From Blastocladiella emersonii ATCC 22665 (Eukaryota > Fungi > Blastocladiomycota), in NCBI GenBank assembly GCA_025594325.1, contig JANHCV010000003.1, positions 2,170,001 to 2,234,000 of the forward strand: a DNA stretch of 64,000 bases. The letters are read 5' to 3'. Below the pieces are notes generated by a model. It saw only the letters and a program-made list of their open reading frames with translations. It was not told the DNA's origin and searched no databases. Below are positions 1-64,000 of this stretch, in pieces. A program made the position numbers and the translations under genes. Position 1 is the stretch's first letter. Every line of letters begins with the position of its first letter.

Positions 1-1888
1 GGCTCGTGGCGCCTGGCGCAGCAGCAGTAGCGGGGGCGGCCGTCGATGGCGAGTGGTCCGTCGTCGTGCCCGCGGCCGCGACGCTGCCGAGCGAGGACGC
101 GGGCGGCCCGCTGGACCCACCATTCAACCGCGCAGTCGGCGTGTAGTCGAGGGTGAGCACAACGCCGCGCGAGTCGATGAGGCAGACCTGGCCGAGGTTC
201 GGGACCGATGCGACGGCGACGGGCTCGACGCCGGCGGGCAGGGCCTGGCGCTGGACGGCGACCTCGAGGTGGTCGATGACGAGGACCTGGCCGCGGTGGG
301 TGAGGAGGACGAGTGTGTGGTCGCTGACGATGACCATGCGGACGACCACGTCGTCGATGGGGAGCGGGAGCGGGACGCGCATGAGCTTGGCGTTCGGGTG
401 GGCGACGCTCTCGCGGATCGGGACCACGGTGAAGACGAGCTGCGTCGGCCTGCGCGCCACGAGGTACAGGAACAGACCGTCGCGGTTGCGGTGCAGGCAC
501 GCCGTGTCGCCCTTGATGGGCTGCGACCCGTCCTTTTCGACCGAGTACAGCTGGTGCATGGCGGCGGCGCCGCCGCCGCTCGGCGACGCGCGCCCGATCA
601 CCAGCATCCACTTGGGCTCGATCTCGTCGTCCACGTCAATGTGCACGATCCCGGACTCGGCAATGTCCTCGAACAGGTCAAAGATGGGCACGGGCGCAGG
701 GTCGCTCGCGCCGGGCGTCGGCGGGACGCTGATGGTCCACACGGCGTCGGCGGCCGCGACGACCAGCGTCAGCTCGCTGAGCCACCGGTAGTAGATGGGT
801 GGCGCGGTCAGGGAGACGCCGAGCAGCTTGAACCGGTTGTCGAGGTCAAACGCCTGCAGCGCCGTGTCGGAGCACGTCGCGAGCAGGTTGCGGTGCGGGT
901 GCAGCGCGAGGCTGTCGCCCGTCAGCGCCTTGCGCGTGCTGGCGGCGGGCGACAGGCGGTGGTCCTGGCGCAGCGGGATGATGAACAGCACGCGGTCCTT
1001 GAGCACGGCAATGGCGCGCGGCGACGGGAACGAGACGCGGTGCTGGCGGTTCGAGAGCTCGGCGAAGCCGGCGACCTGTAGAGGAAGATCGGTTAGCGCG
1101 CGAGTCGCATGGTGAGGATCTGGATAAGCCGCGCGTACCAGAAGGTTCTTGCGGATCGAGAGACCGGGCGACGCGATGGCGGGCGACTGGAGGTCGTTGA
1201 GCGGCACCCCGCCGCTGCTCCCGCCCCCGCTACCGTTGCTCGACATGGAGTTGGCCGTGACGGGCGAGTCGACGGGTGTCGTAGGCGACAGCAGGCCGCG
1301 CGCGGGGATCCGTTCGCGGTTGAGTCGTGGAGATGGCAGCGAGGCGGGCATGGACGTGGCGGCAGCCGCGGCGGTCGGAGCCATTACGGGCGATGGGGGG
1401 TCGGCGTGCTCCTGGTTCGGGCTGGACGGGCTCGAGGGTCCCGAGCTCCGAGGCGGGGTGACGCGCGGACTGCTCAGGCCCGAGCTGTTGTTGGCGTGGT
1501 ATGGCGACGCGGTCCACGCTGCGGGCGCCGGCGGCGGCGAGATCGGGCCGGGCATCGAGTCGCTCTGCAGCGACGCCGTCCGGTGCGGCTCATGTAGCGG
1601 CGGCGGCAGCGGCTCATGGTGCGACGCGGACGCCGAGGAGGAGCGCGGATCCGAGGACCCGGCGACATCCTGGAAGCTGTTGGTGCGCACACCGTCGGCA
1701 CCGCCCGAGCTGCCGTCGGACCCGATACGGTCCGAGGACGACGCGCGCGAGCCGAACGAGCGCGCGAGGAGCGGGCTCGAGGAGTGGGTCGGCGAGTGCG
1801 CGGCGGACGTTGGGCTGTGCGCGCTCAGCGCCGAGCGCAGGCTCGCGGCCTCGTGGCGCGGTGGGTAGTAGGGCCCGCTGCCGCTCAT
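1..1888 (-). CDS. Protein with a ~250-aa Ser/Pro-rich N-terminus followed by a divergent clathrin heavy chain terminal-domain-like beta-propeller; runs off the left window edge
   Basis: ATG at 1888 and a 63-nt GT-AG intron at 1076-1138, with no stop before the window edge. The translation KALTGDSLALHPHRNLLAT..LQAFDLDNRFKL..IYYRWLSELTLVVAAADAVWTIS..KWMLVIG..AMHQLYSVEKDGSQPIKG parallels clathrin RPISADSAIMNP..LQIFNIE..FWKWIS..KWLLLTG..AMQLYSVDRKVSQPIEG. Confidence 0.75.
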   Translation of the reverse strand, partial: MSGSGPYYPPRHEAASLRSALSAHSPTSAAHSPTHSSSPLLARSFGSRASSSDRIGSDGSSGGADGVRTNSFQDVAGSSDPRSSSASASHHEPLPPPLHEPHRTASLQSDSMPGPISPPPAPAAWTASPYHANNSSGLSSPRVTPPRSSGPSSPSSPNQEHADPPSPVMAPTAAAAATSMPASLPSPRLNRERIPARGLLSPTTPVDSPVTANSMSSNGSGGGSSGGVPLNDLQSPAIASPGLSIRKNLLVRAAYPDPHHATRALTDLPLQVAGFAELSNRQHRVSFPSPRAIAVLKDRVLFIIPLRQDHRLSPAASTRKALTGDSLALHPHRNLLATCSDTALQAFDLDNRFKLLGVSLTAPPIYYRWLSELTLVVAAADAVWTISVPPTPGASDPAPVPIFDLFEDIAESGIVHIDVDDEIEPKWMLVIGRASPSGGGAAAMHQLYSVEKDGSQPIKGDTACLHRNRDGLFLYLVARRPTQLVFTVVPIRESVAHPNAKLMRVPLPLPIDDVVVRMVIVSDHTLVLLTHRGQVLVIDHLEVAVQRQALPAGVEPVAVASVPNLGQVCLIDSRGVVLTLDYTPTARLNGGSSGPPASSLGSVAAAGTTTDHSPSTAAPATAAAPGATS

Positions 1889-2497
1889 GGTGTCAATCCA
1901 GGGCGGGAGTAGGAGGGAAGAGATAAGCGTAGGTCGGCTGTAGCGATCCGGTAGGTTGGGTCAAGCGCGGTGGGAGAAGATGCATGGGCCGGCCGCGCGG
2001 GGCGGGGCGGGGCGAGCTCGGCGGAATCGCGGCGGTCGCGCGGGCCGGCGGTAGGCCAGAGTGTGCGGCGTCGCCACAGTCGATGGCGGCGATGAAGGGG
2101 CGGTGGCTTGGCCGGGATGAGCAATGCCTGCGGGCGCGCGCGACAGGTGGCCCGCGCATGAACGCGTCGGCCTGCCACGCGCGTCAGCGGTCACGCCGGT
2201 GGCGCTTCCGACCTTCTCCTCCTCCCCTCCTTCCGTGCCGAAGTCCCCGTCCCGCGCTCGGTCGGCCGGATACATGCCGTGGTCGCTACAAATACTCCGC
2301 GCCGTGATGGCTGGCGCGCCGTCGCGGCCATCGCAGCAGCGTGAGGCGAGGAGTGGGACGGCGGGCGACCCGTCGGTTGATCCGAGCAGCAGCAACGGCG
2401 AGCAACACCAAACAGCCGCGCCCGTTCGCCGGCCTTCCTCTCTCTCCCCCCGCTGCCCTCGCACGCACCACGAAACTCTATACGATACAGTAAACCA

Positions 2498-4222
2498 TGT
2501 CAGTCGCCGTGTCGCGCACGCGCGCGCTGTATGCGCAGCTCGCCTATGCACTCACCGAGATCGCCAACCTCGCCCACGCCAACGCGCTCATGGGCTGGGA
2601 CCAGCAGGTCCTGCTCCCGTCGGCCGACGGCGCCACCGAGGCCCGCGGCAAGGCCATGGCCACGCTCGCCGGCGTCGTCCACCAGAAGGCCACCGACCCG
2701 GCCCTCGGCGCCGTCCTCGCCGAGCTCCAGACGCTCGACCTGTCCGAGCTGAACCCCTACGAGCGGTGCGCTCAACTCTTGCTACGATCCTACGCGAACG
2801 CTGCTGACGTGCCGTATCCGTGTAGCGCCAACGTCCGCCTCGCCGCCCGCGACTTTGGCAAGAACGTCAAGCTGCCCGAGTCGTTCGTGCGCGAGATGCG
2901 CGAGCACTCGACGCTGTCGCACATGGAGTGGGTCAAGGCCCGCAAGGCCGACGATTTCGCCTCGTTCGCGCCCGTCCTGTCCAAGACCTTTGACTTTGCC
3001 CGCCGCTACGCCCAGCTCATCTCGCCCGAGCGCGCCGCCTACGACACGCTCGTCTCCGAGTACGAGCGCAACCTGCCCGCCGCTCGCATCGCCGAGATCT
3101 TCTCGCAGGTCCGCGAGCAGCTCGTCCCCATGATCCACGCCATCAACTCGGCCGACCACCCCGACAGCGCCTGGCTCAACGAGATCCACTGGGACGTGAC
3201 CAAGCAGGAGGAGCTGTGCAAGTACGTCGCTGAGAAGCTCGGGTTCGACTTTGTACGTCTTCTCGCTCGCGCGCCGGTGCTCGGGATCCGCAGGCTCACT
3301 CGTCGTCCGACCGCATAGACCCGCGGCCGCCTCGACGTCTCGGTCCACCCCTTCACCTCGGGCACCGGCCCCTTTGACGTCCGCATCACCACCCGCTACT
3401 CGCCCGACAACTTTGCCGAGGGCATCCTCGGGTACGCCCTTTCTCGCGCGGCCCATGCGACTCACTCCGGACTGACACCCGCCCCCTCCATCCAGCAATG
3501 TGCACGAGGTCGGCCACGGCCTCGCCGAGATGGGCGTCAACACCGACTACATGGGCCTGCCCGCGTCCGAGATCCTGTCGCTCGGCGTGCACGAGTCGCA
3601 GTCGCTGTTCTGGGAGAACTTCATTGGCCGCAGCCTGCCCTTCTGGGAGTGGCTGTTCCCCAAGGTCAAGGAGCTGTTCCCGTCGATCCCCGCCGACAAG
3701 ACGGCCAAGGACCTGTACACGGCGCTCAACGTGGCGCGCCCGGGCCTGATCCGCGTCGACTCGGACGAGGTGCACTACCCGATGCACGTGATCCTGCGCT
3801 GGGAGCTCGAGACGGAGCTGCTCGCCGGCCGCGTCGCCATCGCCGACCTGCCGAAGCTCTGGGACGACCGCATGGAGTCGTACGTCGGCGCCCGCCCGCC
3901 CTCCGCAAAGGACGGCGTCCTCCAGGACGTGCACTGGGCCGAGGGCCTCGTCGGCTACTTCCCGACCTACCTCGTCGGCCAGATCATCGCCGCGCAGTGG
4001 AACAACGCCCTGCGGCAACGGTTTGACCTCGACGACCTCGTCCGCCGCGGCGAGTTCGCGCCCATCCTTGACTGGCTCCGCGAGAACGTCCACCGCAAGG
4101 GCTCCGTCCCCGAGTCCTCGGACGCGCTCGTCCGCGAGGCCCTCGGCGAGGGCATCAACCCCAAGTACCTCATCGACCACCTCAAGGCCAAGTACTCGGC
4201 CTTGTACAGCCTCGAGCTCTAA
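2498..4222 (+). CDS. M32 family metallocarboxypeptidase (carboxypeptidase Taq-like), 4 exons
   Basis: Motifs LMGWDQQV, RGRLDVSVHPF, zinc-binding HEVGH, HESQS, IRVDSDEVHYPMH, LQDVHW and GYFPTY. GT-AG introns at 2766-2825, 3253-3318 and 3432-3495 restore one reading frame. Confidence 0.93.
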
Positions 4223-4313
4223 GTGCGCAGCCGCGCGCCGCGTGTGTCGGGCAGTTTTGAACTCGCACCTGTGCAATTCTCCATCGTCTGCATGTATCCA
4301 TTCACTCTTTCAT

Positions 4314-7300
4314 TCATTCCGCTATGCCTCGTATCGCGTGATGGCCCCGCGCCGGTGGCGGCCCGCCAAGACCCGCGCCAAACGCGGCTGCCGCTGCCCC
4401 ACCGCCATGCCCGTGGTGCTGCCACCCCTTGTTGCCGCCGCGGCCCGCGCTCGACCTCGTCGCCGACACGTTCCGCCCGTTCGTGGGCGTCGTGCTGCGC
4501 GACAAGCGCATCGCGGACCCGGCGCGCGAGTGCATCCCGCGCGGCGCGGCGGACGCGGACCGGCCGCGCCCCTTAGCGTCCGCGCCCGCGACCGCATCCG
4601 GCTCCTCGAGCCCCAGGATCGTGACCATATCGTCGAGCCGCGCGGTCTGCATGCTCATCCACTCGTCGAGCTCGGCCCAGGCTCGCTCGCGTCCGGCCCA
4701 CGCGTCGACCTTATCGCCGACCCACGCGTTGGACTGCTTCTCGAGCCGCATCCCGAGCCGCTCGTAGTCGGCGCGCGACCGGCGCTCGCCGTCGTACCGC
4801 GCGCGCAGGTCGTCGACGGCCATTTCGAGGAGCGAGCGCGCGGCCGATTCCTCGAGCAGCGCGTCGCGCGTGCGCGCGAGGTCGCGCTTCGACTTGGCGT
4901 GCGCCGCGAGCGCCTGCTCGTGCGTCAGCGTCAGCCCGCGGTACTGGTCGCGCAGGTTTGCGAGTGACGCCTCGAGGTGCCGCCGCGCGTCGTCGTGCTG
5001 CGCGTTCTGACGCGCCCAGTCGCCCATGGCCGTCGCCAGCTGCGTCTCGAGCGACTCGATCCGCTGTTCGAGGACTTCAATCGCGTCGCGCTGCTCGGCC
5101 GCGGTCGCGCGTTCGGCGGCCACGTCGGCTTCGAGCTGGTCCCGCGTCACCTCGAGCTCGGCAATCCGCTCGCGCGCTGCGGCCAGGTCGGCCTCGCGCG
5201 CCGCAATCGTAGCGCGCGCCGTGGCATGCCCGCGGTCGAGCTCCTCGTGCGTGGCTTTGAGGGTGCGGTGATTTCCGGCGAGCGTCGTGTACTGGGACGT
5301 GAGCTTGGCGAGTGCATCCTGCAGCGATTGGATGTTGGCGTTGAGGTTGTTGATCTCCTCGGCCTTGGCGTTGGCCCACTCCTCCATCTTGACCTCGAGG
5401 TCCTCGTACGCGACCTTCTTCTCGATGAGGTCGCGGCGCGCCTTGGACAGCGTCTCCATGAGCTCCTTCTTGTCGCTGGTCAGGTTGGTCTTGGCGGCGG
5501 CGAGCGCCGTGATCTGGTTCTCGTACTCGTCGCGGGCCGTGGTCGTGGCGACGCGCAGCGTCTTGACCTCAGTGTCGAGCGCGTTGGCGCGCGTGCGCTC
5601 GCGCTCGAGCGCGGACCGCAGGTCGTTGACCTGCACCTGCAGGCGCTCGCGGTGGTCGGTCACCTTGGCCAGGTCCGCGGTCATGCTCGCCGACCCCTGC
5701 GTCGCCGTCTCGATCTGCGACCGCAGCGCGACCGTGTCCGTGTCGTAGGCGTGCTGGACCTTGGCGAGGTTCCCCTCGAGGTCCGATTTCGCGGACCGCA
5801 GCTCGATCACGTTGCCGCGCAGCTTCTCGCTCTCGGCCTTGAGCCGCGCCACGATGCCCTCGACCTGCGCCTTGGCGCCCGTCATCTCCTCGAGCTTCTT
5901 GGTGAGCATGTGCACCTCGACGAGCCGCGCCGCCCGGGTCTCTGCGTGGCTGCGCTTCTCGTCGGTGAGCGCGTCCTGCACGCTCTTCAGGGACGCGAGC
6001 GCCTCCTCGTGGCTGGCCGTGAGCTGGAGATGCTTGGCGTCGAGCTCGGCGAAACGCTCGTTGATCTCGTCGTAGTTGCGCTGCAGGACGTGCCGCGCGT
6101 CGCCCGTCTCGTTGAACTGCGCGATCACCGCAGCGAGCTCGAACTCGAGCTGCCGCGACCGCTCCTGCGCCGCGATCAGCGAACGCGACGTCGTGTCAAA
6201 GTCGCGCGACATGCGGTCCAGGTGCTGCCCCAGCACCTCGGCCCGCGAGCGTGCGGCGCCCGACCCCTCGACCGCCTCGCGCTCGAGACGCTCGATCGTC
6301 GTGTTCATCTCCAGGTACTCGCGGTACGCGTCGTGCAGCTGGTCCTGTTGCTCCCGCAGCGACGCGTCGCGCGCGGCGATGGTCGCGTCGCGTGCCGCGA
6401 TCTCGGTCCGCGCGGACTCGAGGTTTTGGCTCATCTACTCGGGTTGGTCGGGGTCAGTGGTTACTGTAACCGAGTCGCGGCGGCGAAAAGTACCTTGGCC
6501 TTCTCCTCCTCGGCGTGAATGTACATGACCATGAGCGCGGCGACCTGCTCCTTGAGATCCTCGACGTCGCGAACGAGCCGTCCCGCCTCGCGCTTCTGCC
6601 ACTCCTCGGCCGTCGTCGCGTACCCGAGCGTCCGCTTCAGCGCGTGCTGGAGCGCGCCGACCTGCGCCGCGACGCGCTGCGCCTTGGCCTGCTCGCCCGC
6701 GAGGTTCGCCCGGAGCGCGTGGATCTCCTTGTCCTTGAGCGCAACGCCGAACCGCCGCAGCAGCGCGTCGCGCCTTCTCGCCCGTGCCGCCGCCGCGTCC
6801 GCGTGCACCGCGACCACCGGGTCCGCGTACACGACGGCCTCGGTGCCCGGCGTCATGAGCAGGCGGCCCGGACTCGGCGCGCGCAGCGTGGCCAGCGCCG
6901 TGGGGACAGGGGAGCCCGCGATCGCGTCTTTTGCCGTGTTCACGGCGTGCGGCGACGGCAGGAGGACCGGATCAGCGGATGCGTCGAAGCAGTGCGCGTA
7001 CACCTGGTGCAGCAGGTCGCGGCAGCACCCGCACACGCCCGTGAACGTTGCCGCGGCGTGCTGCGGGGACGCCGCGCGGACGAGTTCCGTGGACTCGGCA
7101 CCATCACCGCCGCCCAACGAGTCCTCGGACCCCGTGCGCCGGTGAGCCGAGATCACCGGCGCGGGCGTGCCTGCGGGCTGTGCGGGGAACGCTGCCGACC
7201 CACCGCGCGGGCCCGGCGGCGGCGCCACGGCCAGGTTGCGCCGCGTGTCTGGGTGCGCCCGCGCGGAGAGCGTGTCATGCGCCGGGCGGCGGGCTTCGGG

Positions 7301-7453
7301 GCCGATGCCCACGGCGATGAGCGGGTTGACGCCGCCGGCGGTCGCGCGCGGTATTGGCGGGAGGGCTCCTGCTGCCGCCGCGGCCGTGGAGGTGGTGGCG
7401 GGTTTGGGTGATGGGGTGCCTCTGCTCGGCGACATGGCGTTCATGCGTTGCAA
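4314..7453 (-). CDS. Long coiled-coil protein (~1026 aa; myosin-tail/centrosomal-like), 2 exons
   Basis: ORFs 6461-7453 and 4314-6434 are joined in phase 0 by a 59-nt intron at 6435-6493 (GTACTT...TAG). The product has an extended heptad-rich E/L/A/R/K sequence. Confidence 0.75.
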
Positions 7454-7546
7454 GTGGTTGTTGCGGGTGGATTCATTTAGTTGGCGGGTACATGTGAGCG
7501 TGACGACGTTGCGAAGTGCATGTGCGAGACGGGGATGATTGGCGCG

Positions 7547-7606
7547 ACGCGTCGCGAAATCACGCGAGTTCGGGGTGACGCGTGTCTCCCGCGGTGCGAG
7601 ACGCGT
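7547..7606. promoter_or_regulatory. Cluster of MCB-like (ACGCGT x3) and SCB/E2F-like (CGCGAAA) boxes upstream of the coiled-coil gene
   Basis: ACGCGT at 7547, 7578 and 7601; CGCGAAA at 7553-7559; about 100-150 nt upstream of the 7453 start. Confidence 0.4.
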
Positions 7607-8027
7607 CTCCGATCAACGCGGCAATCACTCAGCAACTCTCGCGACGCACTGCAAGGTCGTTTACACGGATGAAGGTTAGAATGCAAACATGTTTAAACAC
7701 ACAACATTTCCGGGTCGTTTACGGGAGGAACACCGCCGCGGTCGAACGGATCTTGGCGAGGCCCTGTGTCGACAGCAACCTGGCCACCAACTGTACTAGT
7801 TACAGGTGGCTCAGAATCACTCGAGACGTGAGTGCCGGCGACAACTGGCACAGGAGATCCAAGCTCCGCAGTGATTTTGATGACCGCAGCGTTTGGCGCA
7901 AGTGATCCAAGCTCAGCAGAAACGTGCGAGACAGCGCCGCTCGATGTAAGTGTTCCGGGCTCGGGAGCAACTTGAGAGCTGGCGGCGAGTGGGGACACGA
8001 CAGAATCCTTCGAATCGCGAGCAGAAA

Positions 8028-8735
8028 CTAAGGTGGCCTCGATGGGCGATTCAGTAGAGGAGAGCTCGACGCGGGCGAAGCTGATGCGGCAACGAACGTC
8101 GTAGAAGTGCTGGAATCGGCGAGCGACTTCACCTTTGGCGCAGACGACAACAACGGAGCAATGGGCTTCTGTTGCATGCTTGCAAACAAGGCCCTGACCC
8201 CCGCAACACGCCGCGCTTTCTCCTCAGGATCCAGCACGATGGGTTGGAACTTGGGCTTCGCGACGAGGAGAGGTGCCGGTGCGGTCTTAGCCAGTCCGAC
8301 CGGTTCGCGGAGATGACGCTTTGTGACCTTGGGCTGCGCAGTCGCGGCTGGAGCGGTGACGGGAAAGGCCTTAACACTTGGCCCAACCTTGAGCGCGGCT
8401 AGCAAGACAGGTAGAATCGACTCAAGAGTGTTGACGACTATAGTAAGGAGAGCAGCAGGTGCACAATCCTTGCCTGCGAGCATGAGAGCCACGCCTGCAG
8501 CGGGAAGCTTCACGGTCAGTGCTTGGGTGAGCTTTTTGAGACGATTCAAATCTGCCGTTTTTGCCGCGAAGAGGAACTCGGGCTGAACGACCACTTTCTG
8601 TTGGGCCTGGGTCGCGCGGACGGAGCGCAGCGGCCGAGCTTGACCTGAGGGATGTTTCGCCGTTGAGGACGGCGTGGTGGTGGTTGGCGCGGTGGCCATG
8701 GAGGTTTTACTCGAGGTAGATGGTATGGAATGCAT
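8028..8735 (-). CDS. Possible orphan protein, 235 aa, Ala/Pro/Lys/Ser-rich
   Basis: ATG-initiated ORF in a lower-GC intergenic stretch, with protein-like composition but no recognisable motif. Confidence 0.35.
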   Translation of the reverse strand: MHSIPSTSSKTSMATAPTTTTPSSTAKHPSGQARPLRSVRATQAQQKVVVQPEFLFAAKTADLNRLKKLTQALTVKLPAAGVALMLAGKDCAPAALLTIVVNTLESILPVLLAALKVGPSVKAFPVTAPAATAQPKVTKRHLREPVGLAKTAPAPLLVAKPKFQPIVLDPEEKARRVAGVRALFASMQQKPIAPLLSSAPKVKSLADSSTSTTFVAASASPASSSPLLNRPSRPP

Positions 8736-8913
8736 GATGATGAACGTCGCAAGAGTTGATGGAGGAGGGTTTCTGGAGAGGACTCGTGGTGCTAGTTGTC
8801 ATGGAGCGGGGCAGCGGGCGAGGGGATTGTTGGCTTGGTCTGTTCGTCACATGCGTTCGTGCGGGGTATCGACAACTGACCGACTGGAAGGCTCACTCGC
8901 CTTCAATGAAAGG

Positions 8914-8941
8914 GTCGCAAGTCGCAAGTCGCAAGTCGCAA
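8914..8941. repeat. Heptanucleotide tandem repeat (GTCGCAA)x4
   Basis: Four perfect copies read directly from the sequence. Confidence 0.9.
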
Positions 8942-9326
8942 CTTGAATGCCCAACACATGCGTATTTCGCTGCTTCTCCCCGGCGTGCTCGATGGTCAGT
9001 GGCAAGATAGTCGCGACAAGGTTTGAATCAAACGGGAGAAACATCACTCGTTCGCGTTTCGTGTGTAGGGTCACCCATCTCAGTTGGGTGCGACAAGGGG
9101 TGGCGCGACGTTAGAGGAGCAAACGCGAGCTAGGGTGACGCGAGCCGGAGACCGATGAACGACGCGTCGCGAAATGGCGTGAGCGCGGCGTGACTGATCG
9201 CTATCTCGAACGCTACGCGAGACACTCGAGGCCACCTCGTCCTCTCCGCGGCGAGAACCAACGTTTAAGCAATAAATCTCGGGTACATGTGTGCAATAGA
9301 AATCAACAAACTCCACTACCAACAGC

Positions 9327-11510
9327 TCACGACGCCTCCTCGGCCGCGTTCTCAGCCTCGGCCTCGGCCTCAGCCTGCGCCTCCTCGCGGACGCCGCGCG
9401 GCGCCTCGATGTCGATGACCTGGTACTTGGCGGGCGCGGCGGCCGCCTCGGCCTCAGCGGCATCAGCGCCAGCGGCCATCCGCTGCTTCTTGGACCACCG
9501 GTCGAGCTTGACGCGGAACGTGCGCGACGTGTCGTGGCCGGCCCAGTGGGTCGACGTGGTGACGGCGGACAGGCAGAGGTTGAAGGTAGCCGCCATCCGC
9601 GGGCCGCGCATGGCGATGCGGAACGTGACCTCGCCCGTCTCGTCGTCGCGCGCGGTGAGGAGACGCGGGTCGTCGAACGGGATCAGGGCGCCGTTGAGGA
9701 TGGGCGCGCGCGCGGCGCCGCCCGACTGCTCTGACAGGAACAGCCAGATGCCGCTGCGCTTGATCTCGGGGAAGTACGGCGCGTGCACGTACGCGGGCGG
9801 GATCTCGCGCGTCAGGACCGCGGGCGGCGTCGCAGACGCGGCGCGGTCGTCGTCAGCAACCTCGGCGGCGGCGGCGGGGGTCGGCGACTTCTTGCCCTCC
9901 TTGGCGGCCTTGCGCTTGGCGGCACCCGTGAGCTTGGGCGACGCAGTGGCGGCCGCCGCGGCGGTCGTGGTGGTCGAAGGCGCGGTGCCCGCAGCCTCGC
10001 GGGCGGCCTGGTCGCGGACCGTGGTGACGATCATTTTGGCGGTGCAGGCGATGACGCCCGAGTCGGCGTGCGCGGTAGTCTCATTACCGGGAGTCGCGCC
10101 CGACGTCACGTCGCCGAACGAGGCGCCCGTGATGGCGAGGTACGGCGCATCGCCGGCGGCGGTCCACACCTCGTCGATCTCCTCCTCGGACAGATCCTTG
10201 GCGAGGGTCTTGGCGAGGGCGTCGCGGCCGCGGCGGACGAGCGACAGGATCGAGACGGCGGACCCGCCGAGCTTGGCGACCATGGCGGGGGTCAGGTGCG
10301 GGAGGGCGAGGAGCGGGGCGTCGGTGGGCTTGGCGGCGGAGATGATGGCGCGCTGGGCGGCGACGCACGCGAGCGCGTCGGCGAGGCGGCCGCGCTGCAG
10401 GGCGAGGGCGACCATGGCCTCGGACACCTTGTCGCAGGTCGAGACAAACTCGGGGTCGACGGGGCCGGCGCGGTGCAGGTGCGCGTGCAGGGCGGTGGAA
10501 GCGGGGGTGGTGGACTTCTCGCCAAACGAGGCCGACTTGGGGACCGCGCGGGCGGTCTCGGCGGGGACGGCGTAGTCGGGGTGGTGGGCGCGGGCCGTGG
10601 AGGCGATCATGGCAAAGGCGCGGTCGACGGTGACGGGCGGGGAGTCCTTGGGGTCCTTGGCGCCGGCGGTCGGGCCCTTGAAGGACAGGGCGAGCTTCTC
10701 GAGCGGGCCGCGCATCAGGCCGTTCTCGAGCTTCTGGGAGTCGGAGGCGGGGCTGCCGGCGAGGCCGCCGAGATAGAAGACGCGGTAGAGGCCGTAGCCG
10801 ATGGCGGCGAGCAGGGCGAGGTAGGCGACCACGACAAACGTGGCGTTGGTCATCCACGGCGGGAGGGCGATGCCGAACGAGGTGGCCTGCGGGCCGTCGG
10901 GCGAGCCGTACTTTTCAAAGTTGGCCATGGCCTTGGCGTCGGTGAGCACCTTGTAGGCCTTGGAGATCTCGGTGAACTTGGCCTCGGCGGCCTTGCGCAG
11001 GCCCGCGGCGACCTTGTCGGGGTGCTCGGCGAGCGACAGGGCGCGGTACGCGGCGCGAATCGCCTTCTTGGAGGCGCCCTCGGCGACGCCCAGCACGGCG
11101 TACGGGTCCCACAGCTGGACCACGGTGCGGCCCGTGGCGATCTTGTAGACGACGAGCAGCAGCGCCGACCACAGCGCGCCGATCGCGAAGTTGGCGACCG
11201 AGAAGGTGCCGAGCCACGTGTTGACGGCCTTGCGCACCGACGAGGCGGCGGCGGGGTCGGCGGGCGCCACGGCGCGGGCGAGGAAGTTGGGCGCGGCGGC
11301 CTCGGCGCGCGCGGCGCGCGACCGCGCACACGTCTTGCACGGGCACTTGGGCAGGTCGGTCGCGTCCTTGGCGGCGCGGCGGGCCGCCGGCTGCTCGTGC
11401 GCGGGCGGGCGCGACGCCACGTAGTAGGTCGCGGGCACCACCGTCAGCACGAGGAACGTCAGCAGCACATAGTACGAGTCGGCCGTCGAGTACTCGTAGC
11501 GGAGCGCCAT
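9327..11510 (-). CDS. SEC63: ER translocation protein Sec63 (TM segments, lumenal J-domain, Sec63/Brl domain)
   Basis: N-terminus MALRYEYS..YYVLLTFL, J-domain DPYAVLGV..YRALSLAEHPDK, then NFEKYGSPDGPQATSFGIALP followed by a TM helix, and a C-terminal WAGHD motif. Confidence 0.92.
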   Translation of the reverse strand: MALRYEYSTADSYYVLLTFLVLTVVPATYYVASRPPAHEQPAARRAAKDATDLPKCPCKTCARSRAARAEAAAPNFLARAVAPADPAAASSVRKAVNTWLGTFSVANFAIGALWSALLLVVYKIATGRTVVQLWDPYAVLGVAEGASKKAIRAAYRALSLAEHPDKVAAGLRKAAEAKFTEISKAYKVLTDAKAMANFEKYGSPDGPQATSFGIALPPWMTNATFVVVAYLALLAAIGYGLYRVFYLGGLAGSPASDSQKLENGLMRGPLEKLALSFKGPTAGAKDPKDSPPVTVDRAFAMIASTARAHHPDYAVPAETARAVPKSASFGEKSTTPASTALHAHLHRAGPVDPEFVSTCDKVSEAMVALALQRGRLADALACVAAQRAIISAAKPTDAPLLALPHLTPAMVAKLGGSAVSILSLVRRGRDALAKTLAKDLSEEEIDEVWTAAGDAPYLAITGASFGDVTSGATPGNETTAHADSGVIACTAKMIVTTVRDQAAREAAGTAPSTTTTAAAAATASPKLTGAAKRKAAKEGKKSPTPAAAAEVADDDRAASATPPAVLTREIPPAYVHAPYFPEIKRSGIWLFLSEQSGGAARAPILNGALIPFDDPRLLTARDDETGEVTFRIAMRGPRMAATFNLCLSAVTTSTHWAGHDTSRTFRVKLDRWSKKQRMAAGADAAEAEAAAAPAKYQVIDIEAPRGVREEAQAEAEAEAENAAEEAS

Positions 11511-11899
11511 CTTGGGGTGGTTGATCGGTTACTTTCGGAGGAGGGAGAGAGAGAGCGCGCGGACGAGAAGGGCGGGCAGGGCAGGGGGTGGGCGTCGGGC
11601 GGGCGGGCGCAACCGTCGGGCGAGAGACGCCCACGGTGCCCGAGAGACGCGTGGGGCAAAACCGCGCCGATCCGCGCACGTGGCGGGCGCAAACCGCGTT
11701 TCAGGCGCGTCGACCTCTCCGCCGCGAATTCAGAGTCCCTGTGATTCCCTGTGACACTGCGACGAAGCAGCCCCAACATACATGCGCACGCAACTCGGTG
11801 CATCGGCCGCGTTGGCTGAGCGCGCAGCAGCTGCCCGAGGGTTGAGGAGTATTTGAACCCACCGGGCCCGCGCTCGGGCTTCCACTCTCCCCTTCGAGG

Positions 11900-12771
11900 A
11901 TGCATCCACCCGTCGCCGACAATACCATGATCGCCGTGCCCAAGCCCGACACCCACAACAACGGCACCACCACCAAGGCCACCGGCATCGCCGCCGAGTG
12001 CCTGGACAAGCACAGCGCCGGGTGGTCGGCGCTCACGGGCAACGGCTTCCTCAAGGCCCTGCGCGACGGCTCGCTGCCCGACACCATGTTCAACCGGCAC
12101 GGCTTTTCCTTACGCACCCGCGCAGCTCTCACTAACCCACCCCTCCGCGCCACAGCTGGCTCATGCAGGACTACCTGTTCGTCGTCGAGTTCACCAAGCT
12201 GATGGGCGAGCTGTTCGCGCTGGCCCCGCGCCGCGACGTTCCCACTCTATTCTCGGGCTTCGCCGCCGTGCGCGACGAGGTGGCGTGGTTCGAGTCGCAC
12301 CTGGCCCGCCTCGCCGCCAACGGCGTGCAGCACGTCGGCGTGCCGTCGCCCGACTTTGTCTCGGTCTCGACCACCCCGGCCGAGCTGCGCGGCACGCCGA
12401 TCGCGCCTCTCCCCGCGTGCGCCGAGTTCATCCAGTTCCTCGCCGACCTGCGCTCGCGCGCCCGCACCCTCGCGGCGGGTGGCGACTCCGCGCACGCGTA
12501 CCGCATCCTGCTCGTCGTGTTCTGGGCCATGGAGCACGCGTACGCGTCCGCCTGGGGCACGCTGCGCGGCGACCAGATGGTGCCGCAGCGGTACCGCGAG
12601 TTTGTCGACCGCTGGACCGTCCCCGAGTTTGAACAGTATGTCACGGACCTCGCCAAGGCGTCGGATGTCGCGTACGCCGGCGCGTCCGAGGAGCAGCGGC
12701 GTGAGGCGCTCGAGCTTGTCGAGGCGGTTGTCAAGCACGAGGACGCGTTCTGGGCCATGGTCCAGCACTGA
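11900..12771 (+). CDS. TenA/THI-4/PQQC (heme-oxygenase-like fold, Pet18/TenA_E-like) protein, 2 exons
   Basis: After splicing the GC-AG intron 12097-12155 the protein reads FLKALRDGSL..FNRWLMQDYLF. It also has the later motifs WAMEHAYASAW, YREFVDRWT..F and HEDAFWAM. Confidence 0.85.
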
Positions 12772-12806
12772 GTGATGTTGTCAAACAGAGTATCAATGTA
12801 TCAATA

Positions 12807-14866
12807 TCATCGTGAATCAACCGTAGTCTCAGACAGAATCCGCGACAACGACTCGAGCTCGACCACATCCTCATCCTCCTCCTCTTCGGCCACAAACAAC
12901 ACCGTCGCCTCGCTCTCCACCACGCGCTCGAGCGCCTCGCTCATCTCCCCCAGCACCCGCTCCGCGACCTTGACCGCCTCGAGCGCGCCCTCATTCGAGT
13001 ACGCCGCCTTGAGCTCCGTGAGCCGCGCCAGCAGCTCGCTGACGGGCCCGCGGATCTCGCTCTGCACCACGCCCGCCAACGTGTGCCGCGCCGCATCGAT
13101 TCGGGAAACGAGCGACGCCAGGTGCACCGCCTGCCGCTCGCCCAGCGCGCGCTGGAACTGCACCTCTGCGCCGTACACCTCGTTCGCGGTTGCGAGGGTA
13201 GCGAGCCGACGTGTCCACTCGGCCCACGCGGCGCGCGCTGCCGACTCGATCCGCGCGCGGAACGCCGGTGAGACGGAGGTTCCTGCGACGAGGGTGTTGA
13301 CCCACGCGTCGGCCGACTCGGGCGTCTCCACCTTCGCGGGTGGCGGCGGTGGGGGCCCCGACACGCGGCGCCGGTCGACCTTCCCCATCGTCGGCGGGCC
13401 CGTGCTCGTGACAGCCGCGACGGCGTGCACCGCGTCCGCGACGCCGCGGTCGACGGCGTCCCACGCGCGCGTGAGCCGCGGCCACCCGGGCCCGCGCCGC
13501 TCCAGGAGCCCGGGAGATACCATGGCCCACTGCGCCTGGAACCCGCGCAGCACGCGGTGCAGCGCGTCGAGCTGCGTCTCGCAGTCCGCGAGCGCCGTCC
13601 ACCACGCCGCCGCCGCCGCAGGCGCGTCCGGGGTTGACGACGGGTTGCGGCCAAACGGCTTCGGCGGCTCAGCGCCAGCCTCGGCCGCGGGCGTGTCGAG
13701 CCACTTCTCGCGCAGCTTGTGCGCGATCGCGACGAGGCCGGCGTGGACCGGTTTGAGGTCGGGTTTTCCCGCGGTGGCCGCCGTCAGCGACGCGACGGAT
13801 TCGCTGACTTCGTGGAACAGCGCGGTGCGGCGGGACAGGACCTCGGCCTGGTGGTCGACCTGCGCCTGCAGCTGCGCGTTCTGCGCGCGGAGCAGGAATA
13901 GGCGCTTTGCGCTCGCGTTCCCGTCGAGGGCCGCGCGCAGGGTCGCGGATTCGGCGCGCGCGGCGGCGAGCTACACGGTGAGCGGGTTAGTTTGGGTTGC
14001 GATGGGGGGAGGGCGCGGAAGAAGTACCTGCTCGCGCAACTCGCGGACCTCGCGCGACGTCGCCGCCGCATTATCCACCACGGCCCCCGGCTTCGCGCGT
14101 ACTGCCACACGGCTCGCGGTCCGCGACGCCGCGATGGGCGGGAGCTGTATCGACTCAGCCGTCGACTCGTCGCGCATCGCGCTCAACAGGTCCGGGTCGA
14201 GCACGCGCCCGTCGCGCGCGGCCGTCAGCGCGTCCTGAATGCTCGCGAGGCTGTTGGTCGACTCGGTCCCGACCGCGGACGCGCTGCTGGCGAGGCTGCT
14301 AGTGCTGTCATTTGAGAGCAGAGAGGACCGCCGGCGCGTGTTCGCCGCAGCGGCGGAGAGTTTGGCGATCAGGAACTGGATCGCGGACTGGTCGTTGCGC
14401 ACGGCCGAGCGGATCGGCATGCCGAGCGCCTAGCGGGCGGGTACAGTGTGAGATTTGTGAGGGTGCGGCGGCGGGGCTGAGGGGCGACGTACCTGCCTTG
14501 AGGTCGCGCGTCACGATCTGGTCGAGGTTGCCTTGGTGGTACGGCTACGATGCGGTCGCCGTCGTCAGTATGATAGAGAAGAACGAGGACAGGGCACCGT
14601 ACCGTCGCCACGCCGTTCTCCTCGAGGTACGCCAGCGCAAACGGCTTGCCGAGCTTCTTGAGCAGCGTGCCGAGCAGCGAGTACCGCTTGACCTCGAGCA
14701 CGACGCCGAGCGGGCCGACATCGTCGACGTCATTCGCCGAGGACGGCGACCCGCGCGTCCGCAGGATCGCAACAAAGTCGTCCTCGGACACGCCGAGCCC
14801 GCGCGCGATGCTGCGGATGCGCCGGTACGCCGCGAACGGGTTGTTGCCGGGAGTCTCAGTGTCCAT
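12807..14866 (-). CDS. Hypothetical protein with a central coiled coil, 4 exons
   Basis: ORF segments 14866-, 14420- and 13970- are linked by ~55-70 nt GTAC...TAG introns (near 14600, 14490 and 14028). The open frame ends at 12807 with an acidic tail. Confidence 0.6.
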
Positions 14867-15011
14867 GCGAGTGTTTCATGAGCGACGTCGTCGTCGTCGA
14901 CGACGGCGGGCGAGCGATGAGATGACAGCTCGTTCTCCTGACCTCGCTCGCTCACGACCCCACTTTTATGAAGCACTACCCCGTGTAACAAGTCTCTGCA
15001 ACGCCATCACA

Positions 15012-16832
15012 ATGCCGCCCCGCCGCGCCCCCTGCACGCGGTGCGGGTCGACCAAGTTCCGGCGCCGCGACGGCGTGCTGTACTGCCGCGAGGGCCACCA
15101 GGTCCAGGGCTACGTCCAGGTCGAGGGCGACGAGGCCGATGCCGCGCGCGGTGGGCGAAGGCTGCATATCAAGAAGGGCCGCCGGCAGCGCCGCGCTAGG
15201 GATGGTATGAACGGGTTGAGAGTGATGGGCGGATGGAGCGCTGACAGTCGCCAAAGAGATCGTGTACGGGCCCGAGGGCCAGATGCTCGCGTACGAGGCG
15301 TTCCAAATCATCCTCCAGCACCAGGTCGCCGCGATGCGCGACCGGCTCGGGTTACCGGCCGAGTTTGAGGTGCGAACTGCGCTGTCCCGGTTCCCCCTTG
15401 CAGCAGTGAACTGACTCCAGAAGGTGTAGGCGCTGTGCCGAGACATTTGGCTGCTCATCGCCGAGTCACACGAGCTCAAGGCGCCCGCGCCGGCCGCCGC
15501 GCCGCCGGGCTCCGGCGGGCCCGAGGTCGAGGACTTGGATGCGCCCATCGCGTCGTCGGTGCGTTCGAGCCAGGCCCTGTACGCGCGCGTGTTTGGGAGC
15601 CAGTCGGGGTTCGGTCTCGGCAGCGACGACGACGACGACGAGTCGGAGAGCGGGTCCGAGTCCGGCTCGGGGTCCGACACTGGCAAGCTCAAGTACGCGA
15701 AGCGCGAGGACCCGGCCGAGCTCCTCGCGAACGCGCCGAAGCGCAAGGTGCCGCGGCTGCAGTCCGCCGACACTATCTCGCTCAGCCTCGCGCCCTGCAT
15801 CCTGTACGTGGCGTGCCTCCACCTGCGCGTGCCGCTGCTCGTCGGCGACGTGCACCGCATGTGCGCGGCCAACGAGATCCCGTACCTCTCGGCGTACACC
15901 CTGCTCCCGCCCGTCATGCAGAAGACGGTCATGGGCCGGTTTCATCACGCGCTGCAGCCATGGGTGCGTCTGACTGGCTCGTAGCTGGAGGTTGCTTGGC
16001 ACTGACGTTCAGCGGTGTGTAGTATGTCCCGCAACCGGTGCGCATGCACCACCTCGTCACATCCGTGGTGCAGCTGCTCGACCACACGTTCGGCATCGCG
16101 ACGCCGCCCGTCGCGGCGCCCGGCCTCCTCGTGCGGTGGGCCATCGAGTGGCGGCAACCCGCGTCCTTCTACTCGCGCGCCCTCCGCCTCATCACGGCGT
16201 ACACGTCCGCGTCGGGCCGCGACCTGACGTGGCTCGCGGCGGACCCGATGACGCGCGACCCGCGCGGCGCCACGCCCCGCGGGTCCCCGCACAACCCAGA
16301 ACTCCTCCTCGGCGCGCTCGTCTTGCTCGCGGTCCGGTCGCAGCTCCCCGTCTCCGAGGACGACGACGCGAACGCCGACCCGCACGCGCTCCCGCCGCTG
16401 CCCCCGATCTCGGCGGCCAACCCGCCCACGACGTACCCGGCGCTCATGGCGTGGGCGAGCCAGGCGCCCGCCGAGTTTGCCGCGTTCACCGCCAAGAACG
16501 TGCCCGGGTTCGCCCCCAGCGACGCGTGGGGCGGCGGGAAGTGGGCGAATGTCGAGAGCTTGCTCGAGGGGATCGTCGGCGAGTCGGCGCCGCCGGCACA
16601 GCAGCAGCAGAAGGGCAGTGGGGTTCGGACGGGACTCCTGTCCCTGCAGCACCACGGGAGCGACGACGACGAGGGCATGGTCGAGCAGCAGGGCCGCTCG
16701 CTCGCGCACGCCGGCGCGTACCTGGCGCACGCGCGCGACCTCGTGCTCACCAGCCTGCGGTGCACGGGCGACGACTTTGACCAGGCCCTGCGGACCGCAG
16801 CCGAGGTCCTGGCGCGTGCGGAAGCGGCGTAG
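15012..16832 (+). CDS. RRN7: RNA polymerase I initiation factor Rrn7/TAF1B-like, multi-exon
   Basis: N-terminal zinc ribbon CTRCGSTKF..DGVLYCREGH, then ALCRDIW, and cyclin-fold segment ILYVACLHLRVPLLVGDVHR..EIPYL. Introns lie near 15205, 15370 and 15965; AATAAA at 16849. Confidence 0.8.
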
Positions 16833-16970
16833 CGAAGGATGAGATTGCAATAAACGTTGAGTTTGATCGGAGACGCGTGTGTCGTTGAGCAGCGGACGCG
16901 GCGGCCGAGCTGGTGGCGCCCGCCTTCTCCCCTCCTTACGACAGCGGCCCCGCCGTCGCCACGCCCTCCC

Positions 16971-19900
16971 ATGGACCAACCACCACATGCAAGCCCGTCG
17001 CTGAGGCCGCTGCTGGCGCCGCCCGCAAGGCCGGGCGCCAACCCCGTCGCCATGCCGCGCCCGGTGTACGGCAGCCTGGCGGATCGCAGCGCGACGCCCT
17101 CGTCCATGGCCGGGCTCGCGCCCGCGTCGCCCGTGCACCGGCGGCCCGCCAGCTCGACGCTCGCCGGCGCCCACACCACGCGCGGCACCGCGTCGCTGCG
17201 CGGCACGCTAAGGTCGTCGAGCTACCTGCCGCCGCCCGAGACGGCACCCTCGCTGCAGCAGCGGTTCGTCGTGTTGTTGGATACGACCGTCTTTGGCGCC
17301 GTCTACGTGCTCGCCGACGCCGCCGCGTCCGTCCTCTACGCCGTCCTCTACGTCGTCGCGTCAAAGTACACGGGCGGCGACCGGCCGGCCGTCATCCCGC
17401 CGCCGTCTGGGTCGCCACCGAGGACGAGTTTTGGGGGTGACGACGACGCGTGTCTCAACTGCATGCCGCGGTCGCTCGTCGTCGCCGAGTTCGCCACCGC
17501 CATCGCCATCCTGCTCATCTTCCTCCCGCGCCTCCTCTTCTCGTACCCGACCGAGACGTTCGCGTCGCGCTTCCTCCGGCCCGGCGTCGTTTTTACGATG
17601 CTCGCCACCTTCCCCGTGATCGCCCTGCGCGGCCCGTGGCGGTGGTCCGGCGACCACGCCGTGTACGACGGCCTGTTCGCGCTCCCGCCGCCTGATTTCG
17701 GCGCTGATGCCGCCCTCCCCGCCGTTGACACATGGGCGCCCGTCCGCCAGGCGCTGTCGCACCTGATCCTGCTGTGGCCGCTGCGGTTCCTGCGCGTGTG
17801 GTGGAGCGCGCAGCGCGCGTTCACGCTGCTGACCGAGCACCCGGCGTTCGTGCGGCCGTGGTCGTCGTCATCCGCAACACAGGCGTCGCGACACCGGTGG
17901 TGCGGGGTGCGGTGGACGCTGCGCGCGCCGTCGCAGGTCGCGTGCCAGATCCTGGCGCTCATCACAGGCGTCGTGTGCACGCTGCTCGTGTGCGCGGGGA
18001 TGCTGCACATCATCGAGTTCAAGTACGCGCGCGACGTGCGCGCGGGCAACGACCTGTCGTTCTTTGACGCCTTCTTCTTCACGTCGCTCATCGCCACCAC
18101 CATCTCGTACGACTCGGCGCTCGTCCCCGACGCGGCGTTCCCGCGCATCACCATCCTCGTCATCATCCTCGTCGGCATCGGGTTCGTCCCCTACGGCATC
18201 GCCCAGGTCATGTACGCCGTCAGCCTCCGCAACCCGTGGGACGCGCGCCTCGTCCACGACCCGCACCAGCACCACGTCGTCGTCGTCGGCAGCGGCGCCG
18301 CCCTCGAGGCCTTCACCCTGCGCCACTTCCTCGCCGAGTTCCTCGCCTTCTCGCACGGGCCCGCCGTCATGGCCGCGAAAGTCGTCATCCTCGCCCCGCA
18401 CGACCCACCCCCGCGCACCGTCCGCGTCCTCCGCGAACCCGCGTTCCGCCACCGCGTCCAGTGGATCCGCGGCAGCGCCCTGTCCGTCGACTCGCTCGTA
18501 GGCCGCGCCGACGTCCGCCGCGCTCGCGCCTGCTTCGTCCTCGCACGCAAGTTCGCCGACTCGTCGCGCGCCGTCGACGCCGAAAATGTGCTTCGCGCCA
18601 TGGCGCTCGCGGCAGCGAGCCCCGCGCCCATCTACGTCCAGTGCCTGCTCCCCGACACCCGCCGCCATTTCGCGCACTTTGCGGATACGGTCCTGTGCGT
18701 CGACACCCTCAAACTCGCGGTCCTCGCGCGGTCTGCCCTGTGCCCCGGGTTCTCCACCCTCGTCTACCTCCTTTCGACGACGATCGCCGTACCGCCGCCG
18801 CCCGCGCAGGCGCATATCCCGCACCGCGACCACAATGGGTACAACTCGGGCATGTCGGCGGCCGCCATCGAGGCCGCGGGCGGGCACGCCGAGGGCGGCA
18901 GCGACGCCGACAACGAGCGCGCGGCGTGGGACGACTTTGCGCACTCGGCCAACGTCGGGCTGTACCCGGTGGTCCCGCACGCGAGCGCCGAGGGCCACAC
19001 GTTCGCGTCGGTCGCCGCGCACTGGTACCACGACCTCGGGCTCGTCCTGCTGGGCCTCAGCGGCGACGGCGGGCACCCCGACGACGACGTGGTCCTCGCG
19101 CCCATGGCGTGGGTCATGTCCGGGTCCGAGGTCGCATACGTCTTGGCCCTCAGCGAGCCGCACGCCGCGCGCGCCGCGGCGCACGTCCTCCCGCGCCGCC
19201 CCGTGTCGGTCGTCCCGCCCGTCCCCTCGATCCCGCCGCACTGGCCCGCGATCAACGTCGTCCCGCTCGTCCCCTCGCCCAGCTCCACGCCGATCCTCGC
19301 GCCCACGCCCGTCCACCCGTCGCCCCTCGGGATTCCTACGGCCGCGTCGGGACCGCGGATCCAGACCCCGCCGCGGCTCGCGACCGACGCCACGCCCGCA
19401 TCGACCACCGCGGCATCCGTAGCCCAGGGTACCTCCCTCGCCGCCGTCGACTTTCCCTCGTTCCAGTACGCGCTGCACCGGCGCCGGTCGCGCATGGTGT
19501 CCGCCGGCGGCGCCAGCGCGTCACCCGACGGACAGGATCTCGCGGCGCTCCGCCGCAACCTGACGCGGCCGAGTCGCGCGCTTCCGAGTGGTGGGGCCGC
19601 GGGGGCGGGGTTGTCGTTGCAGCGGTTCCACACAATCGATTTTTCGGGCCGCCGCGGCCAGCAGCAGCGCGGCGATGCAGACGAGGATGATGACGAGGAA
19701 GAGGAGGACGATGACGAGACCACGCCCACGGCGACGACGACGACGAGCACCGCGACCAAGGCGCTCCGCCTCCTGCGCCGGCTACAGCGCGGGCGCAAGC
19801 CGGCGCCCCCGCCGCCTTCGTCGCGCCGCACCGCGGGCAACGGCGCGGTCACCGACGGCGAGCTCGCGGCGTACGCCGAGGAGGACGAGTACGGCGAGGA

Positions 19901-21569
19901 GGAGCTCCCGCTGCTCTCGAGCAGCCTGGGCCCGTTCCAGCAGCGCCCGCCGTGGGAGTCTGCCGCCGCCGAGCCCTTGCCGCCGCGGCCTGCCCCGCCG
20001 CGCAGCCGCGCAACGTTCACCGACGACGAGGATCCAGCGACCCTGGTCCCCGGCGCCGCGTCGCTCTCGGTGTCGCCCGTCTCGGGGTACATGCGGCAGC
20101 ACTCGCCGCCCGCTCCCGCGAAGCAGGCGTCCGTGTTCGCTACCCCGACTCCCCGCGCGCGCACCGTCAGCAGCAGCGGGACTGCGCTCCCGGCGCTCGC
20201 ACACCGGCGCGCCCCGACGCCGCCGTTCCGGCCCACGCCCTCGTCGCCGCTGATCGCGCCCACCGTCGTGCATTCCCCACCACCGCCGCCGCCGTCGGCT
20301 CCGCCCGTGGTCCCGCCACCGCGCTCCCCCTTCACCCCCTCCCCGCTCCCGCGCATGTCGGTGCTCACGAGCCTCGACGACGAGATCGAGTGCAAGTTCA
20401 CGGACCACATCCTGATCTGCGCGCCGTCGTCGGCGTCGTCCGGCGCCGCGGCCACGTTCCCCGCGAACCTCGAGTGCTTCCTCCACCCACTCGCGCAGAG
20501 CCGGCACGCGCCCGTGTCGCCCGCGCTCATCGCCGCGCCGATGGGGCCTCCAGCGCCAGCACGGATCCCCGTCGTCGTCCTGTGCGAGGCGGCCCCGTCC
20601 CGTGGCGAGTGGGCACGCCTCACGGACGCGTACGGCGGGACTGGCGAGAAGCTCCAGTACGTCGTCGGCAGCCCGCTCGTGATCCGAGACCTCCTGCGTG
20701 CCGGCGCCGCGCGCGCGAGCCGCGCGATTGTGCTTGCGGACGAGACGGCGGTCGTTGCGGCGTCGGCGAGCCGCGCGGCTGCGGGCGGGGGCGGGGGCGG
20801 GGAGAAGACTGAGGACGCGAATGCGATGATGGTACGCTTGTCCTTGCTCGGTTCTGTTTAATGATTGTGGAGCTGACAGCGCGCGTGTGTGGGTGTAGAC
20901 CGTGTTCAATCTCAAGACCGTGTGCCCGGCCAACACGTTCATCGTGGCCGAGTTTGTGCACAACGAGACAATGCGGTTCCTCACCGAGCAGGACGTCAGC
21001 CCCGACAACGCGTCCGAGGTGCTCGACGCGGCCAACGCGCTTGCCGCTGGCGAGTCCATCCGTACGCTCTCCCCGCCTACTTCCGTCCCGCTATCACCAA
21101 CTGACCTCCTCACCCCGATTGTGTAGCCCACCGCTCGCCGTCGTTCATGGCCGGCAACGTGTTCACGGTGAGCATGCTGGACTCGCTGGTCGCGCAGTCG
21201 TACTACGCGCCGCACCTGGTCCGCGTCCTGCGCCAGCTGCTGCACATCGACGACCCGTGGGTCGAGAACGTGGCCCCGCCGCCCGGCGCCGCATCGTGGT
21301 ACCCGAGCGAGGATGGTCATCCGGACGTGGTCCAGGAACCTGTCCCCGCCGAGCTCGCGGGACGCACGTTCCGCGACGCGTTCCCGTGGTGGCTCCGCGA
21401 ACGGAAAGCCGTCCCGCTCGCCATCTACCGGCTCGCGCGCGGGTTCCGCCGCGTCATCATGGCGCCGCCGCCCGCGACCGTGGTCCAGGCCGAGGACCGC
21501 GTGTTTCTCCTCGCGACGGCCGGCGCGGTGGTAGGAAACGGTCTGGTCGAGTCGCCGGCGGACGTGTAA
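16971..21569 (+). CDS. Slo/BK-family (Ca-activated K+ channel-like) protein: TM domain, pore, RCK1, long low-complexity linker, RCK2
   Basis: S4-like LRFLRVW, pore helix FFDAFFFTSLIATT, RCK1 HVVVVG..GSAL..ARACFVLA..DAENVLRA, LKLAVLARSALCPGFSTLVYLL, and RCK2 GNVFTVSMLDSLVAQSYY. Introns near 20831-20898 and 21062-21126. Confidence 0.85.
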
Positions 21570-21671
21570 AGAGAAGAACGAGGCCTAGGATAACTGTACC
21601 CATCAAATGAACGAGCGAACGAATGAATGAACATGCATACCCTCCCCCTGCACTTGTATTGCATTGCACCG

Positions 21672-23783
<2,112 letters not shown>

Positions 23784-23938
23784 TGCGGGGAGCGTTGCAT
23801 GGCAGTTTTGTGATAATGTGTGAGGTACGGGGACTCGAAGACGGCGCGAGCTGGCGGGGGGTGAGACGCGTCCCGCTGCACCCCACGTGCGCAAAGCCGA
23901 CGCGTCGAATATCAAGTCTCGCTCTATTCACCGCAAGG

Positions 23939-25784
23939 TCAACTCAACAGGATTGGCAGCACGGCGCGGTTGCGCTCCTGGATCTTGATGCGGTTCTGTG
24001 CGCCGTGCAGCTCCTTGTACGCGGCCTGGAGGACCTCGAGCTCGTTCTTGAGCGCCTCGAGCTCGTCGACGCGCTGCTCGTAGTCGCGCAGCAGCGCCTC
24101 GTTCCCAAGCAGCCCGTTCTTCTCGCGCAGGTACACGTTCTTCTGGCGCAGCGCATCGCGCCGCTGCTTGGTCACGGGCAGCGCGTCGCGCTCCTCGGTC
24201 ACCTGCGCGTCGAGATCCTGCAGCTCCGTCTTGAGCTCGCGGTTCTCCTCCTGCACGAACTGCAGCTTCTCCTTGATGTGCGCCAGCACCTGCACCACGT
24301 TCGTGATCTTCTTGCGCAGCTTCATGAGCTCCTACACGTCCTCCGTGTGTCAGTTGCTGCTCGATCGATACAGGAGCAAAGTAACGCACCTCGTTGCGCT
24401 CCTCGATCTTCTCGTTGTACGTCTGGTTCTCGATCTTGAGCTGCTCGAAATCGATGAGGTGCAGGCCCTCGGCGAGCTCCTCCTTCTGGCGCAGCGTCTG
24501 CTCGTGGCGCTTGAGCTTGTTGCGCAGCTTGATGTTCTCGAGCCGGACGCCCGCCACGTCCTGCTCCTTCTTGGCCTCGAGCGCCTCCATCTGCTCAATC
24601 ACCTTGAGCGGAATCGGCTTGCCCGTGCGGCTGTTCTCGGCCGACACGGCCACCTGCCGCTTGAACTTGCGGAACTCCTCGGTCTTGTCGGCAATCTCGT
24701 GCTTCTTCTCCTGCAGCTTGGCCTTGTACTCGTCGGCGAGCTGCGCGTTCGACCGCTCCATCACGTCGTACTCCTCGCGCAGCTGACGCAGGCTCGTCAT
24801 GATGTTCGCGTACCGCTGGTCCTGGTCCGTCACCGACTTGTCCGACTCGGTCGCCTTCTCCTCGGCCTACGCGTCGGGGGCGCGTCAGTCATGGTCGGGG
24901 TCAGTGAGTTGCACAAGCCGTACCCGCCGCTTGCGGAACAGATCGCTCAGCTTGTTCTGCAGCCCGACGTTGGTCGCCCGCAGCGCCTCGCGCGCCATGA
25001 GCGCATCCTTGATCCGCTTGATGCACGCCTCGCGGTCGACCTGCACCTCCTCCGAGTTGCTCGCTCCCTCGACCGTGTCGTGCGCCGCCGCGTCGCCGGG
25101 GGTCGTATCTGCCCCAAGCTCGGTCGCCGCGGTCGTCGGGGCGTCACCTGCTGCTGCATCGGCGTGTTCGGCGTCGCGCTCCTCGTTGCCAGCTTCGGAT
25201 GCAGCGACCGACAGCTCGCCGTCGTGCTCCGCCTCGCCCGCCGGCTCGGCACCGGTGCTCTCGTCGAGCCCCTGCGACCCGAGCGCCGAGCCAGCAGCGC
25301 CCGGATTGTCGGCGCCGCCTTCCTCGACGGCATCGCCAGCCGGATCGGCGGGTTCCCCGTCGGCAGGACCTTCGGCGGCCGGTTCGCCGCCTTGACCTTC
25401 CTCGCCCGTGACTGCCGGGTCGCCGCCAGTAGACTCGCCCTCGACGGGCGTGCCGTCGCCATCTGCGGCTGCACCGTCGCCTTCGGCCGCGGGTGCATCA
25501 TCGGCAGCCGCATCGCTCGGTACAGCGGGCTGTTCGCCGCCGTCGCCACCGCTAGTCGAGTCCGGCTCGGTTGCAGCCTCACCCGCTTCCGCCGCCGGGA
25601 CGTCAGCGTCTGCAGGTGCCGCGGCCTGTTCTGCGGCAGGATCGGCCGACGCGCTCTCGGCAGGCTCAGCGCTCGCGGCCTCAGTGGCTTCCGCCGGCGG
25701 GTCGACCGCGACAACGAGCTCTGAGGCGGCGACCGGCTCGGCCTCGGGCGGCGGGAGTTCAGTAGGTGGTGCTGCGTCAGCCAT
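23939..25784 (-). CDS. CCDC96: Cilia/flagella-associated coiled-coil protein CCDC96/CFAP184 (DUF4201) with acidic Ala/Glu-rich N-terminus
   Basis: SAENSRTGKPIP, VRLENIKLRNKL, KEELAEGLHLIDFEQLKIENQTYNEKIEERN and KLRKKITNVVQVLAHIKEKL. Introns near 24870-24925 and 24335-24388. Confidence 0.88.
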
Positions 25785-25832
25785 GATTCATGAGCTTCTA
25801 TGAGTGTCTCGAGGGAGCGGATGGGCGATGAA

Positions 25833-25845
25833 ACGCGTCACGAAA
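25833..25845. promoter_or_regulatory. Adjacent MCB (ACGCGT) and SCB (CACGAAA) boxes upstream of CCDC96
   Basis: ACGCGTCACGAAA lies ~50 nt upstream of the 25784 start. The same composite occurs at 7547 and 9162. Confidence 0.4.
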
Positions 25846-26265
25846 GCGCGACGCGGAAATGTCTCGCATCCGTCACGTGACGTCGTGTCTCGCAGCTTGA
25901 CGACGTGTTTGCGACGCGATTTTCGGGGCTAAGAGTCCAAGAGGAGCGCTGGAGAAGAGATGGTGCAACAAAAAATAATTTTTTTGAGGTTTGTGATGGT
26001 AGGGTGACTGCAAACGGGACGGGACGGCAAGGCAGGCGCCGTTGCTTCAAAACAAGGGAATTAAAGAGCAAACAACAACAAGAGCGACGATGGAAGGGAG
26101 CTGCTGCTCCCCATGAAGTTTGGGAATGGGTCGAGGTTTTTTTTGCGAAGGAGTGTCGCAGAGGCTACGAGTTAGGCGTCGTCGCCCCGAAACGCGAGTG
26201 AATCGTACGACTCGCTTGAGAACGTGAAATCCAATGAGTCTTTTGAGAGTGGGTACGTTAATAAG

Positions 26266-37892: not shown

Positions 37893-38275
37893 TCAGGGCA
37901 GGGTCAGTTGAGCGGTCCAGGGAAAGTACGGCACGAACGAGAGATCTTTGAGGTAGGGGCGCAACTCCTTGTAGACCTTGAAGACGAAGCGTGGGTGCTC
38001 TTTAGGGACGTCAACATTGGACACGAGCTGCGCCTCGATCGCCTCAGCAATCGTCAGAAAGTTTTCGCGGGTGTCGATGCCCACCGTAGACGTCGTAACA
38101 TTGCCGCTGGCGGAACGCATGTTGTGAGCAAGCTTTTTAAGCAAGTCGTCCATGGAGGGATCAAACTTGCCGTCCTTGGCGCCGTAGTCGCTCCTGACCC
38201 ACAAGCACTCGATGGCGGGGGTCGCGTCCCAACCAGGACCGGCAGGCGGAAGGAGGAAAAAGTTATCCGGCTCGC
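37893..38275 (-). pseudogene. DUF4470-family copy C: only the 3' end remains, joined to the Fanzor element
   Basis: FFLLPPAGPGWDATPA..SDYGAKDGKFDPSMDDL..DTRENF..VYKELRPYLKDLSFVPYFPWTAQLTLP aligns to copy B FVLLPPVGPGSDTTPA..SDYGSHDGLFDPSMDDL..DTRKDF..VYKEINMYLRRLVFTPFFPSTAHLNLP. Homology stops abruptly near 38275. Confidence 0.85.
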
Positions 38276-40470
38276 CCGTCATCGACTCGATTGGGCCGTG
38301 GCCCGCCAGCAGGCCGACCTCGGCGTGCTGGCCGCGGTCAACGGTAGCACGCTCCGTGCTCGTCGTCGTCGCGCCGCCAAGACCGCCGGCCATGAGCGCA
38401 GGCGCAGGCGCAGGCGCCGGTTCCCAAACCCGTACTCGACGCCTGGCCGCGGCGGCCCTCGTCCTCACCCGTCACCGCGCGCGCGCGCCGCTGCCCGCAA
38501 GGCGGCCAACTCGACGGCGTTCTGGGCGGATCGTCGCGCTGCGGTGGCCGTTGAGACGATGCCGCGCCGCCTGCCGCGCGAGCTCCAGGTCTCCAAGGCC
38601 GAGCGCGAGGCGCGCGTCCGCATGGCCAAGCGCCGTGTCCGCGCCTACGCCAAGATCGACGTCCAGGGCCTGTCGTGGCTCGACCGCCTCGTTTGTCTTC
38701 AACGTGCCCGCGACTACTTTGTCGACCGCGAGCTCGTGTTGGCCTCTAAGCCGCGCCCGCGCATGGTCCCCAAGCTCGAGGTGCGCGGCCGGTTCTTCAA
38801 CGTGCCGTTCAAGACGCTCATGGCCGTGGCCGGCATGCCGACCCACGGAAGCCGGGATCCAACATCGCCAACGCGGGGGGTGCCGTGGCCCGCCCGACCC
38901 GTCGCTGACTACAACATCATCGCCGCCAATGATGATCCTGTTGCAGTCGCCGCCGCTCGTGCCCGCGTCGCCGCGTACAAGCTCCAGGACGGCCGCACCG
39001 TCAAGGCCTACTGGGACTACCTGTTGCACTGGTCGTCCATGTACGTCAAGCACTCGCTGTGCTGGCGCCTTCAACCTGGCGCGCAGCCCGTCAACCAGTT
39101 CATCGGGTCCATCAAGATGGACTGGTACTCTGCCCGCGTCCCCATGCACCGCGACAGCATCTACCCGTGCGAGCGCGCCCAGTCTACGCCTTCTACTCGT
39201 GCACTCTCGTCCGCCGAGCGCCTCGCTCTCGCACTTGCACTCAAACCTCCCCTCGTACCTCCTGTTGTCGCCCATAATGACCCACCCCTCGTCGTCTCCC
39301 ACCCTCCAGATCATCGCGTCGCTCGTCGCCGCAGCGCCGGTACCAACATCCACGCTGGCGACATTGACATGGCCAAGGGCATCGACCGCATCACCTTTGT
39401 GGACCCCGGCGCCAACTCGCCCATCACGGCGTTCACAGTCGCGCTCGTCCTCTTCTTCCACATTGTCGCCGTCCTCAAGCGCATCGCCACGATCCACGCC
39501 AATGGCACGCTCGACGACGACGCCCGCGCCGCCAAACTTGACGCGGTGCGCCCAATCCTGCTCGACATCGCCATGACCAACAAGGGCATCAACCACCGCT
39601 TCGACCAGATCTTGGCGTACGAGTTCAACCACAAGACGGGCGCCCGCCTCAAGTCGAGTCGCTCGCGCATGTGGCGCACCGAGTACGGCCTCGACGACCA
39701 CGACGACGACCGCTCGGCGGCGTTGCACCCGGCCGCCGACCCTGCCACCTACCTGCACGCCAAGGTCGACGCCAACGCGGCCGCCGAGGCCGCGACGCTG
39801 ACCGAGGCGCGGCGCACGCGCGTCGGCCGGCTCAGGTTCTTCACGTTCGGGCTCGCGCAGAAGATGTTCGACAAGCTCACGCACGCGTTCAAGGGCGCCT
39901 ACATCCTGACCGGCCACCAGTTCCACTACGGCGGCGTTCGTGTTCATCGTTGTGGTCCTGTTGCCAAGCTCGTCGACCAGCTCGTGCGCCATGGCACCAA
40001 GATCGCCCGCGTCGACGAAAACTACACGTCAAAGCGGTGCGCCGTCTGCTCCGCGCTCTCCACGCCGCAGCAGCGCGCCGACGGCAAGTGCAACCTTGAG
40101 ACGGGCCCGCGCACACCGTGGGGCACCAAGCACTGCCCGCGGTGTCGCGCGACGTTCGGCCGCGACAAGAACGCCGCCTTCACCCTGCTGCTGATCCACG
40201 CGCATCGCCTTCGAATCGCTCAAGCTCAAGGTCCTGTCGCCTAGGTCGTCATGTTGTGCTGTGGTGTTTGTCTCGTCTCCCTCCCTCCCTCTCCTCATCC
40301 CTCCTCTCTCCCAAACGGTTCCTTAGTGTATCATCTGCCCCCGACGTGAGACGGCCCCTGCGGCTCAGGTGCTTCATTGCGCCTTTGGTCCTACGGGACC
40401 CCTCGTGGTGTTGATCGCATTGGTTACGGCCAATGTGGTCACAGGTCTGTGGTCAACAGATCTTGTGTAG
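38275..40470 (+). mobile_element. Non-autonomous or stand-alone Fanzor element; no transposase or TIR recognised
   Basis: The left boundary is the abrupt loss of DUF4470 homology. The right boundary is inferred from the end of the hairpin array, before the PRP4 3' UTR. Confidence 0.55.
38559..40244 (+). CDS. Fanzor (eukaryotic TnpB/IS200-605-derived RNA-guided RuvC endonuclease), Fanzor1-like
   Basis: RuvC-I FVDPG (D at 39402), RuvC-II VDENYTSKRC (E at 40017), zinc finger CAVC...CPRC, RuvC-III RDKNAA (D at 40164), and WED-like FIGSIKMDWYSARV. The frame stays open upstream through the 38275 junction, so the true start is uncertain. Confidence 0.88.
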   Translation: MPRRLPRELQVSKAEREARVRMAKRRVRAYAKIDVQGLSWLDRLVCLQRARDYFVDRELVLASKPRPRMVPKLEVRGRFFNVPFKTLMAVAGMPTHGSRDPTSPTRGVPWPARPVADYNIIAANDDPVAVAAARARVAAYKLQDGRTVKAYWDYLLHWSSMYVKHSLCWRLQPGAQPVNQFIGSIKMDWYSARVPMHRDSIYPCERAQSTPSTRALSSAERLALALALKPPLVPPVVAHNDPPLVVSHPPDHRVARRRSAGTNIHAGDIDMAKGIDRITFVDPGANSPITAFTVALVLFFHIVAVLKRIATIHANGTLDDDARAAKLDAVRPILLDIAMTNKGINHRFDQILAYEFNHKTGARLKSSRSRMWRTEYGLDDHDDDRSAALHPAADPATYLHAKVDANAAAEAATLTEARRTRVGRLRFFTFGLAQKMFDKLTHAFKGAYILTGHQFHYGGVRVHRCGPVAKLVDQLVRHGTKIARVDENYTSKRCAVCSALSTPQQRADGKCNLETGPRTPWGTKHCPRCRATFGRDKNAAFTLLLIHAHRLRIAQAQGPVA

Positions 40471-40490
40471 ATGCCCTGCGCGTTTTGTGT
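40313..40490 (+). ncRNA. Candidate Fanzor omegaRNA (scaffold plus flanking guide)
   Basis: Follows the Fanzor stop and a CT-rich tract (40270-40312). Four consecutive hairpins at 40367-40384, 40387-40400 (UACG loop), 40412-40441 (13 bp, UACG loop) and 40442-40466. Boundaries are inferred. Confidence 0.6.
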
Positions 40491-40564
40491 ACTCCATTCA
40501 TACATATCAAGTCATTCATACGTGACGACGGATCAATCCACACGCGCAACGACCACCAGCCCAC

Positions 40565-43072
<2,508 letters not shown>

Positions 43073-43749
43073 GGTGCAGCGAGTTGCAGCAAGTGCCGAG
43101 CGTTGGTGCGTGTGCGTTACGTTGCGGGGAGGCAGCGACGGGGAGAGCAAACGAAATGAGAGCGGCGACGTGACGTGCACGCGAGTGGTCGCGCACGCGT
43201 CGGGCCTCTCCTTCAGCGCTTCGCTCCGCCGCGAACCACGCTCGCTCTCCATGCACGCCCGCCCCTGCCCGGGAGCGGCCTAATGTAACTGCAATGAATA
43301 CTGACTCACGTTTGGCAGCCGCGACGCGCCCGTAAACGCTACGGCGCGACCGTGGTCCTGTCCGGCGCATTGCTCTCAGTCATCCACAAGATCATGTCGC
43401 ACTCTGTAAAGGTTCGAGAAATGGATGCGGGCGGATTGCGGATTTCTGGCATCTGCCGCGCGAGTCATCGCAAGCAAATCTGGCCGCACAATCCGATCGC
43501 CGTGACTCCTGCACGCTTGAACTTGGATAAGCCCGGCTAGGCCAAGACGAGTCCAGATGTTGCCTGTGCATCCCCATGACCGCGGTATACGAGCCCTCGT
43601 ACGTGCAAACTGCCAAACTGTTGTGTCCTCGCACTGACACGGTTCTCGCCGCCCTAGGCGTGGTACAATCTTGACCCGTTCCACAACTCCGAGATGCGGG
43701 AACCAGATGTCAACGATTTCCTGAGCACAGTATCGCGCGTCACGTCCCA

Positions 43750-45180
43750 CGTCCGCAACATGATCCTCAGTGTCTCTCCCGCTCGCTCGGCAAGTACACT
43801 GAGCGCCAACGTGGCACCCGCGGTGGTGGGCGTCGCTTGCGCTGGTGTCGTGAAAAGTTGCGCGCCGCCAGCGTGAGCGACGCCCTCTGTATTGTACACC
43901 GCTGGCGCCCATGTCGCTTCGCGTCCCTGGCTGCGACCGCTGATGGCTTGCTCGATCGATTCTTAATACATTTGCTCAATCGCTTGTTCATTTTCTCAAT
44001 TTCTTCGGCGAGGAAGCGGCATGGCTGCCCGAACCCAATCCATGGACGCGTCGCGCCACTCACGTGCGTGAAGCCATCGCGAAGCAGCCGTGATAAGCGC
44101 CTCGGACGCAAGGCGTGGTCGGAGTCGAAGCGGTACGGCTTTCACTCGCCGTAAACTCGAGAGCAGGGCCTCTAAAGCCAGCGGGGGCAGTCGCGGCGAC
44201 AACGCGGGCGGGCTCTGTTGAACGGGAGCAGCGACCGAGTTACCGAGCGCGCCGTTTCGGTTTGCACTTAGTGATTCACGCTCATGCATCGTGAAATGTC
44301 GGGCAGCTGGTCCATAGAGTGTGAAAAACGCGTCGCAACGCGTTCAGCTGACGCCCACGCGATCGGAGACGCAGCTCGCCCTTCGCCCGCTTTTGGCTGC
44401 CAAGCCCGCCACACCGAATCTCCTCTCCCTGCCGCCCACCCCCGCTCGGTGACGGCCGCCAAGGTCTCGCGCGCACGCAGGCGTTCAATCGTAGGCTTGG
44501 ACCGCTTCCGTCTGCCTGCATCCGGCCAAGGCCAGCGCACGGGTGGCGTCGATCCGCGGCGACTTGTTTGGCTCACGTTCCGAGGTCGGAGCGCGCGCTC
44601 GCTGTTCGCTTCCGCTCTGCTTCGTGTGGCGCGACCACCTCAATCATAGACGACTCGCCGAAAGAGTCGACTGTCAGATCACGGCCGTGCTCATCGCTAC
44701 GCGGCTCCCGTCGCGAACAGAGAACCACAGCCACTTCTACGTCGACATGAGCGACCGCGCCGCGCTGATCGCTGGCAGTCTGGCATCGAGGAACCTCCGC
44801 CTCGTACGTGCGGCCGTGTCTCGATCAACGTCACGTCCGTGGTCGCGACCACGAAGCTGGTCCCCAGCACCGTGGCCCCCTTATTTTATTCTTTCCTCAC
44901 TGGTACCGCCCAAAGTAGCTGCACGCTTGCGTGCCATCGGTGGTGGTGGGCGTCGCTCGCGCCGGTGCCGTGAATAGTTGCGCGCCGCTGGCGCGAGCGT
45001 CGCCCTCTGTGTCTCGTACACGGCGGGTGTTGCGCATTCGAGCGGTGTCGTGTGCAAGTCCGTCGAGTGCCTTTTGTTGTTCATTCTCATACATGTCACT
45101 TTCGCTTCTACCCCGATCGTGCACCGTGAATCGCTTCACTCGAGGTGGACGCGCCGCGCCACGCACGTGGCGCCGTTCGC
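43750..45180. repeat. Diverged direct duplication of a ~300-bp unit (about 43750-44070 and 44890-45180)
   Basis: The cores 43822-43899 and 44942-45021 are ~85% identical (GGTGGTGGGCGTCGCT..GTGAAwAGTTGCGCGCCGC..CGCCCTCTGT). GGACGCGyCGCGCCACkCACGTG is also shared, near 44045 and 45145. Confidence 0.75.
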
Positions 45181-45253
45181 GACCTCATCACGCTCACTTG
45201 CCCGAGAATCAGTTGAGCGAGCACAATTATACTAGTAGTCCAATCCCTCCTTC

Positions 45254-46659
45254 TCACCGAAACAGCTTGGTCAGCGCTACAAACAAGGGCGAGCCGCCCA
45301 CGAGTCAGTGCCATCGTCCGATCCCACAGCTCATCCACGAAGCGAAGCGTACCAGCGCGCTCGGCCGACGATAGAGAGTCGGGGAAGACGACCTGGTACT
45401 CGACGTACAGGTTGCCCTTGGCCGAGGTGGCCTTGGGGACGGGCATGCCCTCGTTCTCGACCGTCTGGATGAACCCGGGCTGTGTCACGCCTGTGCGCTT
45501 GAGCGTCACGGCGCGGCCGTCGAGATGCGTGAGCTTGCGCTCGAAGCCGAGGAGGGCCTACACGCGAGGACGGAGAGTGAGCACAGTTACGGAGTGGAAT
45601 CGCCCAAGAGGAGCGGAATGCGTACGTCGGCGAGACCGATCTGCTGGGTGACGTGAAGATGAATGCCCTCGCGGCGGAACACGGGGTGCGGGCGCATCTT
45701 GAGCTCGTAGACAAGGTCTCCGGGCGCGACGTCGGGTGCGGCGTCGCCTTCGTGCTCGAAGACGATCTGGTGTCCGTCCTCCATGCCGCGCTCGATGGTG
45801 ACGGTGATCTGCGAGTTGGCGCGCTCGACCTTGGATCCGCTGCACACGGGGCACTTGGCCTTGACGACCTTACCCGTAGCGCCGCACTCGCCGCACGCGT
45901 GCTGCGAGGTGGAGAACATGCCCTGCATGATCATCTGGCGCACGATCTGCATGCCGCGGCCGTTGCACGCCGGACACGTGTGGATATCGGCGTCCGACTT
46001 GGCGCCCGTGCCGCGGCACTTGTGGCAGATGGCCTGCTTGGACACCTCGACCTCGACCTCGGCGCCGAGGTAAAAGTCCTCGAGCGTCACGGCCAGCGGC
46101 AGCTTGACGGTGGGCCCGCGGCGCTCGGGCGCGTGGCCGGGGTGGTGGAACCCGCCGCCGAACGGGAACCCGCCGCCGCCGTGGCCGTGGTGGAACTGGT
46201 TGAAGATGTCAAAGGGGTCGTGGAACGGCCACCCGGCGCCGCCGCCCTGCCCGCCCTGGCCGCCGCCCTGCTTGAGCCCCTCCTCGCCGTGCGCGTCGTA
46301 GATGCGCCGCTTCTCGGGGTCGTTGAGCACCTCGTAGGCTACACGGGCGGGCGCGCGTCAGTCCTCGCGTCACGCAGAAACCGCACGGTAAACGCACCGT
46401 GCGACGCCTCAACAAACTTCGCCTCGGCCTCCTTATCGCCGGGGTTCTTGTCGGGGTGCCACTTGAGGGCGAGCTTCTTGTAGGCCTTGCTGATCTGGCG
46501 CTTGTTGGCGTCTCGTGGGACGCCGAGCAGCGCGTAGTAGTCGGTGCCGGCGGTCGCGAGCCCGGCCGCCGACAGCAGCAGCAGCGCCACGGACAGCAGG
46601 ACCACCAGCAGCAGCGCGTGTCGCCGCGGCACGCGGATGGAGCAGCGCGGGAGATGCAT
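45254..46659 (-). CDS. ER-lumenal type I DnaJ co-chaperone (Scj1/ERdj3-like)
   Basis: Signal peptide [19 protein letters not shown]-domain [17 protein letters not shown]-rich linker, four CxxCxGxG repeats, and C-terminal GEGMP-like ENEGMP..GNLYVEY. Confidence 0.9.
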
Positions 46660-47124
46660 GGGAGAGAGGAGTCTAGCCTCGCGAGTCGATCACGTTGCAA
46701 TGGGCGCGTGGACACGGATCTGCCCAGGGCGCGAGGGGGAGGGTCAAGAGGGCGAGGGAGCGGCAGCGGCGGCGCGGCGCGACCACACGCTGCCAGCGAG
46801 CCAGCGAAGCGGGCAGATCGCCACGTCCAGAGCATCACCTGACCCGGGCGCCACAACCGCGTCTCTCATGCCCTCCCGCCGAGCACGTTGGGCGGAGCCG
46901 ACTTGATGCAACCGTTTCGTCGTGATGAGCCTCATGTATTCTCGTCGGAGTGAGCGGCGCGAGTCCCGGCAGGCGCCCTCGGCGTCAGGTGAACCGCTAA
47001 CGGCGCGGGTCACTTGGCCCGACCGCCCCTGACTCAGCGGTGTCGGACACCGCGCTCTCTCCCAACACCACAACCGCACTCCCATGAAGCAGACTCGCGA
47101 CCACGCACCACTTGCAGCAACGCC

Positions 47125-48499
47125 ATGACCTCGATCCACACCCACGGCCTGGCCATGCCGTCGTCGGTCCCGTCGCTCGCCGCGTGCACCGCTCTGTCGC
47201 TCGCCGCCGCGGCTGCGTGCCACTGGTGTATTCCGCGCGCGTCGTCAATATTTATTCAGTCGGGGTTGCGCGGGACCGACCTGGGTAAGCGTGGGCTTCC
47301 TGTCCTGTACGCACACATTCGCCACCAGCAGTCCGCTAGTGTCTCACCCTCCATGGAACCGTAGACCCGAAAGCATGGGCCTGATCGCGGGCCTCATGTA
47401 CCTCCTGGTCCTGATCCTCATGATGCCCGTGCTCTTCATGACGTGGGGCCGGCCGGACGCGCCGCCCGCGCTGGACCCGTTCACGGTGCACAAATTCACC
47501 TCGTACCTGTCGGCGATCCTGTCGATCCTCGCCATGCTGTTTCTCGGGTTCGCCGACGACGTGCTCAACATCCGGTGGCGGCACAAGCTGTTCCTTCCCG
47601 CGTTCGCCGCGCTGCCGCTGCTGTTCGTGTACGCGATCGAGCACGGCGTGACGTGGGTCGTGGTGCCGAGCCCGCTGCGCGCGTACCTGGGCCGGATCGT
47701 CGACCTCGGCCTGCTGTACCACGTGTACATGGCCATGGTCGCCATCTTCTGCACCAACAGCATCAACATCCTGGCCGGGATCAATGGCGTCGAGGTCGCG
47801 CAGTCGCTCGTGATCGCGATCGCCGTCGCGCTGAATAGCGCGGGCCACCTCGCGGCGACGACCAACCCCGTGACCATCGAGACGCACCGGTTCGCCCTTC
47901 TCCTCACCCTGCCCTTCCTCGCCGTCAGCGTCGCCCTGGTCCGGTGGAACTGGTTCCCCGCGCGCGTGTTCGTTGGTGACACGTACACGTACTTCGCGGG
48001 CATGGTGTTTGCCGTGGTCGGGATCCTCGGCCACTTTTCGAAAACCATGCTGCTCTTCTTCCTCCCGCAGATCGCCAACTTCCTCCTGTCGCTCCCGCAG
48101 CTCGCCCACGTGCTCCCGTGCCCGCGCCACCGCATGCCGAAACTCGACGCGAGCGGGGCCGGGATGCAGGCGAGCACCGCGTCGGCGCCACTCGCCAAGA
48201 TCGGCCGCGCGGGGCGTGTCGCGCTCGTCCTCGTCGCGGCGCTCGGGCTCTCGGACGTGCAGTTCCACGCCGTCAAGATCTACCCGCACAACGACGACAA
48301 CGAGGAGGCCGAGGAAGAGTGGGTCACGTTCACGAACCTGACGCTCATCAACGCGATCCTCGTGCGGCTCGCGAGGTGGGCCGGCCGGCCCGTCGTGCAC
48401 GAGGCCGCGCTCGCGTGGTGCGTGGTCGGCGTGCAGGTCGCTGGGTGCGCGGTCGGGTTCGCGGTGCGGTACGGGCTCGCGGGCGTGTTCTACCCGTGA
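47125..48499 (+). CDS. ALG7: UDP-GlcNAc:dolichyl-phosphate GlcNAc-1-phosphotransferase
   Basis: PESMG, LGFADDVLNIRWRHK, FCTNSINILAGINGVE, FVGDTYTYFAG, HFSKTMLLFF and PCPRHRMP. One intron ends at 47364. Confidence 0.95.
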
Positions 48500-48568
48500 C
48501 GGCCGTGCGTGGGGGTGGGGTATACATCGTTATAAATATAGTCGTATTCGCACACACACACGGGTTCG

Positions 48569-50029
48569 CTACACGAGATTTGCCTGCGGGGACGGTGTGG
48601 TCAGTGAGGTGCGGCTGCGGGAGAAGGCCGGGCGGCGGCGTACCATGGCCAGGTTGATTTTGATGATGATTTTCTACACCCCGCGGCGTGACACGTCAGT
48701 CGAGCACGGTCACCCAACCTAAACCAACACGCGTACCTGGACCGTGTTGAGGACCACCTTGATCTGGCTCGTCTGCGTGGCCCACGTGAAGTGGACGTAC
48801 ATCTTGCGGTCCTCGGCGCGGTTCAGCAGCAGAAACTTGCGGCCAAAGAACTCGCACCCGCCCTCGTACGACCCCTCGTCGCCCGTGTAGTCTGGGAACG
48901 TGCGCTTGATGGGCGACCGCTCGAGTTTGTCCTTGAACACGTCGATCTTGTTGAGGAACACGATGAACCCGGTGCGCGTCATGAGCGGGTGGTTGGCCAC
49001 CTGCTCGAACACGGCGAGTCCTTCCTGCAGTCGGTTTGTGACTGGGTCCTCGGGCAGCGGCACGTCGTACCCGCTGAGCGCAGCGACGAAGAGGACGCAT
49101 GTGCAGCTGTCGAAGAAGGGCAGCCACGCGTGCCGCTTGTTGTGCGCGCCCACCACGTCGTAGATCTTGCACTGCATCCCGTTCTACACGCAAGGGGATG
49201 CGGTTAGCGCGGGGACACGGCCCGGATGGTGACTGCGAGCGTACAAAGTTGATGCGGGTCTCGGTGATGGCCGAGGTCGGCAGCCGCGCGAGCAGAATGT
49301 GCTCGTTGGTCGGGACGTAGTTGGCGGCGAGGATCGTGGCCGCGTTTTCGATGAACCTACCACAACCCGAGCAAGCGTCAGCATCGCATCCGCATCCCAC
49401 CCGCAACCCACGAGAACCGTACGTGATGGCCGAGTCGAGCAGCTGAAACTTGCCATCGAGCCCTTCCCGCATCGCGCCGACAAACTTCTTGTCCGCGAGC
49501 AAGAGCTGGAGCGCGTCGACAACCGTGGGCGCGGCCGACTCGGCGCCGTTGCGCAGGAGGTCGACGCCAGTGCGGATCGCGCTGGCGGGTTTCCCGAGGT
49601 CGCGGTTCGTCGCGGCGCAGTAGTCGAGGATCCGCAGCAGCGCGTCGTACAGGTTCCCGCGGATCACGCCCGCCCACGCGTCCATGTCCATCATGCCGGC
49701 GCCCAGACCGGTCTCGCCGTTCACGGCGGCCGTCGCGGTTGGGAGCGCGGCGCCTGCCGCGTCCTTGTCGACCAGCGTCCCGTGGTTGATGAGCTTGAGC
49801 TGCTTCCTACGCGCGGCGGAGCGTGAGCAAACGTCTACCTTCTCGGCACTCACGGAACTTACAAAACGGTGCTCTTGCCCGATTCGGTCGTCCCGAGGAG
49901 CAGCAGCTTGACGAACTCCTCGTCGGTCTTGCGCTCGGCCTTGAGCTGGCGGTCGATCTCGGCCGACAGCTTGCGCGCGGCGGCCGCGGCGGCGCGCGTG
50001 ATCCCTTCTGGGGGCGGTGGTGGGGTCAT
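48569..50029 (-). CDS. Heterotrimeric G-protein alpha subunit, atypical
   Basis: SAEIDRQL..KLLLLGTTESGKSTVLKQLKLI, YVPTNEHILLARLPT, DVVGA, WLPFF..LFVAALSGYD, FLNKIDVF, HFTWAT, and C-terminal IIIKINLAMANLV. Five to six short introns. Confidence 0.9.
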
Positions 50030-50462
50030 TGCATAAGCCTGTCGTCGTTTGCGTAGCGGAGCGAGAGTCCTCGATCAAGCCAGAACCGACCCCGTCGCGC
50101 GTCACGTCACGCGCTGTGGCCCAATCGGGCGGGCCTCGTGCGAGTGCGAGGCGGTCGGCGGCGCCTCGCGCCCAGGCAAGCGCGTGCGTGCGTTGTTCGG
50201 GCGTGCCTCTCGCTGCCGGCGGAAGCGGTGGGCCGGACCGAGGCGACACGCCGCGACACGACGCGTCGGCTTATCGAGGCGCGAGGCGCGAGACGCGTCT
50301 CCCGGCGCTCTCCGCACGTGCGCGCGGTGGAGACATCCCGGCCGCCCGGTTTTTTCCGCCGACGTGTCCCGGCTTCCGCCGCGTCGGCCCGCTCGCTTGC
50401 GAGTTCGCTTCATCGCGGCGACCTCCTGCTCCCCATCACAGCCACCACGAAGCACAATAAAA

Positions 50463-51137
50463 ATGTCATCGACCGCCCATCAACAGCAATCGCGCCGCGC
50501 GCGCGTCGTCGTCCTGATCTCGGGCAACGGGTCGAACCTGCAAGCGCTGCTGGACGCGGCGACGACGTCGGGCGGCAAGCTAGCGCACGCGGACCTGGCG
50601 CTGGTGGTGTCGAACCGGAGCACGGCGTTCGGTCTGACGCGGGCCGCGCGCGCGGGCGTGCCGACGCTCACGTTCCCGCTCAAGCCGTTCCGCGACGCGG
50701 GCAAGTCGCGCGAGGCGTACGACGAGGCGCTCGCGCAGGCGATCCTGGCGCACCCGGCGCTGCACGGCGCCAAGCCGGACCTTGTGGTGCTCGCGGGGTG
50801 GATGCACATTCTGAGCCCGGCGTGGCTCGCCCATTTCGCGGGGCGCGTCATCAACCTGCACCCGGCGCTGCCCGGCGAGTTTGACGGCGCCCACGCCATC
50901 GAGCGCGCGTACAAGGCGAGCCGCGAGGAGGGTGGGATCACGCGCACCGGGTGTATGGTGCACCACGTCATCCCCGAGGTCGACAAGGGCGAGGTCATCA
51001 TCGCGCGCGAGGTGCCCATCCACAAGGACGATACGCTCGAGGCTCTCGAGGAGCGGATCCACGCCCAGGAACACGTCCTGATCGTCGACGGCGCCGTCGA
51101 GTTCCTCAAGCAGCACGGGTTCGGCGCCCAGGCGTGA
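50463..51137 (+). CDS. ADE8: Phosphoribosylglycinamide formyltransferase (PurN/Ade8)
   Basis: VVVLISGNGSNLQAL, DLVVLAGWMHIL, INLHPALP and TGCMVHHV..VDKG. Confidence 0.95.
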   Translation: MSSTAHQQQSRRARVVVLISGNGSNLQALLDAATTSGGKLAHADLALVVSNRSTAFGLTRAARAGVPTLTFPLKPFRDAGKSREAYDEALAQAILAHPALHGAKPDLVVLAGWMHILSPAWLAHFAGRVINLHPALPGEFDGAHAIERAYKASREEGGITRTGCMVHHVIPEVDKGEVIIAREVPIHKDDTLEALEERIHAQEHVLIVDGAVEFLKQHGFGAQA

Positions 51138-51228
51138 GTCAGTGGCGGTTCACGTCGCGCGTCTCGCCGCGACCGCATCCTCTCTCTCTCCCGTTTTGAA
51201 CAATGTATACTAGCTTTGAATGAATCAA

Positions 51229-52460
51229 ATGGATGATCCACCGCCACCGCCCACTCCGTTCCACGTCGTCACACAGCTGTCGCAGCGCGAGCGCACCAAG
51301 CTCGTCGAGGCCGGCTTCACGTTCGCCGAAGAGATTCTCGCCTTTTCCGTGAGCGAGCTCGCTGCTGGTACCACGACCCGCCGCCACCCACCGCCCTGAA
51401 CCCCACCGCTGACCGACCCTCGCAGCCGTGCAGGTGAGCGAGCCCGTCGCCAAGAACATTCTCGCGACGCTGACCGCCGTCCTCGCGCCGCCGCCGATCG
51501 CCACGGCAGCCGAGCTCCTCGACGCCTGCTCCGCCCCCGAATCCGTCCTGCCGACGGGGTTCCCCGACCTCGACGCCGTCTACGGCGGCGGGATCCCGCG
51601 CGGCTCCGTGTTCGAGATTGCCGCGCCGCCGGGTGTGGACGACGCGGCTGTCATGTACGTTTGCTCCTCGCTCGCCTCGCGGCCAGCCGCTGACCTCGTC
51701 GTACGCGTGTAGCCTGCACCTCATCACACACACGCTGCAGACCACCGGCTACCAATCGCGCATCGTGGTCGTCGACGCCCACGGGACCCTGATCCGCGCG
51801 ATCCAGTCGGCCGTCGACGCGCTGCCGCCGGGCACCGCCGCCGCATGGTCGTCCGCACTCGAAGTCCACCGCGCCGAAGACCTGACGGCGCTCGTCTCGC
51901 TCCTCGACCACCTCGCCTCCCGCCCCACCTCCCCGCTCTCCTCGCCGCCGGACCTCCTGATCGTGCACCAGTTCACGTCCGTGTTCGATTTCCAGGACAA
52001 GATCGCGCGGTCGCGCCTGGTGCACGTCTCGGGCGCGCAGCTGCGGTTCATCGCGGGACGCGGGCCCGCGGTCGTGCTCGGGACGCGCGTCGCGCCGCGC
52101 GCAAGGTGGATGACGCCCGCGAGGGGGAGTGTCAACCCGTGGGCGTCGATTGCTGCCGACCGCGTGGTTCTCCACCCGTTGGCGGGGAGCGCGGGGACCC
52201 AGATCGCGGTCACGCTCGTCAAGTCGACGGCGGCGTGTGGTGCCGGGCATACGGTGCCGCTCACGGCGACGGCAGGAGCGGGGGCGGGAGCGGGGGTCAG
52301 TTTGTCGATGGTGCACGTCAGCTCGGACGGGGTTCACCCAGCCTCAACCTCAACCGCGACCTCGGCCGTCCCGATGCCGCCGAGCAGCACGGACCCGGAC
52401 TGGAACGACGACGACGACGCGATGTTCATGATGGCGGCGCAGCAGCTCGACGAAATGTAG
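51229..52460 (+). CDS. RAD51 paralogue (RAD51D/XRCC-like RecA fold) with degenerate Walker A
   Basis: N-terminal HhH-like KLVEAGF..AEEIL, LPTGFPDLDAVYGGGIPRGSVFEI, IVVVDAHG, DLLIVHQF and WASIAADRVVL. Introns near 51368-51432 and 51655-51712. Confidence 0.75.
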
Positions 52461-52489
52461 TAACCCTTTATATCCCTTCCTCCCCATCA

Positions 52490-54426
52490 TTACGTGCGGC
52501 GGTGCTTGACCCGCTGGCGGTCCTCGTCGGCGATGACGCGGTTGACCTCGTCGGGCTCGAGCACGTCCTTGGCGAGCACGGGCTCGGGCTGCGTCGCCTT
52601 GTACGCGGGCGCGATCCAGTACGGGTCCTTGGCGGCCACCTCGGCGTACTTGAGGATCGCCTCGCGCGGGTCCACGTCGCGGTCCATGGGCGCGTCCGAC
52701 GCCGGGCCAGAGTAGATGGACCCGCCGCCGAGCGACGCGGCGAGTTTGCCGCGCTCTACACGCACGGTCACTCAAAAGGTTAGCGATCGCTTGAGCGCAG
52801 TCACCGAGCGAAGAAAAGGAACGTACCTGGCACCATCGGCTTCTTCTTAGCCTCGCCGCGGAGATGCTCCGTCTGCTTCTTCCCGATCCGCCCGTGGACC
52901 TGGATGACGCGGCCGGGCTTGAGCCCCTCGGCGAGCGCCGCGCCCGCGCGCTCCATGAGGATCGCGTCGAGCTCCTCGTCGACGCGTTTCGCGCGCGGCG
53001 CGCGCGTGATGCACAGCTTGACGCCGCGTACACTCGCCGTCTCGTGGTACAGGACGGCGACGGGGCCCGCGGCGGTCGCGATCAGCAGCTGGTGGATCCG
53101 CGGGTGCCAGAAGACTTTCCCCGCGGCGCCGAGCGACGCGTCGAGCTCGACTTCGGCCGCGACCGTGAGTTTCGCCGCGTCGAGGATCCGCACGCGGCCC
53201 GAGGCGAGTCCGAGCGCGAGGTACCCGTCGGCCGGGCTCAGGGCCAGGTTCCCGCCGGTTAGGGGGGACACGGGCGCGTCGGTATGTGTCGCCTCGGGGC
53301 CCTTGGCCGCAGCGGTCTTGAGGTTCCACCGCTTGACCGTGGCGTCGTCGCCGTCGCCGCGCGAGTACAGCGTGAGCGGGTCGACACCGAACTCGAGCGC
53401 GGCGACCGCACAGTCGGCCGCGTGCGCGTTCGCGATCGTGTACACGGGCGCGGCATACGGCCCACCAGCCTTCCAGACGCGCACCGACCCGTCGGCGGCG
53501 CCGCCCGCGAGCCACTGGCCGTCGCGCGAGTAGGCGAGCGCGGTGACGGCGACTTTAGCGGCGGCGCCGCGCGCACCCGTGCCGTGCTTGAAGACGATGA
53601 CGTGCGCGTTCTTGCGCGGTTTCGCCGTGTCCCAGACGCGGATCGTCGAGTCGGCGCCCGCCGTCGCGAACGTGTCGCGCTTGGTCGGGTGCCAGCGGAC
53701 CGCGGTGACCGCGGCCGTATGGCCGTCCGTGTGGCGCGGGTCGCGGATGTACATGTCGCCCTTGGCAAACTCCTTGAGCAGCTTTCCGTCGCGGTCGTAC
53801 TGCCGCGGCTGCACCGAGTGCGGCGCCGCCAGGTACGTGTCGCCCGTCGTCGACCACTGCACGTCCACGACCTGCTGCCCCGCGACGGGCTCGAAGGAGC
53901 GGAACGGGCGAAGCGACGCGTCCATGCCCGCGAAGTCCCACTGCTTGATGCAGTAGTCGGAGCTGCCCGTCACCAGCCGCCCGCCCGCTGGGTCGAGCGA
54001 CAGCGCTGTCACGGCTTTGCTGTGCGCCTTGAGGTGCACCTCGTGCGTCGTCGGGAACGTGTGTCGCTCGTCCTCGTCGTCATCTTCATCTTCTGCATCG
54101 TCGTCGCTGTCGGCGGACTTTTCGGCAGCCGCAGCTGGTGGTGCCTCGGAGGACGACGCGGCAGCCTCCTCGCTCGCCGCGGAATCCTCGACGACCGCGG
54201 CCTCCTCCTCGGCAGGCGCCGGACTAGCCTCGCCCACATCAGCAGCGTCGAGCCACGACCGCTTCTTGCCCTTGGCCGAGCCGCCGAACCCGGTGGGCAG
54301 CATCATGGCGCGCAGCGAGTCCCAGTCGCTCGCGGCGACGCGGCCGGCGCCAGCGGACTTTTGCTTCTTCTTGCCGCCGTCGAGGTCGTCGCGGCCCAAG
54401 CCTGTCTTGCGGGATCCAGTGCTCAT
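52490..54426 (-). CDS. WDR70: WD40 repeat protein WDR70 (Gad1-like)
   Basis: THEVHLKAHSKAVTALSLDPAGGRLVTGSSDY..WDFAGMD..PFR, KGDMYIRD..TDGHTA, and C-terminal DPREAILKYA..DPYWIAPAY..QP. One intron near 52757-52826. Confidence 0.92.
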
Positions 54427-54572
54427 AGTTGCAAGGGCGTTGATTCGTTGCGGCGGGTGGGGGATGAGGGGTCGGAGGAGAAGGCGCGAAGGCCGACTCG
54501 GCTTCGAGCTCATCCTCCGCGTCACTTCGCGGATCACTCGACCGTTAAGGCTTCGGGGCTCCAGGGCAGGCT

Positions 54573-55128
54573 TCAAGGGGCAGACGCCGAGAACTCGATG
54601 TTCAGTACGCGACGTGGTCGCCGAGCCGATGCGCGACGTCGCGGTACTCGGACGACAAGGCGTCCCTGCTGGTTCCGCGGCAGTCCGTGCACGGACCGAG
54701 GACCACGTACAGGTACCGCGCCGGCAGGTGGTTGTTGCGGACCTCGGGGCACCACTTGGTTGCGATGCGCTCGAGCGAGGTGCACGACCCGACGTCGAAG
54801 CAAAGCATGATCAGGTCCGTGGCCAGGAAGGAGGGCGGGCGGAGGCGCGCGAGCGCGACTGAGAAAGGCACGTCGAACATGGCGAGCTGAGTGGCGAGCT
54901 AAAGCAGTGAGCCCTCGACGTCGACCTCGGGGCCTGACCGCTTCACGGAGAAAGGGTGCCGTCGTCAACGACCTGGGCCGACAGGTACGACGTCCGGCCC
55001 GACTTGCCGTCGCCGACCGGCGTCAGACCGACGGTTCGCAGACCTCGCAAGCGATCTTCCGTGTGATTCAAGATGAAGCCATGGTGCGATCGTCGCGACT
55101 GCGGGAGAGAGCGGGCGGTGCGAGACAT
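54573..55128 (-). pseudogene. Degenerate Rho-family small GTPase relic
   Basis: VGDGKSGRTSYL (G1-like), QLAMFDVP..ARLRPPSFLATDLIMLCFDV..SLERIATKWCPEV (Rho core), RDVAHRLG and IEFSA. These are spread over three frames with an in-frame stop. Confidence 0.6.
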
Positions 55129-55547
55129 GTCTCACGCGTCACGTGCCGCTCAGGCGACGCGTTTCGACGCGTCCCGCTGCCTCGCGCTGCGCGTGTCCCA
55201 TTCCCGGTCGCCCGTCGAGTTGCTGCGGTTCCAGAAACTTGCTGCAACTCATGAAGTCGATGCCGCGGGGCACATTTACTCGGCGTAGACCAGACTCTGC
55301 TTGATCGCTCAACCAGACGCTTGTAAGCGTCCATGCACTCTTGCTCATAGACTCGACCTATACGCTCATTGCGACCACAAGACCGTGATCTGGTTCGAAT
55401 ACATTGTCTACGCTGTGACGCGCCGCGATCGACTAACCACCCCGTGTAACTCCTGCCGCCCACCACCATCTCCGCTCAGCCGTACTACGGTTCTCCAAGT
55501 CGCCCCACCATCAACTTCGACAACTACCCGTCGCCGCTACCGCCATC

Positions 55548-58500
55548 ATGCCCGGTCCGGGTGAGAGCTCGCTCTCCCCGCGGGGTACCGAGAAGCTCAA
55601 GGGCGGGGGATCCGAGATCGAGCTGTCGTACAAGACTGTCCGCTCGACGGACTTGCTCACGGCGGGCCAGAGCACTGCCGGTCTCGGCTCGATCCAGGCC
55701 CTCAACGAGGCCAAGACGGCCAACGCCAACAACCGCTTCCAGATCGGTACGCTCGCTCGCGCACGCCGCACCGTCCGCACGCGTAACTGACACTCCATCG
55801 ATCTGTGTAGCCAACAAGGATGGCAAGCGGTCGGGCGCCAACAAGGTGACGGGGAAGCCCGCGCGGCTGCGCAAGTCGGTCAAGCCCGACAACGTGCTGC
55901 TCGGCCACCAGTCGTCGGAGCGCAAGCTGTGGCTGTTCCTCGTCACGATCCTGACGGGCTGGCTGCCCAACTGGGTCCTGCGGCTCGGCGGCGTGCGCGG
56001 CCAGGACGTGATCCAAGCGTGGCGCGAGAAGTTTGCCCTGTGCCTCATCGTGCTCATCTCGTCGGTCCTCGCCATCGGCTGGCTCGAGGTCTCGTCGTCG
56101 CTGCTGTGCCCGTCGGTCGCCAACACCTACAACTACGACTCGGTCAAGGCGTCGCAGAATCTGGTCATCGCCAACGGCAAGGTCCTCGACATTACCCGTT
56201 CGACGACCAACATCGGCCGCGTCCTGAAAAAGTACGTCGGCAAGGACGTGTCGACGCTGTTCCCCGCGTTCGCGCGCCTCGGTCACCCGTCCGACAACTC
56301 GACCACCTACTCGGACACGACCATCGCCGCGTGCATTGCCGACCCGAGCGTCGCCGACAACTGGCTGTTTGCCCGCATCGTCAACGACTGGTCGCGCACC
56401 TACAACCTGACCTCCTCGGGCCGCCTGATCGGGTGCCCGGCGCCAGGCGGCGCGCCGGGCGCCGTCGAGACGTGCTTCTACTCGGACCCGGCGTGGCGCG
56501 ACTTCAGCCGCATGGTCGTCGGCGACCTGCTGCTTGACCAGGACTCGCTGTACCGGACCTTCAACCAGACGACCAAGCCCAACTACGCCGTGATCCTGTC
56601 CAAGGCGTACGACGTGACCCAGTACCTGCGGCACGCCATCATGTACAGCACCGACGACGTCAACTCGGCCAACTTCGCCACGGTGCCCATCAGCCCGCGG
56701 TCGCGGTACATGTTCCTGCCGCTCAACGTGACGCTGCCGCTCGCGCGCGCCGCAGGCGCCGACGTGTCGAGCAGCTTCAACCAGGCCAGCTCGCCGACCT
56801 ACACGCGGTGCCTCGACAAGCTCTTCTACGCGGGCCGCGTCACGCCGCCCATCTTCCGCACCATCTGCGGGTTCGGCAACCCGCTGCTGCTCGCGTTTTC
56901 GGGGTGCATCTACTCGATCGTCGTCATCAAGTTCCTCGTGTCGCTGCTGTTCCAGTTCAACGTGCGCCCCGCCATGATGAACGCGTACTGCCTGTGCTTC
57001 GTGCCGTGCTACACGGAGGGGTACACGATGCGCGTGACGCTCGAGACGCTGGCGGCATGCGACTACCCGGACGACCGCAAGCTGATCGTGGTCGTGTGCG
57101 ACGGCAACATCAAGGGCAAGGGCAACCCGCTGCCGACGCCGCAGATCGTGCTCGACATTCTCGGGTGGAAGGGCGAGGAGCCCGAGCCGCAGTTCTACCA
57201 CGCGCTCGGCAAGGGGTCCGACAAGATCAACATGTGCAAGGCCTACAGCGGCTGGTACGAGTTCAACAAGCACCGCGTCCCCTTCATCGTCATCGCCAAG
57301 GTCGGCAAGCCCGACGAGGCCAAGAAGCCCAAGCCGGGCAACCGCGGCAAGCGCGACTCGCAGCTCATCCTCATGAACTACTTCAACAAGCTCCTCATGC
57401 ACCGCGAGCTCTCGCCCTTCGAGTACGACCTCTACTACCACATGAAGCACGTCATCGGCGTCGCTCCGCAGTCATACGGTACGTTCCTCATTTCTCCGTT
57501 GACCGTGGCGCGGTCGGGGTGACGGGGGTCTGGGTCGCGTGGCCGCGGCCACGCTCGTCGCGATGGCCACGGCCGCTCGCCGCCCTGATTTTGACTCACC
57601 ACTCTCGACTCTTCGCATTGTAGAGTACTGTCTCATGGTCGATGCAGACACGGAGGTCGAGCCGGACTCGATGAACGAGCTGGTCGCGGCCATGGTCAAC
57701 GACCAGCGGAAGATCGGCGTTTGCGGCGAGACGCAGGTCAGCAACAAGTGGACCAGCTGGGTGACTATGATCCAGGTACACGAGTACTTCATTAATCACT
57801 CTCTTGGCAATTACGTATTGTTTTCGCGTGTATCTAGCGTCCCGCGAGTCGCCCGGGTGACTGGGTGACTGGCGGGGTCGCTGGAGTCGATTTGACCACC
57901 TTGTGACCCCAGACTAACATGTCGTGTGACCCCCTATAGGGCATTCGAGTCCATGTTCGGCAGCGTTACGTGTCTTCCTGGGTGCGTGATCCAGTTGCGG
58001 AGCAACTTGCGCGACGAGAAAGCTGACGGCGGCCATGAGCAATAGGTGCTTCTCCATGTACCGCGTGTGCAACGCCAAGGGCGAGGCCTTCCTCGTCAAC
58101 GACGTGATCATCGAGGACTACCGCATCAACAAGGTCAGCACGCTGCACTCGAAGAACCTGCTCCACCTCGGCGAGGATCGCTACCTGGTACGGTTGCGTG
58201 GCCGCGCGAGTTGTGACCGCGCTAACTTCGTCCGATTCAATGCTGTAGACGACTCTGCTCCTCAAGCACTTCCCGAACAACCGCCTCGAGTTCATCCCGT
58301 CGGCCGTGTGTCACACGGACATCCCCGACTCGTTCGACGTGCTCCTCTCGCAGCGCCGCCGCTGGATCAACTCGACGTTCCACAACCTGTACGAGGTCAT
58401 GAAGCTGCCGCGACTCTGCTCGGTCTGCTTCATCAGCATGAAGACGCTCGTGTTCATGGATCTGCTCAGTACGCTGGTCCTGCCCGCCGCGACCATCTAC

Positions 58501-60024
58501 CTCTACATCATCGTGATCCGAGCCATCATCGGCGGTATCGAGCAGTATGCCGTGGTCCTCATCGGCGCCGCGGGTCTCTACATCACGCACCTCATCATCA
58601 TCCTGCTCGTCACCCGCAAGTACGAGTACGTGCTCTGGATCACCGTCTACATCATCCTCGCGATGCCCGTCTTCTCGATCATCCTGCCTCTGTACTCGGT
58701 ACGTTCTCCTCGCGCGAACCGGTCCCGTCAAATCGATTTCGCTAACTTGTTCTGGTCCCGAAACACTAGTTCTGGCACCAGGACGACTTCAGTTGGTACG
58801 CTGAATTCACCCGCGCGACCTTGATGAACAAAAGTTTCACCTGCGAGAACGTGTAGGGGCGCGACGCGACTGATCGAGGGCGGTGACGATGGCCACCACG
58901 AGGGCGAGGCCAACGGCCAGATCAAGAACATCGAGGTCAAGCTGATCGCCGACTACGAGGCCGCCGATGTTCGCCTTCGCGAGCGCCGCACCTCGTCGCC
59001 CGCCGGTCCCGCTCCCGGAACGCAGGTTACGGTTCCGACGAGCCCCGTCGTCATGGTCGGCGGGCACGTGGTCGGCCAGATGATGTTCGCGATGCCCATG
59101 TCGCCGGCCGGCGGCCCCATGAGCCCGCAGGGCGCGCCCGCTGGGTTCGTCATGTACCAGCCGATGGTCATGGGTCCGAACGGCGTCCCGATGGCCGCGA
59201 TGCCCATGGGCATGGCGCCCCAGCAGCAGTACGTCGGGCAGCCGCAGCAACAGTACCCGGCCCAGATGCAGCAGCAGCAGATGGTCGACCCGCACACGGG
59301 CACGGTCCGCGCGGCACCCATGGTCGCGCCCGACGCGGGCTACGGCCAGCAGCAGATGCAGCAGTCGCAGCCTCAGCAGCCGTACTACGACCAGAACTAC
59401 CAGCAGCAGCAGCAGCCGCCCGTGCAGCAGCAGCAGGTCCCCGACGTGCGCCGTCCATCGTACGAGCAGGGTCTCGCCGTGTCGACGGCGATTCCGCCAC
59501 CGCCCGCCATCAACTACCCGCAGCAGGGCCTCGCGCCGGCCGGCAACACGATCGCGGGCACCGTCGGCGCCGCGTTCGAGCAGCTGTACCGCGACCTGCA
59601 GCTCAACGACGGCATCACGGACTCGAACAACACCGGCTACCCCACCGACTCGAACATGAACCACGGCGGTCCGGCGAACGGCATGTACGACACGTACCAG
59701 GGCCCGCCGCCGCCCCAGCAGCAGTTCTACGACCAGGCGCCCGCGCCGGTCCAGCCGCAGCAGTACTACGACCAGAGCACCGTACCGGCTCAACAGCAGC
59801 AGTACTACGACCAGGCGCCCGCCCCAGCCCAGCCGCAGCAGTACTACGACCAGACCCCGGCGCAGACCGGGTACGCGTCGCCTCCGCTCCAGCAGCCGTC
59901 GATGGGCTACGCGACGCAGCAGCTCAGCGCACCCGGGATGGGTGCGACCATGTTCGGCGGGAACACGGTGGGCGCGGCGTTCGCTGAGGCGTTCAAGGCG
60001 CTCCAGGACGACCAGCAGCAGTAG
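55548..60024 (+). CDS. CHS: Division-2 (class IV/V/VII-like) chitin synthase with cytochrome-b5-like domain and Gln/Pro-rich tail, multi-exon
   Basis: [70 protein letters not shown] and FWHQDDFSW. Confidence 0.93.
59716..59872 (+). repeat. Four imperfect ~13-codon repeats encoding QQ(F/Y)YDQxPAPxQP in the chitin synthase tail
   Basis: CAGCAGT(T/A)CTACGACCAG recurs four times with ~39-nt spacing. Confidence 0.85.
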
Positions 60025-60397
60025 TTGGTCAGCTTCGAGATGGGCAGGGTGATACTTCGTTGGGAATATAAAGACTTAATAGCAAGATGCCGAGAATTGC
60101 ATCAACTCGGGTTCTCCGCCCAACGAACCGACCACGCCGCTCATGAACTGTTTTTTTTTTTTTCACGTTTTCGGCTCGAATAATAGCTCGGGCAATTCCG
60201 TATTGAGAGGGGCCACGCATCGAGAATGAGCTTTTGCCGAGGTTCTTATTTACCCTTAAGTCAAACGTTCCAAACTATATCATATTGGTCACGTGAGTGG
60301 CGCGGCGCGTCCTGACGCGTCCCGACGCGTATCCCAAACGGATCGGTGGAACGCAACCGCTTCTCCTCAGTTTTCTTGCACCGCCAGCTGCTAAATT

Positions 60398-61910
60398 ATG
60401 GTCGATGCAGAGACGGAGGTCGAGCCCGACTCGATGAACGAGCTGGTCGCGGCCATGGTCGACGACCAGCGGAAGATCGGCGTTTGCGGCGAGACGCAGG
60501 TCAGCAACAAGTGGACAAGCTGGGTGACTATGATCCAGGTACAGGGGTACTTCATTAACCAGCACCTCGTCAAGTTATGAAGCTACCCACTATCGTTGCA
60601 GAAACGATGCTCATCGTAACTCGTGCTTTGAACCAGGCCTTCGAGTCCATGTTTGGCAGTGTCTTCTGCCTCCCCGGGTGCTTGTGCGTCTTCTCCTCCG
60701 TATCTACCGTTCCCGACGTAAAACTGACGAACTTCTTCTTGATCGGCTAGCGATCTTCCGTATTCACAACAGCAAGGGCAAGTCGTTTCTCGTTCACGAC
60801 TCGATCCTCAAGGATTTCAGCGCGAACGCGGTCACTCTGCACTCGAAAAATCTTCTTGATCTCGGCGAAGACCGGTATCTGGTACGTGGGCTTATAATCG
60901 CGCGAGTTTTCGTAACCCTCGCCCTTGCGATCGCGAACGTGGACGACGCTGCTCCTCAAGCACTTTCCGAACCACCGCCTCGAGTTCATCCCCTCGGCTC
61001 GCTGCTCCACGGACATCCCTGACTCGCTCGACGTGCTCCTCTCGCAACGCCGGCGCTGGATCAACTCGACGTTCCAAAACATGTACGAGGTCATGAAGCT
61101 TCGGCAACTCTGCTCGACCTGTTTCGTCAGCATGAGTGTGTTCATGGCCATGGACTATGCCTCGATCTTTGTGCTGCCGGCGACGACGCTCTACCTCTAC
61201 TTGATTGTCGCACGGGCGTTGATTTATGGCATCGAGCGATATGCCTTCGCCCTCGCGTGTGTCGCTGGTTTCTACGCAACCCATCTCGTCATCATCCTGT
61301 CCGTCAAGCGCCGCTACGAGTACTTGCTGTGGATGACTGTCTCCATCACTCTCGCCCTGCCAATCTTCTCGATCGTCTTCCCGCTCTACGCGGTACGCCG
61401 GCATCAGCTTCCGGGTTCGCAGCTCTCACTGACGCCGTGGTCGCTTGTAGTTCTGGCATCAAGGCGACTTTAGCTGGCGCGTGCACTTTAGCTCATCGAC
61501 ACTGCGCTGGACTCACCTCAGGGTCATGCAGGGGCGCGACTCGCTTGATCGAGGGCCACGACAACGATATCCATCAAGTTAACGACGTGCAGGAACAGGT
61601 CACGCACATTGAGATCAAACAGATCAGCGAGCACGAAGCAGCGGATCCTCGTCTCTACAAGGTCCGTCGCACGGGTCTCGCTTCCGCCATAGCCGCGACG
61701 CGTTCCATCACGATGGTCGACGCGTCCACAAGTGCTGCCGGTTCTATACGCATGTACGTGCACCGCGAACAACCGCGAAGCCGTGTTCAGCTGTCGCGAC
61801 TGTTCCACCAGCAGGACCAGCAACGCGTCAAGATCACGGCTGCCGTCACGTCACGCGTCGCTGCCCCACACTTCCCCGAAGCAATCCACCTGGAGCGACA
61901 GCATCGATGA
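60398..61910 (+). pseudogene. Partial tandem duplicate of the chitin synthase catalytic/C-terminal half
   Basis: The [39 protein letters not shown] exon is nearly identical to 57636-57790. EDRY and QRRRW are retained. There is no N-terminal half, an in-frame TAA lies just upstream, and the first intron has mismatched splice phases. Confidence 0.75.
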
Positions 61911-64000
61911 GCGGCGTCAAGACGTTCGCGTTGTAAGACGATCGAAATGAATGCGTGAATCTCGCGCGGTGATCTCATGTCACGTCAGGCTGACGAAAGC
62001 GGCGCGTCGCGAGCGAGATCTAACGCGCGCCCGCCGGATTTTCACCCACCTTCCCGCGCGCGCGTGCGGCACCAAACTTGTTGTCGATCGGGGCGCAGTG
62101 CTGGCGTTTATTTACGCCGCCCGCGCGTGCGCGCACCGATGCGGGGATCGCAATTAGATCAATTTGCGCCCACGCGTTGTTCAAGCTCGCCCGGAGACTC
62201 GGGTGGAGCGCGGGCCCCGATTCCACCGAGGGTGGCGGCTTGGTGGCGACTCTGCTCACCAACGTCGTTGCGGTCGTCGCCAGCACCCTAACCCTAGCGG
62301 CCTCGCCAGGGAATGCGCTAACCTGTGGTCGCCGTTGCGTGTCCGAGGAGCGCGACACTCGAGTTGTGATCCCGCCGTGATGCGACCGTGATCCCGGCCT
62401 CGCGGGCGTCGCCCTCGATGGCCGCAATGAGCGAGTGGGTCAAGACGTCATGGTTGTGCTGCTTCTGCAAGAGGTTCCCCGAACGGCGCGTTTGCATGGG
62501 GCAAGCAATCAAGAGCGGATATTAGGCGGCCCATGGGTCCTTGCGTCTGGATGCAGGAACGGAGTGCGCGGCCCGCCGACATCCGCGCGGGCCCACCCGT
62601 TGAGGGCCGAACAACCGACAGGTGTGCGGCGTCGCCCGTGTGTGGCGGTTGATTTTTCGGTGGTGGTCCGTGCTGCAGCTCGCCCTCCTCGCCCATGCTC
62701 GAACAACCATGGCCATCACCGCGGCGTAAGCTTGGTCAAACCCTGCTGCTGCTGCGGCTCCACCAGCTTCCGAGGATCCGCACTGAGCCGCGCCGCCGAC
62801 GCCGAGATCCAAGTGCACGCGTCCGGCCCGCATCGCGTCCTCTCTCTCTCCTCCCAACTCCTGCTGTTCGCGATCTCGCTCGCTCGCTCGCACCCGATCC
62901 TCGCAAGCAACTTAAGCCCGAACGATAGTCGGGTACGTGGCGGGACGTGCGACGCGTGTGGCGTGGTCGCTTGCGCTGAGCGCGGGCTTGACCTGAGCTG
63001 CCCCAGCGTTGACGTGGATGGACCCAGGACGCCCGCGCCACACAGCCACATCATGCGCAAGCACTCCGTCCTCAACTCATGTCGGCGCGCGTGCGAGCAA
63101 TTCGTGTAGCATAGCAGAACGACAGACGTCAGCGGACCGGACCCGAACCGTGGCCATCGTATCTAGGTACGGCTCCCCCCCGCGCGTCATCCTCGCCTTC
63201 TCCTCCATCGCCTCGGGCCCATCGCTACCTCGCTCTGCTGGCCAGAGTCCTCGCCCCTACACAACTGTACGCCCACGACCTCTCGTCGTCATCGCGCCCC
63301 TCTACGACCAGTGCTTGCAAGCGCTTGTGCTCCCTCCTTCGTCCAACTCGCGCGCGACGGCGGCGGCGGCGGCCAATGGCGAAGGAGTTGGCGGCTGGTG
63401 CAGCGCAGTGGGGCGGGCGGGTAAAAAAGGGACACGGCGTGCGCTTAGCGCGAGCACTCGTCCGCGACCGCGTTTCAACGGCTGCCGCAGCAACAACATT
63501 CGTTTCGGCGTGGGCGAGGGACTCAAAAACCCTCGCCGTCGTGGCCGCCGTCGCTTCCTCTCTCTCCTCTCCCTCCTGCTCTCGTCTCGATCACCACCAC
63601 CATCATGCATGTATCCCGCTCGCCTCGATCCTCTCGCGCAAGCTCGCGCCAAGCGCTGGCGTCGGCGGCCGTTGGCGGGGGTTCTGCGAGGGCGGCGGCG
63701 GAGCGCGTGCGCGTGAAAATGGGATCGGCCCCGTCGCTGCTGCGCCGCTCGCTGCGTCTCTAGGCGTAGCAAACGGTCGCAAACCCACGCCCACTCGAGG
63801 CCGCCATGGTTTCAGCGTGTCCCCATCACCGCCGTCGTCGTCGTCGCGATACCCATCTCGCCGCCGCCGCCGCCTCCCCCTGGCGGCCGTGCAGGGCACA
63901 CCAGATGCAGGCTGCACCAGCCTCGGTTGGTCGCCGCCTGCTTCTCCTCCCTCTTCGTCCTCTCGGCCTCGTCACATCGCACCCTCTCGCTTCTCCCTCT

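Follow-up and report, generated by a model that had tools for sequence, protein, structure and literature searches.

The window, a stretch of 64,000 nucleotides of nuclear DNA from Blastocladiella emersonii ATCC 22665, carries a Fanzor1 gene. In the reading that we favour, this gene probably belongs to a non-autonomous, low-copy element relic that is drifting without selection, its product being probably impaired and the hairpin stack at its 3' end representing the omegaRNA scaffold. Fanzors, which correspond in eukaryotes to TnpB and Cas12, are under development as compact genome editors. In relatives that have been characterised, the protein binds an omegaRNA whose template is the 3' end of its own element and cuts DNA using a flank-derived 3' guide together with a short TAM. 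The gene is located on a 2.64-Mb nuclear contig, whose annotation lists an identical protein segment as H9P43_003608, and it is surrounded by genes of ordinary eukaryotic kinds, among them kinases, a G-alpha and a glycosyltransferase. The locus lies between a DUF4470 cluster and a kinase gene. An endogenous giant-virus origin was also considered; the ordinary host genes in the neighbourhood, which are of similar composition, argue against it.

The features referred to below are as follows, with conservation counted over 21 family members and L001 denoting a sister copy of the repeat on another contig.

37737-38558, plus strand: upstream non-Fanzor part of the long ORF (antisense fragment, junction and leader)
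37896-38270, minus strand: antisense gene fragment within the long ORF, matched by tblastn to the product of the gene at 34115-35356
38349-40504, plus strand: repeat unit (probable element relic) with the Fanzor1 gene; sharp ends of identity to L001
38349-38558, plus strand: element 5' leader, 97.6% identical to L001, with no in-frame ATG
38559-40244, plus strand: Fanzor1 CDS, 561 codons and a stop, free of internal stops and frameshifts
39117-39125, plus strand: site of the T-D-G motif, here M187-D188-W189 (T in 18/21, G in 19/21)
39402-39404, plus strand: RuvC-I Asp, D282 (DPG), aligned with SpuFz1 D383 and kept in 19/21
39912-39914, plus strand: G452, place of the lost canonical RuvC-II Glu (Gly in 20/21)
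40017-40019, plus strand: rearranged RuvC-II Glu, E487 (VDENYTS), aligned with SpuFz1 E541 (20/21)
40038-40145, plus strand: CxxC...CxxC zinc finger of the TNB, C494/C497/C526/C529 (Cys kept in 20-21 of 21)
40164-40166, plus strand: RuvC-III Asp, D536 (RDKNAA), aligned with SpuFz1 D606 (20/21)
40182-40184, plus strand: T542, at the second N of NAAxN (Asn in 20/21 and in SpuFz1)
40245-40310, plus strand: CT-rich spacer behind the stop, of low conservation (about 49% identity to L001, indels)
40340-40504, plus strand: candidate omegaRNA scaffold, a hairpin stack reaching the right repeat border (sense-strand fold)

The initial annotation placed the nuclease in an ORF at 37737-40244 on the plus strand, which is indeed present in the ORF list (835 aa, TTG start). 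The first 274 codons of this frame are not Fanzor sequence. Residues 289-413 of the product of the gene at 34115-35356 match 38270 to 37896 with 54% identity (tblastn, E 6e-40), and a junction of about 78 bp separates this antisense fragment from the 5' leader of the element. Since the N-terminal 288 residues missing from the truncated neighbour gene were not found beyond the element by tblastn, a model of simple insertion into that gene was rejected. The first ATG inside the repeat is at 38559 (MPRRLPRELQ), the annotated model P0001 (H9P43_003608) has the same start, and the 561 codons of 38559-40244 most likely constitute the real gene within the long ORF. Model P0001, however, omits residues 204-259 by splicing, a segment that is conserved in paralogue P0003 (51% identity). 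Codon use is host-like, as had been suggested, with a GC3 of 0.84 in the Fanzor1 frame compared with 0.64-0.93 in neighbouring genes.

The product of 38559-40244 is a Fanzor1 protein, a eukaryotic TnpB-type RuvC nuclease. The Pfam model PF07282 (Cas12f1-like TNB) matches residues 747-815 of the long ORF with 35.3 bits against a cut-off of 26.3 (E 1.3e-8); the NCBIfam guided_TnpB match is weak and sub-threshold (23 bits against a cut-off of 100). A search of PDB sequences with the single protein returned nothing relevant, and the Fanzor1 structures were reached only with a family profile built from 22 members. This profile matches SpuFz1 (8GKH) over nearly its full length (positions 76-560, E 2.4e-15), PpFz1 over positions 166-558 (E 9e-11) and GtFz1 with an E-value of 1.5e-9. 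A profile search of 1.84 billion representatives gave 52 homologues, in which the catalytic columns are conserved. An AF2 model of the protein has a pLDDT of 72, with most of the RuvC part at 80-96. The best four Foldseek matches to this model are SpuFz states, and all PDB matches with E up to 0.001 are TnpB, Fanzor or Cas12 nucleases. In VIA structural alignments the best match is again SpuFz1 (8gkh, Z 14.4, model residues 77-553), and the TnpB/Cas12-superfamily fold is recovered with Z 9-14 over model residues about 250-553. Comparison with SpuFz1 and TnpB by HMM and by AlphaFold model therefore places SpuFz1 first in both respects. The TnpB/Fanzor assignment of the initial annotation holds, given a PF07282 score above the cut-off and profile matches to three solved Fanzor1 structures.

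The motifs on which that assignment was based lie where they had been reported, with VDPGAN at 39399, VDENYTS at 40011 and RDKNAA at 40161, and with CAVC at 40038 and CPRC at 40134 providing the CxxC...CxxC zinc finger. In the profile alignment D282, E487 and D536 fall on D383, E541 and D606 of SpuFz1 (D383 being position 777 of the 8gkh MBP fusion), confirming an intact D-E-D triad; these SpuFz1 residues are Mg ligands (PMC10432273). G452 aligns with the Gly of SpuFz1 'VVMGDW', and substitution of the canonical RuvC-II Glu, as seen here, has been described for Fanzors (PMC10530073). E487 stands 35 residues downstream of G452, just before the zinc finger, and the presence of Gly at 452 and of Glu at 487, each in 20 of 21 members, bears out the proposed rearranged, downstream Glu of the Fanzor type. 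The segment FIGSIKMDWYS at 39099 had been likened to the Fanzor1 WED motif (G.I.TDG.S). It is that motif in mutated form, TDG having become MDW in the window copy; TDG is found at the aligned place in SpuFz1, PpFz1, the sister L001 and P0003. In L001 and in variant contigs the base at 40183 is A, so that codon 542 reads AAC (Asn).

The SPu-1/SpuFz1 system of Spizellomyces punctatus (Bao & Jurka, 2013, PMC3627910; Saito et al., 2023, PMC10432273; structure 8GKH) resembles the window element in having a single ORF, a length of about 2.1-2.2 kb and a zoosporic fungus as host. SpuFz1 can be aligned from before the TDG to the C-terminus, which corresponds to its WED-REC-RuvC-zinc finger span. The two proteins share aligned Mg-binding D/E/D residues, and both have Gly where the canonical RuvC-II Glu would stand; the window element is structured at its 3' end, where SPu-1 has its omegaRNA. 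However, the proteins are only about 12-16% identical, and the window copy has M-D-W and Thr542 where SpuFz1 has T-D-G and, by alignment, N612. SPu-1 carries 30-33-bp inverted repeats, whereas the window repeat has none and no recognisable TA duplication. The SPu-1 family comprises 42 loci and 134 ORF-less ghost elements (PMC10432273), compared with about 3-4 close copies of the window repeat. RNA-guided cleavage has been shown for SpuFz1.

Two further proteins of the same Fanzor1 clade, PpFz1 (Parasitella parasitica, 9CF0) and GtFz1 (Guillardia theta, 9CER), match the model with Z 12.1 and 8.9, respectively; both are larger than the window protein and contain extra insertions. PpFz1 has the TDG motif common to the Fanzor1 family, and the GtFz1 match lies largely in the C-terminal RuvC/zinc-finger part. 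TnpB is a prokaryotic protein and the partner of the TnpA transposase, and Fanzor2 is linked to IS607-type elements. TnpB (ISDra2, 8H1J/8EXA; IS200/IS605) and Cas12f have the RuvC core and TNB zinc ribbon in common with the window family, but can be aligned with it only in the C-terminal domain (E about 1e-5 to 1e-7, Z about 10). The TnpB guide RNA is at the 3' end of its element, matching the place of the candidate omegaRNA in the window; canonical TnpB, however, retains the RuvC-II Glu that is Gly in the window protein. Fanzor2 (ApmFz2, 9B0L), a eukaryotic/viral TnpB homologue, shares the rearranged Glu, but its match is limited to RuvC/TNB (E 1.5e-5, profile positions 471-542; Z 11.1, residues 248-553). 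Overall, TnpB, Cas12f and Fanzor2 match the profile over the C-terminal 60-145 positions only, the Fanzor2 and TnpB matches being confined to about positions 471-556 and leaving the part before RuvC unmatched, and the N-terminal two thirds of the window protein align with Fanzor1, not with Fanzor2.

The repeat that contains the gene is 2,156 bp long and has a single ORF. Its sister copy (L001:11007-13143) is 91.3% identical over 2,178 columns (blastn); by part, identity is 97.6% in the 5' leader, 94.2% in the CDS and 95% in the last 100 nt. L001 is a pseudogene, because a 29-bp deletion shifts its reading frame. Contigs assembled from DNA runs of the strain break inside the repeat and additional sequence variants map there. 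These runs contain at least a third sequence type, that is, at least one further copy, as read from Logan contigs, whose depths are not copy numbers; in all, about 3-4 close copies (at least 90% identity) are present. An inverted-repeat search of 38200-40650 found no terminal inverted pair joining the repeat borders, no target-site duplication is common to the flanks of the window copy and L001, and no transposase domain is present in the ORFs between 26 and 50 kb of the window. When both element ends were compared by blastn with the window and six paralogue loci, no copy besides L001 was detected. The earlier observation of no TIR or transposase nearby is upheld over these intervals, and the suggestion of a non-autonomous element fits a gene inside a sharp-bordered repeat with a sister on another contig. 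Since transposase and TIR are absent, we regard the repeat as a non-autonomous, low-copy element relic, and since TIR and TSD are absent, we do not file it as an SPu-1-type element. As only two copies can be aligned, the borders of the repeat may differ from the real ends of a transposon.

The substitution pattern of the window copy fits neutral drift. The 96 differences from L001 in the CDS are evenly spread over the three codon positions (33/28/35), and the nonsynonymous fraction of 0.672 compares with 0.707 +/- 0.045 in neutral simulation (P = 0.22), in a test of low power given that the differences are divided between two lineages, of which one is a known pseudogene. The dN/dS ratio between the copies is 0.67, nominally below 1. 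The chance of no stop codon arising after 48 neutral changes is 0.32. (A codon-position comparison with the paralogue locus L002 was near saturation and uninformative.) The window copy has 17 derived amino-acid replacements compared with 12 in its pseudogene sister, and five changes fall at conserved family positions: T187M, G189W, I451T, R478H and N542T. Three of these five are at near-invariant sites. T187, G189 and N542 are the residues of 18-20 of the 21 relatives and also of SpuFz1. The window copy thus appears to be no longer under maintaining selection, and its Fanzor1, with M187, W189, T451, H478 and T542 at conserved positions, is probably impaired. As the ORF, the triad and the four zinc cysteines are whole, it may retain residual or even full activity. 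The gene had been described as active or recently active: the frame is open, but the proposal is weakened by the lack of detectable purifying selection since the split from L001, by the ratio of 17 to 12 replacements and by the five changes at conserved positions.

The two lineages also differ in the context of their mutations. In the window copy 48 of 66 derived GC-to-AT transitions are at CpG, compared with 14 of 32 in the L001 lineage, and CpG-to-TpG transitions seem to be the main damage to the window copy, as in a methylated, silenced repeat. A RIP-like (CpA) signature was rejected, since the excess falls at CpG. Over the whole window the observed/expected ratio of CpG is about 1.3, so that any methylation would be local.

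The last 165 nt of the repeat (40340-40504) fold on the sense strand with a minimum free energy of -65.8 kcal/mol (z -2.88), and none of 200 shuffled sequences was as stable; the antisense strand gives a z of +0.08. When the whole 260-nt tail is folded, z is only -1.6, the stable signal residing in the final 165 nt, which are 91-95% identical to L001. One pair, 40412/40441, is compensatory between the copies (U-A versus C-G), but as it consists of two CpG transitions it could be due to chance. No Rfam match was found within 37500-41000 at the E-value threshold. Among five other paralogue loci a comparable sense-specific signal was seen only in L004, most not being obviously structured, and the tails of other paralogues could not be aligned with that of the window by MAFFT (L002) or blastn (all five loci). 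A stable fold confined to the sense strand makes the tail a candidate omegaRNA, with the hairpin stack as the predicted scaffold.

Taken together, the favoured reading runs as follows. The segment 38559-40244 encodes a 561-aa Fanzor1 within the 2,156-bp repeat at 38349-40504; this copy would no longer be kept up by selection and would have been struck mainly by CpG-to-TpG transitions, in the manner of a methylated, silenced repeat; and, under the TnpB/Fanzor model, the guide of the omegaRNA would be the flank from 40505 onward. A rather unlikely alternative is that protein and 3' hairpin RNA still form an active RNA-guided nuclease, the element persisting or spreading by TnpB-like homing or retention and being mobilised in trans by some transposase. 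Such a system would account for the intact ORF with its full D-E-D triad and zinc finger, the host-like codon use, and a structured, sense-only 3' tail that reaches exactly to the repeat border. It would also suit the 5' leader and 3' end, which are well conserved and slightly better so than the CDS, the several near-identical copies on different contigs and a dN/dS nominally at 0.67. Against it stand substitutions indistinguishable from neutral drift, a window copy that outnumbers its frameshifted sister in derived replacements, the replacement of T187, G189 and N542, and a CpG-transition excess specific to this copy. In addition, transposase, TIR and TSD were all not found at the locus, and the copy number is far below that of the active-looking SPu-1 family (PMC10432273).

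The initial annotation had also raised domestication, in which a Fanzor-derived nuclease or DNA-binding protein is co-opted for a cellular role and is no longer part of a mobile element. We consider this very improbable. No transposase or TIR was found, the codons are host-like and some of the at least 18 diverged B. emersonii gene models might have been co-opted, but the gene sits within a repeat whose copy on another contig includes the non-coding flanks as well, that sister is a pseudogene, purifying selection is undetectable and conserved residues have been lost. That a long GC-rich ORF has produced these motifs by chance, with no TnpB/Fanzor gene present, is hardly conceivable: GC-rich DNA does yield long ORFs in every frame and the single-sequence PDB search gave no relevant match, but the reading is refuted by a Pfam match exceeding the curated threshold, by three Fanzor1 structures matched by profile over nearly full length, by Foldseek and VIA matches led by SpuFz1 and followed by other TnpB/Cas12-type RuvC nucleases, and by 52 homologues with conserved catalytic columns.

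With regard to the wider family, B. emersonii contains at least 18 diverged Fanzor1 gene models in clusters of less than 50% mutual identity. Allomyces macrogynus is likewise a member of the Blastocladiomycota. For A. macrogynus, Bao & Jurka (2013, PMC3627910) list three Fanzor1 families (AMa), which means that the presence of Fanzor1 in blastoclads had been recorded before. Among the 30 of 52 profile matches that were looked up, B. emersonii is the sole named organism and no named Allomyces protein occurs. An old, lineage-specific radiation of Fanzor1 in B. emersonii, spreading or persisting without TIRs, TSDs or a recognisable transposase, is conceivable, though we think it improbable. If true, it would imply an undescribed way of moving, for example by nuclease-driven homing alone, or the domestication of some members, and it would make the sense-specific hairpin tail the mark of a new omegaRNA type.

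The window gene itself is an ordinary added member of the known Fanzor1 family. The locus documents a very divergent Fanzor1 lineage in a blastoclad fungus, at 12-16% identity to the solved Fanzor1 structures, and each divergent Fanzor clade represents added protein and guide-RNA diversity. The locus also has a copy-specific excess of CpG transitions, which, in a genome that is otherwise not CpG-depleted, hints at local cytosine methylation of repeats. Furthermore, it shows that in GC-rich genomes activity is poorly predicted by an ORF and a triad that are both intact. In the present case the frame stays open by chance in about one third of neutral histories, and near-invariant residues are already gone. 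For mining this genome, better-preserved paralogues such as P0003 (H9P43_006016) are preferable candidates.

The window comes from the nuclear genome of Blastocladiella emersonii ATCC 22665; a stretch of the ORF product matches NCBI protein H9P43_003608, annotated on a 2.64-Mb contig, with full identity. The long ORF reported in the initial annotation does exist at 37737–40244 on the forward strand (835 codons, TTG start), and the motifs named in it lie where they had been placed: VDPGAN (Asp 39402), VDENYTS (Glu 40017), RDKNAA (Asp 40164), CAVC (40038), CPRC (40134) and FIGSIKMDWYS (39099). Codons 1–274 of this frame are not Fanzor sequence. The features of the region are as follows.

37896–38270, reverse strand: antisense gene remnant inside the long ORF, 54% identical (E 6e-40) to the last 125 residues of the 34115–35356 product
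38349–40504, forward strand: element unit of 2,156 bp (210-bp leader, ORF and 260-bp tail)
38349–38558, forward strand: non-coding leader of the element, copied along with the gene
38559–40244, forward strand: Fanzor1 coding sequence, 561 aa, from the earliest in-repeat ATG at 38559 (MPRRLPRELQ)
40245–40310, forward strand: CT-rich spacer, poorly conserved
last 165 nt of the unit, forward strand: candidate omegaRNA scaffold, a hairpin stack in the predicted fold

The public model, H9P43_003608, shares the start codon at 38559 and excises an in-frame 168 nt (39168–39335, residues 204–259 of 561) as an intron. AlphaFold2 predicts a disordered linker for these residues. Since their translation is conserved in H9P43_006016, a 51% identical paralogue (DPPLV.S.PP.HRV.RRR.AG), we read the gene as intron-less there. 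Codon use is host-like, as had been proposed: GC3 is 0.84 and GC12 0.58 in the Fanzor frame, inside the range of neighbouring host genes.

To place the protein, we ran the comparison with SpuFz1 and TnpB by HMM and AlphaFold that had been suggested as a check. A Cas12f1-like TNB domain scored above the curated Pfam threshold; a PDB sequence search with the single protein gave nothing useful. A profile search across 1.84 billion representatives returned only 52 relatives; among the 30 looked up, all named ones are B. emersonii proteins and the rest metagenome proteins. B. emersonii has at least 18 gene models of the family in total. When the 22-member family alignment was run as a profile against PDB sequences, it matched Spizellomyces punctatus Fanzor1 (8GKH) with E 2.4e-15 over profile positions 76–560, and the Parasitella and Guillardia Fanzor1 proteins at 9e-11 and 1.5e-9. 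TnpB, Cas12f and Fanzor2 were matched only across the C-terminal 60–145 positions. The AlphaFold2 model built on the same alignment has a mean pLDDT of 72, with residues 270–555 mostly at 80–96. Its top four Foldseek matches are SpuFz states, followed by other Fanzor, Cas12 and TnpB structures, and VIA-align aligns model residues 77–553 to 8GKH with Z 14.4. The TnpB/Fanzor family had thus been recognized correctly.

The HMM alignment pairs D282, E487 and D536 with residues 777, 935 and 1000 in the 8GKH MBP fusion, which are SpuFz1 D383, E541 and D606, the residues that coordinate Mg (PMC10432273). G452 sits where the canonical RuvC-II glutamate would be, and the functional glutamate (E487, by alignment) lies 35 residues downstream, immediately ahead of the zinc finger. 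This is the same rearrangement as in the Fanzors for which it was described (PMC10530073). Of the 21 relatives, 19–21 share the residue at each catalytic and zinc-binding column, and every one is kept in the window copy; the intact triad, downstream glutamate and zinc finger of the initial annotation hold. Together, the aligned catalytic residues, rearranged glutamate and conserved columns make the Fanzor1 assignment secure. Allomyces is a blastoclad. Fanzor1 has been on record in fungi, Allomyces included, since 2013 (PMC3627910), and our literature search found no paper naming Fanzor together with Blastocladiella.

The element is 91.3% identical to a locus on another contig (L001:11007–13143), the similarity beginning and ending abruptly at either border. 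It has the size of the 2.1-kb SPu-1 prototype (PMC3627910); unlike SPu-1, no terminal inverted repeats were found in it. No transposase domain occurs in any ORF at 26–50 kb of the window, in agreement with the earlier reading on both counts, and no target-site duplication is recognizable at the borders of the window copy compared with L001. The 9-mer CATTCATAC at the right end reappears 10 bases (TATCAAGT plus 2) onward in the flank (40495–40527) and does not recur at the sister locus; it may be a target-site mimic or chance.

The sister copy is frameshifted by a 29-bp deletion (window 38784–38812). Its annotated gene, H9P43_001163 (L001:10001–12882), joins a complete upstream Abhydrolase_3 gene to the Fanzor pseudogene, and since the model spans the deletion via an intron, fusing two genes, it is an annotation chimera. 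Logan contigs assembled from three DNA runs on one and the same sample break off within the element and carry variants that differ from both window and L001; no fewer than three sequence types with 90% identity or more therefore exist. Contigs of the same-strain runs also link 40166 to 40348, omitting 181 bp (the ORF end and CT-rich spacer), and others diverge past 40451 (region 40400–40451), so that the genome holds at least one further relative of the 3' region, in rearranged form. The gene is a divergent Fanzor1 inside a non-autonomous, low-copy element relic.

Fanzor1 and TnpB omegaRNA scaffolds are located at the 3' end, the place the predicted tail occupies up to the repeat border. On the sense strand, the last 165 nt fold with an MFE of −65.8 kcal/mol (z −2.88; 0/200 shuffles equally stable), compared with z +0.08 on the antisense strand, and the sister tail shows a like asymmetry (z −4.2). 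The predicted stems contain many G-U pairs, consistent with this asymmetry, which speaks for an RNA in the ORF direction over a DNA hairpin. At one stem pair, 40412/40441, both partners differ between the two copies (U-A versus C-G); as both changes are CpG transitions in the fast-mutating copy, the evidence is weak. Rfam has no match for the tail region. If the tail acts as an omegaRNA scaffold, the guide would be the flank from 40505 on. Among five other paralogue loci folded, only L004 gave a similar sense-specific signal (z −4.0). At that locus, a gene at 301–1527 with a weak Pfam match to Plavaka (KDZ-type transposase) lies about 2.5 kb upstream of the Fanzor1 paralogue.

The antisense remnant at 37896–38270 is a truncated copy ending about 78 bp from the left border; a search past the element did not recover its missing N-terminal part. 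A third relative, a weaker one, occupies 32378–32728 (reverse strand), and the 34115–35356 gene (reverse strand) and these two relatives alternate with DUF4470 genes (35661–37412, 31469–33547) across a lower-GC tract. On the right, a convergent protein kinase gene (40565–43252, reverse strand), with at least one intron and a long acidic/RS-rich N-terminal region, has its stop codon 61 bp from the element, which probably lies within or beside the kinase 3' UTR.

The window and L001 coding sequences differ at 96 sites, distributed 33/28/35 over codon positions 1/2/3, and dN/dS is 0.67 (Nei-Gojobori). The nonsynonymous fraction, 0.672, compares with 0.707 ± 0.045 in a neutral simulation using the observed substitution spectrum (P = 0.22). 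In about a third of cases in the same simulation, 48 neutral substitutions left a frame of such composition open. With H9P43_006016 as polarizing reference, derived replacements number 17 in the window copy and 12 in the frameshifted sister. Five of the window's replacements strike conserved family positions (counts are for the other 21 members).

T187M: T in 18/21 relatives
G189W: G in 19/21 relatives
I451T: hydrophobic in all relatives; adjoins G452
R478H: R or K in 16/21 relatives
N542T: N in 20/21 relatives

T187 and G189 belong to the TDG motif common to SpuFz1 and PpFz1, and SpuFz1 likewise has Asn at the place of N542. Where visible in the DNA runs, the third copy sides with L001 against the window, for example at 40183 (the N542T codon). 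The neutral-like pattern, the 17 versus 12 replacements and the five hits at conserved positions do not favour the proposal that the gene is active or recently active. Of the suggestion that it is non-autonomous or domesticated, the first part fits and the second is not favoured.

Apparent GC-to-AT transitions at CpG account for 48/66 on the window lineage versus 14/32 on the sister lineage; CpG makes up 41% of C-dinucleotides. The TpG/CpA observed/expected ratio of the element, 1.15, is the highest in the window; its CpG ratio is 1.28, slightly under the sister's 1.37, and about 1.3 is found throughout the genome. From these base changes, we infer that the CpG-transition excess is the footprint expected from 5-methylcytosine deamination on the window copy alone, suggesting that cytosines in this one copy of the repeat are methylated locally. 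Its most likely state is that of a still-open yet drifting gene, probably impaired and possibly silenced by methylation.
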